DNA of 64,000 bases, taken from a virus. A program made the translations under genes and the position numbers. The stretch covers positions 1 to 64,000 of IMG/VR virus record IMGVR_UViG_3300045996_002572. One strand, given 5' to 3'. This document shows positions 1 through 64,000 of the stretch, in pieces. The notes below the pieces were generated by a model. The model saw nothing but the letters and a program-made list of their open reading frames with translations. It ran no database searches and had not been told where the DNA came from. Numbering within the stretch: the first letter of the stretch is position 1; every line of letters starts with the position of its first letter.

Positions 1-402
1 GACGCCGGAGTGCGGCCGGTGGTTCGGATTGGCGCCGATTACCTTGCGGGAGGCGCCCACGGCCCGGTCGAGCGATTTCGAGATGTCCAACGACTTCGGG
101 AACCCCTGCCCATGTACCCAGGCCACCCCGACCGAGTCCCTCAGTTCCCACCCGGCGTCCTCGATCGCGCACGCCAGCCGATGAAAGGTCCGCGTGCCCC
201 CGAAGGCGAGCATCGGCGCCCCTGGCTTGCAGGCCCGGAGCACCTCGCGCCACACGCCCTCAGGCGGCACCCCCTTGTCCCACCCGAGCCCCATGAAGCC
301 GAGACCGTAGGGGGGATCGGTCAGCACCGCGTCGAAGTGCCCGGCCGGCAGGGTCGGCAGCACGTGCTCGACCTTGCCTCGGTAGATCGTCGCTCGCTTC
401 AC
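1..402 (-). CDS. DNA amino-methyltransferase (N6-A/N4-C, DPPY type), 3' part truncated by window edge
   Basis: Manual translation from GTG 402 (GTGA-coupled to upstream stop): MKRATIYRGKVEHVLPTLPAGHFDAVLTDPPYGLGFMGLGWDKG...AFGGTRTFHRLACAIEDAGWELRD...GQGFPKSLD; absent from the ORF track. Confidence 0.9.
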   Translation of the reverse strand, partial: MKRATIYRGKVEHVLPTLPAGHFDAVLTDPPYGLGFMGLGWDKGVPPEGVWREVLRACKPGAPMLAFGGTRTFHRLACAIEDAGWELRDSVGVAWVHGQGFPKSLDISKSLDRAVGASRKVIGANPNHRPHSGV

Positions 403-725
403 CGCTCCCCCTTCCGGCGGATCACCCGCTCGTGGGGCTCGGCGAGCAGCCGTCGCCACGCTTCCCGCAGCAGCAGCCAAGCCATCGCTCGGAGGCTCGG
501 GCGCGGAATGACGATCGGCCCATTCCAAGCCTCGCCGCCCGGCGCGGAGGCGGCGACCAGCAGAGATAAGTCAACCTCAGTGAGGATGTTGCCCGCGATG
601 CGCCTTCCGCAGTGGGGGCAGGAGAGCCAGAGATCGGTGGCGTCCAGTAGCGTGCCGTCAAGCCGGCAGCGGTACCGATCCCGGCCGGCCACAGTGAAGA
701 AGTCCCCGTAGCAGTCGCGGTTCAC
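399..725 (-). CDS. hypothetical protein with CPHC zinc-ribbon-like motif
   Basis: ORF with coupled start/stop overlaps in early operon. Confidence 0.6.
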   Translation of the reverse strand: MNRDCYGDFFTVAGRDRYRCRLDGTLLDATDLWLSCPHCGRRIAGNILTEVDLSLLVAASAPGGEAWNGPIVIPRPSLRAMAWLLLREAWRRLLAEPHERVIRRKGER

Positions 726-1000
726 CGTCCGCCCTCCCGCTCCAGATAGGCCAGAGCAGCGCCCGTCACCTCGGCCACTTCATCGATCGGCTTCCAGGCG
801 TAGACCTTACGGAGGTAGCCGTTGTCTCCCCACCACTGGAAGCCCGGCGGCATCTCGGGCCGGAACTGCCCTTCGGTTCGACGCGGAGTCATGACCGGGT
901 CGAACCGGCCTGAGGAAACGAGAGTCAGCCTGGGCTCGACGTAGGAGATCTGGTAAGGGCCGCTGACCTCCGGGAGCTCCGGCAGATAGGTCCAGCTCAT
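722..1000 (-). CDS. hypothetical phage protein
   Basis: ATGA/GTGA coupling on both sides. Confidence 0.6.
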   Translation of the reverse strand: MSWTYLPELPEVSGPYQISYVEPRLTLVSSGRFDPVMTPRRTEGQFRPEMPPGFQWWGDNGYLRKVYAWKPIDEVAEVTGAALAYLEREGGR

Positions 1001-1356
1001 GAGCGCTTCTCCAGGCAGGCCAGAGCCTCAGGGGTGAGAGGCGGAGGTGCCGAAAGCGGCTGCCAGGCGATGATGTCCAAGAGAACCGCGCGATGCCGAT
1101 CGTGCGAATAGCTCCACGGCCAGGCGTCGGCGGCTCTGAAGCGAGCTTCTGCGGTCTTCACGATGCCGCGCCAATGCGTGGCGATCCGGTAAGTGCCGTC
1201 CTCGCTGGGCAGCGCCTCGTGGCAGTAAACCCAGGGCCTCTCCGGCTCCAGAAGCTCCGCGATCACCTCGGCGCCTCGGTATCGGAGCTGGGCGGCGACC
1301 TCGGGGAACTCGGAAGCCAGGGCTTCGGCGATGCGGTGGGCACGGGGGTCCGTCAC
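997..1356 (-). CDS. hypothetical phage protein
   Basis: coupled ORF; C-terminal W-x-P pattern resembles that of the 722-1000 product. Confidence 0.6.
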   Translation of the reverse strand: MTDPRAHRIAEALASEFPEVAAQLRYRGAEVIAELLEPERPWVYCHEALPSEDGTYRIATHWRGIVKTAEARFRAADAWPWSYSHDRHRAVLLDIIAWQPLSAPPPLTPEALACLEKRS

Positions 1357-2183
1357 GCCGCCACGTCCTTCCGCAGGCCGGAGGTCGAGCGCGGGCGGGT
1401 CACCTTCTCAGGGAGCGGGAAGGGATCACCAGTTGCGGCACGGAGCGGCTGCGCGTCTCGGCGGTCGAGAAATCTCCGCAGCGCATAGGCGGCCCGGGCG
1501 AACAGATCCGGACGACCCGGCTTCCGGCGATTGTCTCGGTTGGAGATGAGCCAGTCCCGGAGCCGGAGCGCCGCCGAGTCATCCGGGGTGTGCTGGGGGA
1601 TCCCGGAGCAGAGGATGCCCAAAAACTGGCGGATGCGCTCTCGATCCTCGGTGTACCAGGCACGGGCGGCGGCGGCGAGCACCGGGGCCACGGTAACGCC
1701 CCGGATGTGGGAGCCGATCGAGTCGAGGACGAATGCGGCTGCCGGGCCGTGAAGTTCCGATGCCTCGCGCAGTTCCTCCTTGGTGTACCGCAGCCGGCCG
1801 TTCCCGCTTTGAACCTCCATCATCGCGAGCACTGCCACGTAGAGCGTCGAAACGGAGGAGCCGGAGGCGATCGCCAGCACGTCCGCCCCGGACCGCGGAC
1901 GGTGGTCGTCCATCACGAGCTGCGCGTCATCCGGCAGATCCCAGCTCGCCAGCATCGGGACCGGCTTCCCGGCCATGACGATGGCGGCGAGCCGGTGCTG
2001 ACCGTCCACGAGCTGCCCAGCCGAATTGAAGGCGATGCCCTGGTGAGTGAGGCGCCAGCGGTCTGCAATGATGTCCCGAGCCAGGCCGAGCACGCGTCGA
2101 CTCTCTAGGGTGCGGTTCGCCGCGCGGCTTTCGAGCCATGTCTTCGCCTGCTCGGGGGTCACGGTTACTTGCTGGGTTCGCAT
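1353..2183 (-). CDS. ParB/Srx-like (DGQHR motif) protein
   Basis: VTPEQAKTWL..NR..., QGIAFNSAGQLVDGQHRLAAIV. Confidence 0.75.
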   Translation of the reverse strand: MRTQQVTVTPEQAKTWLESRAANRTLESRRVLGLARDIIADRWRLTHQGIAFNSAGQLVDGQHRLAAIVMAGKPVPMLASWDLPDDAQLVMDDHRPRSGADVLAIASGSSVSTLYVAVLAMMEVQSGNGRLRYTKEELREASELHGPAAAFVLDSIGSHIRGVTVAPVLAAAARAWYTEDRERIRQFLGILCSGIPQHTPDDSAALRLRDWLISNRDNRRKPGRPDLFARAAYALRRFLDRRDAQPLRAATGDPFPLPEKVTRPRSTSGLRKDVAA

Positions 2184-2806
2184 GCGAGAACCTCCGAAAT
2201 GAGCCCGGGGCGGTCGGCGGCGGGGATCGCCGCGAGCGCCTGGATTCGATGGATGTCAAGCGGCACCAGTTGCAGCACCTCGGCGAGAGGGGTGCCGAGG
2301 GCGAGGAACTGGAGAGCGAGGGCTTCGTCCTCGCTCAGGTGCCGACGCCCGGCCTTGGCCACCCGACGGAGGTAGGCTTGGCGAGGTGGGCTTTGGGCGA
2401 TGCGTGGGCCGCACCAGCCCAGGTGGTTGATCGGCTTACCGCAGCGGCACTCGACCGGCCGACCGAGAATCTCGGCGTAGGCTTCGGCGGTTCGCTTCGC
2501 AACACCGGCTGATCGCGCTGCGGCACGGATGGAGAGACCCTCGGCGAAGGCCGCACGCAAGGCGTCTTCTTTCTCAAGGGAAATCCGGTTGCCGCCGCGC
2601 CGCGGTTCCACGGTCCGCGTGGCGCCGCATCCTCGGCAGAGCACCCTCTGCGATCCGTGCCGATCCTTGCCGTAGCGGATCGCCCATCCCGAGCCGCAGT
2701 GGCCGCAGGTCAACCGCAGGGTCACGCCAGCCTCGATCTGCGCGAGGTTCTGGCGCAGTTCGGAGATCGTCAAGTAGACCGGCCGACCCTTTGGGATCTG
2801 GCTCAC
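2165..2806 (-). CDS. zinc-ribbon + HTH protein (IS1 InsA-like N-terminus)
   Basis: CGHCGS..IRYGKDRHGSQRVLCRGCG then GLSIRAAARSAGVAKRTA; start moved to coupled GTG 2806. Confidence 0.6.
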   Translation of the reverse strand: MSQIPKGRPVYLTISELRQNLAQIEAGVTLRLTCGHCGSGWAIRYGKDRHGSQRVLCRGCGATRTVEPRRGGNRISLEKEDALRAAFAEGLSIRAAARSAGVAKRTAEAYAEILGRPVECRCGKPINHLGWCGPRIAQSPPRQAYLRRVAKAGRRHLSEDEALALQFLALGTPLAEVLQLVPLDIHRIQALAAIPAADRPGLISEVLACEPSK

Positions 2807-3369
2807 CCTCCCACCTCCTCGGCTGGGTACGGCACCGGCGTCAAGCTGTAGGGCAGGTAGAGTGGGTGCGAGGGGGTGCCGTCGCCGTTCAGCTTCAGGG
2901 CGGAGAGAGGCTTGCCGGCGAGCAGGCGGCGGACCTTGGCGGCGCGGCTCCGGTAGTCGCCGTGCTGGCCCCACGCGCAGACGATGACCTCGCATCCACG
3001 GAGAGCGTCGACCAGCAATTCGTCGTTCAGCGGCCCGACAGGATCAGCGCTTTGGCGCAAGGCCTTGGGGTCGGTGCTCCGAAACGCGAACAGGTTGACG
3101 ACCACCAGGCCGCCATAACCCCACTCGCGGGCCCGGCGCTCGCAGCGCTCCACCGTGGGGTCGTTCTCCTGCTCGGTCGCCGTGCTCGGGTTGAGCATGA
3201 CGAAGCCGCAGAGGGGAAGGCGCGGATCCCAGGAAATCCAGAGCAGATACCGGTAGCGCTCGCAATGCGAGTAGGTGGCTCCGCGGCATGTGCCGTCGAG
3301 AGCCTGGTGCTGCCGGAAGGTCGCCCACGTGGCGCCAGCCGGCGGCTTGATGAGGTCCGGGACGCTCAC
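2803..3369 (-). CDS. DUF1643 family protein
   Basis: YRYLLWISW..FVMLNPSTA..DPTVERC..VNLFAFRSTDP..AWG..HPLYLP; start at coupled GTG 3369. Confidence 0.9.
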   Translation of the reverse strand: MSVPDLIKPPAGATWATFRQHQALDGTCRGATYSHCERYRYLLWISWDPRLPLCGFVMLNPSTATEQENDPTVERCERRAREWGYGGLVVVNLFAFRSTDPKALRQSADPVGPLNDELLVDALRGCEVIVCAWGQHGDYRSRAAKVRRLLAGKPLSALKLNGDGTPSHPLYLPYSLTPVPYPAEEVGG

Positions 3370-3671
3370 CCTCCCACCTCCTGCCGGGGCTCCGGCTTTG
3401 CGTACCCCACCTCCATGGCCGAGAGCGCGGCCGGGGACAGCCCCCGCGTTCGGGCCTCGGCTCCCAGCGAGACGCCACGCTCTTCTCGGTCGTCCCGCAT
3501 TCGCCGGCCGATCTCGCGCCAGCCCTGGAACTCGGCCCACCGCTCCTCCGAGGTCTCCTTCGCACCTCCGCAGGCATAGCAGTCCCGCCACTCCGGGCCT
3601 CCGCTGCCGTCGGTGCGCTGCACCAGGGCGAAGCCTCCGCCGTTGCCGTTGCAGGCCGGGCAGATCATCAA
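3366..3671 (-). CDS. CxxCxGxG zinc finger + XRE-type HTH protein
   Basis: CPACNGNG, CYACGG, GVSLGAEARTRGLSPAALSAMEVG. Confidence 0.65.
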   Translation of the reverse strand: MMICPACNGNGGGFALVQRTDGSGGPEWRDCYACGGAKETSEERWAEFQGWREIGRRMRDDREERGVSLGAEARTRGLSPAALSAMEVGYAKPEPRQEVGG

Positions 3672-4075
3672 TCACCCTCCTGCCGGGGCTCGGTTCCTGG
3701 AGCAGGAGGGAGGTCGTACCAGAAGTCCACCTTCGACTCTGGCACCCATTCCCCGCACAGCTCGCAACTCCAAGCGCCCTCGTCGTCGCCAAGCTCGACG
3801 TCGGCACCCTCGGCGTCTACAGCGTCGAAGTACTGCCCGAAGCACACGCCGTGATCCGAGCAGGCCGAGGTCTCATCCTTGCGGTGGAACGGGACGGTGC
3901 GGGAGTCCGGAAGGACACCTTTGGAGGTGGGGATCCAGAGGGGGCCACTCTCCTCGGGGACATTCCGCTGGACGAACCACCAGAGGCGAGTTGCCAGAAG
4001 GTAGGCGATCATGGCAGCAGTGGCGGCAATCGCCACCGCAGCGCCAACGATCAGGATGGCCTCCCGTGTTTCCAT
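3668..4075 (-). CDS. hypothetical membrane-anchored protein with Cys motifs
   Basis: N-terminal hydrophobic helix METREAILIVGAAVAIAA; CSDH, CELC. Confidence 0.55.
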   Translation of the reverse strand: METREAILIVGAAVAIAATAAMIAYLLATRLWWFVQRNVPEESGPLWIPTSKGVLPDSRTVPFHRKDETSACSDHGVCFGQYFDAVDAEGADVELGDDEGAWSCELCGEWVPESKVDFWYDLPPAPGTEPRQEGD

Positions 4076-4794
4076 CACGCCACCCCCTTGGTCTGCTGAG
4101 GGGTCCAGGTGTCGGGCTCTCCGGAGTAGTGAGCGAGAGCCCAATCGCGCTGGTACCTCGACATCGCCGCGTGCCACTGCCGGACGGAGCCGAGGTGGGA
4201 GCGAATAGCGGCGGAGTGCGTCCCCTCGGCGTACTTGCCTCGGCCGGCGAGCGCCATGTACTCCCGCGCCTCTCTCGACGCGATCACCCGGGGGATGTAG
4301 AGCCAGGCGGGCTCCAGCCAGGTCGCCAGCTTGTCGGCGTAGCAGAGCCGCGAGGGGGTCGCGCCGCACTGTTTGGCGAGGTAGCGGGAGTGCCAGAGGG
4401 TGAGGTCGTGCCACCGCAATCCAAGGCCCTTGCCGACCAGCGGGGGCTGGCGCTCTCTGGTCGCCAGATACACGATGTGCGCGCCCCAAGCTGGATGCCG
4501 CTCCCCCTCCTCCCCGTCCATGTTCGGACAACCCCAGTAGCCGAGGTCGTGGACGAAGAAGGCGAGCCAGAGCCGCCAGTCCCGAAGCGAGGTCGTCACC
4601 CCGGAAGCGGGGCAGGTGACCAGCCCGAAGCCCCAGAGCTTCCACCACCCGGCCGCCACGAACCAGGGATGGATGAACCAGCAGTGAGCCCCGTAGAGCA
4701 CGGAGCGGGTGCCGACCGGCTGGCGGACCGCCCAGCCGATGAAGAGGGCGAGCGGGATGCCGGCCCAGAGGGCGAGGTCGAAGACGAGGCTCAA
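4075..4794 (-). CDS. HD-superfamily-like phage protein
   Basis: H..., FFVHDLGY, LWHSRY, LCYADKLA motif spacing. Confidence 0.55.
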   Translation of the reverse strand: MSLVFDLALWAGIPLALFIGWAVRQPVGTRSVLYGAHCWFIHPWFVAAGWWKLWGFGLVTCPASGVTTSLRDWRLWLAFFVHDLGYWGCPNMDGEEGERHPAWGAHIVYLATRERQPPLVGKGLGLRWHDLTLWHSRYLAKQCGATPSRLCYADKLATWLEPAWLYIPRVIASREAREYMALAGRGKYAEGTHSAAIRSHLGSVRQWHAAMSRYQRDWALAHYSGEPDTWTPQQTKGVA

Positions 4795-5285
4795 GACGCC
4801 ACCTCCGCCGACGTCCCAGCGTTCGCCCGCATCAACCCGAACAGGTGCCGGGCCACCTTGGCCGCCGAGGCGTCGGAAAGCTCCAGCCCTTGAGGCTCCG
4901 GGAGCACCGGCCCCTCTACGGGCTCAGGCTGCTCCGCGAAGAGGATGCGGGCTTGCGGGCCGAGGGCTTGGAGCGCAGGCTGCGGAGCCGGTTGAACCTC
5001 CCCGCACACGCAGGCTTCCCCGAGGACGGGGGCGTGCTTGATCTCCGCGCACCTCGCCTTGAGCCGCGAGACTCGGAACGCCTTCACCCCGTGCCGGTGC
5101 CGGGCCTTGGCGACGATTTCGCCCGTCAGGAGTCGAACCCCGGCCGCTCGACCCGCCACCTCCCGGAGCTTCGACGCCACCTCCTCGTCCCGAGCCTTGG
5201 AAGGCGGTAGGCCTGGAGCGTAGAAGCTCGCGATCGCCCCCGGGAACGCCTGCTCCAAGCGGTCCATGAACTCCTTGCCCGTCAT
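4791..5285 (-). CDS. hypothetical phage protein
   Basis: coupled ORF. Confidence 0.55.
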   Translation of the reverse strand: MTGKEFMDRLEQAFPGAIASFYAPGLPPSKARDEEVASKLREVAGRAAGVRLLTGEIVAKARHRHGVKAFRVSRLKARCAEIKHAPVLGEACVCGEVQPAPQPALQALGPQARILFAEQPEPVEGPVLPEPQGLELSDASAAKVARHLFGLMRANAGTSAEVAS

Positions 5286-5288
5286 GTT

Positions 5289-6386
5289 CTACCTCCCCTC
5301 CGCCACGGGGGCGGGGAACTCGTCATGGGTGCGGCCGTCGAGCAGGCGTCCGGCTGCTTTCTTCCCGACGGGCCGAACCATTTCGCAGTCCTTCGTCTCC
5401 TCGCTGCGCGGCTGGTTGGGGCCGGCGACAGCTCCCGCGGCCGAGACGTAGACCCAGGGCTTCCTGGGCGCCAAGACCGGGGCCCACGCTCCCCACTGCT
5501 TAAAGTGGAAGGCCACCCCGGCCGCAGCGCATTGGTCACGAACCGAGCGCGCCCACTCCGAGTGCATCGGCCGAGCGCCGGGGCCGGACTCTCCGCCGAC
5601 GATCACCCAGTCGAGCCCGCCTTCGTTGCCGATCCAGTGGCCGAAAGACGCCTCCGTGTCGCACTCGACACACCAGGGCTGCGCTTCGCCACCTTCGACC
5701 ACGTGCTCGCCGCCGTGGTACTCGCACAGCGGCGGGTCTAAGTCGATCGGTCCCAGGAGCGGCTCTGCCGAGATGAACCTCACCGCCGCCGGCGTCGCGA
5801 GCAGGTGCGGGATCCGCTCGTCTGCGGTCTTCTGGTCTTCGACGGAGACGCCGAGCCAGACGTTCGGGAGGGGCCACCTCGGATGAGCCTGCACCACCCC
5901 GAGCCGCTCAGCTTGGCCGATCTTGCCGGCCTTCATGAGAAGGGCGTAGGCCGGACGACGGGCAGCGTCCCATTTGTCGTTGAAGCCATCGGCGAACCAC
6001 GCGAAGAACTCCGGCAGCCGTGCCGCCCGCTTCGTCAGGATCTGAAAGGTGTGCTGCGGGCAGGCCGCCATCACCCCGAACACCGCAGCGATCTGCTCGA
6101 ACGGCAAGCTCTCGTGGAACAGGTCGCTCATGGAGTTGACGAAAATCCGCTGCGGCTTACGCCACCGGAGCGGGTCAGCCAGGTGCTCGGGGACGAGCCG
6201 CACCTTCCCCGTCCAGCGCGGACCCTTGGGCCCGATCTCCGCCAGCCCCTCGTAGGGCATTCCCGGACCGGAGAATCGCGCTGCGACACGTTCGGCGTAG
6301 CACCGCGTACAGCCCTCGCTCACCCTAGAGCAGCCCCGTACCGGGTTCCAGGTCTTGTCGGTCCACTCGATACTCGTGTCGCCCAT
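5289..6386 (-). CDS. phage Gp37/Gp68 (DUF5131) family protein
   Basis: IEWTDKTWNPVRGCSRVSEGCTRCYAE, FVNSMSDLFH, SAEPLLG, WVIVGGESG, FKQWG. Confidence 0.95.
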   Translation of the reverse strand: MGDTSIEWTDKTWNPVRGCSRVSEGCTRCYAERVAARFSGPGMPYEGLAEIGPKGPRWTGKVRLVPEHLADPLRWRKPQRIFVNSMSDLFHESLPFEQIAAVFGVMAACPQHTFQILTKRAARLPEFFAWFADGFNDKWDAARRPAYALLMKAGKIGQAERLGVVQAHPRWPLPNVWLGVSVEDQKTADERIPHLLATPAAVRFISAEPLLGPIDLDPPLCEYHGGEHVVEGGEAQPWCVECDTEASFGHWIGNEGGLDWVIVGGESGPGARPMHSEWARSVRDQCAAAGVAFHFKQWGAWAPVLAPRKPWVYVSAAGAVAGPNQPRSEETKDCEMVRPVGKKAAGRLLDGRTHDEFPAPVAEGR

Positions 6387-6617
6387 CTATCTACCCTCTC
6401 TCCGCGCCAACTCCTCGCGGGCCATGGCGCTCATGCGTTCGCCGCGCCGAATTCGTCGCTCCAACTGCTCGACCGTAAGCCCCCGCAGCTCCCACCGAGC
6501 GACCTGGATGCGCTGGCAGAGGACGCAGTAGCGGACGGTCTTGGCCTTGTAGAAGAGGTCGGGGCTGTGCTCTTCCTTGAGGCCGCACGCCGAACAGGTG
6601 CGGAGCTTGTCGCCCAT
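6387..6617 (-). CDS. small Cys-containing hypothetical protein
   Basis: CSAC...CVLC; coupled ORF. Confidence 0.55.
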   Translation of the reverse strand: MGDKLRTCSACGLKEEHSPDLFYKAKTVRYCVLCQRIQVARWELRGLTVEQLERRIRRGERMSAMAREELARREGR

Positions 6618-6886
6618 CAGCGGCTCTCCCCTGTGCAGATCTGCTTTCCGTTGCGGTCCAGGCGGGGCACGGGAGGACCGAACAGGCCGGAGAGCCAGTG
6701 GCAGCCGGTGCCGTGATCGATGTGGAGCTGGAGCCCGGAGCGCTCGCGCCAGCTTCGGTCAGTGGCGTCAATCGGCCGCCTTGCTCCTACCGTATGAGCC
6801 AACAGGAGCACGACCACTTTCACGGCGACGAGGGTGATGACCACGGCCAAAAGCATCAGCCCGAGATCTCTCACGAGCGACTTCAT
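6617..6886 (-). CDS. small membrane protein
   Basis: hydrophobic N-terminus; coupled ORF. Confidence 0.55.
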   Translation of the reverse strand: MKSLVRDLGLMLLAVVITLVAVKVVVLLLAHTVGARRPIDATDRSWRERSGLQLHIDHGTGCHWLSGLFGPPVPRLDRNGKQICTGESR

Positions 6887-7245
6887 CAGCGCTCCTCCTC
6901 TTGCGGCTGGAGGGCCGCGTTATCGGTTGCAGGGGTTGAGAGGCAAAGCATCCGCAAGTCGGCGAACTGGCGTCGCATCCATTCGCCCCTCGGCTGTCCC
7001 TCCTCCCATTCCTGGATGGCGGCAGTCAATCGCAGGAGTGCTGCGTCGATCGCGAACGCCTGCAACTGGCCGAGGGTCCGGAGCTTCAACTGCCGGAGGC
7101 GGCGCCCCACTACGGCCTGGTCGAGTTCCCTGAGAGCCTCACGGAACGCCACGAGATCGGCTTCTGTGGCGCCGGCCTGGACGGCCCGCTTCATCGCCTC
7201 ATTCAGCTCGCTCACGATCATGGTTCGCGAGATCTCGCAGGCCAT
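6886..7245 (-). CDS. hypothetical phage protein
   Basis: coupled ORF. Confidence 0.55.
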   Translation of the reverse strand: MACEISRTMIVSELNEAMKRAVQAGATEADLVAFREALRELDQAVVGRRLRQLKLRTLGQLQAFAIDAALLRLTAAIQEWEEGQPRGEWMRRQFADLRMLCLSTPATDNAALQPQEEER

Positions 7246-7563
7246 CTACCTCTCCTCCCCGAGACGGGCGAGGTGGGCGAGGACGTCAGCGTTGGTGCGC
7301 GGCGCGTCGATCTCGGCCATCTCGGAGGAAGGCATGGCCAGCACCCGCAGCACCGTTGACGGCAGACGGAAGGCCCGCTCCACCGCAGCCTGGAGAGTGG
7401 GCCCCGGCTTCCGGCTTCCATCCTCGACCCGCTTCAGGTGGGAGTCTGAGATCCCGCAGCGTTCGGCAAAGGCGGCGACCGTGAGCCCGGTGGCGCCGCG
7501 AACGATCCGGAGGGCGCGAGCATCTGCGGAGAAAGGCTTGGAGTTGCGGGGGTGGTTCGCCAT
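7246..7563 (-). CDS. XRE-family HTH regulator
   Basis: LRIVRGATGLTVAAFAERCGISDSHLKRVEDGSRKP. Confidence 0.8.
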   Translation of the reverse strand: MANHPRNSKPFSADARALRIVRGATGLTVAAFAERCGISDSHLKRVEDGSRKPGPTLQAAVERAFRLPSTVLRVLAMPSSEMAEIDAPRTNADVLAHLARLGEER

Positions 7564-8387
7564 CAGCCCTCCTCGCTTTCGGCCGAGATCCAGGGCTCGT
7601 CGCTGTTGTCCTCGGCGTCCGTCCTCGCGAGGTCTTCAGGCGGAATAGCTAGCGATGGATGCGGGTCCGGTCGGCCCTCGATAGAAGCTCGGAGGCAGTC
7701 GAGCCAGGGGGCCAGCTTGTCTGGTTGCGTTCCGTAGGTGTCGTAGGCGGAGCCGAAGTCGAGGACCGCGCCGGCAATGCGCTTGTAGTCGGGGCCGGGT
7801 TGGGCGGCCAGGGCCCGCCCGTACGCCACCTGTTCCGGCGTCAAGACAAGGGCTTGCGCCTCTTCCTTGGTTCCGAGATGCCAGCCCTCCCCGGAGAGAG
7901 CGATGGGCTCGCGCACCTCGTGACACGCGGGGCAGGTTCGGTCCGAGTCGTGGCCGCTCCAGTTGCAGGTGGCGATTGAGCAACCGAATAGCGTTTTCAC
8001 GGCGACCGGTTTCCGGGGGACCGGCAGCGCGTCCTCTGCCCGGAGGGTGAGGTAGGCGACAACTCGACCACTGAACTCGTCGTCAACGAAGATGTTTCGC
8101 TCGTCCCGCCCCTGCACGTAGCGGACGAACCGCTTGCCGGAGTAGTTCTCGACAAGGCAAGCGAGACCCTCGCGCTGCTCAAGAAAAACCTGATCTCGCG
8201 GCATCGCTTCTTGCCAGCTCACGAGCGGCGGCAACTTCCCGCCCGTCACCTCCCGGTCTAAGGCGAGGAGGGCGGCGCGGAAGGCTGCGAGGTTCTCGGG
8301 AGACGGCTGCTCGTACGCCAGGAAGGTGGCGTTGGCGAGCTTGTTCCAGGTGGCGTGCGTCCAGCTCGGCTTGGGAATCTCCATCAC
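7563..8387 (-). CDS. hypothetical phage protein
   Basis: coupled ORF, CSIATC...CPAC zinc motif. Confidence 0.55.
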   Translation of the reverse strand: MMEIPKPSWTHATWNKLANATFLAYEQPSPENLAAFRAALLALDREVTGGKLPPLVSWQEAMPRDQVFLEQREGLACLVENYSGKRFVRYVQGRDERNIFVDDEFSGRVVAYLTLRAEDALPVPRKPVAVKTLFGCSIATCNWSGHDSDRTCPACHEVREPIALSGEGWHLGTKEEAQALVLTPEQVAYGRALAAQPGPDYKRIAGAVLDFGSAYDTYGTQPDKLAPWLDCLRASIEGRPDPHPSLAIPPEDLARTDAEDNSDEPWISAESEEG

Positions 8388-8773
8388 GCCGGCTCCTTTC
8401 GTACCGCAGCATCAACTCGACCGAGTGCCGCGTGGATCTCCGCGAGAGACCGGTCTTCGTCCCACTCTTCGCCGCCGTCCTCGGCGATTTCGAGCAGCTT
8501 CAGGAACTCCGCGGCGAGAGAAACCCTCCAGTCGGGCTGCGCGCCGGCAGCGGCGACCGCCTCGACCCACCCGGCACACGCTCGCGGTTGCGTGCCTTCC
8601 TTCTGGCGATAGACCGGCTCGCCGTCCACCATCTCGGCCTCGACCTCCTCGTGGCAGAAGAACGGATCCCGAGCCAGGACGCAGAGCTGCGCCTTGAACA
8701 CCGTGTGTGCGCTCTTACTGGCGGAGGTGCCAGGCGTGAAGGCGCAATCGGAGCAACGCGAGGGCGCCATCAC
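8384..8773 (-). CDS. Cys-rich hypothetical protein
   Basis: CSDCAF...PFFCH...CAGW; start at coupled GTG/ATG 8773/8770. Confidence 0.55.
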   Translation of the reverse strand: MMAPSRCSDCAFTPGTSASKSAHTVFKAQLCVLARDPFFCHEEVEAEMVDGEPVYRQKEGTQPRACAGWVEAVAAAGAQPDWRVSLAAEFLKLLEIAEDGGEEWDEDRSLAEIHAALGRVDAAVRKEPA

Positions 8774-9237
8774 CGCAGCGCCTCTCCGCCCTCTTGGGGC
8801 AGGGCTGGAGCGGGCCGCCAACGTCCGACGCTGCTCCACGGAAGCACCACCGAATCCCGGACGCGCCGAGTCAGGCAGGTCTCCAGGCTGTTGCGCATCT
8901 GAGCCTCGATCAGGAGGCCCTCGGGAGCAAGCTCGCCATGGCAAGACCAGTCGTGACCCGACCCGGATTCGATCGCTGGCGCCGGCAGCTCGCGCCACTG
9001 CGTGACCTGGGAGGACATCCGCCACCAGTCCGCCTCCTGGTCGTGCTCGTGCGACTGCTCGTACCAGCCTTCTGGCCAGTAGTAGGTGTCGGTCGCTTCG
9101 TCGTAGTCGGCGCCTTCAGCATGGGCGGCATCCCACCCTTGGACATCTTCCTTGAATCGCTCTGGGATCCACTGAGCGATTACCCACCTTTTGCCGGCCT
9201 GAGCGAGCACGGGGGTGTCGGGCTCGGGAAGCCTCAC
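8770..9237 (-). CDS. hypothetical phage protein (DUF551-like pattern)
   Basis: RLPEPDTPVL...EGWYE...VTQWRELPAP. Confidence 0.5.
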   Translation of the reverse strand: MRLPEPDTPVLAQAGKRWVIAQWIPERFKEDVQGWDAAHAEGADYDEATDTYYWPEGWYEQSHEHDQEADWWRMSSQVTQWRELPAPAIESGSGHDWSCHGELAPEGLLIEAQMRNSLETCLTRRVRDSVVLPWSSVGRWRPAPALPQEGGEALR

Positions 9238-9620
9238 TTCGCCACCCCCTCGGGAAGAACATCGAATTCGCTCGGATGGACGTTGCCGGAGTAGTCGCGG
9301 CCATCAATGAGCACTTCGAAGTTGCAAGAGTCGTTGTGCCCTGTGACCGTTCCCTTCCAGGTGCCATCCTTGGCGACGACCCGGGAGCCGCACCGCAGGT
9401 TCGGAAGGCCCCTCATCGCCGCGACCCGCAGGAAGGCGGCGGAGGTCGCCCGGCTGCCCATCTTCCGGGCCCGGAGCATCGTCCACGGGAACTCCCAGCC
9501 GGCGTCTTGCAAGCTGAGGAACCGCTCCCGCTTCGCCTTGCCACGCGATGCCTGGTTGATGACCGTCGGCGGCCAGTCCACGCCAGCAATAGAAACCTCG
9601 TAAGCGCAGACCTCGCTCAC
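9234..9620 (-). CDS. hypothetical phage protein
   Basis: coupled ORF. Confidence 0.6.
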   Translation of the reverse strand: MSEVCAYEVSIAGVDWPPTVINQASRGKAKRERFLSLQDAGWEFPWTMLRARKMGSRATSAAFLRVAAMRGLPNLRCGSRVVAKDGTWKGTVTGHNDSCNFEVLIDGRDYSGNVHPSEFDVLPEGVAK

Positions 9621-10024
9621 TTCGCCACCCCCTTCCCGATCACCGCCTCTACGTGTTCAGGTCGGAGCGCCAAATAGGCGATCGGCACCCATCTCCTGGG
9701 CGGTACCGGCCGCTCTTCGTCGTCCCGCCAGCACGCCCCGTCCCATTTGCAGAAGAAGAACGCCTGATCGGACCCGTCGTGATACGCGCATCGGAAGACG
9801 GCCTCCTCGTCCGGGAAGGCACCGTCCGGGATCGAGCCGCTCAGAGAGGTCCAAGCCGGCGACGTAGATGGCGTGACCCCGTGCTGGCAAGGGATCAGGC
9901 GAAGATCGCGCCGTGGAGCCCACCAAAGGCTATCCCGTGCAGGCGCCACCCTGAAGACCATGTCCTTCGGCATTGGCATCGAGTCCGGCACGTCGATCTC
10001 GTACTGCACCAGGTAGCGGGTCAT
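9617..10024 (-). CDS. hypothetical phage protein
   Basis: coupled ORF. Confidence 0.55.
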   Translation of the reverse strand: MTRYLVQYEIDVPDSMPMPKDMVFRVAPARDSLWWAPRRDLRLIPCQHGVTPSTSPAWTSLSGSIPDGAFPDEEAVFRCAYHDGSDQAFFFCKWDGACWRDDEERPVPPRRWVPIAYLALRPEHVEAVIGKGVAK

Positions 10025-10025
10025 C

Positions 10026-10496
10026 TCAGTGCACCACCCCGGAGACCACGGGCCGCCGGTTCATTCCGCAAGCTTCCGAACTCCAGAGCGCCACTCGATC
10101 GGCAAGTAGGTAGGTGAAGAAGGCCTCTTCGATCCAGGCGACGCGAGCCGGCGGGGCCGCCTTCACCCCGTGCTGCATGGCAATCAGCGAGGTCAGGAAG
10201 AACGCCACCTCGTTCCGCTCGGCCAATCCCTTGGCGGCGTGTACCTGGACGCTTGCCGGCAGGGTCCACCAGGTAACGCCCCCGAGGTCGCAGGTCGAGA
10301 TGAAGAGCGTGAGCTGCTGAAGCCACAGATCAGCATCGACCGCGCACATGGAAAGCGGCGACGCCGACACCCCGGAGGAGCCGTGAACGCCCGGATCCAG
10401 CAGCGGATCTCCAGGCGCAGAGGTGGGAGCAGGCACCATATCTTCGGGCCGCTTCGTGGGGCTTGGGGATGGGACTATTTCGGGGAACGTCTTCAT
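10026..10496 (-). CDS. hypothetical phage protein
   Basis: ATG 10496 with GAGGAG SD. Confidence 0.5.
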   Translation of the reverse strand: MKTFPEIVPSPSPTKRPEDMVPAPTSAPGDPLLDPGVHGSSGVSASPLSMCAVDADLWLQQLTLFISTCDLGGVTWWTLPASVQVHAAKGLAERNEVAFFLTSLIAMQHGVKAAPPARVAWIEEAFFTYLLADRVALWSSEACGMNRRPVVSGVVH

Positions 10497-10688
10497 GGCA
10501 GGGTCTCCTCGGGGGTGCCGGCGGAACCGGCAGGCTTGGAATCGGAATCGGGACGGTCGAAGGTCGCAGCGATCGCGGCGCGGCAGCGGGCGCACGTCGG
10601 CGGCCAGATCGGGCTCGAGCCGCCGCCCATCAGGTGGAGCTCCAGGGCGCGGGCGTACTCGGTTGCCCGGCAGCGGCAGCAGAGGCCG

Positions 10689-11042
10689 TCAGGAAACACG
10701 AGCACGCACCTCCAGGCCCCATGACAACAGGGCGTCCTCGGCTTCGTCGATCGAGCGGACGATGCGGCAGGGGATACCGAGGCGGTCGCACTCCGCGAAG
10801 AACGCCACCTGCGCCGCGCTGGGGTTGCGCTTGCCGGCCTTCAGCTCCAGGAAGCCGGCGAACCCTTGGCCGACGATCACCAGGTCAGGAACGCCGGCCC
10901 GGACACCAAGACCCGAGAGGATCGAAGCCTCGACCTTGCTCCTCGCCCCGCCGTTGGGGATGTGGAGCACCAGGTGGCGCGGCAAGGCGTAGCCGAGGTA
11001 CTCCAGGACTTGGCGTTGAAGGGACTGCTCTGGGCGTTTCAA
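10689..11042 (-). CDS. VRR-NUC domain nuclease
   Basis: EQSLQ..HIPNGG..GVRAGVPDL..FLELKAGK..SAAQ..F. Confidence 0.9.
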   Translation of the reverse strand: MKRPEQSLQRQVLEYLGYALPRHLVLHIPNGGARSKVEASILSGLGVRAGVPDLVIVGQGFAGFLELKAGKRNPSAAQVAFFAECDRLGIPCRIVRSIDEAEDALLSWGLEVRARVS

Positions 11043-11794
11043 GCTGCGCCTCCCTGAGCCGGAGCCGTCCAGGCGGTCTTGAAGTAAACGACGGCAGCGT
11101 CTTCCACAATCCTGCTGTAGAGCGGTGGGTGCTCATCCACAAGACCGAGCACCGGTGGCTTCGTTTTTGAGTTGCCCCGAAGGGGGCGGTTCGTGGTCAC
11201 CAACGTCCGCCGGACGCCGCGATGTCGAGCGGCCAGAAGGTTGGCGAGCGCACCCCAGGTGTTGCCGCTGTGGCCGAGCCCGAGGTCATCCACGAGCAGC
11301 AGGTCGCAGGTTTCCAGCCGCTCGGCCTCGTCTTCGTCACCGCGGTAAATGACGCGCACGGCGTCTGCCGCGGCGATCCACACTGCGCTTTTGGCCGCGC
11401 CGAGGTTCCGCGCGAACAGCTCCGTAGCCATCGCGGTCTTGCCGCCCCTGGAGATGCCGAAGAACGTGACGCACCAGGGCTCGCCGCGCCACGTTGCGAG
11501 GTCAATCCCGGGGCGGTTGGCCACCCTCGGCCAGGTCGCCGGCTCTTGATACACGCACCGCGCATACCTTTCGGGGCAACCGGTAGCGAGGAGGGCGGAA
11601 GTGCGGTCCAGGGCGGCGCGTGTCTTCTTGGGCTCGCAATTCCCGCAAGGCTGGCCCACTGAGCACTCGAACGCCGCAACGCCTTCCGGCTGCATCAGCG
11701 TTTCTTTGCAGCCGGGGCACTCCCAGGTGTTCCAGCCGTCTCCGGGCTTAGGCATCGCCCCCTGGAGCACGTTGCGGAGCCAATTCCAGCTCAC
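11039..11794 (-). CDS. DnaC/IstB-like ATPase (helicase loader)
   Basis: Walker A GISRGGKT, Walker B LLLVDDLG, TLVTTN; immediately downstream of initiator. Confidence 0.8.
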   Translation of the reverse strand: MSWNWLRNVLQGAMPKPGDGWNTWECPGCKETLMQPEGVAAFECSVGQPCGNCEPKKTRAALDRTSALLATGCPERYARCVYQEPATWPRVANRPGIDLATWRGEPWCVTFFGISRGGKTAMATELFARNLGAAKSAVWIAAADAVRVIYRGDEDEAERLETCDLLLVDDLGLGHSGNTWGALANLLAARHRGVRRTLVTTNRPLRGNSKTKPPVLGLVDEHPPLYSRIVEDAAVVYFKTAWTAPAQGGAA

Positions 11795-12597
11795 GCCTCG
11801 ACCTCCTGCTGAAGGCGTTCCGCAGCGTCGCGTTGCGCGACCGATCCTCCGGCCGGCAGGGCTGCCTCGGTGGGAGATTTTCGACCACGAAAGAGCTGCG
11901 CAAACTTCTCGACCTGGCTCCCGTCGCGCAGCAGGACGGCGAGGTCGTTGTGCCCCGGCCGGTCCTCCCACGGATCGAAAGGCCATCCGCGAACGGCGTC
12001 CAGCAGGTCGGCTTGCTTGTAGCCCTCCCGTCGGCGGGCCCGGAGCTTCTCCCGTCGCTTGGCGTTCAGGCGGTAGCCGGCCCCTCCGTGCGGCAGGGTC
12101 TCGCACCAAGCTGTGAACACCTCGCGGTCCTGCGCCGAGTCGGTGAGTTCGCCCGTTGCGCCGCCCTCCTCCTGCACCTCCTCCCTGCCTGTCTCTCCAG
12201 CCAGGGGGAGAGATATAGAGAGGGGGGAGGAGGGGTGCAGGGGAGGAGGGGGTGCGGGCTCCTCGTGTTCCCCGGTGCGTACCGGTGCGTACCGGTGCGT
12301 ACCGGTGTTCCCCGGTGCGTACGCGTGCGTACCGGTTGGCAAGCCTGCGAGAAACCGTTCAACGGCCTTTTCCTGTTGGGACGCCTCTTCTTCCTGCGTA
12401 CCGGTGCGTACCGGTGCGTACGCGTGCGCACCGGTACGCACAACCGATTCGCCGCGGATCGCTCGGCGCCGCTTCAACGCCTCGGCCAGTTCCGCCCGGA
12501 CGATGTCCTGCGGGTCAACGCCCTGCTCTCTGGCCTCTACCAGCAGTGCTTCAAAAACGTTGACATCCAGGCTCAGGCTCATCCGCGTCTTCCGCAA
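11791..12597 (-). CDS. putative replication initiator (lambda O-like position)
   Basis: Upstream of DnaC-like gene; internal iteron repeats; Pro/Ser linker; C-terminal VFTAW..RLNAKRREKLRAR..D..LLRD..VEKF pattern. Confidence 0.65.
   Translation of the reverse strand: MRKTRMSLSLDVNVFEALLVEAREQGVDPQDIVRAELAEALKRRRAIRGESVVRTGAHAYAPVRTGTQEEEASQQEKAVERFLAGLPTGTHAYAPGNTGTHRYAPVRTGEHEEPAPPPPLHPSSPLSISLPLAGETGREEVQEEGGATGELTDSAQDREVFTAWCETLPHGGAGYRLNAKRREKLRARRREGYKQADLLDAVRGWPFDPWEDRPGHNDLAVLLRDGSQVEKFAQLFRGRKSPTEAALPAGGSVAQRDAAERLQQEVEA
12266..12440. repeat. Two clusters of 10-bp tandem repeats (CCGGTGCGTA consensus), probable replication iterons
   Basis: cccggtgcgt accggtgcgt accggtgcgt accggtgttc cccggtgcgt acgcgtgcgt accggt and gcgta ccggtgcgta ccggtgcgta cgcgtgcgca ccggtacgca. 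Confidence 0.85.
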
Positions 12598-12725
12598 GCA
12601 GCGACTCCTCAGAGGTCAGGCCAGTACCCGAGGGCACCAGCACCAGCGTGTTGTCCTATCCACTCAAGAGGGGGCCGGAGCGATCATGCTGAGGGGCGCC
12701 GGCCCTGGCTTCAGGGGATGGGCGG

Positions 12726-12965
12726 TCAGACGGCGTTGGTCGCGCTTGACCTGGAGAGCCGACGTCGGACCTCGGCAGCATCCTCGGCCTCCTCGACAGC
12801 GCGCCGGATCCGCATCTCGCGGAGAACCTTGCGCTTCCGGGCCGGCGAGAGGCTGACGAAAACCCCCTCTCCGGCCATGAAGGCGTCCACCATGTCGCTC
12901 CGTTCGGGAGTCGTGGCGGCGTACTGCGCGAGGGCTGCAGCGACGGCTCGTTGTTGCTCCTTCAT
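12726..12965 (-). CDS. hypothetical protein
   Basis: ATG with GAGGA SD. Confidence 0.5.
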   Translation of the reverse strand: MKEQQRAVAAALAQYAATTPERSDMVDAFMAGEGVFVSLSPARKRKVLREMRIRRAVEEAEDAAEVRRRLSRSSATNAV

Positions 12966-13001
12966 GTCTCTTTCCTCGGGGCTCCCGCCCCGGTCTCAGG
13001 T

Positions 13002-13175
13002 CTAATCCAAGCTCCGGAGCGCCACCACCAGCAGCACCGCTCCGCCAGTCACGAGCATCACCATCGCCACTCCCAAGAGGCACCCCCAGACAGTCCCCTC
13101 CTGGTACTGGGGATCGGGACAGAGGGGCTGGGGATCCTCGGCTTCGAAGTGGTCGAGCTCGGTGGGCCGGGTCAT
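13002..13175 (-). CDS. small membrane protein
   Basis: coupled ATG 13175; C-terminal TM helix. Confidence 0.5.
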   Translation of the reverse strand: MTRPTELDHFEAEDPQPLCPDPQYQEGTVWGCLLGVAMVMLVTGGAVLLVVALRSLD

Positions 13176-15418
13176 GAGGAAGATTCCTCCGGCTCGACCG
13201 CTAGCGCGATGGCGAGCATGCGGTCCTGCGGCGTCACCCAAACGTCGGTGTTGCTCATCAGCATGAAGCCGTGGCCGAGGTCGGCGGAGAGTAGCGTCCG
13301 CAGCATCACGCACCCCACGGCGCGCGCCGCCGCCGGCGGCACCGCGTTGCCGATGCGCTCCCGGTGGGCGGTGTCCCGGTCGCCGACGAGGCTCCAGGGC
13401 GTTCCGTCCGGCTGCCAGAGATCCTCCGTGGTGACGAGGGACTGCAGGGCAGCCAGTTCCAAGGTGGTGAAGGGCCGGTGCCAGGTGTCGTCGTCCGAGA
13501 TGATGACCACCTCGCACCGCTCGTCCGCGCCGGGCAGGGCGACGAGGCCCGGCTCGAGGTCGGCGACGCCGGCGCGCGGGTCGGCAACGTTCCAGGCCCC
13601 GTTGTCGTGCCCGGCCGACGCTGTGACGGTGCCGCTCGCCGCCTCCCAGTCCCGGACGCCGTAGTGCCCGGCGCTGCTCCAGTCGCCGGCCGGGTCGAGC
13701 CCGACACGCGGATCCGCGACGGAGAAGGCTCCGTTCGAAGGCAGCGTCTGCCCGGCCACGGTCCCGCACGGCTCGTCCCACCGCCTCACGCCCGTGGCGC
13801 CAGCATAGCCGCCGGCGCCAGGCCGGGGGTCCGCTACGGCCTGCCCGCCGCTCGACGGCCCGGCGCCGGCCGTCACTGCCTGCGACGGTGCGTCCCATCG
13901 GACCACCCGGAAGACGTTGCGGAAGCGGGCAACGTCGGACGTTCCGCGCGGGTCGGCCACCGCGTAGGCGCCATTCCCGGTTGCCGCCGCCCCGATCACA
14001 GCGCCCGCCGGCTCCGGCCACCTGACGATCCTGTACTTGCCGCGACCGCCCCAGGTGGTGCCCACCCGCGGATCAGCGACGGATTGCCCGCCGCTCGCCG
14101 GGTGCTGGCTCTTGCCGATCACTGTGCCCGCCGGCTGGTCGTGCGCCACGAGGCGGAACTTGTTGCGGTGGGCGCCAGGTTTCCAGGCGAAGCGTGGGTC
14201 GGCGACGACGCCGGCGCCGCCGCCAACGGCCCGCGCCGCGGTGATCGTCCCCATGGGCCCCTCCCACTCCCGGACCTTGAAGACGTTGCTGTGCGCCCGC
14301 TCCACGCCGAGGTTGACGCGGGGGTCCGCCACCGAGTAGCGGCCGCCGCCCGGGAGCGACTGCGCCGTCACAGTGCCGGCCGGCTGCTCCCAGGCGCCGA
14401 CGCCCAGCGAGCGGTAGTCGCCGAGCTCGCCCGTGCGAGGGTCGGCGACCGCGAAGCCGCCCTGGTGTGGCCGGCCGCCGCCGGTCACCACGCCCGCCGG
14501 GTCGGTCCAGGGCACCACCCCCATCGCACCGTTGTGCCAGCGGCCCACCGGCTCGATCGACACGTCGCGTAGGAAGCCGTCCTGGACGGCCAGGTCCTGG
14601 AGAGCGCGCCAGTCCTTGCCGGCCGGGATCAGCGCCAGCCGCACCCAGGTGAGCCACCGCAGCCGGCGGAGGGCGTGCATCGGGCCCGCAGAGGGATCGC
14701 CCGGCAGCGGCAGCCGCTCGAGCACCTCGCCGACGCCGCGCAGCGGGTGAGTCTCAGGCTGGTAGAGGAACGGCGGCACCGTGGCACGATGCCGTGCGAC
14801 CAGCAGCAGGCGGCGGCGGGTCTGCGCGAGCCCTCCGATTTCCCCGCAGTCGTGGGCGGTCTCCGCCACGGCGTAGCCCTCGGCGGCGAGCAGCGCCTTC
14901 ACCTGGTCGAGGAAGCGCCGCCCGCGCTGGGCCATCATGGGGACGTTCTCGAAGACGACCAGCCGCGGCGGCTGCGCCTTGAACGCCTCCAGGGTGAGCC
15001 ACATGCCGCGGATGGTGAGCCGGTTGAGGGCCTGGTAGCGGGGGGTGACGGACTTCGCCTTGGCGAGGAGGGCCGAGAACCCCTTGCAGGGTGCGGACAG
15101 GAAGACGACGTCGGGGTAGCGGCCCTGCGCTGCGCGAAGGATGTCGGCCGGCTGGGCCTCTCGCCAGCCCTTCGGCGGCTCGTGCCCCCAGAAGTCCTGG
15201 TACTGCTCACGGTCGAAGAGGTCGAGCGTCGTCGCGTGCGTCCCGGTGGCGGCGTAGAAGTCGGCGCAGCCCTCCGGGTCGACGTCGACGCCGCCCAGGC
15301 AGACCAGCCGGCCCCGGACCCCGTCGACCATCTCCTCGGCCTGGTTCATCCCCTTCGCGCCGCCGCCGAGGCCGCAGAAGACGTGGAAGTGCGAGTACTC
15401 CCTGACGGTCCCGATCAC
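13172..15418 (-). CDS. DNA (cytosine-5)-methyltransferase with 8 internal ADPR repeats
   Basis: Motif I FCGLGGG, IV SAPCKGFS, VI FENV, VIII QTRRR, X RIGNAVPP; start at coupled GTG 15418. Confidence 0.92.
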   Translation of the reverse strand: MIGTVREYSHFHVFCGLGGGAKGMNQAEEMVDGVRGRLVCLGGVDVDPEGCADFYAATGTHATTLDLFDREQYQDFWGHEPPKGWREAQPADILRAAQGRYPDVVFLSAPCKGFSALLAKAKSVTPRYQALNRLTIRGMWLTLEAFKAQPPRLVVFENVPMMAQRGRRFLDQVKALLAAEGYAVAETAHDCGEIGGLAQTRRRLLLVARHRATVPPFLYQPETHPLRGVGEVLERLPLPGDPSAGPMHALRRLRWLTWVRLALIPAGKDWRALQDLAVQDGFLRDVSIEPVGRWHNGAMGVVPWTDPAGVVTGGGRPHQGGFAVADPRTGELGDYRSLGVGAWEQPAGTVTAQSLPGGGRYSVADPRVNLGVERAHSNVFKVREWEGPMGTITAARAVGGGAGVVADPRFAWKPGAHRNKFRLVAHDQPAGTVIGKSQHPASGGQSVADPRVGTTWGGRGKYRIVRWPEPAGAVIGAAATGNGAYAVADPRGTSDVARFRNVFRVVRWDAPSQAVTAGAGPSSGGQAVADPRPGAGGYAGATGVRRWDEPCGTVAGQTLPSNGAFSVADPRVGLDPAGDWSSAGHYGVRDWEAASGTVTASAGHDNGAWNVADPRAGVADLEPGLVALPGADERCEVVIISDDDTWHRPFTTLELAALQSLVTTEDLWQPDGTPWSLVGDRDTAHRERIGNAVPPAAARAVGCVMLRTLLSADLGHGFMLMSNTDVWVTPQDRMLAIALAVEPEESSS

Positions 15419-15621
15419 TTCGCCACTCCCGCCACTCGGATGCGGCGCACCACGGGGGGCTTCTGATTCCGCTCGGGAGCCACCTTGGCCTCGCAGTTGA
15501 CGATCACGCGGCAGGACAGGCAGGTGGCGGGGCCGGCGACGATAGGGGCCCATGGATCGGCGAGCACCGAACGCAAGGTGAAGGGCACCAGGTCGGTACA
15601 GTCGTGGCAGGTGACGCTCAC
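15415..15621 (-). CDS. small zinc-finger-like protein
   Basis: CHDC...CLSC; coupled GTG 15621. Confidence 0.45.
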   Translation of the reverse strand: MSVTCHDCTDLVPFTLRSVLADPWAPIVAGPATCLSCRVIVNCEAKVAPERNQKPPVVRRIRVAGVAK

Positions 15622-16685
15622 GCTGCGGGCTCCACCAAGTTGAGGTCCAGCGGCCGATGATTGGCCTTGAGGTAGAGCTGCAGCGAGGAGAGTCCCTCGT
15701 TGAGCAGGCTGAGGGGCGATGCAAGGAGGTCGTCCTCCGTCACCGCGCCGGCGAAGTGCTCGCCCAGCATCTGCGCCCGGAGCACCTTGGACCGGTTCGC
15801 GTTGGTGCCCAGGCCGTAGAAGCTCCAGAGCGTCTTGACGGTCTCGACGATCCGGTGACGCTCGCCGGACTCTGCCGTGTCCACGGCCTCGGGCCAGTAC
15901 TCCACGGGCTCGTTGACGTTCTGCCATGCCGCGGCGTCCTCGTCGCCTGCTCGAATCAGGTCCTCGATCGAGTGCCGGAGGAGCTTGCGGAGCATCTGGA
16001 GCGCCGCGGACCGATCGTCCGCGCCCCGGAAGTCGGGGAGGATCCGCACCGCGCCCACTTCCTTGCCGCTCGCGTCCACGGTCACCACCATCGAACGTTC
16101 CCGGCTGGCGGAACGCACGCCGCGGACCTGGAGCCAGAAGCCCGGGGCAATGGGCCCCTCGTTCCGGCCGCGGGGCTTGTACCCTTCGGTTTCGACGGTC
16201 GCCCCTTGCCCGTCTTGCAACACCAGCGCGGCCTGGTTGTGGACCTCGATCACGTCCACTCCTGGGGTGAGCATTACGGTCCGGTATCGATCGTTGATGG
16301 CGCCCCACGCGGAGGTCGGGACGCCGTGGAGGGGCGGGCGCCCAAGCCGGTTGAGCTCGGCGTTCGCATGATCGAGGTAGCTCCGCACCCCCAGCAGGTA
16401 GAGGTTCGGGGCAGAGTCAACGATCGCAACGCCACCCGCCGCCGAAGCCAGCGCTTGGGCGGTCCGGTTGAAGGTGCGGCAGCGGACGATCTGCTCGGCG
16501 CCGAAGCCGGCGGACTGGTAGACCGGGGCCGCGCCGAGCTCGTTGAGGATGGCGACCAGCGGCGCCCACTCGCGAGCCGCCCCCTTCTTCGCCCGAGGCG
16601 TCCTCACCTCGCGGATCAACGTGCCCAGCATCGCGGCGACCGTGGACTTTCCGGCGCCGGTGTGTCCTGAAACGGCGGCTCTCAT
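15618..16685 (-). CDS. AAA_24/Sak4-like ATPase (putative recombinase)
   Basis: GHTGAGKS Walker A, VAIVDS Walker B, WGAIND; next to exonuclease. Confidence 0.7.
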   Translation of the reverse strand: MRAAVSGHTGAGKSTVAAMLGTLIREVRTPRAKKGAAREWAPLVAILNELGAAPVYQSAGFGAEQIVRCRTFNRTAQALASAAGGVAIVDSAPNLYLLGVRSYLDHANAELNRLGRPPLHGVPTSAWGAINDRYRTVMLTPGVDVIEVHNQAALVLQDGQGATVETEGYKPRGRNEGPIAPGFWLQVRGVRSASRERSMVVTVDASGKEVGAVRILPDFRGADDRSAALQMLRKLLRHSIEDLIRAGDEDAAAWQNVNEPVEYWPEAVDTAESGERHRIVETVKTLWSFYGLGTNANRSKVLRAQMLGEHFAGAVTEDDLLASPLSLLNEGLSSLQLYLKANHRPLDLNLVEPAA

Positions 16686-17281
16686 GAAGGCACCTCGATC
16701 CGGCTCATGAGCCGCCGCGCAAGCTCCGCGGTCGCCCTTACATCTGCCAGGGCGTCGTGAGCGTTATCTGCTGCGATGCCGGCCCATGAGCAAAGCGAGC
16801 CGAGCTTGTGATCCACGGGAGGTGCCGAAGTGCCCAGCGTCAGCCAGCGGGCGAGATTCAGCGTGCAAAGCGCCTCGAAGCAGGCCGCTGGCAGAAACTC
16901 GCCCGCGCTCTTGAACCAGGCCGCGAGAAACTCCGCATCGAACCGAGAGTTGTGACCGCAGAGCCGGGCCACCCGATACGTCTTTCCGCCCCGCGACGTC
17001 TTCTCCACGGTGGCATGCCGCCGCAGGAAGTCAGCGATTTTGCCGCGAGCAATGGGACCGGCGACGGCTTCTCGAGCCCAGACCGATGGGTCGTAGTGGT
17101 TCAGCGCGAGCGCCTCGGCGTCGGCGAGAGTTTCTTCGAAGGCCACTTTGACCTCGACCGCCTCAACCTCAGACCATTCCCCATCGCAGGCCACGGCGGC
17201 GAACTGGATTACTGGATGGCGGTAGGGGTCGAGCCCCCCCGTCTCCACATCGAAAACGACGACTCGATCTCCGGGATTCAT
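16682..17281 (-). CDS. DEDDh 3'-5' exonuclease (DnaQ-like)
   Basis: VFDVETGG, GHNSRFD, AHDALADV. Confidence 0.92.
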   Translation of the reverse strand: MNPGDRVVVFDVETGGLDPYRHPVIQFAAVACDGEWSEVEAVEVKVAFEETLADAEALALNHYDPSVWAREAVAGPIARGKIADFLRRHATVEKTSRGGKTYRVARLCGHNSRFDAEFLAAWFKSAGEFLPAACFEALCTLNLARWLTLGTSAPPVDHKLGSLCSWAGIAADNAHDALADVRATAELARRLMSRIEVPS

Positions 17282-17811
17282 ATCGGTCCCTCCGGGGCGC
17301 ACTTCGCGGTGCAGACCCTGGTCTTGGAATCGGTTTTGGGATCAACGAGGTCGACCATGTAGCGCTGCGAGTGCCAGGTGCCGCAGCTCTCGCATTGCTC
17401 GACTGGGAGAAAGCCCTGGGCGTAGGCGGCCTGGGCGAGCTCCGCGGCTTTCGCGGTCAGATCGACGCCGAACTGCTCCTCAAGCTCGCGGAAGCTGTGA
17501 TACGGGCTGTCGCCCTTGACGTGGCAATGCCGGCAGAGCGGAACCTGATCGGCTGCCTTACCCAGGCGCCGTCGGGTCGTGACGTGGTGGATGTCGCACG
17601 GCCCGCGCCACCGTCCGCAGAGGCAGCAACCGTGGTCGTTGTAGTAATCCTTGAGGGCGCCCTTGTACTCACACCCTTCGACCTCGGCCAGCTTCTGGGC
17701 CTCCCGTGCTCGATCCCGCTTTCGCGAGGCGAGCACCATGGCCCGCTTATTCCCCTTCAACTTGGGGACCGAGCGATTCCAGGGTCCGGGCTTGAGGGCG
17801 CTGCGCAGCAT
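17278..17811 (-). CDS. HNH-like zinc nuclease (DUF968/Ref-like)
   Basis: CCLCG...DIHHV...VPLCRHCH. Confidence 0.7.
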   Translation of the reverse strand: MLRSALKPGPWNRSVPKLKGNKRAMVLASRKRDRAREAQKLAEVEGCEYKGALKDYYNDHGCCLCGRWRGPCDIHHVTTRRRLGKAADQVPLCRHCHVKGDSPYHSFRELEEQFGVDLTAKAAELAQAAYAQGFLPVEQCESCGTWHSQRYMVDLVDPKTDSKTRVCTAKCAPEGPI

Positions 17812-17814
17812 GGC

Positions 17815-18015
17815 TCAGGCTCCGGCGAAGATGCGGGCAATCTGCTGGCGCTGCTCGGGCTTGCCGTCGGTCAGGGCGCAGAGCAGGGTGGTGAGCGTCT
17901 CGACGCGGGCGAGGTCGGCCTCCTCGGTTACCTCCTCCGCGGGTCGTGGGCGCCACGCGGCGCTCGACTCCAGGAGCCGGCGGGCATGGCGGCGGAGCAC
18001 GTCGTCGCCTCTCAC
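17815..18015 (-). CDS. hypothetical protein
   Basis: coupled ORF. Confidence 0.45.
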   Translation of the reverse strand: MRGDDVLRRHARRLLESSAAWRPRPAEEVTEEADLARVETLTTLLCALTDGKPEQRQQIARIFAGA

Positions 18016-18341
18016 AGCGCACCGCCGGGGTTCTCGTCAGGGGCGTGGAAGAGGCCCATGACCGGGACCTCGATCTCGGCCAAGTCGACACCTTCGACTG
18101 TCCGGAACGGCGAGGCAGGAAGAACGGCGTCCACCACCTCGGAGGCGTCGACGTCCGCAGCCTTCGGCATCACCAGGACCGGCACAGGGCGGCCAAGGAT
18201 GGCGGCCTGCAGGCGGGCCAGCAGCTCGAGTCGGCGATTGTCCCCTTCTACCGAGCGGTCCTCTGCGTCCGGAGCACCGAGGAAGGCGAGGGCGGCAAGC
18301 GCCTCGCGGGCCTGGTAGGCGTGCAGGTGGCGGACGCTCAC
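18012..18341 (-). CDS. hypothetical protein
   Basis: coupled ORF. Confidence 0.5.
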   Translation of the reverse strand: MSVRHLHAYQAREALAALAFLGAPDAEDRSVEGDNRRLELLARLQAAILGRPVPVLVMPKAADVDASEVVDAVLPASPFRTVEGVDLAEIEVPVMGLFHAPDENPGGAL

Positions 18342-19279
18342 GCCTCACCGCCTTCGTGCCGGAGGTAGGAGGCGATCACCCAGGCGCTCGTCAGGTAGGA
18401 GGCGAGGTTCTGGACGCGGGGCGAGGTCGGAAGCGTCTCGACCAGTTCCTGGGCCTCAGAGATCAGAGCAGCCAGCTCCCGGAAGTCCGCGGCGTCACCC
18501 GTCAATGCCCGAGCGGCGCCGGCGCGCTCCACCGCGGAGAGGTAACGCGCGAAGGCAATGCCGGCCTCGGCGATCTCATCGGAGGAGGCCATCCCGTCCA
18601 GGTCGAAGCTGGCGAGAAGCTCCCGGGTTGAGTCGGCAAGCTTGCCAGCAGAGATGCGGACTCGGCGCTCGGCGCGGTCGAGGAGGGCCGTCGCTCGATC
18701 CTTGTCGAGGAACGCCGAAGGATCGGCCGACATGAGGTTGTGCGTCGCTGCCACTACCGACTTGAGGGCCTCGGTAGCGCGGGGTGAGTGGCCAGCAGCT
18801 TCGATCGCGCTGTCCAGTTCGAAGGGCTGCAGGGCGAGCTCCAGGGCTGTCTCGGCGTCCGCCATGTACTCGCCGGTTCGGAGCGCCTGAAACGCCGCCT
18901 GGGCCGCGTGGACGAGTTGCTGGACCGCTGCGTCGCGGGGCGTGGACTCGCCCGTGACCCGCTCCACGAACGCCTCGGCGTCCTCATCGCCGGTCAGGTC
19001 GAGCCAAGGTGTCGCGTCCGCCGCTTCCGCGATGCTCTCGACAGGCGCAGGCGCAGCCTCCGCCGCCTCTGTGGACTCGGCGGGTGCCGGTCCTGGCTGG
19101 GCGAGGCTGGCCTTCAGGGCCTGGCCGTTCTGCGCGATGTCCTGGGCGAGGTAGTCGACGTGGTCAGGGTCGAGTCCTCCCCAGCGAACGAGCTGCGGGG
19201 ACACGGCAAGGCCGGCTATTTCCTCGCCCTCGAATTTGAAGGCGTCGGTCCTCTTGGCTCCGGCGAGCTGGGTAGGCAT
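18338..19279 (-). CDS. hypothetical protein, N-terminus resembling the start of a ParB domain
   Basis: VRWGGLDPDHVDYLAQDIAQNGQ then Ala/Pro linker; AAGGA SD. Confidence 0.55.
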   Translation of the reverse strand: MPTQLAGAKRTDAFKFEGEEIAGLAVSPQLVRWGGLDPDHVDYLAQDIAQNGQALKASLAQPGPAPAESTEAAEAAPAPVESIAEAADATPWLDLTGDEDAEAFVERVTGESTPRDAAVQQLVHAAQAAFQALRTGEYMADAETALELALQPFELDSAIEAAGHSPRATEALKSVVAATHNLMSADPSAFLDKDRATALLDRAERRVRISAGKLADSTRELLASFDLDGMASSDEIAEAGIAFARYLSAVERAGAARALTGDAADFRELAALISEAQELVETLPTSPRVQNLASYLTSAWVIASYLRHEGGEA

Positions 19280-19297
19280 GGTCGTTCGTGTCCTTGA

Positions 19298-20248
19298 TTA
19301 CCGGCCCGGGCGGATCCCGAGCCGCAAGACTTCGTAGATATCCGCCGCTTCCGGATAGGTTCTGAGGACGGCGTCCAGGGCAGCGCGAAGCTCGACCGCG
19401 GTAGCGCCAAGGGCCTGGATCTCTGCGAACTCGACCTGGCCCACCGCCCAGCCCGCCCAGGTGTCCGGGTAGTCCGTCCAGTTGGCGAAGGAGGGCGACA
19501 GGGCAGCGATCGCGAGCGCCTGCACGGTGGAGGGCCCGGCCGGAGTTGAACCGGCGACATCCGACTTACAAGGACGGCGCTCTACCGTCTGAGCTACAGG
19601 CCCAATGCACGGGGCTCCCACCCGCTGCCCGGGATCGCCGGTCTGTCCCGCCCGCTGACTGCCAGGCTTCACCGCAGAGGGGAACGGCTGCGGCTCGCTG
19701 TCCCGAGGGAGCGAGGCCTCATCGCGAGGTCCAAGCACCTCGACTCCAGCGGTTCGCGGTGGCCGGTGCGAGGAGGGCGACTCACGAAATAGCGGTGCCC
19801 CATCAAGAGGCTCCAGGCGGACATCGAAGCAGATGTCGGGCTTCCACCGACCGCGGGGCGCTACCCCCTCTGCGCTATCGCCCGAAGCCACCCCCGCTGG
19901 CGCGCTCGCAAGTACAACTGTCGCCAGCGTCTCCCTCTCGCCCCCGGGCTGGGGCAACCTCCCGAGCGGGGCTTGGGCCCCGTACGAAACGATAGATGCT
20001 CCGGACGGCTCGCTTACAGGCTCTGCGGAGTCGGGCCGGGCGGCCTGAGCCATCGAGCGAGCCTCACTCCCTGAGGTTGCAGGGGCCGTGGCGCCGTAGC
20101 TCGCCACGGGATGTACACCGCGATTGCCGAAGCCGCGGTTGTCGGTCAAGGCAGAGAGACGGGCGCCGACCCGGTCATGGGCCGTAGCCCGCGCAAGCTC
20201 CAAACTCCGGAGGTCCGGGTCCGTGTCGACGATCACGGGGCGGTTCAC
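19298..20248 (-). CDS. uncertain ORF spanning the structured segment and tRNA-Thr (possibly only the last 75 codons, from GTG 19525, are translated)
   Basis: GTGA-coupled start at 20248, open through the tRNA. Confidence 0.3.
   Translation of the reverse strand: MNRPVIVDTDPDLRSLELARATAHDRVGARLSALTDNRGFGNRGVHPVASYGATAPATSGSEARSMAQAARPDSAEPVSEPSGASIVSYGAQAPLGRLPQPGGERETLATVVLASAPAGVASGDSAEGVAPRGRWKPDICFDVRLEPLDGAPLFRESPSSHRPPRTAGVEVLGPRDEASLPRDSEPQPFPSAVKPGSQRAGQTGDPGQRVGAPCIGPVAQTVERRPCKSDVAGSTPAGPSTVQALAIAALSPSFANWTDYPDTWAGWAVGQVEFAEIQALGATAVELRAALDAVLRTYPEAADIYEVLRLGIRPGR
19528..19603 (-). tRNA. tRNA-Thr(UGU) with encoded CCA
   Basis: GGGCCTG-TA-GCTC AGACGGTA GAGC-G-CCGTC CTTGTAA GTCGG-ATGTC-GCCGG TTCAACT CCGGC-CGGGCCC-T-CCA. 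Confidence 0.9.
19604..20200 (-). ncRNA. candidate large structured RNA upstream of tRNA-Thr
   Basis: three C(UNCG)G-capped hairpins, several further hairpins and nested long-range helices. Confidence 0.4.
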
Positions 20249-20460
20249 GGGCGAACCTCCTCAAGGCGGAAGGTTCCGTAGCGCACCACCGGATTCCGAG
20301 CGGCCCAGGCAGCAGCGTCCCGGTTCTTGGTCTTGACCAGGATCTCGGCGCCCTCTCGGGTGTGGCTCACTGAGCCAAGGTCGACCCAGGGACCGGAGTT
20401 GTCGACCCGAACAGCGGCGATGACCACCGCGCCTTCGATCGGCTGAGTGATCGCGCTCAC
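20245..20460 (-). CDS. hypothetical protein
   Basis: coupled ORF. Confidence 0.55.
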   Translation of the reverse strand: MSAITQPIEGAVVIAAVRVDNSGPWVDLGSVSHTREGAEILVKTKNRDAAAWAARNPVVRYGTFRLEEVRP

Positions 20461-20681
20461 GGGCGGACCTCCCAGAGGCCAAGGCTCCCGATCTGCCGGA
20501 TCTGTTTGTCGGTCAAGCCGCCGATGAAGGCGGTGTCATCCCTCTGGTTCCCGGCCCCACGACGAAGCGTCCAGCTCCAGGCCCCGGCGCTTGAGCGCTC
20601 GCGAACGAGGGTCACCGGTTGGCCGTAGATGTTTCGCCCGAGGTCGTATTCGACGCGGCTCGGCATCGGCGCGGTACTCAC
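20457..20681 (-). CDS. hypothetical protein
   Basis: coupled GTG 20681. Confidence 0.5.
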   Translation of the reverse strand: MSTAPMPSRVEYDLGRNIYGQPVTLVRERSSAGAWSWTLRRGAGNQRDDTAFIGGLTDKQIRQIGSLGLWEVRP

Positions 20682-20890
20682 GGGCGAGCCTCCATCTCCG
20701 GGAACAGCGGCAGCGTTAAGCCGTAGAGCCAGACCTCGGCCGCCGTGATCGCCACCGGGCGGCGAGCTACGGACGGAGCCGTCTTGCAGTGCTTCGCTAG
20801 CCCGTGCCCCTGGACGCAGACCAGCACTCCAGACCGACCAGGACGGGGGATCTGCGGGAACCCGCAAGCAGGACAGGCCGGGGCGCTCAC
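20678..20890 (-). CDS. small zinc-ribbon protein
   Basis: CPACG...CVQGH; coupled GTG 20890. Confidence 0.45.
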   Translation of the reverse strand: MSAPACPACGFPQIPRPGRSGVLVCVQGHGLAKHCKTAPSVARRPVAITAAEVWLYGLTLPLFPEMEARP

Positions 20891-21044
20891 CGGCTGCTCC
20901 TCAGCCAGAAGGGGCGGCGGAGGGCGGCGAGCAGGCCACGGCGGCGGGCCCGGTCCAGGAAGGTCCAGGTGGACTCGACCAGGGGCACCATGGGGTGCCA
21001 CCACGCCGTCGGCTCTTCACCCGCATTGGCACTGGCGAGCCACC

Positions 21045-21380
21045 TCACGCCGCCACCCCGTATTGCCCTTCGCCCGGCCGTCGACCGTCTTGGCGCATTG
21101 GCACTGGCGAGCCACGCAACGCCTCTTGAAGTGCAAGGCGGTCGTAGAGGTAGGGAGCGTCGATCGACCGGTTCCCGTCACACCGGGGGCACTCAACCGG
21201 GTCTTGGTCGTAGATCCCCGAGCGGTCCTGGTAGATCGCGGTCCCGGTGGAGACGCCGCGCACTTTGCAGTCGGGGCAGTCGATGCACTCAGCCGCCGGA
21301 TCGGCACCGCAGCGCGGGCAGGAGGTGGCGCTGGCCTCAACATCGCCGCAACACGAGGAGCAAAAGAGGAGGGCGCTCAC
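21045..21380 (-). CDS. Cys-rich zinc-finger protein
   Basis: multiple CxxC motifs. Confidence 0.5.
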   Translation of the reverse strand: MSALLFCSSCCGDVEASATSCPRCGADPAAECIDCPDCKVRGVSTGTAIYQDRSGIYDQDPVECPRCDGNRSIDAPYLYDRLALQEALRGSPVPMRQDGRRPGEGQYGVAA

Positions 21381-21925
21381 CGGCGGCCCCCGATCTTGAG
21401 GGCAGCCTCGACTGCATGGAGCTCGGCCGAGCTCGCCTGCCGGAGCCGGCGGCGGATGACCGTGAGCCGGATCGACTTGTCACGAGCCGGAGTCGTCTTA
21501 CCGCGTCCGAGCTCGGCCACGTCGCTGGCGTCGAGGTCTACGCCGAGAGCGCTGAGCTTGCCCGCGTATTTCGGGGTCGGGCGCTGGACGTCCCGCTCCC
21601 AAGCTCCCAAGGTCTGGACCGAGCAGCCGACCCGGACGGCGAAGACCTTCGTAGGCAGCTCGCCCCGGACGGCCCGGATCCGCTCTCCCGTGGAGGGCCG
21701 GCCCGGGACCATGGTGTCCGAGGTCACCGAGCAGCCCTCCCGGTGGAACTGGTAGGCGCCGCATTCCTCGCAGGGTGGCAAGGTCAGGCGGCGGACCTCG
21801 ATGGGCTCGCGGACCCTGACCACCCGGATGGAGTTGCGGAGGTTGTCGAGCACCTCGCGGGCGGCGGAGCGGTTCGCTTCCGGCCCGAACTCGACCCGAC
21901 CGACGGGGATCGCCGAGCCGCTCAC
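21377..21925 (-). CDS. XRE-type HTH protein
   Basis: GERIRAVRGELPTKVFAVRVGCSVQTLGAWERDVQRP. Confidence 0.7.
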   Translation of the reverse strand: MSGSAIPVGRVEFGPEANRSAAREVLDNLRNSIRVVRVREPIEVRRLTLPPCEECGAYQFHREGCSVTSDTMVPGRPSTGERIRAVRGELPTKVFAVRVGCSVQTLGAWERDVQRPTPKYAGKLSALGVDLDASDVAELGRGKTTPARDKSIRLTVIRRRLRQASSAELHAVEAALKIGGRR

Positions 21926-22176
21926 TGCAAGCTCTCCAGCATCTCGGCATGGGCCTCGTCACTCGCAAGGCACCAGACGTTGCGCCGCAGGTTCACCCAC
22001 CAGGCGATCTCCGCCTTGCGGTCGACCTCGGTGGGCCGGAGCAACTGCCCGTCCGTTGAGGCCGCCGCCTGCTCGATGATCCGGAGATCGGACTCGGTCA
22101 GCGCCGGCTCAGGGTTCGGACCCTGCAGGGGGGCGAGATCCTGCGGCCATACTCGGGAGAGGGTCGCGAGGATCAT
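21922..22176 (-). CDS. hypothetical protein (CII-like position)
   Basis: coupled directly downstream of cro-like gene. Confidence 0.5.
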   Translation of the reverse strand: MILATLSRVWPQDLAPLQGPNPEPALTESDLRIIEQAAASTDGQLLRPTEVDRKAEIAWWVNLRRNVWCLASDEAHAEMLESLQ

Positions 22177-22388
22177 GCGGACCTCCGGGCCCAGCTGCCG
22201 GCCGGCACCTTGGTCACGGCCTCAAGCCGGGCGGCGAGATCCAGCGAGGGCTTGTCGTGCCCGTTCAGAACGTTGCAGAGGTGTACCCGCGATACGCCCA
22301 GCTCGCGGGCGAGGCTGGTTTGGGAGCGCCGTACCTTCTTGAGAAAGGTCCGCACTCTCTCGGGAGCGTCGATCTCGTGAGGTGCCAT
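22173..22388 (-). CDS. Cro-like XRE HTH regulator
   Basis: SQTSLARELGVSRVHLCNVLNGHDKPSLDLAARLE; first gene of early operon, divergent from repressor. Confidence 0.85.
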   Translation of the reverse strand: MAPHEIDAPERVRTFLKKVRRSQTSLARELGVSRVHLCNVLNGHDKPSLDLAARLEAVTKVPAGSWARRSA

Positions 22389-22395
22389 TGGGCAT

Positions 22396-22424
22396 AATGT
22401 AGGACTGATCCAACCTGTTGTCAA
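22396..22424 (-). promoter_or_regulatory. sigma70-type early promoter (PR-like)
   Basis: TTGACA-17 nt-TACATT, 7 nt before cro ATG. Confidence 0.8.
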
Positions 22425-22480
22425 GCCCCAACTAGGCCTGATGCGGCCTCTTGTGTATGACCACTCCAACCTGTTAGGCT
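22409..22480. promoter_or_regulatory. candidate operator repeat TCCAACCTGTT (two copies) and PRM-like promoter
   Basis: Same 11-mer at ~22409-22419 and ~22465-22475, each within a promoter spacer; TTGTGT-18-TAGGCT 8 nt before repressor ATG. Confidence 0.6.
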
Positions 22481-22488
22481 TCCCGGCC

Positions 22489-22905
22489 ATGCCTCCTCTG
22501 GAGACACTTGGCCCGGCGTTGCGCGCGCTTAGGGAAGCCGCTGGCCTTTCGCAGGACCAGGTCGCGGCGGCTATGGGTGCGGGCCAAAGGCAGGTCAGCA
22601 GGTACGAGGCCGGCGACGCCGACCCGCGCACCCGCACTTTGCTGCGGTTCCTTGATGCCGTGGGCTCAGATCTCGCGGAGCTTCAACGCGCCATGGAGGG
22701 ACAATCCATACAGCCTCGCGGCGGAGGTCATGGTCAGGCAGGTAGCGGGGGCGGACAGGAGATAGACGGCTCGACCGCGGCCCGCAGCCTTCAGGCCTTG
22801 GCGGAGGCGTTGGCGCGTCCCCCGGTCACGGAGGAGCGGCTGAGGGAGATCGTGAAGGAAGAAGTGGCGCGCCAGCTACCGCCGAGCGCCAGCGCGTCGA
22901 AGTGA
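22489..22905 (+). CDS. CI-like XRE repressor (no S24 peptidase domain)
   Basis: LGPALRALREAAGLSQDQVAAAMGAGQRQVSRYEAGDADP; divergent from cro-like gene. Confidence 0.85.
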   Translation: MPPLETLGPALRALREAAGLSQDQVAAAMGAGQRQVSRYEAGDADPRTRTLLRFLDAVGSDLAELQRAMEGQSIQPRGGGHGQAGSGGGQEIDGSTAARSLQALAEALARPPVTEERLREIVKEEVARQLPPSASASK

Positions 22906-24000
22906 CGCCCCGGCCCTCAGGAGACAGTCGGCGGCGCGGTATTCGAACTGGGCAGCGGCCGCCCTCCGGAGAAGGCGAGCCGCTATTGCTTCGGACGGGA
23001 TTGCCGCCCCCTCGAAGGCCGACTCGACCAGCGCCGCGGAGTGCTCCGCCTCGCTCGATCGGCCGAGCACCACTAAGAGATGCGACAGTTCGAGGCCTAC
23101 GAACGCAGCCTCGTACCAGACGCGGGCCGCAAGGTAGCCGTCTAGCGCGCCGCGCAGCTTCAGTTCCGCCAGGGCGGAGCAGCCCAGCTCTCGTGCCACC
23201 CGGCCGTGAATCCACAGACGCCGCAGAGCGAGCAGATGATCGCCCACCTCTTTGTAGAGCGACTCGGCGCCGTCCAGGGCGACCAAGGCATCGGCAGGCC
23301 TCTTGCCGTCGAGTAGATACTCGGCCAGATTGTGCGCCGCCGCTAGCATCAGGCGCGGATCCCGGTGTCGATCGATTAGCGGCATGGCCTCGGTCAAAGA
23401 GTCGACCGCATCGCGATGGTTCCCCAGCTCGTTTTCGGCCACGGACCGGCGCACCAAGGAGAACGCGAGCGCGTGTGGGTTATCCTGCGACCGCCGCACG
23501 GCCACGACGCCGTTGAGCAGTCGGAGCGCCGAGCGCAACCGACGCTGCCGGAGATAGATCGCCGCGCGCTCTTCTCGGAGGTTTGCTGCGACCACCGGAG
23601 AGCCGGTGCCGCTGAGCGCGAAGCGCATAGCCGCGTCGATAGCGGAGTGAGCGGCCGAGAAGTCGCCAGCCACCCTCAGGCCGGCACCGAACGCTCGATG
23701 GGCATCGGCCGCCAGATCCGAGATTTCGGGGCGCTGATCAAGGCGGGACAGGGCATCGGCGGACGCTGCTGCAGTACGAGCAAGCTGCAGCATCCGAGCG
23801 GGCTCCACGAACCGCGCAGCGAAGCTTTCGGCGATCAGGGAGGAGATCACCTCTGGCCGCTGGCAGCGAGTAGAGCTAGCGAGAGCCAGACTTGTCCCCC
23901 GTGGGACGCGGCGAACGGCGAACTGCATGATGGCGCGGAGTCTATCACGAAGCGGTGAAAAGCGGCGAGGCTCCGCCTGGTGAAAATGGCGGAGCCCCAT
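22876..24000 (-). CDS. tetratricopeptide-repeat-like all-helical protein, putative peptide receptor
   Basis: repeated TPR-like helices (AHRAFGAGLRVAGDFSAA, LGNHRDAVDSL, AAHNLAEYLLDGKRPADAL, HGRVARELG). Confidence 0.75.
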   Translation of the reverse strand: MGLRHFHQAEPRRFSPLRDRLRAIMQFAVRRVPRGTSLALASSTRCQRPEVISSLIAESFAARFVEPARMLQLARTAAASADALSRLDQRPEISDLAADAHRAFGAGLRVAGDFSAAHSAIDAAMRFALSGTGSPVVAANLREERAAIYLRQRRLRSALRLLNGVVAVRRSQDNPHALAFSLVRRSVAENELGNHRDAVDSLTEAMPLIDRHRDPRLMLAAAHNLAEYLLDGKRPADALVALDGAESLYKEVGDHLLALRRLWIHGRVARELGCSALAELKLRGALDGYLAARVWYEAAFVGLELSHLLVVLGRSSEAEHSAALVESAFEGAAIPSEAIAARLLRRAAAAQFEYRAADCLLRAGASLRRAGARR

Positions 24001-24009
24001 CGTGTCGGC

Positions 24010-24372
24010 TTAGGGCTGCTTGGGGCAGAGAATGCCGCCCGGATCGATCGCGCAGCCGGTGTCCCCGCCGCCGCTCTGCGTGGTCGAGCCTCCGCCCGCA
24101 CCCGAGGTGCCGCCGCTGCCGTCTGCCGGCGGCGTGGTCTCTGCCCCGGTGACGTAGGTCCAGAAACTGGAGAGAGCATCAGAGAGCAGGTTCCAGATGG
24201 AATCAGCAGCCACACTTGTGTCCGCGGCGAGCAGCGGTGAACCGATCCCCGCCAGCGCGACACAGATGACCAGGGCGCCGGCAAGTGATCGGCGCGAGCG
24301 CGCTCCAGACGGGTCGACACCAGATCCACAGGGCTTGAGCTTCGGCATCCGGGTCGTGCTAGACTTTTTCAT
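24010..24372 (-). CDS. secreted pro-peptide (signal peptide, Gly/Ser/Thr linker, C-terminal DTGCAIDPGGILC)
   Basis: ATG 24372 with GGAGGGAG SD; RSRR-SLAGALVICVALAGIGSPLLA|A signal; motif repeated as CGSGVDPSG near N-terminus. Confidence 0.7.
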   Translation of the reverse strand: MKKSSTTRMPKLKPCGSGVDPSGARSRRSLAGALVICVALAGIGSPLLAADTSVAADSIWNLLSDALSSFWTYVTGAETTPPADGSGGTSGAGGGSTTQSGGGDTGCAIDPGGILCPKQP

Positions 24373-24503
24373 CAGAGTCTCCCTCCCCCGCAGACGCACA
24401 CCTCCCCTGCCATAGGGGACCGGCTCGCGGGGGTCATGCAGTCGATTGTACGGTGCTCAACCGCGTCCGCGACGTGACAACATTATTTTCCGGAGACATC
24501 GCA

Positions 24504-25037
24504 ATGTTGCAATTCCGCCATGTTGTCGTGTCAGGAGCACTCCTGCTATGTGCGATGGGGTGCGGAGATGGCGAGGAGGTGGATGTCTCGCCCCTGCCGC
24601 AGCTCCAGCAGGTGAAGGCCGCGCAGGCGAAGGCAGCCGCTCCCGCGGTGCTTCCCGGGGTGCGTCTCGCCGAGGTCCGGCGGCTGCTCACAGACAGTTA
24701 CACCGCCTGCTTGAAAGCAGTCGAGGCCACGGACGTTTGCTGGGACATCCTCGGCGCGAAGCTCGTCTTCGAGCACTGCATGAAGGATCGCGACCAGGTG
24801 CGGGCCGACCACGATCTGGCAGCGAGCGAAGCCGCGACGCTGATCCGGGATTTCTCCGGGGCCGCCCGCGATCCTCTCGTTCGGCTCGCCGCACTCGAGA
24901 GCCGGATGTGCCGCCTTGCCACGGATCCAGAGGGCGAAACGCTCGTCTCCTATCGGCAGAAGCGGACAGGATTGGAAGACGAGCGCAGGGGGTTAGAGGC
25001 CGAGCTGGACATCCTGGGATCGGGGGTGGCGCCGTGA
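24504..25037 (+). CDS. putative lipoprotein
   Basis: MLQFRHVVVSGALLLCAMG-C lipobox-like; GGAG SD. Confidence 0.65.
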   Translation: MLQFRHVVVSGALLLCAMGCGDGEEVDVSPLPQLQQVKAAQAKAAAPAVLPGVRLAEVRRLLTDSYTACLKAVEATDVCWDILGAKLVFEHCMKDRDQVRADHDLAASEAATLIRDFSGAARDPLVRLAALESRMCRLATDPEGETLVSYRQKRTGLEDERRGLEAELDILGSGVAP

Positions 25038-25672
25038 CGAGGTGGTTTGTCGTGCTGTTGCTCCTGCTGCCGTCGGCGGCCCAGGGTGGCTGGATTGTGC
25101 TCCGCAACGGAACCTCCATCGAAACGAAGGGTGTCTGGGTGGCCTCAAAGACCCACGTCGCCTACTACGACCCCAAGACCGGCAAGGCGAACGTCGTCCC
25201 CGTAGGCTTCGTAGATCTTGAAAAGAGCCGGGCAGCGACCAAGGCGGGCTCTCCTCCCCCAGCGCCCGCTCGAGAGAAGGTCGTCATCACAGATGCAGAC
25301 GTAGGAAACTACCCGGCCGCGGTCGCGGCGGCGCTCGCTCGCTTCAATGATGCCGTGGCCGCCGACAACATCGCCGCAGCTCTGGCGGCGCTAGACGAGA
25401 TGGTGAAGGCCGGCGGAGCGAGCCTTAGGCTCAACATGGTCGCGGAGCGCTGCGCTATCTCGTATGCGAATCCTCAAGCGCAAGCTCTTTGCCGAGTCGG
25501 CCGCCCGGTTCCTACCTACATGGCTGGCGAATACGATCCTGCAGCTCAGGCTAAAGCGGACCTCCTAGGCGTCAGAGAGGCCTATTTGAGCTGCTATGAA
25601 TCGTCGAGCGTACCGATGGAGCGTAGGAAGTGTATCGAGCGGGTGCGACGGGAATCAGGAGGCGCACCGTGA
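25034..25672 (+). CDS. secreted hypothetical protein
   Basis: coupled GTG 25034; signal RWFVVLLLLLPSAAQG; WIVLRNGTSIETKG..VDLEKSRAAT..VITDADV. Confidence 0.7.
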   Translation: MTRWFVVLLLLLPSAAQGGWIVLRNGTSIETKGVWVASKTHVAYYDPKTGKANVVPVGFVDLEKSRAATKAGSPPPAPAREKVVITDADVGNYPAAVAAALARFNDAVAADNIAAALAALDEMVKAGGASLRLNMVAERCAISYANPQAQALCRVGRPVPTYMAGEYDPAAQAKADLLGVREAYLSCYESSSVPMERRKCIERVRRESGGAP

Positions 25673-25675
25673 CTC

Positions 25676-27781
25676 TCAGCCGCCGTACGGCGCCACCAGC
25701 CACGTCGGTACGGCTGCGTACCGGTCGGGGAACGCATTGACCGTGGCCTTGTGCATCGCCGCGTAGTACTCGTCCGCTCGCGGCAGGCCCCAGCTCACCG
25801 CCGCAGCGAGGGCCGCCTGAGCGATGGCCTGGTAATGCTGCGGGTCGCGCGGGTTGAAGACCCCCGGGTCCGGCGGCCGGACGAAGCGGACGAGCGTTTC
25901 CCAATCCCGGATCCGCCCGCCGACCTTGAGCTCCCCGGGAAGGTCGTAGGGAGTGCAGTTCGGCTCCAAGACCCCGAAGGTGGCGCACCGGCCGAGCAGG
26001 TTGCCGACGATCCACGTGCCCACCTGCCGGACGAGCTCCGCCGGCAGTGCCCCCATGCGCTCGATCCACGGCAGCGTGGCGGCGTACATGTCCTCCTGCC
26101 AGCTCCGGTAGAAGGAGGCGAGAGCAGTAATACCGGCCTTGGTGTACCGGTCCATGGTGTCGGTATTGCGCCCGATGATCCCGAGCGGCGAGGTGGGCGC
26201 CTCGACCTCCATGTACCAGCGGAAGCTCCGCTCCAGCACTGCCGAGAAGAACTTCTTCGCCGGCTCCTCCCAGTGGGGCGCAAAGGCTGCCGTGACGGCG
26301 ATCGTCCTGACGACCCATGCCTCGGCTCGGGTGGTGCCATGGGCAGGGCCGATCAGTCCGAGAGACTCCTTGCGGTACTTCCAATTCCGGGCGTAGAGGT
26401 TGAAGTGGGAGAGCATCACGAGCCCGGTGTGGTATTGCTGGAATCCGGTCAGGAGCCAGGGGCCGAGGCCGAGCGCCGGCTGGTGCTCACTGTCCAGCCT
26501 GTAGACATCGGAGTAGGCCACGGGGGGGAGGCGGTCTGCGGCCGGCACGTTGTCGCCCGGGTTTGAGAGCGTCGCCCGTGGGTGCTGCTCGATCGAGTAG
26601 GGGTCGTCGGTCACTGGGTCGCGCAAGGCGGCGCCGAACAGGCCCAGCGCCTCGCCAGCCTTGAGGGACACCGGGAAGAGCCGCGGGTCGCCGGTCAGCA
26701 GGAGCAGCACATCCCAGCCGGGCAGCGGCCCGATATCTTTTCGGCCGCCCGGCGTCCCCATCGCGGGAAGCACCAGGCCATGGGGCTTGGCATTGCTCTC
26801 GGCCACGAGGTCAAGAATGGTCTTCTCGGAGACCGGCGCCGGCAGGGCGGCATAGTTCGGGATGGCGCCGGCCGCCTTCCACCGGGCGAGGTCTGGCGCC
26901 ACGAAGCCCAGCTTGTCGGGATGGCTGTGGAAGATCCGCCGCTCTCGGTAGGGCAGCGACACGGCACCGCCGCCGGCGACCGTGCCCCCGATCGTCAGCT
27001 CCCAGGTGCAGGCGACGGTTCCCGGCAGAACGTCCAGCGTGGCCAGGCTGTTGTCGATCGACACGCACCAGGTGGAGGAGCCGTCCGGGTAGTGGCGCAA
27101 GGTCACCTCGCCACACAGCTTGCCGGCTTGCCAGGTGAAGTCCCGCAGGCAGATGTCGGGGCCGTGAACGAGCCGCCGGAGTTGCCCCTGAACCTCTCGC
27201 CCGTCGATTCGGAAGAACGTTCCGACCGGCATCGTCGCGGATCGCGGATCGGGGACCGCCAGCGCTTCGATGGTGAGGTGTCCTTGAGCTGCCTCGGCAG
27301 AGAGCAGGGCGTGGCGCACGCTCCCGTCCGGCCAGTAGGAATAGGCGATCAGGGTCGCGGGGGCCTCCCCGGCGAAGAGGCGGTCGACCTCGCGGACCTC
27401 CCCCTGCCGGAAGAAGTGCCCGAAGCTAACGTAGGTCGCCGAGCCCGGGTGCATCGTAACCTCGCCGACAACGCGCCTCTCCGGCTCCGGATTACCCCCG
27501 CCACGCTGGCACTCCCCGATCTGTGCCTCCAGCTCTGCCACCCGGGCGAGGGCCGCACCGAGGCGCTCCTCTGCCGCAGCAAGCAGCGCCTGCTTTTCGG
27601 CCACCGCGGCCTCGAGCCACGTCTCCCGCTCAACGGCTTCCGCAAGATCGGCCGCCAATCGGACCCGCTCTCCTTCCACCCGTCGCACCTCATCTTGTGC
27701 AGCGGCAAGGGATCCGAGGTCGGCTTGCCACTGCACAGCAGCAGCTTCCACGGAGGAGGCGAGGAGGTCCGGCGTGGTCAT
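25676..27781 (-). CDS. large protein: N-terminal coiled coil + putative polysaccharide lyase-like beta/alpha-toroid region
   Basis: VSFGHFFRQGEV..YWPDGSVRHALLS, MGTPGGRKDIGPLPGW, SEHQP, RAEAWVVR; ATG 27781 with GAGG SD. Confidence 0.6.
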   Translation of the reverse strand: MTTPDLLASSVEAAAVQWQADLGSLAAAQDEVRRVEGERVRLAADLAEAVERETWLEAAVAEKQALLAAAEERLGAALARVAELEAQIGECQRGGGNPEPERRVVGEVTMHPGSATYVSFGHFFRQGEVREVDRLFAGEAPATLIAYSYWPDGSVRHALLSAEAAQGHLTIEALAVPDPRSATMPVGTFFRIDGREVQGQLRRLVHGPDICLRDFTWQAGKLCGEVTLRHYPDGSSTWCVSIDNSLATLDVLPGTVACTWELTIGGTVAGGGAVSLPYRERRIFHSHPDKLGFVAPDLARWKAAGAIPNYAALPAPVSEKTILDLVAESNAKPHGLVLPAMGTPGGRKDIGPLPGWDVLLLLTGDPRLFPVSLKAGEALGLFGAALRDPVTDDPYSIEQHPRATLSNPGDNVPAADRLPPVAYSDVYRLDSEHQPALGLGPWLLTGFQQYHTGLVMLSHFNLYARNWKYRKESLGLIGPAHGTTRAEAWVVRTIAVTAAFAPHWEEPAKKFFSAVLERSFRWYMEVEAPTSPLGIIGRNTDTMDRYTKAGITALASFYRSWQEDMYAATLPWIERMGALPAELVRQVGTWIVGNLLGRCATFGVLEPNCTPYDLPGELKVGGRIRDWETLVRFVRPPDPGVFNPRDPQHYQAIAQAALAAAVSWGLPRADEYYAAMHKATVNAFPDRYAAVPTWLVAPYGG

Positions 27782-27843
27782 AGGCGATGCACCTCTACGG
27801 CTGTGCGTTGTGGGGCAGGATGTCGCGCGCCTCCCAGGATAGC

Positions 27844-27893
27844 GCGGCATTTTGACCAAGGCAAGGCAAAATGTCGCAGTCCGGTGGTACGAT
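27844..27893. promoter_or_regulatory. inverted repeat plus extended -10 element at the head of the late region
   Basis: GCGGCATTTTG...CAAAATGTCGC inverted repeat; TGgTACGAT at ~27885-27893. Confidence 0.4.
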
Positions 27894-27921
27894 TGTGCCG
27901 TGCCTACTGGAGGGACAAGGA

Positions 27922-28615
27922 ATGTTTGAGGCTCGTATCGGATGGTATAGCCCCGGTCGCGCGGGCGGATGGCGCCGGTGGATCGCCGACTACTATTCGC
28001 TCTCGCTCATCGTAGGCTGGGGCAACTCCGGCGCCGTCGAGCCCGACTGGGCCTGAATGCTCCGCGCTGGCGTAATCAGCTCCGCGAGCGAGCCCGCAAG
28101 GAGGTCGAGAAGCGCACCGCCCCTGGCCGCGCCGCCCCCGCTGCATGGTGTTGGAGCGGCGGCTGCGACACCGGAGGAGCTGGAAGCGTGGTGCGTCGGG
28201 AGTCTCGCCTTCTCCCGGGCCGATTCTGGACGTTGGACCTGGTGCTCCGACGCCGGACCGCCGGCGTCGGCATCCTTTGGGAGCTGCTCCCTTATCCCGA
28301 AGACCCCGAGCTCCAGGCTGATCGCCTCCGCGTCTTCCTCGGCCCCATCGCCGTCACTCCCTGGGGAGAGGTCGAGGGGCTTGGAGCTGAACGTCGGGTT
28401 CGGTGGCTCGGTGAGGTGGTGAGGTGCAGGCCCTCGTATTTGACCCCCGCATGGCCGATTCGAGAATCCACCTGATCGACCTCTCCACGTTGACGCTCGG
28501 CGCGGCCACCACCGAGCAGGCCGGCTGGAACGAGGCCATCTCTCACCTCCCGGCTGAATACTTCTGCTGGCTCGTCGACTGGAGCGAGCTGGGCAAGAGC
28601 GAGGGGCTCAGGTAG
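27922..28615 (+). pseudogene. possible fragmented gene upstream of terminase
   Basis: strong SD+ATG at 27922, then coding-like segments switching frames (27922-28056, ~28060-28475, 28424-28615). Confidence 0.3.
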
Positions 28616-28619
28616 ATAG

Positions 28620-29111
28620 ATGCCCAAGCGCTCGCCCACCACACAGGAGAAGACCGCCGCACGGCCCGCGAAGCCCCGGGACGAGACGAGCCAGAAGGGT
28701 CGCCCATCGATCTACACTGCCGAGTTGGCTGAGAGGATCTGTGAGAGGGTTGCTGCCGGCGACAGCTTGCGGACGATCGATACGACCGCAGATCTGCCGG
28801 CCGTGACGACCATCGTTCGCTGGCTCGCAGAGCGTCCGGATTTTCGGGCACAGTACGCGCACGCCAAGGCAGTGCTCGCCGACCATTTCGCCGAGGACGT
28901 TGTGGGAATCCCGGACGCCCTGCGGCCGGATGCCGACTGGGAGCCCTCCGCCCTGGTCCAGCTCGCCAAGCTCCAAGTGGACGCCCGGAAGTGGGCGGCC
29001 GAGAAGCTCGCCCCCAGGAAGTACGGCAACAAACTGGAGATCGAAACAGGCGCCAGCCTCGAGGACGCCCTCCGGCAGATCGCGGAGAAGAGGGGCCTTG
29101 CTCGGGGTTGA
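28620..29111 (+). CDS. terminase small subunit
   Basis: GRPSIYTAELAERICERVAAGDSLRTI...VDARKWAAEKLAPRKYG. Confidence 0.92.
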   Translation: MPKRSPTTQEKTAARPAKPRDETSQKGRPSIYTAELAERICERVAAGDSLRTIDTTADLPAVTTIVRWLAERPDFRAQYAHAKAVLADHFAEDVVGIPDALRPDADWEPSALVQLAKLQVDARKWAAEKLAPRKYGNKLEIETGASLEDALRQIAEKRGLARG

Positions 29112-30699
29112 GGTGACTCGGGGAGGACTCTCGCCGCGTGCCATGGCGGCGCTTGAGCTGCTGGTCGATGACTGGACCGTTTGGGCGGAAGAGCTGTACA
29201 AGATCCGAGTGCAGGGGGGGCGCCTGGAGCCGCTCATCGCGAAGGCCGTCCAACGCGCAATCTATGAGGAGGAGCTCCGGCAAATCCGGGAGAAGGGGCA
29301 GGCCGAGATCTTCTGCCTGAAGGCTCGGCGGGCCGGCGTGAGCACCGCCGAGCAGTCAAAGAGCCTGCATCAGGCGTGGAGACAGCCCTACTTCGACTGC
29401 ATCACCTTGGCCCATACCGGCGGCGCCGCCTACGAGCTGTTCGAGATCACCCGCCGGGCAGTGCGAGCCTTTCCGGGCGCTCTCCTCCCCGACACCGGCG
29501 ACAAGGACACCTATCAAGTCTCCTTCCCGCGCATGGATTCGAACTTCTTCACCGGCACGGCTGGGTCGAAGAAGGGGGTTGGCCGCGGCGCCACACTGAA
29601 GCGGGCTCACCTGTCGGAGTTCGCCCATTACGAGGATCCGATCGGCACGCTCGGCTCCCTCCTGCCGGCTCTAGAAGGCGTCCCCGAGAGCGTCGTCGTC
29701 CTGGAGACCACCGCCACCGGCTCCGAAACGCCTGCCCATGTCTACTGGCAGGAGGCGGTGGATGGGAAGAACGGCTACGCCCCCATGTTCTTCCCATGGT
29801 GGGTTTGCGACCCGGTCAAGTACCGTCGTCCGCTTCTTGCTCCGGACGAGCTCGGGGCATTAACGGAGGAAGAAAAACTTCTCATCGCGGCTCACGGCCT
29901 AGACCTGGAGCAGATCAAGTGGCGCCGCGCGATGATCGGCAAGATGCACCGCGACATGTTCCTGACCGAGTACGCGGAAAGCTCGGAAGGGTGTTGGACG
30001 GCGCCGGGTGGTATGTTCTTCGAACACGACCTGGTGACCAAGCTCCTCCACCTCGCCCCCGAGCCGCGGGCGGTGCTGCTCAACGGTTCGCTGGAGCTGT
30101 ACGATGAGAGGCCTGAGAGCGAGAGCGTAGTCATAGGCTGTGACACGGCGGAAGGAAGCAGGGATGGGCGAGGCGACCGGTCCGCCTGGGTAGCCCGGGC
30201 CGTACCTTCGGGGCGCCTGCTGGCGACCTTCGCCGACTCCGCCATCACGCCTGGCGATCTCGGTGATCTGCTCTCGACATGGGGAACCAAGTTCTCGCAT
30301 AACGGCATGCCGGCCTTCCTCGTGATCGAGAAGAATGCCCACGGCATTACGGTGCTGCGCAAGCTTCTGACACTCGACTACCCGGCCCGAAGCATCTACC
30401 ACCGCACGCCCTTGGACCGCGAGCGCGACGAGAAAACAGAACGCATCGGTTGGGCCACGACGGCCGAGAGCAAGCCGCTGATGCTCGGTGCCGGAAGGGA
30501 ACTGCTCGCCGCTGCTGCCGAGGGCTTCACGGGTACCCCCTCGGCAGCAGCCCTTCGAGATGCCTTTCGAGTCCGCAAGGACGAGCATGGGCGGGTTGAC
30601 CTCAACGGACGCGACGTGCTCGTTGCAGAGATGTTGGCCTGGATCGGCCGCACCGCGATCCCGGCTCCGGGCGAACTCCGCGTAACACGCGCCCGCTGA
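29098..30699 (+). CDS. terminase large subunit (start uncertain, 29098-29143)
   Basis: LKARRAGVST, AHLSEFAHY, VLETTATG, VIGCDTAEG, IEKN. Confidence 0.92.
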   Translation: MLGVEVTRGGLSPRAMAALELLVDDWTVWAEELYKIRVQGGRLEPLIAKAVQRAIYEEELRQIREKGQAEIFCLKARRAGVSTAEQSKSLHQAWRQPYFDCITLAHTGGAAYELFEITRRAVRAFPGALLPDTGDKDTYQVSFPRMDSNFFTGTAGSKKGVGRGATLKRAHLSEFAHYEDPIGTLGSLLPALEGVPESVVVLETTATGSETPAHVYWQEAVDGKNGYAPMFFPWWVCDPVKYRRPLLAPDELGALTEEEKLLIAAHGLDLEQIKWRRAMIGKMHRDMFLTEYAESSEGCWTAPGGMFFEHDLVTKLLHLAPEPRAVLLNGSLELYDERPESESVVIGCDTAEGSRDGRGDRSAWVARAVPSGRLLATFADSAITPGDLGDLLSTWGTKFSHNGMPAFLVIEKNAHGITVLRKLLTLDYPARSIYHRTPLDRERDEKTERIGWATTAESKPLMLGAGRELLAAAAEGFTGTPSAAALRDAFRVRKDEHGRVDLNGRDVLVAEMLAWIGRTAIPAPGELRVTRAR

Positions 30700-30717
30700 T
30701 CTCTAGGAGAGAAGACC

Positions 30718-32304
30718 ATGGCCGAGCCCTCGAAGGTTGACGTCAACACCCCCGGCGATGTCGGCGGCAGCACGTACGAAGCCCTGGAGACTGCGCGCCG
30801 CCCCTGTCGCCACCTCATGGGCGGAACGTCCACGGTGCGTGCGAACGTAGGCACTTACCTCCCCATGCTCCCCGAGGAGGCGGGCCCCGAGTACCAAGAG
30901 CGCTACATGGGCGCGGTGGTGAAGCCGTGGTATCCGGACGCCGTCGACGACCTGGTGGGCAAGCCGTTCTCCGGAGAGATCCGGCTCGAGTCGGACGTGC
31001 CGCTCGCCATCCGAGGCCAGAAGGCGACGGACAATGTGCCGGCCGTCAGGGGGTGGGCTGAAAACGCCGACATGGCCAAGGCGGACTTCCAAACGTTCCT
31101 CTCGCGGGTCTTCCATGAGGCCGTGGCGGAGGGCGGTGGCGCGGTCCTGATCGAACACCCTCCCACGGATCTCCCCACCAACCCGAGCAAGGCCGACAAC
31201 AAGGCCTCCCAAAAGCGGCCCTACCTCGTGCATCTCCACCCCGAGCAGATCATCGAAGCCTCCACTGCGACGGTGGACGGCAACGAGGTACTCGAGGTGC
31301 TCCGCTACCGGAGCAGTCGCAAGGGAGCCAAGACGCAACTCGGCGGCTGCCGTCCGGTGATCCCTCAGGTCTGGGTGCTTCATCGGGGGAAGCCCGATGT
31401 CGAGGGAGGTTGGGTGCGGTGGGAACTTTACGAGCCCAACGCGAAGGGGAACTGGAGCGAGGCTCCCATCGAAAAGGGCACGCGAGAGCCCTTCACCGAG
31501 ATCCCGGTCGAGCCGGCGATCGAATGGGACCTCTTGCCACCGCTGCGGAACCTCGCCGACCTAGTCTTCGAGGACTGGCGGGCTGAAATTGGGATGGCGG
31601 GCCACATCACCACGGGTCTGCGGATGACGGTCGGAACCTACGGTTTTGACACCGACAAGGTTATCGCAGCCTTCCGGTACAGCGCTGGCCTTCGCATCCT
31701 CTCCACCCCGAAGGGCCCCAACGATGCCAAGATGGAGATCCTCGAATCATCCGGAGCGGTGGTGGCAGCATGGCAGGGAGAGCGCGACAAGAGGCACGAA
31801 GCCATCCGCCTGGCCTCGAAGCGGCCCGAGATGCCCGAGAAGACGCAGACACTCGGCGAGAAGCGGATCGACACCGCCGGCGCCAATGCCGCCCTTCGTC
31901 GGATGGTTGACCGCTTCAAGGACCGGATGGAGTCCATCCTTCGACTGTGGGCGGAGGCCGGAGCCTGGGCTCTTGAGGCCAACGAAACCCCCGGCGGTAC
32001 GATCACCTTCCCCGACGACTACCTGAAGGAGGGCGCTAACCCGGCCGTGCTTCAGGATCTTCAGGCGATGCGCAACCGGCCGGAGGGACCCGACATCTCC
32101 CGGCTCACAGCATGGGAGCGGCGGGCAGCGCTTGGAGCACTGCCCCCCGACTTCGACTACAAGCAAGAGTTAGCGAGGCTCGCAGAGGAGGCTAAGGAGG
32201 ACGACCCCGGCCTCTTGCGCACTGCGCGAGAACTGCTCGACACGCCGAAACCTCCCCGGGCGGGAGAGCCGAAGCCAGAGACGGAACCGCCGGCCGCGAA
32301 CTAG
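30718..32304 (+). CDS. portal protein (DUF4055-like)
   Basis: position after TerL; YLPMLPEE..Y..R, LVGKPF, RPYLVHL.PEQII, PPLRNLADL. Confidence 0.85.
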   Translation: MAEPSKVDVNTPGDVGGSTYEALETARRPCRHLMGGTSTVRANVGTYLPMLPEEAGPEYQERYMGAVVKPWYPDAVDDLVGKPFSGEIRLESDVPLAIRGQKATDNVPAVRGWAENADMAKADFQTFLSRVFHEAVAEGGGAVLIEHPPTDLPTNPSKADNKASQKRPYLVHLHPEQIIEASTATVDGNEVLEVLRYRSSRKGAKTQLGGCRPVIPQVWVLHRGKPDVEGGWVRWELYEPNAKGNWSEAPIEKGTREPFTEIPVEPAIEWDLLPPLRNLADLVFEDWRAEIGMAGHITTGLRMTVGTYGFDTDKVIAAFRYSAGLRILSTPKGPNDAKMEILESSGAVVAAWQGERDKRHEAIRLASKRPEMPEKTQTLGEKRIDTAGANAALRRMVDRFKDRMESILRLWAEAGAWALEANETPGGTITFPDDYLKEGANPAVLQDLQAMRNRPEGPDISRLTAWERRAALGALPPDFDYKQELARLAEEAKEDDPGLLRTARELLDTPKPPRAGEPKPETEPPAAN

Positions 32305-32310
32305 AGTCCC

Positions 32311-33255
32311 GTGGCTACCCCCTTTCAGCGGAGAGCCATCGCGGCGGCTCTACGCCGCGGTGATGTGGTACGCCTGGACCGGATCGCCGGAGCCCGAGAG
32401 GATCTGATCACAGCCCTCTTCCTGGCTTCTATGGAGGGAGCATCCCGGGCCGTGGACGTCGCTGCCCTGGAGAAGGCACTCGAGCAGGGAGACGAGGCCG
32501 CCCTGATCCGGCTCATGCCGGCCGGCGAGTACGCCACGGCAGCCCGGATCCTCGCGAACGGCCTCAGCCCCACGCTCTCGGCAGCGGCCCGGCTGGGCCT
32601 GGAGCAGGTGGCGGCGCAGATCGGCGACGCCGGCACGATCGATCCGGCAGGGCTCACCCGGTGGCTCAGGCGCTACCGCCTCCGGCTGGGCACCTACCTG
32701 GTGAAGACCTCGGGAGAGGCGGCGCTGGAGATCCTTCGGGAGCAGGTGGGCAAGGGGTTGCTCGATCCGAAAGCGGCGGCGCGGGCGATCAAGGACGGCA
32801 TCGGCCTGTCCAAGCCGCAGGCAGTCGAGATCGGCAGGAAGGCCATCAACTGGAAGGCGCAGGGCCTGCCGGACAGCGTCATCGCGGAGCGCATGCAGGC
32901 TGAGAGGGACAAGACGCTCCTCGAACGGGCCCGCCTCTTCGGATCCGATCAGGCGTACGTGACTGCCGAGCAGGGTCAGCTTGAAGCCTGGAGGCAGCAG
33001 CTCGCGGATGGCCGCCTTGCCCCTGAAACGAGGCGGTTTTGGGGGACCCGGCAGGACGATCGAGTCTGCCCCGTGTGCGAGCCCATGAACGGGCAGACCC
33101 GTCCGCTCGGGAGGAAGTTCCGCTCGACCGAGCACAACGGCCTGGGCGAGGAAGCTTTCGACTCACCGGGGCCCCCGCCGTACGGGCCTCACACTTTCTG
33201 CCGATGCTACGTGGTGCTGTTGGCGGTGGCGGGAGAGGTGAGGCTGGCGGCGTGA
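32311..33255 (+). CDS. minor head protein (Mu gpF/SPP1 gp7-like)
   Basis: WGTRQDDRVCPVCEPMNGQ...PP..HTFCRC. Confidence 0.85.
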   Translation: MATPFQRRAIAAALRRGDVVRLDRIAGAREDLITALFLASMEGASRAVDVAALEKALEQGDEAALIRLMPAGEYATAARILANGLSPTLSAAARLGLEQVAAQIGDAGTIDPAGLTRWLRRYRLRLGTYLVKTSGEAALEILREQVGKGLLDPKAAARAIKDGIGLSKPQAVEIGRKAINWKAQGLPDSVIAERMQAERDKTLLERARLFGSDQAYVTAEQGQLEAWRQQLADGRLAPETRRFWGTRQDDRVCPVCEPMNGQTRPLGRKFRSTEHNGLGEEAFDSPGPPPYGPHTFCRCYVVLLAVAGEVRLAA

Positions 33256-33582
33256 TCCGCTTCGAAGACCTTCGAGTGCCAGGGCGCGCGGGCAATCAGG
33301 GCTTCTAATGGGTCTCGGCTAAAATCGATCACCCGCGCCACGGTGCCGTCCGCTTTGTGGATGTAGACCTTATCGGCCCTTGCCTTGGCCCATGCTGTAG
33401 CTGCCCGCCTTGTGGGGAACAGGCGCGAAGCGCGTCGCTCCTTGACGCCTCGCTGCCCATCGGCCTCCTGAGGGGTACACATGGTACGCGACGATCAACC
33501 CGTCAGAACGGCACCACAGGATCCCGCAGTCGGTACTGCCGCAACGGAAGCACACCAGACGCCCCACGTCGCCTGCCGTCAC
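33207..33582 (-). pseudogene. DUF2188-like gene with frameshift near 33430
   Basis: YHVYPSGGRWAARRQGATR in one frame joins ASRLFPTRRAATAWAKARADKVYIHKADG..DFSRDP in another. Confidence 0.65.
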
Positions 33583-33806
33583 TTCGACCTCCGCCGCAGT
33601 TCGTGAATCGCGGCCGAGGTCATCTCCCTGATCTTGATGCCGTAGAGTCGCTCCAGTTCGATCTCTGCCTTTATCGCGATACCGAGATCGATAGGGATGG
33701 GCACCAGTTTTCCGCCCTCTCGCCGGCACGGAGTAGTCACGGAGTTCGGGTCGGCTCGCGCGATCAGTACCCGCTGCCAGAGGAGGTCCGCGTACCCGTC
33801 GCTCAC
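33579..33806 (-). CDS. hypothetical protein
   Basis: coupled ORF. Confidence 0.5.
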   Translation of the reverse strand: MSDGYADLLWQRVLIARADPNSVTTPCRREGGKLVPIPIDLGIAIKAEIELERLYGIKIREMTSAAIHELRRRSK

Positions 33807-34072
33807 GACGCAGACGCCCCACCAAAGCCAACGGCATCCAGCACGACCGTCGGCGGCACCCCAATCGCCTCCAGCACGAAACGTAGCGGATCCTCCGGAT
33901 CGTCGACGCTCATGGTCGAGCGGTTCCTGAGGTCGCGCACCTGCCGCTCGGTGATCTCTCCGCCGGGCGCTCCGGCTTTCCTGCGCAGTGCCGACGCGCG
34001 CTCTGCCACCTTCGCAGCACTGAGCTTCCGCTCCCGCATCTTGTCCCGCATCGCCTCGCCTATCGTGGTCAT
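33803..34072 (-). CDS. putative HTH regulator
   Basis: IGEAMRDKMRERKLSAAKVAE...ITERQVRDLRN; GAGGAG SD, TGgTATACT upstream. Confidence 0.55.
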   Translation of the reverse strand: MTTIGEAMRDKMRERKLSAAKVAERASALRRKAGAPGGEITERQVRDLRNRSTMSVDDPEDPLRFVLEAIGVPPTVVLDAVGFGGASAS

Positions 34073-34351
34073 TCGACGCTCCTCACGTAGCTGACGCAAG
34101 TATACCACCTGTCGTTACTGACGGAAGTTGCGTCTCGTGCCCGCCACTATATGTGGTGTCCCATTAGAGGTGATGGTTCTCCACCTTCACCCGGCGTACG
34201 CGCGAGTTGCCGTCACGTCGTGGAGCGAAAGGCTCTCGCGGTCGAGCAGTGCTCGCCATGCAGTGACAGGTAGTGATCCATCCGGCGCCTCCCCGGCGTC
34301 GTCCTCGGGCCAGTGGCCCACCGACCGGTCAGTGACCGCGGAGATTCCCCG

Positions 34352-35146
34352 ATGAAGCCGAAGGTGTTGAAGGTGGCCCTCGATGGCCAAGAGGTCGAGG
34401 TGTGCCCGGTCCGCAACGGCTGGCCCGTCTGCGTGGATCCGGATGGCAACGAGCGCGAATTCAACACCGAGGACGCCTTTACCAAGCTGAAGAAGCACCC
34501 CGAGGAGCGCACAACCCTTCAGAAGCGAGCCGAGACCGCGGAGCAGGCCCTCGCCGGCCTGGCTGCGCTCGGTGACGTCGACACGATCAAGGCAGCGCTC
34601 GAAACCCAGAAGAACCTCAAGGCCGGCCAATTGATGGCGGCAGGGGAAGCCCAGAAGGTCCGTGACGACGCGGTCCGTGAGGCGACCGAGCGCATCAGGA
34701 CGATGGAGGCGGACCTCTCGGCGGCGCGATCGGAAACCGACCGCCTGGCGATCAGCCACGCCTTCCACGCATCCAAGCACTTCGCCAAGGACGACAAGGG
34801 CAACACCAAGATCCGGCTGAAGCCGTCGGCCGTCCAGGCACTCTTCGGTCACCTTTTCCGCCGCGAGGCGGACGGCACAGTTGCGGCCTACAACGGCGAC
34901 AGCCGCGTGATGTCCCACCAGAACATCGGCGACCCTGCCGACTTCGATGAAGCCCTTCAGATCCTGATCGATAAATCCGAACACCGAGACGACGTCTGGG
35001 CAGGTGTGGCTGCCAACGGCAGCGGTGCAACCGGCGGTGGTCGTGGCGGCGGCGACGGCAAGAGCATCCCGCGCAAGCAGTTCGAATCCATGAGCACGGC
35101 TGAGAGAAACAAGTTCCTCGCCAACGGCGGGGTTCCCACGGACTAG
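34352..35146 (+). CDS. capsid scaffolding protein
   Basis: coiled coil, ADFDEALQILI, GSGATGGG tail; directly before capsid gene. Confidence 0.8.
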   Translation: MKPKVLKVALDGQEVEVCPVRNGWPVCVDPDGNEREFNTEDAFTKLKKHPEERTTLQKRAETAEQALAGLAALGDVDTIKAALETQKNLKAGQLMAAGEAQKVRDDAVREATERIRTMEADLSAARSETDRLAISHAFHASKHFAKDDKGNTKIRLKPSAVQALFGHLFRREADGTVAAYNGDSRVMSHQNIGDPADFDEALQILIDKSEHRDDVWAGVAANGSGATGGGRGGGDGKSIPRKQFESMSTAERNKFLANGGVPTD

Positions 35147-35193
35147 TCACAGAGGCCGCGAGCGACGCAGCCCCGGCCAGGGAGAACAAGTCA

Positions 35194-36357
35194 ATGCCAG
35201 ATCCGACGAACACCCTGACGGGGCTGATTCCCCACATCCATGCTGGCCTGAACATGGTCGCCCGCGAGCGCACCGGCTTCGTCGCCGCGGTCGCCCGGAA
35301 CAGCGACGCCGAGCGCGCGGCCGTGGGCCAGTCGATTCGGTACCCCATCGTGGGCACGAATCCCGCCGTGACCATCGTCCCCTCCATGACGCCGCCGACT
35401 CCGCCGGGCCAGAACATCACCTACGGAGAGATGACGATCTCCAACATGAAGGCGGTGGAGATCCCGTGGAACGGCGAGGAGACTCGCGGCCTGGAGAACG
35501 CTGGATCTTTCGAGGACGTCATGGCGCAGCAGTTCGCTCAGGGCTTCCGCACGCTCGCCAACGAGATCGAGGCCGACCTCGGCGGCGCCTACGCCTACGC
35601 CTCGCGCGCGGTCGGCACCGCTGGCACGGCTCCCTTCGGCACGCCCGAGGATCTCACGGACGGCGCTCTCGCCATGGCCGTTATGGAAGACAACGGCGCG
35701 CCGACCAACGACCTCCACATGGTGCTCGGCACCGCCGCGATGACCAACATCCGCGGCAAGCAGACCGTCCTCTACAAGGCCAATGAGGCCGGCACCGACG
35801 AGCTGCTCCGCAAGGGCACCATCGGCGAGCTCCAGGGCTTCCAGCTTCACAACTCGGGGTTTGTCAAGGCGCACACCAAGGGCACGGCGGCCAGCTACCT
35901 GGTCGATCTGCTCGCGGGCTACGCGGTCGGCACCTCCACGGTCCATCTCGACACCGGCACCGGCACGCATGTGGCCGGCGATGTGATCACCTTCGCAGGT
36001 GACACCAACAAGTACGTGATCACCACCGGCGCCGCGGGCGACGGCGACAAGGACATCGTCCTCGGCGCCCCGGGCCTGCGTGCGGCGCTCGCCGACGGCG
36101 TCGCGGCCACGACCGGCAACTCCTACCGGGCCAACATCTTCTTCCACCGGAGCGCGATCCAGCTTGTGACGCGCCTCCCCGCCATGCCCCGCGGCGGCGA
36201 CCTCGCCGTCGACACCTACACCGTCCGGGACGAGCACTCCGGCCTGGTCTTCGAGATCGCCCTCTACAAGGGCCACCTGATGAACGCCATCTACATCCGC
36301 ATCTGCTGGGGCTGGGAAGTCGTGAAGCCGGAGTTTCTCGGCATCCTGCTCGGCTAA
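35194..36357 (+). CDS. major capsid protein (P22 coat-like)
   Basis: NTLTGLIP..LNMVARERTGF..VGQSIRYP..LANEIEADL..LLRKGTIGELQGF..WGWEVVKPE. Confidence 0.9.
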   Translation: MPDPTNTLTGLIPHIHAGLNMVARERTGFVAAVARNSDAERAAVGQSIRYPIVGTNPAVTIVPSMTPPTPPGQNITYGEMTISNMKAVEIPWNGEETRGLENAGSFEDVMAQQFAQGFRTLANEIEADLGGAYAYASRAVGTAGTAPFGTPEDLTDGALAMAVMEDNGAPTNDLHMVLGTAAMTNIRGKQTVLYKANEAGTDELLRKGTIGELQGFQLHNSGFVKAHTKGTAASYLVDLLAGYAVGTSTVHLDTGTGTHVAGDVITFAGDTNKYVITTGAAGDGDKDIVLGAPGLRAALADGVAATTGNSYRANIFFHRSAIQLVTRLPAMPRGGDLAVDTYTVRDEHSGLVFEIALYKGHLMNAIYIRICWGWEVVKPEFLGILLG

Positions 36358-36372
36358 GGAGGAGCCTACATC

Positions 36373-36774
36373 ATGGCTGACACACTGAAGTTGTACGCCG
36401 CGGGCGAGCCGGTCAACGGCAAGCTCTCTGTGATCGTGGATCCCGGCTCGGAGGCGGAGGCCCTCTGGCGAGAGAACGGCTATCTGCCCGAGGACGAGCT
36501 GGCCAAGCGCAAGCTCCACTCGCTCCAGGCCAAGGAGGAGAAGGAGGCGCAGGAGGCTGAGGCTGCCGCCAAGAAGGCGGAGGCGGCAGAGCAGCGCGCG
36601 GCGGTCAAGCTGGCCGAGCAGGCGGCTGCCGAGGCAGCGCTCCGAGATGCACCGCATGTCCCCGAGCCTCCCCTGGTGCCGTCGGCTCCTGTCGAGGAGG
36701 TCGAGCCGGCTCCTAAGGCCACCACTACTCCGAACAAGGGCGGTCGTCCTCGCAAGGAGAAGGGGAAGGCGTGA
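36373..36774 (+). CDS. hypothetical head-associated protein
   Basis: AAGGAGG SD; Ala/Glu-rich, C-terminal GGRPRK. Confidence 0.65.
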   Translation: MADTLKLYAAGEPVNGKLSVIVDPGSEAEALWRENGYLPEDELAKRKLHSLQAKEEKEAQEAEAAAKKAEAAEQRAAVKLAEQAAAEAALRDAPHVPEPPLVPSAPVEEVEPAPKATTTPNKGGRPRKEKGKA

Positions 36775-37379
36775 CCTGCATCGTTGGGGTGGATCTCGGG
36801 GATCGGGTGGTGATCGCTGCGGACCGGCGAGTCACCTGCGGTGACGAGTTGATTTCCGACTCCGAGGAGAAGCTGCTTGCGTTCGGGCCCTGGGTGCTGG
36901 GGCTAGCCGGCACCGTGGCCGCCAAGCAGGCCTTTCTGAAGGCAGCAGGTCCGCTGACGGCAGCCACGAGCGTTGATGAGTTCACCGCCGCCGCCAGCGA
37001 CGCACTAAGGGCCGCCGACTTCAATCTGCACAGTGACCGCGGCGGCCCAAAGGATCACGGTACGTCCTGCGTGCTCGCTTCGCGATTCGGTATCGGGATC
37101 CTGTACTCGTCCGGCGGGGTCACGATGCTCGAGCAGGGCCGGCCCGTGGCGGTCGGCTGCGGATCGCCGTACGCCCTGGGCTACCTGACCGGACGAAAGA
37201 TCGATGAGACGGAGGTGGCGGGCGCCATTCGAGCCGCATGCGATTGGAGTGTCTTCTGCGGCGGTGAGGCGGTAGTCAAGGTGGTGCACCGAGCAGGGCT
37301 GATTGGCCGAGGGCTCGCGTGCGCTCCTGCAGTTTCCTGGACTGCAAACCTGGCGACGGTCGCCCTCGTGGAGCAGTGA
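36771..37379 (+). CDS. HslV/proteasome-beta-like Ntn peptidase
   Basis: N-terminal (M)TCIVG..VIAADRRVT, K, AVGCGSPYALGYL. Confidence 0.8.
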   Translation: MTCIVGVDLGDRVVIAADRRVTCGDELISDSEEKLLAFGPWVLGLAGTVAAKQAFLKAAGPLTAATSVDEFTAAASDALRAADFNLHSDRGGPKDHGTSCVLASRFGIGILYSSGGVTMLEQGRPVAVGCGSPYALGYLTGRKIDETEVAGAIRAACDWSVFCGGEAVVKVVHRAGLIGRGLACAPAVSWTANLATVALVEQ

Positions 37380-37816
37380 TGGCCCTCACGGTCGAGGACG
37401 GCACCGGCATCACGGGCGCAGACTCCCCCAACTCGTTGGAGGAGATCACTGCGTACTGTGCCGCTCGACCGAGGATGGCGGGCTGGGCGTCGCTTTCGGA
37501 GGCGCGGCAGGAAGCTGCAGCGCGGGACGCTTCCCGCCGCATGGAGAAGGTGTTTCGCCACCGGATCACAGGGCGGCGAGTGACGGCGGACCAGGGCCTT
37601 TCCTTCCCGAGCGCCGGCGCCTGGGATGCTCGGGGGCTGTCCATCCTCGGCACGTCGGTCCCAGCAGCGTGGAAGGAGGCGCACTGCGAGATGACCTACA
37701 GGGTCGCTTTCGAAGAGCAAGCGCCGATCGAAAGCGTGTCGGATCTCCTTGAGGAGTTCCTCTTCGACCTGGTACAGCCTGCCGGGAAAGTGCTCGTGCA
37801 GCAGGGGTGGGCCTGA
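37379..37816 (+). CDS. head-tail adaptor (DnaT-like family)
   Basis: MALTVEDGTGITGADS...QGLSFP...VPAAWKEAHCE. Confidence 0.75.
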   Translation: MALTVEDGTGITGADSPNSLEEITAYCAARPRMAGWASLSEARQEAAARDASRRMEKVFRHRITGRRVTADQGLSFPSAGAWDARGLSILGTSVPAAWKEAHCEMTYRVAFEEQAPIESVSDLLEEFLFDLVQPAGKVLVQQGWA

Positions 37817-37818
37817 CC

Positions 37819-38190
37819 GTGGCAGCCTACATTACCGCCGAGGAGCTTCGCCTGGATCTTTCCGGAAGGGGCAAGCGCCTTGAGACCCTGATGCCGCCGG
37901 GCGCTTCCTCGCCGGCCGACATCACTCGGCTTTGCGCAACCGCCTCCGCGGTCCTGGATGGAAGGCTCGCGGCCTGCCCCTACGTGGTGCCCATCGACAC
38001 CACGGGCAACGAGCCGCTCGCGGCCCTGCTGCGAGCTCGCGCCACAGATCAGGCGCTGATCGAGTTGAGCGACGGGCTCGACGTGCGCCCGGATTTCATC
38101 CGCGCCGCACAAGAGCGGGTGGACGCCTGGATCAAAGATCTTGCCGCCCGGAAGGCTCACCTTCCCGGCTACACGAGGATCGTGCCGTGA
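37819..38190 (+). CDS. head-tail connector (Mu gp36/DUF1320-like)
   Basis: YITAEEL..ASAVLDGRL..YVVPI..AWIKDLAARKAHL. Confidence 0.7.
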   Translation: MAAYITAEELRLDLSGRGKRLETLMPPGASSPADITRLCATASAVLDGRLAACPYVVPIDTTGNEPLAALLRARATDQALIELSDGLDVRPDFIRAAQERVDAWIKDLAARKAHLPGYTRIVP

Positions 38191-38909
38191 GCAATGTGGC
38201 GCGCATCAACGTGCAGTACCAGCGGGCGGGCCAGGTGCTCGACTCAGTGGCGGCCCGAGCGAGGAATCCGGCGCCGGCCCGGGCGAAGGTGCCAAAAATC
38301 GCGCGGGCTGGCCGGCAGTCACTGATGGAGGCGGTCACCACCCGCCGCTACATCAACCGGGAGGGAGTCGCAACTGTCTGGCAGGAGCCGGCGCACCTTC
38401 AGGGCCGCCCGATCCCAGACCGCATCCGGGCAGGCGAGCAGATCATGTGGGACGCGCTCACCGGCCGAGGCCCGGGCACTGTCACCCGGATCGGATCGCG
38501 TGGCGTGGAGATCGGCGCCAACGACCTGGTGATCCGCGTGTTGGCGGCCCAGATCGGCAACCGCATCGTGTCGGGAGAGGAGTACCTCCCCTTTGTGACC
38601 GGCCGCTTCACGGAGCGCACGACGCCGGCAAGGTCACGGTTCAGCAAGCCCTCCCTGTGGCGCACCGGACGCGCGCCGCGGCAGGGTCCGCGGCGCGCCA
38701 TCTCCACGCCACCCAAAGGCTTCGACCCGCGTGCGGCGCGGCTGGCAGTTTGGTGGCTCCTCGGGCTCAGCCTGGACCTCTGGTTGAGCTACGACCAGAT
38801 CCGCACCGGTCTCCTCGTGCCGCCCAAGAACATCAATGCCTGGACGCCCGGGGTGCTCACCCGGATTTCGGACACCTACGGCCGCTACATCGTCACGGGG
38901 AAGGCATGA
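38187..38909 (+). CDS. tail completion/neck protein
   Basis: coupled GTG 38187; basic; position in neck module. Confidence 0.55.
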   Translation: MSNVARINVQYQRAGQVLDSVAARARNPAPARAKVPKIARAGRQSLMEAVTTRRYINREGVATVWQEPAHLQGRPIPDRIRAGEQIMWDALTGRGPGTVTRIGSRGVEIGANDLVIRVLAAQIGNRIVSGEEYLPFVTGRFTERTTPARSRFSKPSLWRTGRAPRQGPRRAISTPPKGFDPRAARLAVWWLLGLSLDLWLSYDQIRTGLLVPPKNINAWTPGVLTRISDTYGRYIVTGKA

Positions 38910-39448
38910 GGTTCCTGCAGGGTCACTTCTCCGACCGGGACCTCTCGGCCGGCGACCTCGCCCGAGAGGATCTATTCGCGGTCTTCGAGGGCGATCCGAA
39001 GATGCAGGCGATTTTCGGGCCGAACCTGCACACGACGCCGCTCATGCCCTCCACTGTGGATGGAGCTCTCCCGGACTTTTGGGTAACCAACCTGCTGACA
39101 TCAGCGGAGGACCGACCGGGTTGGGTGCAAGGCCAGATCACGCTGCACCTGGTGACGCGGTTCCCCTGGCCGACGCACGAGCCTGTGAGGCGCGGCCAGC
39201 CCGGCCTTGACACGCTCCGGGCTTACTACTGGCGCCTGATCCAGGAGCGGGCGCAGATCCTCTACCGCGAAGTGAACAGCGTCCGAATCCCCTACACCAA
39301 GGCGCCCAAGCCGGGCGGCACCGGCTACGGCCAGATCTCTTTCGACCCCGATCAGTACCTCTTCCGCCTCGCCACTGAGGTGCGGATCGACATCGACGTT
39401 CACGCCGAGAGCGGCAAGCCGCTGAACCTCGTCAACGCAGGCTGGTAA
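38906..39448 (+). CDS. putative tail terminator
   Basis: coupled ATG 38906; size and position before tail tube. Confidence 0.5.
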   Translation: MRFLQGHFSDRDLSAGDLAREDLFAVFEGDPKMQAIFGPNLHTTPLMPSTVDGALPDFWVTNLLTSAEDRPGWVQGQITLHLVTRFPWPTHEPVRRGQPGLDTLRAYYWRLIQERAQILYREVNSVRIPYTKAPKPGGTGYGQISFDPDQYLFRLATEVRIDIDVHAESGKPLNLVNAGW

Positions 39449-39457
39449 GGAGTTCCC

Positions 39458-39709
39458 ATGCTCTACACGATCAAACGCGGAGCGAGCGTGCAGGCCGGCG
39501 TGCCTGAGGTGAAGCTTGAAATCGAAGGCGGCCTGATCTTCGGCGCACCCAACACGACCGGTCACCAGGTCGAGCTGGAGCCTGATCGGGCCGCCAGCCT
39601 TGCCGCCGACGGTTGGCTCGTCGAAGCCGTCAAAACCGCGAAGAAAAAGTCCGAGCCGGAGTCTCCGGCCGAGCCGCCGGCTAAGCGCCGGGGAGGTAGC
39701 GACCGATGA
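39458..39709 (+). CDS. small hypothetical protein
   Basis: AAGGAG SD. Confidence 0.6.
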   Translation: MLYTIKRGASVQAGVPEVKLEIEGGLIFGAPNTTGHQVELEPDRAASLAADGWLVEAVKTAKKKSEPESPAEPPAKRRGGSDR

Positions 39710-41043
39710 GCCTCGGCTTCTTCCAGAACCAGACCGGCAACCCGGCGGCGGAGTTCCTGCGCCGCATGGCCGTACAGACAGACGCCGGCATTCCCGCGAC
39801 TTCGGGGTGGGTGGACTTCTACAGCAACGGCGGGCCCTTCGCCATCACGCCGACGGTGATCCCGCGAGGCATCATCGGTCGGAGCGGCGAGCGCCAAGCG
39901 CCGATGCTGGGCCCTATCGAGATCGGCAACACACCGATGGACATGGGCGATCTCAATGTGGGCAAGGAACAGCTCCTCGCGATCGCGGCCTACCACCGGA
40001 AGTACACGGCCACCACGCCGACTGCTGGCGTCTACCGCTACGTCATCTCGAGCGCCGGCGCCACGGACGCCGAGACGCTTCTCTCGATCCTCACTCACTC
40101 CGGGACCGGTAAGCCCTTCCGCTTGACCGACTGCATGCCAGCGGGCTACAGCCTCGCGGCCCAGCCGAGCCAGAACCTCCGCCTGATCGTCAACATGCTG
40201 GCGACTCGGGCCGACTTCTATGGGTTCGCCACTCAGACCGAGGGCACGGGATCCACGCTCCCGATCTTCCGAGGTCAGGTGGCGGCCTGGTCGGCCAGCG
40301 ACAAGGATGTCGTCATCCTCGTGGTGGACGATACGCCTCTGTCCGTCAAGTCGAAGATCGCGGCAGCTACCACCTTCGACGGTGCCGCGATCTCCGGCAC
40401 GGCGGGCGAGTGGATCCTCCTGAACGATGGAACCGCGGTCAGCATGCCGCTGGGCGGCTGGGCCGACCAGGGTTCGATCTACTGGCCGGCGAGCCCGACG
40501 CTCGCAGCTAACGACGAGTTTCTGATCCCGGCGACTATTCCTCTCTGGACGCCGTCCTTCGCGACGGTTCAGCCACTGCCGGTGATCAACACGCGCGTGC
40601 TCATCAACGGCTCCGTGGTCAACACCGAGGGCTGGACGATCACGGCCAACAAGCCCGGCGCCGTCGTTCTGCGTGGTACCAACAAGCAGGGGTACGCAGT
40701 CCTCGACCGCGGCGAGTCGCAGATCTCGGTGCAGATTCAGCGGCGCCTCGTGGACCTGGACCTGCAGAATGCCCTGCTCCACGGTACGCCGGTCCAGATG
40801 GTCCAGGAGTGCCGCGGCGGCCAGATCGGCTCGACCTCCTACTACTACCGGCAGGTGGCGCTCTTCCCGAAGCTCATCGCCGAGGGCGCTCTCTTCGACA
40901 CTCCGGCCGGCGGTCAGGACGACCAGGAGAACCTCACCCTGCAGGCCTACGAGTCGAGCACCAACCTCTCCTACGAGGGCAACAACTACACCAAGCCCGT
41001 CACCTGGCTGATCGACACCGACGTCGCCAGCATCGCTTCGTAA
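39706..41043 (+). CDS. major tail (tube) protein
   Basis: beta-rich, strongly biased codons, between terminator-like gene and tape measure. Confidence 0.7.
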   Translation: MSLGFFQNQTGNPAAEFLRRMAVQTDAGIPATSGWVDFYSNGGPFAITPTVIPRGIIGRSGERQAPMLGPIEIGNTPMDMGDLNVGKEQLLAIAAYHRKYTATTPTAGVYRYVISSAGATDAETLLSILTHSGTGKPFRLTDCMPAGYSLAAQPSQNLRLIVNMLATRADFYGFATQTEGTGSTLPIFRGQVAAWSASDKDVVILVVDDTPLSVKSKIAAATTFDGAAISGTAGEWILLNDGTAVSMPLGGWADQGSIYWPASPTLAANDEFLIPATIPLWTPSFATVQPLPVINTRVLINGSVVNTEGWTITANKPGAVVLRGTNKQGYAVLDRGESQISVQIQRRLVDLDLQNALLHGTPVQMVQECRGGQIGSTSYYYRQVALFPKLIAEGALFDTPAGGQDDQENLTLQAYESSTNLSYEGNNYTKPVTWLIDTDVASIAS

Positions 41044-41055
41044 GGGGGATCTGTC

Positions 41056-43923
41056 CTGGGGAACAACGACCTCGTCTTCACCCTAAGGGAAGACGACCAG
41101 GCGTCCGCCGGCATCGTTGCGGCGAATGAACGCATCCAAGACGCGGTCAAGGAGACGGCTGCGGTCTCGGATGCGGCAGCGGACGCTCAGGTCCAACGCC
41201 TACGGGAAGAGGATGAACAGCTTGAGATAATAGCAGCACAGTACGGCATCACCGCCGAAAAGGTAGAGGAACTCGGCCGGGCGGGCAAGGTCGCCGGCGA
41301 AACCCTGGGGCAGGGGCTCGAGTCAGCCACCAATGATGCGCGCCTGCTTGCCGATGAAGCGGAGCGCGCGCGGAGGGAACTGGAGAAACTGCCTGCTGGG
41401 CCTGCTGTTCGTCCCGCGACGCCGTTCGAAACCGCGATGGTGCGGCGCGGAGACAAGCCGCTACCGCCGGTCGCATCGCCCGGCATTGATCTGCTCCCTG
41501 CAGAGGAGCGCGCCCTTTCCGGAGCGGAGACGGCGATCAAGCGCCTCGGTCGCGCTAGTTCCCAGCGCGGATTTGAGACGAGCCTGACCCTCGCCGCGGT
41601 TGCCGCCCAAGAGCTTGAGAAGGCGATCGACAAGGCCCGGCGCGCGGGCGTCTCGGATATTTCAGCGCTCGAGACGCAGAGCGATCGGCTGCGCCAATCC
41701 ATCCAGGACGGGACGGCTCAAGCCGGCACGTTCCGGGCCGCTCAAAAAGACGTTTCGGACGAGCTGAAGCGCTCCACGACCGGCGCCGGCGAATTCCAGG
41801 GTCAGCTTGGCGGGATCGACCAAATCCTCGGGCAGATCAACCCCAAGCTTGGCAACATGGCAGGGAACGCCCTCGCCGTGGGCGGCGCGCTGGCGATCGT
41901 GCAGGGGGCGGGCCGCGAACTTGCGACCGGGGTATCCGACCTAGCCTTGAGCCTGGGCGCTACGCAGGAGTTTGCGAATAGCCTTGGCTCCAGGATTGAG
42001 ACTGCCTTTAGTATCAATCCGATCAAGGTCTTCTCTGCCTCCCTAAGAGAGGCCGACTCTGCGCAAGAGAAATTCTTCGGTAACCTCGCGGAGAAGTATG
42101 TCGAGATCACCGCGGCCGGCGACGAACTACTGAACCTTCAGCGACTGCTTGCCCGCGAGGGCTTCGAAGTAATTGGCAAGAGCGTAGAGCAGTTGCGGGG
42201 CGAGTACGAGCGCCTCCGCACGGAAGGCAAGCTTCAGGTCCAGGTTCAGCAGGATATCCACGCCGCCGGCCAAGCATTCGCAGACCAGGTGGAGGGCAAC
42301 ACCGAGCGGCTCAGGACTCGCAACAAAGAATTGGCCGATGGAATAGCGATCGCCGAGAAGGATGGCGAAGTCAGCTACCAGGCCGCGCGGCTCATCGTCA
42401 CGGCGCTGGATGAGCAGCTCGCCGCTCTGAGGCGGAACGGCGAGGAATCGGATCCCCTGCTCGAGCGAAAGCGCGCTCAGTATGTCGCGATCGCCGAAGC
42501 TGGCGAGGCGGCGGCCAAGGCGGCTCAGGAGCTGGCGGATCGCGAAAAGCGGATCGAGGAGTCCGCCGCGGGGCTCTCCGCTGCATGGGAGGGCAACGCC
42601 GCCAGGCTGGACGAACGTACGGAGGCGGTTCGACGCTCGGTCGCTCAGGTTGAGCAGGATGGTGTGGTCACAGCCGCGGCGGGCGCAGCGCTGCTAAAGG
42701 ATATTGATGCGCAGATCAAGGCTTACGAGCTCCTCGGTCAAGAAGCTCCAGCGGATTTGCGTAGACTGGCCGGTGAGTATCGGGGCATAGAAGCTGCGGC
42801 GCGGGCAGCCGATCTGGCAGCGCAAGGCTTGTCAGAGACGAGCCGGCAGAAGCTCGGGGTTCAAACGCCAGCGGCCATCCGCGAAAACATCACCGCCCTC
42901 AAGGAATACGAGGCCGAAGTCATCCGAGGCGGAGAACTGACAAAGGAGGCCGCCGAGAAGCTGGCACAGGATTACCGCCAGCGCCTGGTCGACATCTCTC
43001 TTCTCACCGCCGCAGAGCGTGAGGCTATGGGCGAAGAGGTAGCCTTCCTGCGCGAGCGGTCGAGCTATTACGCCAAATACGCCGAAGACCGCAAGTCGTT
43101 CGCTCGCGACGCCGCCGCCGAGGAGCGCAAGCTAGCTGCAGAGGTAGCCGAGGCCGAGAAGAAGGCGCTAGAGGAGCGCGCCGAGCAGCAACAGAAATAC
43201 GTGGAGTCGCTGGCGTCGGCGCTGGAGCAAATTCGTTCCGACATTGCCGCGGCCACGCCGCCCGGACCCGACACCTCGGCCCTGCAAAAGGAACTGGTCG
43301 AGCTCCAGAAAAAACGACGGGACTCCGCCGTGCTCACGCAGGAGGAGCTGACCCGGCTTGACGAACTGGAAACTCAGTACCGCGACACAGGGGCCGCAAC
43401 CAGGGATCTGACCAAGGAGATCGCCGGCCTTGGAGATGCCAACACGGAGGCGGTGGTTTCGTCGGAACGGGTCAGTACTGCCCTCAACGGCGTGGTCGAT
43501 ACCATCCGCAACGCGCCTGAGGCATTCCAAAAGCTGGACCAATCCTCGCGGGAGGCCCTCGGGAACATCGCCGATGGCCTGCAAGCGACAGCAGATTCCG
43601 GCCGGGCTACGCAGCAAGCGGTGGACGACGCCTTCAGCCAGATGGCGAACGTTCTTGAAGGCGCCGGGGTGGACGCTAGTTTTCTTAGGGCCGAGATCTC
43701 GAAGGCCGGGGGCAGCGCCGAGTCATTCAGCAAGCAGCTATCTAACATTTCCAACGGCCTAGACCCCATGACGAAGAAGCTGAAGAAGCTTTCTGACGAG
43801 GAGAAGGGCATCGCCAAAATTTCCGAGACCACGAAGGGATGGGCCACGAACATGCAGGTGGTCGCGCAGCAGAGCGCGCGCGCCCTCGGCATCATCACGC
43901 AGATTTCCAAGGTGCAACTGTAA
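41056..43923 (+). CDS. tape-measure-like protein, probable CTG start
   Basis: frame open from 41044; AAGGGGG SD then CTG GGG AAC AAC GAC CTC GTC TTC ACC CTA (MGNNDLVFTL); long Ala/Glu helical protein. Confidence 0.75.
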   Translation: MGNNDLVFTLREDDQASAGIVAANERIQDAVKETAAVSDAAADAQVQRLREEDEQLEIIAAQYGITAEKVEELGRAGKVAGETLGQGLESATNDARLLADEAERARRELEKLPAGPAVRPATPFETAMVRRGDKPLPPVASPGIDLLPAEERALSGAETAIKRLGRASSQRGFETSLTLAAVAAQELEKAIDKARRAGVSDISALETQSDRLRQSIQDGTAQAGTFRAAQKDVSDELKRSTTGAGEFQGQLGGIDQILGQINPKLGNMAGNALAVGGALAIVQGAGRELATGVSDLALSLGATQEFANSLGSRIETAFSINPIKVFSASLREADSAQEKFFGNLAEKYVEITAAGDELLNLQRLLAREGFEVIGKSVEQLRGEYERLRTEGKLQVQVQQDIHAAGQAFADQVEGNTERLRTRNKELADGIAIAEKDGEVSYQAARLIVTALDEQLAALRRNGEESDPLLERKRAQYVAIAEAGEAAAKAAQELADREKRIEESAAGLSAAWEGNAARLDERTEAVRRSVAQVEQDGVVTAAAGAALLKDIDAQIKAYELLGQEAPADLRRLAGEYRGIEAAARAADLAAQGLSETSRQKLGVQTPAAIRENITALKEYEAEVIRGGELTKEAAEKLAQDYRQRLVDISLLTAAEREAMGEEVAFLRERSSYYAKYAEDRKSFARDAAAEERKLAAEVAEAEKKALEERAEQQQKYVESLASALEQIRSDIAAATPPGPDTSALQKELVELQKKRRDSAVLTQEELTRLDELETQYRDTGAATRDLTKEIAGLGDANTEAVVSSERVSTALNGVVDTIRNAPEAFQKLDQSSREALGNIADGLQATADSGRATQQAVDDAFSQMANVLEGAGVDASFLRAEISKAGGSAESFSKQLSNISNGLDPMTKKLKKLSDEEKGIAKISETTKGWATNMQVVAQQSARALGIITQISKVQL

Positions 43924-44190
43924 ATGGGGATCGTGGCGCAGTCGGCCAATTTGGCCTCCAAGATGGCCGCTTTCGCCGACGCGCTGCAGGCGAAGCTCAA
44001 CGCGCAGCAGGAGCAGGAGGAGCGGGAGGAGCGCAAGCGCCGCCGTCGCCACCAAGGCCCATTCCAGGGCATGCCGCCGTGGGCCTTCGGAGGGCACAAC
44101 CCTTTCTCGGGCGTGGACTACGGCGACCTCGACAAGGATCGCCCGACGGACGAAGACCTGCTCCGCGGTGGACTGGTGAGGCTCGATTGA
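43924..44190 (+). CDS. hypothetical tail-region protein
   Basis: ATG directly after tape-measure TAA. Confidence 0.55.
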   Translation: MGIVAQSANLASKMAAFADALQAKLNAQQEQEEREERKRRRRHQGPFQGMPPWAFGGHNPFSGVDYGDLDKDRPTDEDLLRGGLVRLD

Positions 44191-44191
44191 C

Positions 44192-44713
44192 ATGGGCCTA
44201 ATCGACCAACTGGAAGCGCTGAACCGCCTTGCCGAAGATGCTGTTGGGATCTCGGAGCGTCAGGCCGAGGTGGACGAGCGTCAGGTTGCCATCGCTGAAC
44301 GCGGCGTTGCGGTGCTCAGGGAGGCCGCAACGATCGCGCCGGTTGTTCCTGTCGCCGGCGGCACCGGTCCGCAGCCGTTCCGGTTCGCACGCCTCGACCC
44401 GATCTCGACCGGCGGCGGTGGCGAGGGCGGAGGCAACAGCCGCGTCGTCCCGGGAGGCCAGGCAGGGTCGGGCGGCGCCTCGCGCAGCACCGGAGGAGGC
44501 GGTGAAGGTGGCGGCAACTCGCGCATCCCGACCGGTCGTGCACAGCCGGACCCTGGCTCTCAGGCCATCGTGCGGGCGATCGGAGGGCTTCGGCAGGACG
44601 TCACCCGAACGAGCACCGGCGTGGAGCGGGCAGTCGGTCAACTCAACCGAGATCTTCAGCGCACAGTAGGACGCCTCGGCTCCGTGGACCTTCGCGGGGA
44701 GGGCCTCGATTGA
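44192..44713 (+). CDS. hypothetical tail-region protein with duplicated STGGGGEGGGNSR
   Basis: coupled ORF. Confidence 0.6.
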   Translation: MGLIDQLEALNRLAEDAVGISERQAEVDERQVAIAERGVAVLREAATIAPVVPVAGGTGPQPFRFARLDPISTGGGGEGGGNSRVVPGGQAGSGGASRSTGGGGEGGGNSRIPTGRAQPDPGSQAIVRAIGGLRQDVTRTSTGVERAVGQLNRDLQRTVGRLGSVDLRGEGLD

Positions 44714-45366
44714 GCGGCATTGAGAGCTGGGTGACGCCGCATCTCCGAGGGGTTTACCTCGGTGGGGTGAAGCTTTACGTCTTAGAGGGCGGCTTCAGTC
44801 AGGCAAGGCCGCAGGCCGGTGGCGTCGTTCGAATGCACGGTGGCCCCGATGTAGTGCAGTACGAGTTCACCGGCGCCACGGGGCCACTCTACGTCCAGCG
44901 GCTGGAGTGGTCCGGCCTATCCTTCGACGTTTCGAGCGAGGAGGCCTACCGCGCTGTCGACCGAGCGACCCGCGCGGCCCAGACCACCTGGTTTCCTGAA
45001 CTGGCGATCGAGGATGAATGGTCCGCAACAGGGGGCCAGACGCTGTTCTCGCTCTCCCGCGTGGCGGCCTACGGGGCCGTGACCGGCGTCACGCTGGCGT
45101 CGCACCCGCCGTCTGCCACGCTCAACGGCACCGCCCTGACCCGCGTCACGGGCACGCCGGGCGCCGGAGAGTTCAAGGTGTCGGCGACTGCCGGCGCTCA
45201 GTGGGGGGCGATCACTACCCCCGCGCTAACCGCCGGAGACGTGCTGCGGGTGATCTATCACCCTCTCTTCGCCGTAACCGGCGAGATGGGCGTCGAGTAC
45301 CCGGTCTTCAACGGGTTGGCCGCGGACGCGTCAATGCGCGAGATCCGGGTCGGGAGGTTCGATTGA
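44710..45366 (+). CDS. tail tip (distal-tail position) protein
   Basis: position; beta-rich. Confidence 0.55.
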   Translation: MSGIESWVTPHLRGVYLGGVKLYVLEGGFSQARPQAGGVVRMHGGPDVVQYEFTGATGPLYVQRLEWSGLSFDVSSEEAYRAVDRATRAAQTTWFPELAIEDEWSATGGQTLFSLSRVAAYGAVTGVTLASHPPSATLNGTALTRVTGTPGAGEFKVSATAGAQWGAITTPALTAGDVLRVIYHPLFAVTGEMGVEYPVFNGLAADASMREIRVGRFD

Positions 45367-47528
45367 TCCTCCTCGGTCGCCTCCCCGTCGTCGCTCAGGT
45401 CGTCGCTGTCTCTGGCGTGGCCGTGCTCTCGGCCTCGATCCAGGTGGTTGCCGATCCGCCCTCGCCTCTCACCCTGGAAATCCAGGTCGAACCCGGGGCC
45501 GCAGCAGCCGCGCTCGCCCAAAAGCAGTGCGTCGGCTGGTCAGCCGCTCTCGACGGCGCCTCGGTCCCCGTGATCCAGGATAGCGTCACCGTAACGCCTG
45601 GAAGCCTCGACAACCGCCTGGGCACCTGGAGCCTGGGGTTGCCCAGTCCCTCGGCGTTCGGCGATCCAGTGAGCTACAGAGGCGCCGCGCCGCCGGGTCT
45701 GCGGTCCGTTGGAATCTCGGGGATCTACAAGACGGACGCCGGAATCTTCGAGGTGCCGCTGATCACCAACGGCATCGTGGAGACCGAGAGCCGCGAGCTC
45801 AACGACAACGGCGTGCTGACGGCAACCTACTCCGGCCGTTGCGCCATCGGCCGGTACGACCGCGCGATCGGCGACCTCAGGCTCCCTCCTGGCCACGGCC
45901 TCTCGCGGGCTGAGGAAGTGCGGCGGCTCTTCGTCTCGGCGGGCATCCCGAGCACGGCACTCCCTCACGGCGGAAGCTGCATGAAGCCTCTCCAGACGAG
46001 AGGGGAGGCGGCGATCGAGCTGGCCGAGCAGATCATGCGCGTCCCGGGCTACGTGCTCCGGATGGATCCCTTCGGCCGCATCGAGGCGCTGGTCGACGGC
46101 TACAACCCAGGGCGCCCGGTGGACATGCAGATGTACGTGGCGGCCGGGAGCTTCCGCAGTGGCCCCGCGAACGCCGACGCCGGCACCCGCATCACCCTGA
46201 CCGGCACGGGCCAGGTGACCCGCGATTCGTGCGCTCGCACGCAGAAGCCCGTCCACGAGCAGGAGACGCGCGCCACCGTTGCCCCGGTGATCCAAGGATT
46301 TGAGCAGCAGGGCGACGGCTCGCTGACGCCGGTCACCGGCATCACCAGCGAACCCTACGAGCAGACCGTCTCGCTGGTGGTGACCTCGGGCGAGGAGGAG
46401 TGCGGCGCCGCCATCCTCGACCGTACCGTGACGTGGGGGCTCTACAACCAAGGCGCGGCAAGGTACCAGCAGGACGGCGACGGCAACCGCACGCCGCAGC
46501 AGTTCGTGTTCCTGCCGACCGATGCGGTCGAGGCGGATGACTCGCTCGGCGTGCGGGACCGCTACGAGACCTTGCAGGTGATCGGGCACGAGGAGGTCCG
46601 GCACTACTACGACGCGGAAGGCTACCTCTCGCGGCGCGTCACCCGCCGGCAGGCTCCCCGCTTCACGCAGGCCGCGCTCCAGCTCCGGTCCAGCGTCCTG
46701 GTCGATTGGGACGCAGCCGGGTACGAGCCGGATCAGTACCTGCTAGGAAATGGTGCAGGCGTCCTGGAGCCCGAGGAGTGGATGCCGATCGCCGAGCAGA
46801 TCCCGGCGGGGATGGAGTCGGAGATAATCGAGGAGACCTTCCACCGCGACGGCGCCTTCCTCACCGGCACGACCTCGGCCCGCAGCACCTGGTGGCGCCC
46901 CTCGGGGCGGTTCTACCTCTACTCCGATGGGGAGTTCGGTGCGCCCGCCGCCACCTTCGGCGCCTACGAGACCGTCTACGTCAACTACCTCGCCGACGGC
47001 AAGGGCTCGCACTACTCGGTCACCTCCACTGTCACGGGCGAGGATAAGCCTCGCATCGAGATTGACCGCGGAACCCGGGGTTACCAGCCGCCGGCGCCGC
47101 GCAAGCCCGGGCTCGAGCCGGACCCCGCGCTCTTCGACAACGAAGCCCAGGCCTCCTCTGCCCGCCCAGCGCACCGTCAAGAGGTCCAGCCGATCGAGGC
47201 CACCTACGTCAATTGGGCGCGGGAGGCGGTGGCGGGCATCCACGAGCTGCCAACACGGGCCGAGCAGTTGGCCGAGAACGAGATCGAACTGGCGGCGATG
47301 GCGCAGCGGGAGATCCGCGAGGCTGGGGCAATCCCCGTCACCTGGGATCATCCGGTCGTGTTCCAGGCGCGGCCCGGCTGGCACGTCAAGCTCCAGGTGC
47401 CGGGCGTCAACCTGCTCGGCCACGGCTCCGGCGTGCCCTTCTCCGTCTATGTGCGCTCGGTGACGCACAAGAGCAGCAACGGCGGTCGGACGTGGATCTC
47501 GTCGTTCACGGGGCGGGTCTATGTCTAG
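45363..47528 (+). CDS. tail hub/baseplate-like protein
   Basis: coupled TTG 45363; large beta-rich tail-tip protein. Confidence 0.55.
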   Translation: MILLGRLPVVAQVVAVSGVAVLSASIQVVADPPSPLTLEIQVEPGAAAAALAQKQCVGWSAALDGASVPVIQDSVTVTPGSLDNRLGTWSLGLPSPSAFGDPVSYRGAAPPGLRSVGISGIYKTDAGIFEVPLITNGIVETESRELNDNGVLTATYSGRCAIGRYDRAIGDLRLPPGHGLSRAEEVRRLFVSAGIPSTALPHGGSCMKPLQTRGEAAIELAEQIMRVPGYVLRMDPFGRIEALVDGYNPGRPVDMQMYVAAGSFRSGPANADAGTRITLTGTGQVTRDSCARTQKPVHEQETRATVAPVIQGFEQQGDGSLTPVTGITSEPYEQTVSLVVTSGEEECGAAILDRTVTWGLYNQGAARYQQDGDGNRTPQQFVFLPTDAVEADDSLGVRDRYETLQVIGHEEVRHYYDAEGYLSRRVTRRQAPRFTQAALQLRSSVLVDWDAAGYEPDQYLLGNGAGVLEPEEWMPIAEQIPAGMESEIIEETFHRDGAFLTGTTSARSTWWRPSGRFYLYSDGEFGAPAATFGAYETVYVNYLADGKGSHYSVTSTVTGEDKPRIEIDRGTRGYQPPAPRKPGLEPDPALFDNEAQASSARPAHRQEVQPIEATYVNWAREAVAGIHELPTRAEQLAENEIELAAMAQREIREAGAIPVTWDHPVVFQARPGWHVKLQVPGVNLLGHGSGVPFSVYVRSVTHKSSNGGRTWISSFTGRVYV

Positions 47529-48693
47529 GCTCAAAGACCTGCTCAACCGCAACGCGCAGAAGACGCGCGACCTGATCGTCGCCCGTGCCGTCGAGCCGGT
47601 CGGGGCTGGTGGTCTGTACGTGATCGAGATCATCGGCACGGGGCAGCGGGTCACGGCGCAAGCCCCGCCGGGGGTCACATGGGAGCCGGGCGCTCAGGTG
47701 CTCGCGAGCCAGGATCTGGGATACGCCGCGCACCACGTGCTCTCGGCTCCGCCCTCGGGCCAAGGCGGCGAGACGGTCTACCCGACCATCAAATACCCGC
47801 CGGCCCCTGCTCCGGTCCTGACAAAGCGCTACCTCGCCCTGTGCTGGACGCCAGACGGCGAGACGGTGACGGCAGTGCTCTACCGCGACGGCACCCAGCA
47901 TTCCGACCTCGCCACCCGCGCATTCTCCTACTTCTCCCTGAGCCATCCCGAGGTGATCGGGACCGACCCGCCGTCCGTGCTCTTCGTCGAGACCGCCGAA
48001 GGTGAGCCCGTCGGCATACGGGCATGGGACACCGGTGCGGACGTGATCCACGAGTACGAGCCGGCTGGGGGCACCCTCTTCTCGGTCCCGCACTACGTAG
48101 GCGGGCACGTGTATTGGATGGAGTACCCGGAGCAAGTCGTGGCGCCGGCTGCAGCAGCGATCAACCTGATCCGCGCCCTGCCGAACCTTTCGTCGCCAAC
48201 CCTGGTCGGCACCTACTCGCTCGTGGCAACGGAGGAGATCGGGCCGACCGTCACCTTCACCAACGGAGCCGACACGGCCGCCAGCTCCTCGGCCATGACG
48301 GCCTTCCTGATTTGGGCGGCGGGAGGCGGCGGGGCTGGCGCGCCGGCGGTGCGCCTCCAGCTGGACGGCGGCAGCGGTGCGGAGGCGGCATCCAGCGCGC
48401 AAGCCTCCGGCCTCGCCGCCGAGGACCGCTCGGTGATGGCGATTTGGCACGAGGGATTCTCGTCTCTCGCAGTGCGCCTTGACGAAATCGCCGCCACCTA
48501 CTCCGTCATCTGGCCGACGGTTGTTGGCGACCCCTGGCAGAACGCGTCGATCGCGGGATCCGCCGTAGTGATCTACGGCAACGCCATCGCCGCTCGCGGT
48601 TCAGTCTTCCTTTCGACCGCTACCTCGACTTTCGAGGTCACGGCGCATCCGACCACCGCCACGGTGCCGGATTACTTCTTCGCCCTGGAGTAG
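47521..48693 (+). CDS. tail tip protein
   Basis: position in tail module. Confidence 0.55.
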   Translation: MSRLKDLLNRNAQKTRDLIVARAVEPVGAGGLYVIEIIGTGQRVTAQAPPGVTWEPGAQVLASQDLGYAAHHVLSAPPSGQGGETVYPTIKYPPAPAPVLTKRYLALCWTPDGETVTAVLYRDGTQHSDLATRAFSYFSLSHPEVIGTDPPSVLFVETAEGEPVGIRAWDTGADVIHEYEPAGGTLFSVPHYVGGHVYWMEYPEQVVAPAAAAINLIRALPNLSSPTLVGTYSLVATEEIGPTVTFTNGADTAASSSAMTAFLIWAAGGGGAGAPAVRLQLDGGSGAEAASSAQASGLAAEDRSVMAIWHEGFSSLAVRLDEIAATYSVIWPTVVGDPWQNASIAGSAVVIYGNAIAARGSVFLSTATSTFEVTAHPTTATVPDYFFALE

Positions 48694-48695
48694 AC

Positions 48696-50189
48696 ATGGC
48701 TCCGCTTCTCGCCTGGTATGACGACACCGACACACTCCTGGCGAGCTTCGTCATGCCGACGGACGTGACGGCCGGTGTTGCCACAGCAGCGACGGAACTG
48801 CGGTACTGGAACCACAAGGGCGCGCCGGGCGGAGACGAGGCCCCGGACGTGGCGCTGCAAGCCCAAGTGGAGTTCCCGGCCGCGAGCGGAACGTTCGTCG
48901 CAAGCGGGGCCCCGCCCGTCGATGAGAGATGGATGCAACTGCGCGTGGAGGGCGGCGACTGGGTGCCGATGGGGTTCGGGTCGATGCTCTCGGTCGGCAA
49001 CATCCCGGCCGATAGCTACGCCGCGGTGTATGTCCGCTGGCTCCTCCCCATGACGGCGAACGCCTTGAACTCGGCGGCTTGGCGCTGGGATCTTGTCGGC
49101 TGGTCGCGGGCGGTGATCTCCCTGGGGGTGGGGCACTCCGAGTCCTCGCCAGACGGGGTGCTCCGGCGCATCGGCGATCGTTCCTTCTCCGGCCTGATCG
49201 TGGGCTCGACCGCGTACACCGACGGCGGCACCTCGGTGGGCGCGCCTTACGAGGCGTGGTGCGTCGACGGCGTCCCCTACGCAGCGCCCGCCGAGACCAT
49301 CACCGTCAACGACACCGACAGTGCCGCCGCCACCCTCTCGGCCGGGCAGGAGTACACCGCCCTCGTGGTGATGTCGGCGAGCGGGCGCACCTTGCTCAAG
49401 GGGGTCAAGGCGGCGATCGGCGCGAGTGTTGACCCGACGGTGCCGGCGGGCAGCTTCGCCCGGGCTCGCATCGTCCGGGACGACACCGAGGTCACCAGCA
49501 TCGAGATGTTGGTGAACCCCGACCGCTTTTCGTTCTGGGCGACCGGCGGGCTCAACGGCAAGCTCGGCCCCGGGGCAGCCCGGCAGGCGAACGCGCTCAC
49601 GGGCACGCGCCTCTCGCGCGAGGTCTCGTTCACCGCGAGCTCCACGAACCGCATCTGGGCGCTCCCGGACAATGAGGTGGACGTGACTACGACGGCCGCG
49701 GTCCCGACTCCAGGCGCGCTCCTGCTCTGGGAGGCAGTGACCGACGGCAGCGCCATCACCTCGATCGTAGACCGCCGGCGCTTCATCGGCCCGGAACCGG
49801 TGCGCTTCTCGCTGCGGCTCGGGTCCACCTTGGCGGCCGACGCGGTCTCCGGCCCCGAGGTCAACAACACCGGGGCGGATCTCTACCTGGACCCGGAGCG
49901 CTCGATCACGGTAGCGCTTGACGACCTCGGCTCGAGCGCGGCATCCGGCGAGACCCGCATCGATCTGCAGACCTCGGCGGCCGGAGCGGCGTGGGCATCG
50001 CTCTACGCGGGAGACAACGATATGCCGGATCTTGCTTGGGACGGTACCGACCCGGTGGTGACCGAGGGATTCCCGGATGTCCTGGTGATCGCGAAGGGTG
50101 CGCGGTTTCGGGCGCGGGTGGACGCGATCCCGAGCGGGGGAACGGCGCCGAGCGGAGCCGTGGTGGTGGTGGAGGGCTATCAGCGATGA
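48696..50189 (+). CDS. tail protein
   Basis: GGAG SD; TDGSAITSIVDRRRF motif typical of minor tail proteins. Confidence 0.6.
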   Translation: MAPLLAWYDDTDTLLASFVMPTDVTAGVATAATELRYWNHKGAPGGDEAPDVALQAQVEFPAASGTFVASGAPPVDERWMQLRVEGGDWVPMGFGSMLSVGNIPADSYAAVYVRWLLPMTANALNSAAWRWDLVGWSRAVISLGVGHSESSPDGVLRRIGDRSFSGLIVGSTAYTDGGTSVGAPYEAWCVDGVPYAAPAETITVNDTDSAAATLSAGQEYTALVVMSASGRTLLKGVKAAIGASVDPTVPAGSFARARIVRDDTEVTSIEMLVNPDRFSFWATGGLNGKLGPGAARQANALTGTRLSREVSFTASSTNRIWALPDNEVDVTTTAAVPTPGALLLWEAVTDGSAITSIVDRRRFIGPEPVRFSLRLGSTLAADAVSGPEVNNTGADLYLDPERSITVALDDLGSSAASGETRIDLQTSAAGAAWASLYAGDNDMPDLAWDGTDPVVTEGFPDVLVIAKGARFRARVDAIPSGGTAPSGAVVVVEGYQR

Positions 50190-50196
50190 ACTTCAG

Positions 50197-50262
50197 GGGC
50201 CCCCGGCGATGGAGTTGAACCATCCTGCGCCCGTCGGCGACAGTCCGCTAAGCCGAGAGCCC
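50197..50262 (-). ncRNA. tRNA-like element (T-arm plus 11-bp closing stem) between 22-bp direct repeats
   Basis: GGGCTCTCGGC...GATGG TTCAACT CCATC GCCGGGGGCCC. Confidence 0.45.
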
Positions 50263-50285
50263 TGGAAAGTCTATCAGGTGGAGGG

Positions 50286-50474
50286 CTACGCGCGATGATC
50301 GTCCGAGCCGAGGCCAGTGCGCCATTGCGGAAAGTCTTTGTAGGGCATCGAGGCGCAAACCGTGTCGAGGAAGGATTCGAGCAATGTGGCCAGATCCCGG
50401 TAGTCATCCGCCTGCTGCTGGCGCACTTCAAGGAGGCGAAGGCATTCTTGCTTGGCGGCGGCGTCAGATTCCAT
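50286..50474 (-). CDS. small hypothetical protein
   Basis: 62-aa ORF divergent from tRNA-Met. Confidence 0.35.
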   Translation of the reverse strand: MESDAAAKQECLRLLEVRQQQADDYRDLATLLESFLDTVCASMPYKDFPQWRTGLGSDDHRA

Positions 50475-50492
50475 GTCCGGGATTATATCCGA

Positions 50493-50565
50493 CGCAGGGT
50501 GGCGCAGTCGTTAGCGCGCGGGGTTCATACCCCAGAGGTCGCAGGTTCAAGTCCTGCCCCTGCAA
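50493..50565 (+). tRNA. tRNA-Met(CAU), initiator-type, degenerate
   Basis: C1:A72 mismatch, three G-C pairs closing CAT loop, GCAGG TTCAAGT CCTGC; D-loop lacks GG, 3' end AGCA not ACCA. Confidence 0.8.
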
Positions 50566-50710
50566 GCAACGCCCTCCCTCGCGGCGAGGGCCTTCTGCGC
50601 TCCCATGGTGATTGCAGGTTGTACTCGGCCCGCCGGAAGCCGCACTTCTTCATCACCGCTTCCACCTCGCGCAGCACCTTCAACGCTTCGGTCACATCAG
50701 TCGCTTTCAT
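50525..50710 (-). CDS. small hypothetical protein antisense to tRNA-Met and the fibre 5' region
   Basis: TACAAT...GAGGAGGAG SD-ATG 50710: MKATDVTEALKVLREVEAVMKKCG. Confidence 0.4.
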   Translation of the reverse strand: MKATDVTEALKVLREVEAVMKKCGFRRAEYNLQSPWERRRPSPRGRALLAGAGLEPATSGV

Positions 50711-52550
50711 CGCGCTCCTCCTCGCACACCTAATTGTAACGCCGACTGCTGCCCAGCCCGGCACCTGGACTCCCGGCCCCGGCCTCTCGGGCGACCCGCA
50801 CTGGCGCCCGCCGGTAGCAACCTCGGCCGCTCTCCCCCTGACCGGAAACCTGGTGGGCGACACCCGGCTGGTCATCGACTCGATCACCATCTACGCCTGG
50901 GACGGAGACTCCTGGGAGGTGCCGCCGGCGGGTCCTCCGGGCGGCTCGGCTGGTGGTGACCTGGCCGGCACCTACCCGAATCCGACAGTTGCGCCGAACG
51001 CCGTAGCGCTTGGCACGGACACCACCGGGGGATACGCGACCTCGGCATCTGAAGGCGGACCCGCAACAACGGCTCTTGCCTTCGCTTCCGACCCCGCCGA
51101 TTGCGATTCGGGCGAGGTCGCCGTCGGCATCACCACCTCCGGATCCCTGATCTGTGCGCCCGACGCGGGCGGAGTCACAGGCCCCGTCTCGGCCGAGGAC
51201 CGGCAAGTCCCCAGCTTCGACGGCACGGACGGGCAGGCGATCGAGGCCTCGGTCCTTCGGGCTACCGACGTCGACATCGCCTCGACCTCGGACTACAACC
51301 ACCCGGCGCTGCTCCAGCTCGGATCGTCGCGACCGTTCGGACCGAGCGGGGCAATGATCCCGGCCCCCTGCTTCAGCCGGTTCCCCTCGCAATTCACGCC
51401 GAACTCCTCGGCCTTCGCGGTCGAGAGCTGCCAGGACGGCGGGCCCGGTCCGGCAACGGGGGAAATCCTCGCGATCCACTTCAGCGACGAAGGCGGGCAG
51501 CCGCCGAGTTTCGCCTTGACCTCCGACATCTACCAGACGGGCGGCGGCGGGCTGGTGCTCGCGGGCTACTACGACACCTTCTCGAGCCAGGCGTACCGCT
51601 TCATTTCCTGGACCTCCGATGACTTCGTGCCGGCGATTGGAAGCGGGAGCACGGGCAACGTCGGAATCATCCGGAAGGGCGACGGCCTGCTCCAGGTCAA
51701 CGACGGCACCCGATCGGGAACAGCCTTCCGCGACATCCAAGTGCGCAACTTGATCGCGGCCAACGTTCGCATCACCCCAAGCGCTCCACCGGCCAGCGAG
51801 ACCGCCGCATGCGCGGCCGGCGATGCCGCATGGGATGCTCTCTATGACTACCGCTGCATCTCGGATGACACGTGGACCCGCGCTCCTCACGCTTGGACGG
51901 TGCCGACCTACGCAGGAAGCGCGACGGCAGGCGGACCCGCAACGACGGCGCTCGCCCTCAACGCCAACGGGACGAACTGCTCGGCAGGGAGCTATCCCGT
52001 CGGCACCGATGCCGCCGGCAACGCCGAGGGATGCACGGCGGCTTCGGGCGGCGTCACGGACCACGGCGCGCTCACCGGCCTCCTCGACAACGACCACCCG
52101 CATTACCAGCTCACGTCCGGGCAGTACCTGGTGCCCGCCGGAACCGTCATGACTCCGGGCTGGTCTTTCGCTGCGCAGCCGAGTCTCGGCATGAGGCGGC
52201 GCGCGGAAGACCAAATGGAGATGACCTTCGGGGGCACCAACTCGGTGGCCTTCCTGTACAACCTGATCGCGATCGAGAGGACTGACGGCGCCTTCTGTGC
52301 GGCAGATGGTGACGGGGTTCTCGACGTCTGCTTCAAGCGGACCGGCGCGAACGAGGCCACCGTATCCAACGGCGGATCCGGTAAGGGCAAGCTGCTCGCC
52401 GATGCCTTCCGCGCCTCGCCGCGCGCTACCGAGCCCTTTGCCTGCGGCGCCGGCACCGAGGGTTACACCTACACGAACAGCGTCTCCCACGAACTCTGCT
52501 TTTGCGATGGCACGTCTTGGACCGGCCTGAAGGCTGGCGGGGCTTGCTGA
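50619..52550 (+). CDS. tail fibre/spike-like protein (start uncertain: 50295, 50499 or 50619)
   Basis: GGDLAGTYPNPTV, two GGPATTALA..C repeats, VTDHGALTGL.DNDHPHY, LCFCDGTSW. Confidence 0.7.
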   Translation: MYSARRKPHFFITASTSRSTFNASVTSVAFIALLLAHLIVTPTAAQPGTWTPGPGLSGDPHWRPPVATSAALPLTGNLVGDTRLVIDSITIYAWDGDSWEVPPAGPPGGSAGGDLAGTYPNPTVAPNAVALGTDTTGGYATSASEGGPATTALAFASDPADCDSGEVAVGITTSGSLICAPDAGGVTGPVSAEDRQVPSFDGTDGQAIEASVLRATDVDIASTSDYNHPALLQLGSSRPFGPSGAMIPAPCFSRFPSQFTPNSSAFAVESCQDGGPGPATGEILAIHFSDEGGQPPSFALTSDIYQTGGGGLVLAGYYDTFSSQAYRFISWTSDDFVPAIGSGSTGNVGIIRKGDGLLQVNDGTRSGTAFRDIQVRNLIAANVRITPSAPPASETAACAAGDAAWDALYDYRCISDDTWTRAPHAWTVPTYAGSATAGGPATTALALNANGTNCSAGSYPVGTDAAGNAEGCTAASGGVTDHGALTGLLDNDHPHYQLTSGQYLVPAGTVMTPGWSFAAQPSLGMRRRAEDQMEMTFGGTNSVAFLYNLIAIERTDGAFCAADGDGVLDVCFKRTGANEATVSNGGSGKGKLLADAFRASPRATEPFACGAGTEGYTYTNSVSHELCFCDGTSWTGLKAGGAC

Positions 52551-52562
52551 AAGGAGGCTCCC

Positions 52563-53012
52563 TTGAAGAGATTCGCCTGCCTGCTGCTCCTGCTTCTGCT
52601 GATCCCCGTCGCCCCGGCCGTGGCCGCGGACACGGACTTGCTGCTCTCGAAGATCACCTACGCCCTTGCCGGCCTGGTGGACGCCATCGCTTCGGAGTCC
52701 GAGTCGACGCCCGATCACGCCGAACGCCTCGCCACGGCACGGACGATCGACGCGAACCTCGCCCAGCAAGCAAGGCGCTACTGGACCCGCGTGGCGAAAG
52801 CCTACCCGGCCTCCCAGGACGTGTGCGTCACCGACACCTTGACCGGCGAACGCAACTGCATGAACAGCGTCACGCAGGCCACGATCGACGGCCAGGTGAT
52901 CGCGCTGTTCGGGAACTCCGTCAAGCTCCAGGCGCTGGCGAACGCGATGAACGCGGAGCCGGAGCAGCGGGCCAAGGTCGGGAGTCCTCCGGTGCTGGCA
53001 CGGAGGCCTTGA
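52563..53012 (+). CDS. signal-peptide-bearing hypothetical protein
   Basis: AGGAGG SD-TTG; MKRFACLLLLLLLIPVAPAVA|A. Confidence 0.7.
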   Translation: MKRFACLLLLLLLIPVAPAVAADTDLLLSKITYALAGLVDAIASESESTPDHAERLATARTIDANLAQQARRYWTRVAKAYPASQDVCVTDTLTGERNCMNSVTQATIDGQVIALFGNSVKLQALANAMNAEPEQRAKVGSPPVLARRP

Positions 53013-53014
53013 CG

Positions 53015-53722
53015 ATGCGCCGCCTCGTTCTGCTCGCGCTGCTCCTGCTGGCCGCCCCCCTCGGCGCCGCCCAGACCACCCCAGCCGTCCACCTGGGAGC
53101 AGAGGGGCTCGACCTCGAGCTGAGCCTGCTTCTGGTCGAGGTGGGCGCGAGCGAGGCCGGGGAACTGGCGGTGGACGACGTGCAGGTGATCGAGATTGGC
53201 GAGGGCGCCTACATGTTCGCCGGTCTTCCGGACGCAGGCGGGACGGATCGAATCACCTTCTCGGTGGCCTCCTCGAACGATCCGCTGCGGCCCCTCTACA
53301 GCTACACGTACGGAGCGGAGCCGGGCACAAGCGTGATCTTCCGGAGCGAGGTCTCAGCGGTCACCGGGAGCACACTGGTGGAGGACGACACCTTCGGGAC
53401 GGTCCAGGTGGTGGTGCGCTCCGGACTCCCGGAGGTGATCGGCGATCCGAGCACGACGGTAACCTTCACGGCTGCGAACGCCGACTCTGGCGCCGCCGTC
53501 GTGACCGCGCGTCCGGCCACGATCAGCAACGTGGTGCAGGACGTGGCGACGGGCTCCTGGGGTTGCACCTTGGCCTACCAGGTAGAGGCGGCTCTAACGG
53601 CCAACCCGGCCACCCTGTCGGCTAATTTCGTGATCGCCTTCCCCTCGGGCTGCGCCTCGCCGCCGTGCCCGTTCACCCAGCCTGACGAACCTCTGCGGAT
53701 CTTGGTGAGGCGGAAGCTGTGA
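53015..53722 (+). CDS. signal-peptide-bearing protein with BppU-N-like C-terminal domain
   Basis: MRRLVLLALLLLAAPLGA|A; EDDT..TVTF..ATI..LAYQ..ANFVIAF..TQP..RILV pattern. Confidence 0.55.
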   Translation: MRRLVLLALLLLAAPLGAAQTTPAVHLGAEGLDLELSLLLVEVGASEAGELAVDDVQVIEIGEGAYMFAGLPDAGGTDRITFSVASSNDPLRPLYSYTYGAEPGTSVIFRSEVSAVTGSTLVEDDTFGTVQVVVRSGLPEVIGDPSTTVTFTAANADSGAAVVTARPATISNVVQDVATGSWGCTLAYQVEAALTANPATLSANFVIAFPSGCASPPCPFTQPDEPLRILVRRKL

Positions 53723-53958
53723 CAGGTCCCCCGGCGGCTCGCCCGGCTCGCGGCAATTTTCAGCGACCATTCGGTCCTGACCGCTTGCCTCGTGTTCCGT
53801 GTCCTGCCTCCCCCCGGGGGCCCGGGGGCTTGGATTCGCCAGCGTCCGGTGGAGTCGGCCTTACCACTGACTGCCCGGCGCCGCTCCAAGCTGGGCGGCT
53901 AAAAACCATTTCTATCACCGCTCCGGATCACGGTCCGGAGGAAGCTCTAGGAGGCTCA

Positions 53959-54510
53959 ATGTCTAACGGTGAACCGCTCGGACGGCCTGAGGCCCGGCTC
54001 TATCAACCGGTGACAGCTTGTGCACCCGATTCGCTGTCCGCAGCCATTGATCGGCTGACGACGCGAATTGCGGCGCTGGAGGCGAAGATCCCGGATCCGG
54101 TGGACCTTTCGGAGATCGCCTGCACGATCGGTGAGTTCTCGGTTGACCCGAGGGTTGATGCGCGGCTGTGCTCGATCGAGGGCGAGCTGCTGTCCCAGGC
54201 GGACTACTTCGGCTCGAATTGGCAACCGTGGCGTCCTCCGTCGGGCCCGCCCCCTTCTCCGGAAGAGGTCGGCGCCGCGTTGGAGAGTGTTGCCGCGTCG
54301 GCTCGCTCTCTCGCGAACGTTCACGCCGAATTCGGCAACGATCCGGCAGTTCTGGGCGAGTACCTGGAGGGGCTCGGCCGGGCACTGGACCTGTTCTCGG
54401 ACCTGCTTGGGCGCCTAGCCGATGCCGACCCCGGGCCGCTCCAAAACACCGTCGGCGAGGCCGGCATCGCCCACTATGCCACTCGACAGGAAGCCGAGGT
54501 GCCCAAGTGA
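53959..54510 (+). CDS. hypothetical protein
   Basis: AGGAGG SD-ATG 53959. Confidence 0.6.
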   Translation: MSNGEPLGRPEARLYQPVTACAPDSLSAAIDRLTTRIAALEAKIPDPVDLSEIACTIGEFSVDPRVDARLCSIEGELLSQADYFGSNWQPWRPPSGPPPSPEEVGAALESVAASARSLANVHAEFGNDPAVLGEYLEGLGRALDLFSDLLGRLADADPGPLQNTVGEAGIAHYATRQEAEVPK

Positions 54511-56594
54511 CCACCGGCCGCCGCTCCACCTTCGGCCGCGGCGCTCTCGGGCTGGCGCTCCTCCTCGCGGCCCTCGTGGCCCCCTGCGCCCTGAGAGCCG
54601 ACGTCGGCTACAACCCCCAGGCCCTCGGTCAGGCAACGGCGAAGTGGTACACCAAGGACGCTACGGGGAAGCTCCAGTCGCGATCTGCCTTGATCAACTT
54701 CGCCGCAGTGCCGTCGACCTTCACGGGCCCGGCGACCGAGGCTCAGTTCGATGCCCGCTGGGGGACCGGTTCGTTCAGGCGGTTCCGGTGGCAGGGCTTG
54801 GACAACGAGAGCCGCCTCTCGGTCAAGGCCGCGATGGAGTGGGCCTGCAACGCCGGCCGGGGCGACCTGCTGGGGTGGCGCTCGGGACGACCGCCGGGAG
54901 TCTCCTGTGTGGCCTCCGAGGTCGAGGTGGTGGACGCTCTCGCCGTGGGCTACGGAGGGACGCTAGGGGCTGCTCACCAGGTGGCGGAAGGGGCGGCCGG
55001 CACGACGCCGGAGCTGGCGATCCCGGTTCGGGACTCTCTCGACAAGAAGGGGCTGCCGCGCCCTGCGGGCCTCTTCTCCGAGCGAGACCCGACCTGGCCC
55101 CTCACCCGGTGGTACCTCAACACCGTCACAGCGTCGACGGTGCCGACACCGGTCGACCCGCATCCAGTGCCGGACCCTGAGCCGCCTGTCACGCCGACTC
55201 AAGATCCCGCCACCGAGGAGCGCCTGGCTGCAGCCGAGGCCAAGCTGGCGGACCTGACGGCAGCAATCGGAGCCGGAGTACGTCGCCTAGAGGCGGCTGA
55301 GCGGTCGGTCCTCGACCTCTCGCGGAAGGATGCCGCGCTGGAAACCGAGCTGGCGCGCGTCGAGGCCCTGGTCAAGGCGCTCACGGCCCCGGCTCCAAAG
55401 GTGGTCCCAGGCGACCCGCCGAAGCTGCCGCGCCCTCCGCCGACCAAGCCCGGCGCCAAGCCTCCGCTCAAGGATCCGCTCGCCGCCTTCCCCGCAGATC
55501 GGAGGGGATCTGCAGAGATCTGGGGGCCCATCTGGCTCCTGCATTTGTCCGGCGTCCAGCCGGTCGACGAGCCGGCACAGGCGCAACTTCAGAAGCTCGC
55601 GGACGCTCACGCGGCGGGCGCCGGCGCAAGAGCACTGGCCCGCCTCATGAACACCGACGGCTCGTGGAACGTGCCGTTCATCGACCTCGCCGTCCGCCTG
55701 TTCGAGGGCCGCCCGGGCGCCCGTAGCGACTGGATCAAGCTCCTGAAGTGGCAACTCCGGGATGAGCCGCCGCCCACAGGCTCGCGGTTCGTCGATTTGC
55801 TCGGCGGTTCCGAATCGGTCTCGGCAAACTACGCTCCTTGGAGAGCTGGCGCGGTCGGGGGTGTTTGGCTCTGGGCCGTACGCAACGGCGATGAGGAACT
55901 CGCGGAACTGGTGCGGCGCTACACCCTCCGGGCCGCCGCCCTCGCCACTCTCCTCTCGACCGAGCAGGTCCCCGACGGGGAGCTCGGCAGGAACAAGAAG
56001 GGCGAGCTGCTCGCGACCTCCCGTCATATGGCCTCGGTCTCCAACCGCTCGAACCCGGCCCACGCCTGGACCGCCTCCGGCACGCTGCTCGACCTGGTGC
56101 TCGGCCGCGGAACCAAGCTGCGCCGGCAGCCGGAGTGGTTCTTCACCATCATCGAGGCGGCAAACGACGCGCGCCCCATGATCCGCGCCGAGGACCGCGC
56201 TGTGCTGGAGCGCTACTTCCGCGAGCCCATGGCTTCCGGTGCCTCGGAGGACGTCGCCCGCCTCGTCTCGCCATCCGGGATCCACGGCACCATCCGTGTC
56301 CTGTGGTGGGACGGCTATCGCGCGGTTATTCTCGACAAGAGGTTGAACGGCAACACCCCCGCGATCATGTTTGAGGGCTTCGACCTCCGCACCGGGAAGG
56401 TCTTTATGGCCTACCCGTGGCCGGAGGGACGCTGCTTCAAATGCGGCGGGCAGGCAACTGCAGGATGGCGGCCTGGAGCGCTCTGGACGACATCGCCGTT
56501 TTCGGAGATCACCTACCCGGCGCCGGCGAATGACCCCACCGTCGAGATCGTCATTGACGGGCAGGGCGCCCGCGTCACCAGGAGGGCTGCGTAG
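54507..56594 (+). CDS. large exported multidomain protein (signal peptide, Pro-rich linkers, coiled coil)
   Basis: coupled GTG 54507; TTGRRSTFGRGALGLALLLAALVAPCALRA|D. Confidence 0.65.
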   Translation: MTTGRRSTFGRGALGLALLLAALVAPCALRADVGYNPQALGQATAKWYTKDATGKLQSRSALINFAAVPSTFTGPATEAQFDARWGTGSFRRFRWQGLDNESRLSVKAAMEWACNAGRGDLLGWRSGRPPGVSCVASEVEVVDALAVGYGGTLGAAHQVAEGAAGTTPELAIPVRDSLDKKGLPRPAGLFSERDPTWPLTRWYLNTVTASTVPTPVDPHPVPDPEPPVTPTQDPATEERLAAAEAKLADLTAAIGAGVRRLEAAERSVLDLSRKDAALETELARVEALVKALTAPAPKVVPGDPPKLPRPPPTKPGAKPPLKDPLAAFPADRRGSAEIWGPIWLLHLSGVQPVDEPAQAQLQKLADAHAAGAGARALARLMNTDGSWNVPFIDLAVRLFEGRPGARSDWIKLLKWQLRDEPPPTGSRFVDLLGGSESVSANYAPWRAGAVGGVWLWAVRNGDEELAELVRRYTLRAAALATLLSTEQVPDGELGRNKKGELLATSRHMASVSNRSNPAHAWTASGTLLDLVLGRGTKLRRQPEWFFTIIEAANDARPMIRAEDRAVLERYFREPMASGASEDVARLVSPSGIHGTIRVLWWDGYRAVILDKRLNGNTPAIMFEGFDLRTGKVFMAYPWPEGRCFKCGGQATAGWRPGALWTTSPFSEITYPAPANDPTVEIVIDGQGARVTRRAA

Positions 56595-56619
56595 GTGGGC
56601 CGTCAGGTTGGAGAACCAG

Positions 56620-57039
56620 ATGAAACTGATTCTTCAGCGAGGGCCAATCGATTGCGGAGTCGCGACCCTGGCCATGGTCGCTGGTGTGTCCTACGAGGAG
56701 GCGGAGAGAGAGGTCGCGCCGCACATTGGGAAGGGCGGCCTCCACGCAATCGCTATTGAGGGCGCTCTCGCTCGTATGGGCTTCGCTGTGCAGACGTTCT
56801 GGCGTCCGCCGATCTTCGGGGTGACCACATTCTCACCTTGTCCCTTCGGCTGGCCACCGCGGCCATTCGCGCCGGCTCACATCGCCTTCATGCTCGCTCG
56901 CGGCGCTCACTTCGTGGCGGTCGACCACGAGGGCACGATCCTCGACCCGTCTGGCGCGGCGCCTCCCGATCCATCGTTGATGGAAACCATCATGGGTGTG
57001 TGGCGAACCGCCGACATCACCGCACGGAAGGGGGACTGA
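56620..57039 (+). CDS. C39-like cysteine peptidase
   Basis: Q..DCG (Cys), AHFV (His), ILDP (Asp). Confidence 0.75.
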   Translation: MKLILQRGPIDCGVATLAMVAGVSYEEAEREVAPHIGKGGLHAIAIEGALARMGFAVQTFWRPPIFGVTTFSPCPFGWPPRPFAPAHIAFMLARGAHFVAVDHEGTILDPSGAAPPDPSLMETIMGVWRTADITARKGD

Positions 57040-57042
57040 CCA

Positions 57043-57291
57043 ATGCCTATTCGCAAGTCACATCAGCGTCGCCGCTCCCCCCGTGTCCAAGTGGGACGCT
57101 GGTCTGTCTTGCTAACGAGCAAGACCGTTTGGGCGAACGTGCTCTCCGCGCTCGCGGCGTTCCTGGCCCTGCCCGAGCTCCAGTCGCGAGGTATCGATGA
57201 GCGGGATCTACTGCTCGCCTTGGCCGCTATCAACATAGTCCTGCGATTCCTGCCGCGGGAACCCCTGGTGGAGCGCCGCCCGCGGCGGTAA
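57043..57291 (+). CDS. holin-like membrane protein
   Basis: SKTVWANVL, two TM segments, AINIVLRF, basic C-terminus. Confidence 0.7.
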   Translation: MPIRKSHQRRRSPRVQVGRWSVLLTSKTVWANVLSALAAFLALPELQSRGIDERDLLLALAAINIVLRFLPREPLVERRPRR

Positions 57292-57372
57292 TTGCGCATG
57301 GCGGCAATCAGCATTGATCCAACTCCGGCGTACCTCAATGATCGCGCTGTACGGCGAGGAGCATGGCGGGTC

Positions 57373-57759
57373 ATGACACAGCGAGCGATCGACCTTAGCA
57401 AGGGGGTGCTGCCGGTGGGCCTCGTGGTGGCCTTGGTGCTGGGGGCAGCCGGCGCGATCTACGAGTCCGGCCGCCGAGCCGAGAAGCTCTCGCAGATCGA
57501 GGAGATGGCCAACGCAGCACCGACTGCCGCTGATCTGGAGAAGCTGAGCGGAGCCATCGCCGACCTCGATCAGCGCCTCGCCGAGTTGAAGGAAGAGAAC
57601 GACGACGTGGCGGCCATCAAGAACTGGATGATCGCCGTCTACGAACGAGCCAGCGCCCACGGGTGGGATCTTCCGCCGCTACCACAGGGAGTCCAAGATG
57701 AGCACGATCAAAAAAAAGCTGTGCAATCCCCCGGCGCAGCGCGTGGCCGCGGCCGGTGA
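57373..57759 (+). CDS. TM-anchored coiled-coil protein (lysis-associated?)
   Basis: N-terminal TM then heptads. Confidence 0.5.
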   Translation: MTQRAIDLSKGVLPVGLVVALVLGAAGAIYESGRRAEKLSQIEEMANAAPTAADLEKLSGAIADLDQRLAELKEENDDVAAIKNWMIAVYERASAHGWDLPPLPQGVQDEHDQKKAVQSPGAARGRGR

Positions 57760-57973
57760 CCCGCTGGTGCTCGGGATGTTCGAGGGGGCCGGCGCCGCCA
57801 TGGACGACGTGCCGCTGGCCATCCAGGCGAAGTGGGCCGCCGAGGTCGTCGCTGTGGAGGAGGACTACATCGCGCAGCGACGTGCTCTGGACGCACGGAC
57901 CTGCGAGGCGATGCAGAAGCTGTTCGCGTGGGCGGTCGAGTCCCCGGCCGCGAGCAAGGCCAGCAAGGAGTAG
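57698..57973 (+). CDS. hypothetical protein
   Basis: GGGAG SD-ATG. Confidence 0.5.
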   Translation: MSTIKKKLCNPPAQRVAAAGDPLVLGMFEGAGAAMDDVPLAIQAKWAAEVVAVEEDYIAQRRALDARTCEAMQKLFAWAVESPAASKASKE

Positions 57974-58001
57974 GGCGCCGTGGCGCATTTCACAGTAACC
58001 A

Positions 58002-58361
58002 GTGTGGGCCTCCGTGGCCGATGACGTGCTCACGCACCTGGTGGCGCTAGTGGGAGGGGCGGCTGGCACATGGGCCGTCATCTCCCGGCTTCGGCCAGAA
58101 CGGGAGAAGCTCGAGGCCGAAGCCGAGCAGCTGCGGGTGAGGGCAGCCGCGGAGCAGGACGCCCGGATCGAGCGGCTGCACGAGCGCCTGGAGGCGGCAG
58201 AGTCTGCGCTCGGTGACGCCGAAGAGTCGGCTTGTGCGCTGGAGTCAACGGTCCGGGCACTGCGCGGGGATCTGTTAGCCCGAGGCGTCGAGCTGTCGCG
58301 GGCCCGGGAGGAGGTGGCGCGGCTTCGGTCCGAGGTGGCGCACGAGAGGAAAGAGCGGTGA
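58002..58361 (+). CDS. TM-anchored coiled-coil protein (lysis-associated?)
   Basis: LVALVGGAAGTWAVI then long coiled coil. Confidence 0.55.
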   Translation: MWASVADDVLTHLVALVGGAAGTWAVISRLRPEREKLEAEAEQLRVRAAAEQDARIERLHERLEAAESALGDAEESACALESTVRALRGDLLARGVELSRAREEVARLRSEVAHERKER

Positions 58362-58607
58362 CTACGCCTGACCCTCCTTGCGGTCGGATGAACTCGGCAA
58401 CTCCTGCAGTACGTCTTCGACCTCCAGTAGCCGGATCTTCAGCAGACGCACCAGCTCCGGCCAGGTCGAAGGTGGGATCTGCCGATCCCCCGACGCCCAA
58501 CGCCTCACCTGTCGAGGAGGCACCCCAAGCTCGCTGGCTAGAGGGGTCTGCCACATCTCCCCGTAGAGGAGGGAGGCGGCGCGGGAGAGGAGGTCGGGGC
58601 CGGTCAC
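58362..58607 (-). CDS. small HTH regulator
   Basis: LYGEMWQTPLASELGVPPRQVRRWASGDRQIP. Confidence 0.75.
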   Translation of the reverse strand: MTGPDLLSRAASLLYGEMWQTPLASELGVPPRQVRRWASGDRQIPPSTWPELVRLLKIRLLEVEDVLQELPSSSDRKEGQA

Positions 58608-59038
58608 CTCGCCTCCTTGGGCTTGATGGGGTCATCCAAGTCGTCCCAGGTCAGCGGGCGAAGCGGCAATTTGTGGAGCATGCACTCGGTCGGGAGGACG
58701 CCCTCCGGGCCCTCCCCCCAGGTGTCGCCCATCTCGTGAGGACAGAGCGCCCAGCGCCATCCGGTATCTACGTCCGGGAAGAGCAGGGCGAGGCGCATCC
58801 TCAAGTAGCCACGCCAAAGGTCTTCAGAGTTCGCGGCGTAGGGCTTCAGCGCGGCAACAGAAAGCGCGAGTGCGTCACCTCCCGGCCTCCCCTGCGCCCA
58901 GAATCCCTGACCCGGCGCGCCACTCTGGCGGTCGCAGGCGGCAAGTACGCCCGCAGCGTCTCGCAATGCTGCGTACATCCGTCGAACCTCGATCACCAAG
59001 TCCTCGCGACTCCAGTCGTCCCAGGGCGTTTGACTCAA
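58604..59038 (-). CDS. hypothetical protein
   Basis: GAGGAGGA SD-TTG; coupled. Confidence 0.55.
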   Translation of the reverse strand: MSQTPWDDWSREDLVIEVRRMYAALRDAAGVLAACDRQSGAPGQGFWAQGRPGGDALALSVAALKPYAANSEDLWRGYLRMRLALLFPDVDTGWRWALCPHEMGDTWGEGPEGVLPTECMLHKLPLRPLTWDDLDDPIKPKEAR

Positions 59039-59179
59039 GATTCCTCCTCTGGCGCCGCTGGCGCCTCCATCTCTACCCCGGAGAGCTGGAACCTGGATCG
59101 CCTTTCTGCTTACGGGTCGCTACGCCGCAGCCTACACTCAGCAGTCCAGGCCCCGGCGCTCCGGGGCAGAGTGGTGGCG

Positions 59180-59566
59180 TCAGTCCACCACGTCAAAACC
59201 ATCACGGTCGATCTGAGCGTAAAGGTCGCTGAGGCTGGCTGCGACATAGTCGGCGGCGTCGACGGCGGGAGCCGCGAACATCTCGCGCAGGCCGAACGTC
59301 GCGAGAAGATCGCCGCTTCCGCCCTCCCAAACGATGAGTGGGTCGCCACGGTCGTCGTCGCGGCTCTTGACGTGGAGAAGAAGCGGGAACTCAAGCTCGG
59401 TGACGTCCCACTCCGCTTCAGTTCTCACGCTCTCGGAACCGTATTCGCCGCCAGCATCCACGGCCATAGCCCGAAGAGCGGCCTCCGGGGAGCTGCCGGC
59501 CCAAACGCCATGGTCAACGCCAGCCTTCGAGGCGATGCGGAAGTAGCGATTCTGATCGGCCGTCAT
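59180..59566 (-). CDS. hypothetical protein
   Basis: GGAGAG SD-ATG 59566 downstream of strong promoter. Confidence 0.6.
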   Translation of the reverse strand: MTADQNRYFRIASKAGVDHGVWAGSSPEAALRAMAVDAGGEYGSESVRTEAEWDVTELEFPLLLHVKSRDDDRGDPLIVWEGGSGDLLATFGLREMFAAPAVDAADYVAASLSDLYAQIDRDGFDVVD

Positions 59567-59610
59567 TGGGTTCTCTCCGGCATTATTAGTTTCGGAATGG
59601 TCAGTCGTGA

Positions 59611-59648
59611 TGGACCTAATAATAGGTCCACACTTGACAGGTGTCAAG
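59611..59648 (-). promoter_or_regulatory. sigma70 promoter overlapped by two palindromes
   Basis: TTGACA(59647-59642)-17-TATTAT(59624-59619); TGGACCTA-ATAA-TAGGTCCA and CTTGACA-GG-TGTCAAG. Confidence 0.8.
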
Positions 59649-59658
59649 AGGCCAGATC

Positions 59659-60345
59659 ATGAGCGCCCCCATCAGGCTGGAAGCGTCGTTCCCTGCCCCG
59701 CTGCTCACGTGCAACCAGCTCCGGGCTGTGATGCCGAAGCTGCCCGTGCAGGACGCGACTCGCTACCTACCGCACCTCTGCGCCGCCTTCGAGGAGTTCG
59801 ACATCGCGTCGCCTGTCCGATGCGCGGCCGCACTCGCCCAGATGGCCCACGAGAGTGCCGAACTGCGCCGGTGGGAGGAGAACCTCCGGTATTCGGCCGG
59901 AGGGCTCCAGCGCACCTGGCCCAAGCGATTCCCGGCGCCGATCGCCCCGCGCTATGCCTACAAGCCGCAGCCCATCGCTAACCGAGCCTACGGCGGCAGG
60001 ATGGGCAACGGCCCGGAGTCGAGCGGCGACGGCTGGCGGTACCGCGGCCGCGGGCCCATCATGCTCACTGGGCGGGACAACTACCGCGACTACGGAGACC
60101 GGCTCGGCCTACCTCTCGAGGCGAGCCCGGACCTCGCCGCTTTGCCCGAGCACGGGTTCCGGATCTTCGGCTCCTACTGGAAGGGGCGGAGGCTCTGGGA
60201 GCCTGCAGACGCCGGGGACCTGGTCGAGCTGACGCGGAGAGTCAACGGCGGGACTATCGGATTGGAGGAGCGCCGGCGTTACTGGGTGCGGGCCCTTGAC
60301 GTGCTCGCCGCCCGACCAGGTGAGGACGGGGCCCGGGTTGGCTGA
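59659..60345 (+). CDS. endolysin, glycoside hydrolase family 19
   Basis: AQMAHES, EENLRYS, GDGWRYRGRGPIMLTGRDNY, TRRVNGG..GLEER. Confidence 0.93.
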   Translation: MSAPIRLEASFPAPLLTCNQLRAVMPKLPVQDATRYLPHLCAAFEEFDIASPVRCAAALAQMAHESAELRRWEENLRYSAGGLQRTWPKRFPAPIAPRYAYKPQPIANRAYGGRMGNGPESSGDGWRYRGRGPIMLTGRDNYRDYGDRLGLPLEASPDLAALPEHGFRIFGSYWKGRRLWEPADAGDLVELTRRVNGGTIGLEERRRYWVRALDVLAARPGEDGARVG

Positions 60346-60431
60346 GCTTCGCCGACGGTTCGAGCGGGGGACGTTGCTGCGGCCGGACTGAGGGTGGCGC
60401 TTCGGGAGTGGGTGCCGGCGACGGCAAATTC

Positions 60432-60737
60432 TCACGGGACAGGCCTCCTCGGCCGTCCACCCCGTTTCCCGTTCTCACGCGCGGCGGCGGCCTTAGCGTC
60501 GCTCCGCTTGCTTCCGCCGGCGCGACCCAGTTCTGCCGCGACCTCGCTACGGAGCAGCGCCGACACGCGGTCCTCGCGCCAATCCGCAAGCCGCTGTCGC
60601 GCTTCCCCGTGTGGCAGCTCGTGGCTCAGCCAGTAAGCCCCCTTCGCCTCGTCCCAGGTGCTCACGATCCAGCCTGAGCCCTGGCGGTACATGCTCGACT
60701 CCTTGACGGCTTGCTGGCGGGCGGCGGTGCGGCTCAT
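60432..60737 (-). CDS. small DNA-binding protein with KAAAARENGKRGGRP motif
   Basis: LGRAGGSKRSDAKAAAARENGKRGGRPR; GAGGAG SD. Confidence 0.7.
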   Translation of the reverse strand: MSRTAARQQAVKESSMYRQGSGWIVSTWDEAKGAYWLSHELPHGEARQRLADWREDRVSALLRSEVAAELGRAGGSKRSDAKAAAARENGKRGGRPRRPVP

Positions 60738-60749
60738 GGCGGTCTCCTC

Positions 60750-61103
60750 TTAATCGGTAAGGGTTGCAACGTCGGCGGCGAACTCGGCGATCAGGGCCTC
60801 GTCCCACTCGGCGCCGATCCAGTCCGAGTACTCCTCGGGGAGGTCGGAGACGATCTGGACGGCCGGGAAGCCGAACTGGTCGCCGGTCAGATCGACGTGG
60901 AGCAGCTCGCCATCCACCTCGACAGCGGCCCACTCGTGCGAGTCGCCGCGGCAGAGGCCGGTCACCCGCTGGATGTCGTCGCCGAGTATCTCGCGGAGAG
61001 CCGCGGCGGCGAGGAAGCAGTTGCCGGCCGCGTCGAGGTCGGCTGCGTCAAGATTAGCGCGGACGCGAGCCGCGGCGGATTCGAGCTGTTCCCGGTCGAC
61101 CAT
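60750..61103 (-). CDS. hypothetical protein (GNC..H.W..D.T..QF, transglutaminase/papain-like triad pattern)
   Basis: leaderless ATG 61103; AGNCF, SHEW, VDLTGDQF. Confidence 0.55.
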   Translation of the reverse strand: MVDREQLESAAARVRANLDAADLDAAGNCFLAAAALREILGDDIQRVTGLCRGDSHEWAAVEVDGELLHVDLTGDQFGFPAVQIVSDLPEEYSDWIGAEWDEALIAEFAADVATLTD

Positions 61104-61109
61104 GTCGGG

Positions 61110-61138
61110 ATAATAACCCAACCGTTTGGGTTCGTCAA
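61110..61138 (-). promoter_or_regulatory. sigma70 promoter with palindromic operator in spacer
   Basis: TTGACG-17-TATTAT, 6 nt before ATG 61103; AACCCAA-N4-TTGGGTT at 61115-61132. Confidence 0.8.
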
Positions 61139-61422
61139 GTGGGTCGACCGAGCACCTTCCACCCGAGCGCCGTCACGTGCAACGCCTCCCCCTCGCCCTT
61201 GACCAGCCCAGCGGCCTGCAGCTCCTCGAGCGCGGCCCCGGTCGCCATCGTCTTTCCCTCAACCAGCTCCGCCCCCTGGTGCTCCACCAAGCCCAGTTCC
61301 TGGAGCATCTCCCAGGCCAGAGACGAGAGCGAGTTCCTGAGGGCGTACACGGTCACGACGTCGAGCTTGTCTCGGAGGTTGCGGCAGAGGTGGGCGATCT
61401 CTTGCCAGTCGCGGCGGGTCAT
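61135..61422 (-). CDS. hypothetical protein
   Basis: coupled ORF. Confidence 0.5.
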   Translation of the reverse strand: MTRRDWQEIAHLCRNLRDKLDVVTVYALRNSLSSLAWEMLQELGLVEHQGAELVEGKTMATGAALEELQAAGLVKGEGEALHVTALGWKVLGRPT

Positions 61423-61773
61423 TTAGGTCTTCGGCGCCGCCACAGTCAACCAGCCTGCCGTGGTTTCTACCGTCGTCGTTTGCCGCTGCACCTCGACCAC
61501 CGTCCACGTTTCGGGCGCGGCGTACCACGGATGCGGATCCCAGCTGCGCATAAAATCGTCTGCCGCCTCGCGCGTCTCAAAAACCTTCGCTCTCGCAGGC
61601 AACGATCCGCTCTCGGCGAACGCCGCCGCTTCTTTCGGCCACAGTCGGCGTCCGGTCGCGCTCGCCCATCCCTCCGGGTCTACCGCCAGGAGCATCAGGG
61701 TCCCAGCAGGAGTGACCACTGCGTTCTCTAGTGCTGAGCGAGCTTCCTTGGCCCGGAACGTCACGGCGAACAT
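61423..61773 (-). CDS. hypothetical protein
   Basis: GAGGAG SD-ATG. Confidence 0.55.
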   Translation of the reverse strand: MFAVTFRAKEARSALENAVVTPAGTLMLLAVDPEGWASATGRRLWPKEAAAFAESGSLPARAKVFETREAADDFMRSWDPHPWYAAPETWTVVEVQRQTTTVETTAGWLTVAAPKT

Positions 61774-61803
61774 GGTGCTCTCCTCATTGGCAGCCCTCGC
61801 CCC

Positions 61804-62187
61804 TCACTCTACCAGGAGAGGAGAGGGGCCGGCGTCGGCGGCATTCGCATCCCAGAGCACGGGTGCTTCCGGGCTCTCCCGCCAGCAGTAGATCCAAGCC
61901 GTGGTCTTGGAGCACGCTGCATCCACGAGCCAACGCCTGCCGTCCTCGCCCTCTGGAAGACCCCTGACGCTGATCGTGGTGAGGCCCCCGTCGGGAGCCA
62001 CCGCATCGGGGCCGACCGACTCCGGCTCGAAATACACCGCTTCGTTGTCCACGCCGCCGCTGAACGCGAGCACGGACGGTCGTTCGGAGAAATCCAGCGA
62101 CAACACCTTGCAATCAGGCGCCTCGGTCACGAGGCGGACGGAGTTGACGCGGGCTTGGCCTTGTACAACCTCGACCCTCAACTTCAT
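61804..62187 (-). CDS. hypothetical protein
   Basis: coupled ATG 62187. Confidence 0.55.
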   Translation of the reverse strand: MKLRVEVVQGQARVNSVRLVTEAPDCKVLSLDFSERPSVLAFSGGVDNEAVYFEPESVGPDAVAPDGGLTTISVRGLPEGEDGRRWLVDAACSKTTAWIYCWRESPEAPVLWDANAADAGPSPLLVE

Positions 62188-62378
62188 GCTGTCTCCCTCT
62201 CTGGGTGAGCGGCGAGCCAGGCCCGCCCCTTCGCGGTGATCTCGCACCAGCTGACGTGCGCCCAATCTCCAGGGCGCCAGATGGTCAGATGGTCTGGCAG
62301 GAGGACGTTCTCCCCCAGCTTCCGGAGCAAGGCCTCTTGGGGCCTGCTCAGCTTCAGGTCGTTCACAGGCTTCGTCAT
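62184..62378 (-). CDS. hypothetical protein
   Basis: coupled ATG 62378. Confidence 0.45.
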   Translation of the reverse strand: MTKPVNDLKLSRPQEALLRKLGENVLLPDHLTIWRPGDWAHVSWCEITAKGRAWLAAHPERETA

Positions 62379-62803
62379 ACGAGATGGAAATCCGCCGGAT
62401 TCGCTTCTTCCGGCACGAAGAGGATTCGGCGCGTGCCCATTCTCGGCGTCAGCACTTTGAACACCTTGAGGCGACCGACCATCGGTTCCAGATCGGGATG
62501 GCTCACGCAGGTCACCTGCACTATCACATCGGTCCGGTGCCAGTATCCGCCCTGTTCTTCGTAGTCCAGGACGACGCAGAGCGCATACCCCTTCGTTCCC
62601 CGGGGCTTCCATTCCACGGCGCCGGGGTCGTAGATCTCAACAATCAGCTTCCTTCCGGGAAACAGGTCTGGCCTGCCGCGGTCGGCCGAGCCCTCCTTCT
62701 TGTACTTCGCTGCCGGAGGAACTCTTGGCTCCACGACGCCTTCGATTTGCTCCCTGTCGAGCAGGCGGGTGACGATGTCGCGCCTCTGCTGTTCATAGGC
62801 CAT
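62375..62803 (-). CDS. hypothetical protein
   Basis: AAGGAG SD-ATG 62803. Confidence 0.55.
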   Translation of the reverse strand: MAYEQQRRDIVTRLLDREQIEGVVEPRVPPAAKYKKEGSADRGRPDLFPGRKLIVEIYDPGAVEWKPRGTKGYALCVVLDYEEQGGYWHRTDVIVQVTCVSHPDLEPMVGRLKVFKVLTPRMGTRRILFVPEEANPADFHLV

Positions 62804-63053
62804 GGTGCGCTCCTTCTGCGGCCTCCGCCGCCTCCAAGCTCCGGGCCATCTCCACCAGGGCCCTGGGGTTGTCCATCGCTCTCCACTCTCCGAGCTTCTC
62901 GCACCACCACTGTCCGGCCTTCCCATCTCCTCGAATGCGGTAGCGTCCCTCTGGAGCTCGGGGAGGAGTTGGGACTTCATGCCAGGCGAGGGGATCCCGG
63001 AGCGTTGGGGAAGGCGCTGGGGCTGAGACTTCGAAGAGGGATGGCTGGGTCAT
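62793..63053 (-). CDS. hypothetical protein
   Basis: coupled ORF. Confidence 0.5.
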   Translation of the reverse strand: MTQPSLFEVSAPAPSPTLRDPLAWHEVPTPPRAPEGRYRIRGDGKAGQWWCEKLGEWRAMDNPRALVEMARSLEAAEAAEGAHHGL

Positions 63054-63870
63054 GACTTCTGCGTCAGCAGGCGTGCGGCTGGGTTACACAGTGGGTGGCG
63101 TTCCTCTACGGAATCTAGAACGCCGGCGGCTGACCGGTGAGTGGTCATCGTGGCGATGTCTTTGACCGGTGTTCCTTCCCGTGCCGCGCTGGTGATGAAT
63201 CCGGAGCGCAGCGAGTGCCCCGCGAATTCGGCCGGGTCCAGGCCCGCGAGCTCGGCGCGGCTCTTCACCACCCGGGCAATGGAGTAGGGGTGTATCGCAG
63301 TCGCCTGGACCCGGCCCCATCGATCGATGGGGCGGAAGATCGGGCCCGACGTGATCCCGCTTGCCGCGAGCCAGGCCCGCAGCGCGACCGCGGCATCGCC
63401 GAGGACGGGGAGCGCCACCCCCTCGCCCGCCCTGATCTGACTTTGACCGTCGCAGGTGGAAGAGAAACCCCTCGCTGTCTACCGCCTCGAGGTCCTCGAC
63501 CGCGGCGCCGGCCACCTCTGAGCGCCGACGGCCGCCGGACTCCCAGGCGAACCGGAGCAAGGCAGCGTCCCGCAAGCCCGTGAGGTCCTCGCCGCACGTC
63601 GCGAGCATGGCCTCGAGGATCTCGCCGGTTGCCGCTCGCATCTTCCGGGGGCGCACCCCGCGCCGAGCGCCGATCCGCCGGAGGCTGGACAGCAGATCTC
63701 GGAGTGTTGCGCTCCGGCAGGTGTTCGCCTCTTTCGTAAAGCCGAGCATGTTGTGAGCCGCGCTGATCGAGGACAACCGCCGGTTGATCGTCGCGAGCGT
63801 CAACGGGCCGAGCTTCCGCTTGACCCCTCGCGCCACTAGCTCGGCGTCGACGTGCTCCGGCAGCCCCTCA
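63050..63870 (-). pseudogene. degenerate tyrosine recombinase (Cre/TnpS-like)
   Basis: RDAALLRFAWESGGRRRSEV, RSKSDQ, GHSLRSGF, HRS; +1 frameshift at ~63430; catalytic Tyr position reads Ser; N-terminus appears truncated. Confidence 0.85.
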
Positions 63871-64000
63871 TACCTGCTCGAAGCAGCCGGCGAGATCCCA
63901 GTCGAAATCGGTCCGCCACTCGTGGCGATATCCGGGCGGCGGATAGTCGGGGCTCCGCTCGTTCATCCCTCGTCTCCCGGGTCACGGTCGACCAAGTAGG

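Follow-up and report, generated by a model that had tools for sequence, protein, structure and literature searches.

We propose that a temperate soil phage, whose host is probably among the Acidobacteria, carries a three-gene cassette, related to one in the host class, in which the level of an exported peptide biases the repressor/cro-like switch; in our judgement, the chances that this reading is correct are about even. The genes, their family membership, the conserved gene order and the phage context were observed directly, and the fold was obtained by modelling. The following features were located in the window (the whole stretch of DNA analysed, 64,000 nucleotides of a 74-kb phage record):

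22173..22388, minus strand: cro-like HTH gene, 71 aa, heading a leftward early operon (PHROG, GC3)
22396..22424, minus strand: sigma-70-like promoter (TTGACA, 17 nt, TACATT) directed at the cro-like gene (promoter scan)
22398..22475, plus strand: three 22-nt direct repeats (TGTAGGACTGATCCAACCTGTT and variants), candidate operators (repeat search)
22489-22905, plus strand: XRE-type HTH, repressor-like gene (P0003), 138 aa, or 154 aa if started from 22441 (Pfam, PHROG)
22876-24000, minus strand: cytoplasmic TPR protein, 374 aa, TPR-only family member (profile search, AlphaFold2, Foldseek)
24010-24372, minus strand: predicted exported pro-peptide gene, 120 aa (ORF and translation, ribosome-binding site, family likeness)
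24025..24054, minus strand: stretch encoding C107-AIDPGGIL-C116, the loop predicted to bind the receptor and a candidate for the mature signal (Cys-loop pattern, complex model)
24304..24318, minus strand: second motif copy, VDPSG (in KPCGSGVDPSG), in the N-region (translation)

The record contains tailed-phage genes (terminase, portal, major head protein, tape measure and endolysin), and an integrase (phrog_1, E 1.5e-20) and an excisionase-like HTH are encoded beyond the window. The probable host class is Thermoanaerobaculia (Acidobacteriota), probably diderm. In IMG/VR, no phage locus related to this one came up in searches with the TPR protein, the peptide, two TPR alignments or the terminase, and the major head protein revealed no related prophage among 301 searched genomes of the class, a result with no bearing on lifestyle. 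Sampled words of the phage matched two soil metagenome runs (6–7% of words each), and no RNA run was among those listed.

The original prediction had described a two-gene unit, in which a 120-aa precursor is followed by a 374-aa TPR protein whose 3' end overlaps the convergent P0003 gene by 30 bp. All of this was found in the sequence, with the ATG of the TPR ORF lying 9 nt past the TAA of the peptide gene, and the reported sequence features are confirmed as real. A Shine-Dalgarno-like GGAGG/GGGAG (24379-24389) precedes the peptide ORF, for which the gene caller chose M9 as the start (112 aa). The predicted parts of the small protein were also present in its translation, including a signal-type N-terminus, as judged by inspection. 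A long, basic N-region with RSRR leads into a hydrophobic core (LAGALVICVALAGIG) with candidate cleavage sites at LLA/A or VAA/D, followed by a Trp-bearing helix (DSIWNLLSDALSSFWTYV), a Gly/Ser/Thr spacer and the C-terminal end GGGDTGCAIDPGGILCPKQP. The pattern C.[IVLM]DP.G.{1,2}C had a single match among all six reading frames of the 74-kb phage, at the peptide tail, and in 400 kb of evenly sampled host-class DNA it occurred solely in two peptide ORFs abutting TPR-family genes. The shorter pattern [IVLM]DP[NDGS]G had seven matches in the phage six-frame translation, two of them within the 120-aa ORF. The VDPSG copy precedes the hydrophobic core, which would place it on the cytoplasmic side; no such N-region copy was present in the cellular precursors inspected.

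The small protein had no match in Pfam, NCBIfam, PHROGs or PADLOC. Its codon-position signal is weak (GC by position 0.60/0.66/0.75), and a word-based search among 5.8 billion proteins returned no homologue of the peptide. Both observations would suit a small ORF that is not a gene, a tail likeness that is coincidental and a TPR protein that is a general protein-interaction scaffold. We regard this as extremely improbable, given that the Cys-loop pattern occurs nowhere else in the phage and, in the control DNA, only beside TPR genes, that all four precursor parts are present in the correct order, that order and spacing are as in the cellular cassettes, and that the complex model described below singles out the motif. 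The small ORF was accepted as a real gene because it has a ribosome-binding site, resembles its family and stands in a conserved gene order.

For the TPR gene, the gene caller placed the start at GTG 23850 (P0004, a 324-aa version), and family homology begins at about residue 45. No Shine-Dalgarno sequence was found before either candidate start and no promoter was recognised ahead of the peptide-TPR operon; the second codon positions of the gene are low in GC (0.52), and homologues of it exist. As predicted, the protein lacks an HTH detectable by Pfam, which returned a single sub-threshold TPR_12 match; since the ORF starts only 9 nt past the peptide gene, there is no room for an N-terminal HTH. 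Nothing relevant was obtained from NCBIfam or PHROGs, and no signal peptide or membrane segment was visible in the translation. AlphaFold2 modelled the protein as an all-helical superhelix of 20-odd helices (pLDDT 89.4, pTM 0.87), and the top Foldseek matches were LGN/Pins and Rap proteins, including the Rap of phage phi3T with its pheromone. The closest solved analogues of the model are peptide-binding TPR superhelices. A reading of the locus as a defence system was dropped, as PADLOC gave no match for the TPR protein or the peptide; for P0003 it gave generic HTH matches only.

P0004 scored E 8.8e-118 against the profile of the TPR family, for which an exhaustive profile search retrieved 3,379 representatives at E<=1e-30. 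The word-based protein search found only five distant TPR relatives, a scarcity that, in view of the exhaustive result, reflects limited sensitivity and not rarity. Identity between the phage protein and its relatives is 25–35% (about 30%). The genome loci found for the family were all from Thermoanaerobaculia (9/9), three genomes of which hold at least 59, 59 and 87 copies, respectively, and matches occurred in 88 of the 201 sampled genomes of the class (a tally that includes four unpublished genomes). The nearest ESM Atlas clusters were all TPR or hypothetical, with Acidobacteriota as the commonest source. The occurrence of similar TPR proteins and xGCxIDPxG small proteins in Thermoanaerobaculia, noted in the original prediction, proved correct, and homologous pairs are abundant there.

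The same prediction had proposed that TPR homologues be scored for adjacency to signal-peptide ORFs. A precursor with a signal peptide, a Trp helix and xIDPxG units adjoined the TPR gene at all nine loci and at 19 of 30 further loci, a count that a looser peptide motif increases; in an unbiased 400-kb sample, all three multi-repeat precursors abutted TPR-family genes. Precursors beside the Thermoanaerobaculia TPR genes were similar to that of the phage (GDTGCGIDPDGHCAPKQ in L033 and L045, DTGCRIDPDGRCAPKP in L081), and the cellular Cys-loop units closely resemble the phage peptide tail. Most cellular precursors contain two to four tandem motif units separated by spacers, whereas the phage precursor has one C-terminal unit. 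TPR similarity did not track peptide similarity: the nearest cellular TPR proteins pair with GSS[MI]DP[ND]G peptides, and the most phage-like Cys-loops adjoin more distant TPR proteins. We therefore do not claim co-evolution of receptor and peptide.

Cellular family members carry an N-terminal H-x3/4-C-x2-C zinc motif (seen by eye; Pfam found no zinc-finger family in the two cellular members scanned) or an XRE HTH, neither of which is present in the phage TPR protein. The TPR-only subtype is also cellular (L088, L089 and L091), and the three such paralogs examined all showed the layout of HTH gene, convergent TPR-only gene and peptide gene, the HTH of the L089 trio being a P0003 homologue (44% identity over 62 aa). 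A convergent HTH gene, overlapping or abutting, was likewise found at L002, L005 and L007, which encode full-length zinc-motif TPR proteins. Other paralogs are HTH-TPR fusions, of which at least one (L065) has an N-terminus matched by the P0003 HTH. Among the 20 best P0003-like genes of three host-class genomes, seven lay within 1.5 kb of a TPR paralog, against a roughly estimated background of about 11%, and 13 had no link to a cassette. The cellular trios, the HTH-TPR fusions and the P0003-like HTH in a fusion lend indirect support to the view that the phage TPR protein acts on the adjacent XRE protein. The acidobacterial DPxG-peptide/TPR cassettes share with the phage a homologous TPR domain, the precursor architecture and the gene order of the trio; the phage copy differs in its location at a repressor/cro-like switch, the lack of an N-terminal output domain, a changed groove, the IDPGG sequence, and a single unit with an extra N-region copy. 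We found no published description of these cellular cassettes.

Modelling of the TPR protein with the peptide gave scores of 0.61, 0.67 and 0.61, and the best of three controls reached 0.00; the mark applied is reached by 58 of 80 solved complexes and by 2 of 110 mismatched pairs, a rough calibration since an alignment of our own was used. At least 38% of contacts agreed among runs. The pLDDT of the peptide partner was about 40, so its own fold is uncertain, and the confident interface consisted of residues 106–116 exactly, that is, the conserved motif out of a 64-residue, mostly disordered chain. The Cys-bracketed loop is thus modelled as binding in the concave TPR groove, and the groove contacts include the family-conserved R109, N224, R260 and W263. 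On average, the contact residues were not more conserved than residues elsewhere (mean entropy 2.06 vs 2.09, p = 0.44). TPR superhelices are generic, and placement of a peptide in the groove by a model can stem from likeness to LGN or Rap complexes. The contact residues include both the least and the most variable columns, a suggestive pattern that was not used as evidence.

Three substitutions distinguish the phage groove, N106A, S147A and R180F (phage numbering); N106 and S147 are kept in all 46 aligned cellular paralogs, and most of these have R at 180. Together with the departure of the peptide (IDPGG vs IDP[N/D]G), the groove changes could reflect a private specificity or, equally, decay; no rule tying residue 180 to the fourth peptide position was found by eye. 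A host-derived cassette that is losing its function, with a pair that no longer signals, would also account for the lost TPR output domain, the one atypical motif unit where most cellular precursors have two to four, the identity of about 30% at most to any relative, and the weak codon signal of the small ORF. We consider such decay very unlikely. Both ORFs are intact, the ribosome-binding site of the peptide gene is good, the TPR model is very confident over its full length and the complex model still passes; because TPR-only trios are intact in cells, the missing N-terminal domain is a recurring architecture and not damage.

P0003 matched HTH_31 (1.1e-13) and HTH_3 (7.2e-13) in Pfam and transcriptional repressor and regulator families in PHROGs, and consists of the HTH and a 70-aa tail with nothing else. 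The start at 22489 is favoured because the third operator-like repeat would otherwise fall inside the gene (22441-22488). The 22-nt repeats sit between the divergent HTH genes, and the two best copies have no further match in the window (0 expected by chance); the first copy falls between the -35 and -10 hexamers of the cro-side promoter. This promoter matches at 10 of 12 positions and is the sole promoter-like site in 21800-25200, against 0.2 expected. The cro-like gene matched regulator and repressor families in PHROGs (E down to 3.8e-07). Divergent repressor and cro-like HTH genes with repeated candidate operators overlapping a promoter are likewise features of the lambda-type CI/Cro arrangement, in which, unlike here, the repressor has an S24 domain whose self-cleavage is stimulated by RecA. 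No Peptidase_S24 match was found in the whole 74-kb record, so induction would need another route.

GC3 is 0.74–0.76 in P0003, the TPR gene, the peptide gene and the adjoining lipoprotein gene, and 0.859 +/- 0.030 in other phage genes; the cro-like gene (0.81) is similar to the latter. By GC3, the repressor groups with the peptide/TPR cassette. The atypical composition of the block from P0003 to the lipoprotein gene, and its location at the usual moron position beside two exported-protein genes, also suit a lysogenic-conversion moron, in which the pair would tune or eavesdrop on host peptide/TPR circuits, soaking up peptides or titrating partners, with no action on the phage switch. Dozens of related circuits exist per host-class genome, the operator-like repeats are absent upstream of the pair, and there is a precedent in the phi3T Rap-Phr, whose Rap represses host sporulation and competence (PMC11343458). 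We judge a moron to be unlikely here: the phage groove and peptide are both off the host consensus, which argues against direct cross-talk with host peptides, and the conserved layout of HTH, convergent TPR-only and peptide genes points to the adjacent HTH as the partner, which in the phage is at the switch.

In the mechanism that we prefer, in which peptide level acts on the switch, the 120-aa precursor would be exported by Sec or Tat, and cleavage would free the C-terminal Cys-bracketed loop, C-AIDPGGIL-C, with short flanks. The peptide would accumulate outside phage-carrying cells, return to the cytoplasm and bind the concave TPR groove, a step with in-silico support. The target of the TPR protein would most likely be the XRE repressor encoded convergently beside it; lacking both the zinc-motif (anti-sigma-like) domain and the HTH found among its cellular relatives, the TPR protein would have to act by protein contact. 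A sigma/anti-sigma output, as proposed for the cellular zinc-motif forms, would be without a phage-encoded partner, since no ECF sigma factor was found in the phage. The protein could thus be a peptide-sensitive anti-repressor or co-repressor, as RappLS20 is on RcopLS20, and the peptide level would bias the switch between the repressor and the cro-like gene. In a diderm host, the return path of a peptide is longer than in Bacillota.

Re-import across two membranes would be unneeded if the TPR protein bound the unexported precursor, by the C-terminal loop and/or VDPSG, and were freed on export, so that a cell-autonomous switch sensed the state of export or of the envelope and not density (cf. 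FlgM export). The extra motif copy on the cytoplasmic side of the precursor signal sequence is in keeping with this, and the complex model fits precursor binding equally well. We nevertheless hold it to be quite unlikely, as the two to four tandem spaced units of cellular precursors are typical of processed, released peptides (PMC11343458), the motif-bracketing cysteine pairs suggest a disulfide formed outside the cytoplasm, and the dozens of diversified paralogs per genome favour coded signalling over a general export sensor; the inspected cellular precursors, moreover, did not share the N-region copy.

A fuller version of the peptide-signalling reading is tentative and, on balance, unlikely. 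It supposes working phage communication in a diderm host, in which the Cys-loop peptide would report the number of phage-carrying neighbours and the TPR-only receptor would be the detached sensor half of an HTH-TPR regulator, holding or releasing the XRE repressor. Coordinated changes in groove (N106A, S147A, R180F) and peptide (IDPGG) would then keep the phage channel separate from the dozens that the host has in the same family.

In the literature consulted, signalling by peptides that cytoplasmic TPR receptors sense, including in the lysis/lysogeny choice of phages, has been described only for Bacillota and their mobile elements (PMC10075063, PMC9765709). Among these systems, the Bacillus subtilis plasmid pLS20 offers a parallel, in that RappLS20 relieves the hold of RcopLS20 on a divergent promoter by direct contact (PMC7641744). 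RappLS20, Phr*pLS20 and RcopLS20 (RRNPP) resemble the proposed phage trio in combining a TPR protein that lacks a DNA-binding domain, a secreted peptide that would inactivate this protein and a separate XRE-type repressor, all on a mobile element; the logic proposed for the phage is the same. The two have no sequence relation and differ in gene order, in host (Bacillota there, diderm Acidobacteriota here) and in signal, which is a linear Phr penta- or heptapeptide in pLS20 and a Cys-bracketed xIDPxG loop in the phage. Arbitrium (AimR-AimP-AimX) of SPbeta/phi3T-like Bacillus phages likewise combines, in the lysogeny-control region of a phage, a pro-peptide that is secreted with a cytoplasmic TPR receptor of comparable size, and peptide level is expected to bias lysis versus lysogeny, as proposed here. 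AimR, however, is itself a DNA-binding protein that carries an HTH at its N-terminus and acts upstream of aimX, whereas the phage TPR protein is without an HTH; the phage showed no AimX-like element, its peptide gene comes first, and the sequence family and host phylum are unrelated.

The original prediction had called the module arbitrium/RRNPP-like. The architecture stood, with a predicted exported peptide and a cytoplasmic TPR protein at the switch; relatedness in sequence to RRNPP or AimR did not. With respect to RRNPP(A), the TPR-type superhelix with a groove was found in the model and an adjacent secreted pro-peptide gene by inspection. A search of the family profile against all PDB sequences returned consensus TPR, Pins/LGN and kinesin light chain, with no Rap, NprR, PlcR or AimR in the best 60. 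Overall, the first reading of the module as peptide communication is partly supported. We found no literature linking cytoplasmic-TPR peptide signalling to Acidobacteriota. If the proposal is true, an unrelated protein family has evolved or retained the same logic in a diderm phylum that abounds in soil but is difficult to cultivate, and phages of Acidobacteriota use such signalling too. It would also provide a function for a family with dozens of copies per genome, together with a synthesisable ligand (about 10–20 residues) and three defined proteins. The phage copy, whose peptide has one unit and whose sensor lacks an output domain, is the simplest form and so offers a convenient starting point for biochemistry.

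Among the best structural matches to the phage TPR model were the Rap-Phr systems of Bacillus phages phi3T and phi105 (PDB 8rsv, 8rte; PMC11343458), which are phage-borne and lack an HTH, with TM-scores of about 0.5 only and 12–13% identity. Their Rap proteins bind Spo0F or ComA through a 3-helix bundle at the N-terminus, and these systems target host development, not a phage repressor. Their Phr pro-peptides can hold duplicated pheromone units (PMC11343458), which resemble the two to four units of the cellular precursors of the present TPR family. The top Foldseek matches (TM about 0.6) were the LGN/Pins TPR proteins with NuMA, Inscuteable or Frmpd peptides (PDB 3sf4, 6hc2, 3ro2). These are eukaryotic cell-polarity proteins, and the analogy is one of fold and binding mode alone: in LGN/Pins, an eight-repeat TPR superhelix accommodates a peptide that lies extended in its concave groove, and the phage complex model shows a similar placement.

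The three open reading frames (ORFs) of the original prediction were all recovered from the sequence at the positions it had given:

22441 or 22489-22905, plus strand: XRE-type helix-turn-helix (HTH) repressor-like protein (P0003), its 3' end sharing 30 bp with the 3' end of the TPR ORF
22876-24000, minus strand: TPR protein, 374 aa, starting 9 nt past the stop of the peptide ORF
24010-24372, minus strand: predicted exported pro-peptide, 120 aa

A GGAGG/GGGAG sequence at 24379-24389 lies ahead of the peptide-gene ATG (24372), and no site of this type was found before either candidate start of the TPR gene, which fits translational coupling of the TPR gene to the peptide gene. Codon-position GC was gene-like for the TPR ORF (0.52 at position 2) and weak for the small ORF (0.60/0.66/0.75). 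The small protein, whose export was judged by eye from the translation, begins with a long basic N-region with RSRR and a hydrophobic core, after which come possible cleavage sites for signal peptidase, an amphipathic helix bearing Trp, a spacer of Gly/Ser/Thr, and the tail GGGDTGCAIDPGGILCPKQP.

These genes lie in a temperate tailed phage whose full record has 74,297 nt (91% complete by CheckV), the window being its first 64 kb. The plus strand at 28-60 kb encodes a terminase, portal, head morphogenesis protein, major head protein, tape measure, and endolysin (PHROGs). The features relevant to the lysis-lysogeny switch were as follows:

22173-22388, minus strand: cro-like HTH gene (71 aa) opposite the XRE gene, first of the leftward early genes
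22424-22396, minus strand: sigma-70-like promoter (TTGACA, 17 nt, TACATT) between the XRE and cro-like genes, the sole one in the region
22398-22475: three 22-nt repeats in direct, not inverted, orientation that separate the two divergent HTH genes, unique in the window
67770-69164 of the record, outside the window (L044:3770-5164), minus strand: integrase (phrog_1, E 1.5e-20)
71146-71823 of the record, outside the window (L044:7146-7823), minus strand: excisionase-like HTH_17 protein

The integrase and excisionase-like genes are some 45 kb away from the repressor region and adjoin an N6/N4 DNA methylase gene. The two hexamers of the cro-like promoter (-35 and -10) flank the first 22-nt repeat, and the third repeat falls inside the long XRE ORF, so that ATG 22489 is more likely the start than 22441. 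No S24 peptidase domain was found anywhere in the phage, which sets the repressor apart from self-cleaving ones. The block at 22489-25037, comprising P0003, the TPR and peptide genes, and a lipoprotein-like gene (24453-25037, plus strand), shares a GC3 of 0.74-0.76, more than 3 standard deviations below that of the other phage genes (0.859 ± 0.030, n=19). The boundary coincides exactly with the repressor/cro-like intergenic region and the cro-like gene has the usual phage composition; thus, the repressor groups with the cassette (precursor gene plus TPR-family gene, with or without an HTH gene) and not with the remainder of the phage. A rival reading of the peptide/TPR pair is a moron that manipulates host circuits.

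In a word-based protein search, the TPR protein appeared to be a near-orphan and the peptide a full orphan. A profile built from the few matches of that search retrieved 3,379 proteins at E<=1e-30 among 1.84 billion representatives, mostly 440-500 aa long. The suggested occurrence of similar TPR and small proteins in Thermoanaerobaculia was borne out, since scanning a single genome for each species yielded nine TPR loci, every one from this class and with a paired precursor gene. Three Thermoanaerobaculia genomes carried at least 59, 59, and 87 copies, respectively, and 88 of 201 sampled genomes of the class had a match at E<=1e-20, a tally that takes in four unpublished genomes (G007, G138, G178, and G182) used in no other result. 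Paralogs in three Thermoanaerobaculaceae genomes (G001:C1, G002, and G003) often form tandem arrays (G001:C1:8666057 and 8668127; three consecutive copies on G003:C290), and a recognisable precursor is absent beside about one-fourth to one-third of these copies. By eye, a tyrosine-recombinase-like or transposase-like gene stands beside two cellular cassettes (L088:2915-3961, minus strand; L079:11309-11935, plus strand), which may themselves travel on mobile elements.

At all nine loci, the small gene immediately preceded the TPR gene, shared its strand, and encoded a signal peptide and a Trp-rich helix along with one to three (G/H)GSxIDPNG-type units, some of them Cys-bracketed. A strict-motif precursor gene was also present at 19 of 30 further paralog loci, and a looser motif raised this count. 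In the reverse direction, twenty 20-kb pieces evenly spaced over one complete genome (400 kb) contained only three multi-unit precursors, all abutting a TPR-family gene; in these 400 kb the strict Cys-loop pattern was confined to two of the three, and the whole phage has a single occurrence. The phage tail GDTGCAIDPGGILCPKQP closely resembles the cellular units GDTGCGIDPDGHCAPKQ (L033/L045) and DTGCRIDPDGRCAPKP (L081), and the phage peptide can be classed by its sequence as a diverged single-unit member of the cellular precursor family.

N-terminal to the TPR domain, the relatives carry either an XRE HTH or an H-x3/4-C-x2-C motif that looks like a zinc-binding anti-sigma domain; Pfam gave no zinc-finger family in the two cellular members scanned. 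ECF sigma genes were found near the TPR cassette in two loci, and no sigma factor was found in the phage. The phage TPR protein could be aligned to its relatives only from about residue 45 onward (the gene-caller version, P0004, has 324 aa), and the end of the peptide gene, 9 nt upstream, leaves it no room for an N-terminal domain. The three cellular TPR-only genes examined (L088, L089, and L091) all show the phage layout, with a convergent HTH gene at the 3' end and a precursor upstream on the same strand; the HTH protein of L089 is homologous to P0003 (44% identity across 62 aa). Zinc-motif cassettes (L002, L005, and L007) have an overlapping or abutting convergent HTH gene, and HTH-TPR fusion paralogs (L045-L047, L079, and L081) often flank a Cys-loop precursor together with a small XRE gene. 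The HTH of the phage repressor matches the N-terminus of at least one fusion (L065). Across three host-class genomes, 7 of the 20 best repressor-like genes lay within 1.5 kb of a TPR paralog, against a background of about 11%, roughly estimated from a 400-kb sample. Domains that are fused in some paralogs and split but adjacent in others are a classic hint of physical interaction, and we therefore infer from these sequences that the phage TPR protein acts on the neighbouring XRE protein. One cellular HTH-TPR gene (L090:4975-6437, minus strand) appears to be broken into two overlapping ORFs in different frames, one coding for the HTH and linker (204 aa) and the other for the TPR part (325 aa). 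This represents either a pseudogene created by a frameshift or a way in which the split HTH and TPR-only form arises naturally.

AlphaFold2, run with a 60-sequence alignment, predicted a confident all-helical superhelix (pLDDT 89.4, pTM 0.87). Foldseek ranked two kinds of PDB structure best (TM-scores 0.5-0.65, identity 12-16%): the TPR domain of LGN/Pins, whose groove accommodates extended peptides, and Rap proteins, among them the Rap of phage phi3T with its pheromone. When TPR residues 45-374 were modelled with peptide residues 57-120, the scores were 0.61, 0.67, and 0.61, and the best control scored 0.00; of the solved complexes 58 of 80 attained this mark, and of the mismatched pairs 2 of 110, counts that are approximate because our own alignment was used. 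The runs had at least 38% of contacts in common, and the confident interface was exactly peptide residues 106-116 (GCAIDPGGILC), lying along the groove; the partner pLDDT of about 40 leaves the peptide's own fold uncertain. The model supports binding of the peptide loop in the TPR groove, and solved TPR-peptide complexes may have helped it. The Gly-rich linker of P0003 (GSGGGQEIDGS, residues about 95-115 of the long form; gene 22489-22905, plus strand) resembles the SGGGDTGCAIDPGG stretch of the peptide and could be a pseudo-ligand for the groove or merely a low-complexity coincidence.

With the genes, family, gene order, fold, and phage context established, the trio may work as a signalling system as follows: the precursor would be exported and then cleaved, the peptide would accumulate and re-enter the cell, its loop would sit in the TPR groove as modelled in silico, and the TPR protein would act on the repressor, the switch thereby being biased according to peptide level. 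In a rival reading, a secretion-coupled switch, the TPR protein would instead bind the unexported precursor. A hint of this is a second copy of the motif (C-GSG-VDPSG; 24304-24318, minus strand) in the precursor N-region, before the hydrophobic core and hence on the cytoplasmic side, which may offer a cytoplasmic TPR protein a binding site on the pre-protein or on a signal-peptide fragment once released. Of the seven VDPSG-type motifs that the phage yields in six-frame translation, two lie inside the 120-aa ORF, and the N-region copy was not seen in the cellular precursors inspected.

For peptide-biased switching, the closest described logic is that of RappLS20/Phr*/RcopLS20 of plasmid pLS20, in which a Rap protein lacking an HTH, itself silenced by its own peptide, detaches an XRE-type repressor (PMC7641744); phage-borne precedents are arbitrium and the Rap-Phr systems of phi3T/phi105 (PMC11343458). 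The original prediction of an arbitrium/RRNPP-like module stands as to a similar proposed way of working, but not as to membership by sequence homology: the TPR-family profile, run against the PDB sequences, matched generic TPR proteins, with no RRNPP receptor among its best 60 matches. A large survey treated RRNPP systems as a Bacillota trait, and full-text literature searches returned no paper linking RRNPP-type signalling to Acidobacteriota and none describing the cassette.

The phage also departs from its relatives at the modelled interface. In all 46 aligned cellular paralogs, the counterparts of phage residues 106 and 147 are asparagine and serine, and in most the counterpart of residue 180 is arginine; the phage has A/A/F at these three residues, all modelled contacts, and its peptide motif is IDPGG versus IDP(N/D)G in most cellular units. 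These changes may be coordinated, giving the phage a private channel, or may represent decay, the cassette then being a decaying passenger.

Elsewhere in the window, a 727-aa gene (25676-27859, minus strand) between the moron-like block and the terminase had no PHROG match and a weak PcRGLX-like N-terminal domain match (E 5e-4). The phage carries genes for tRNA-Thr(TGT) (19528-19603, minus strand) and tRNA-Met(CAT) (50493-50565, plus strand); the long ORF at 19298-20248, which spans the former, is probably not a gene.
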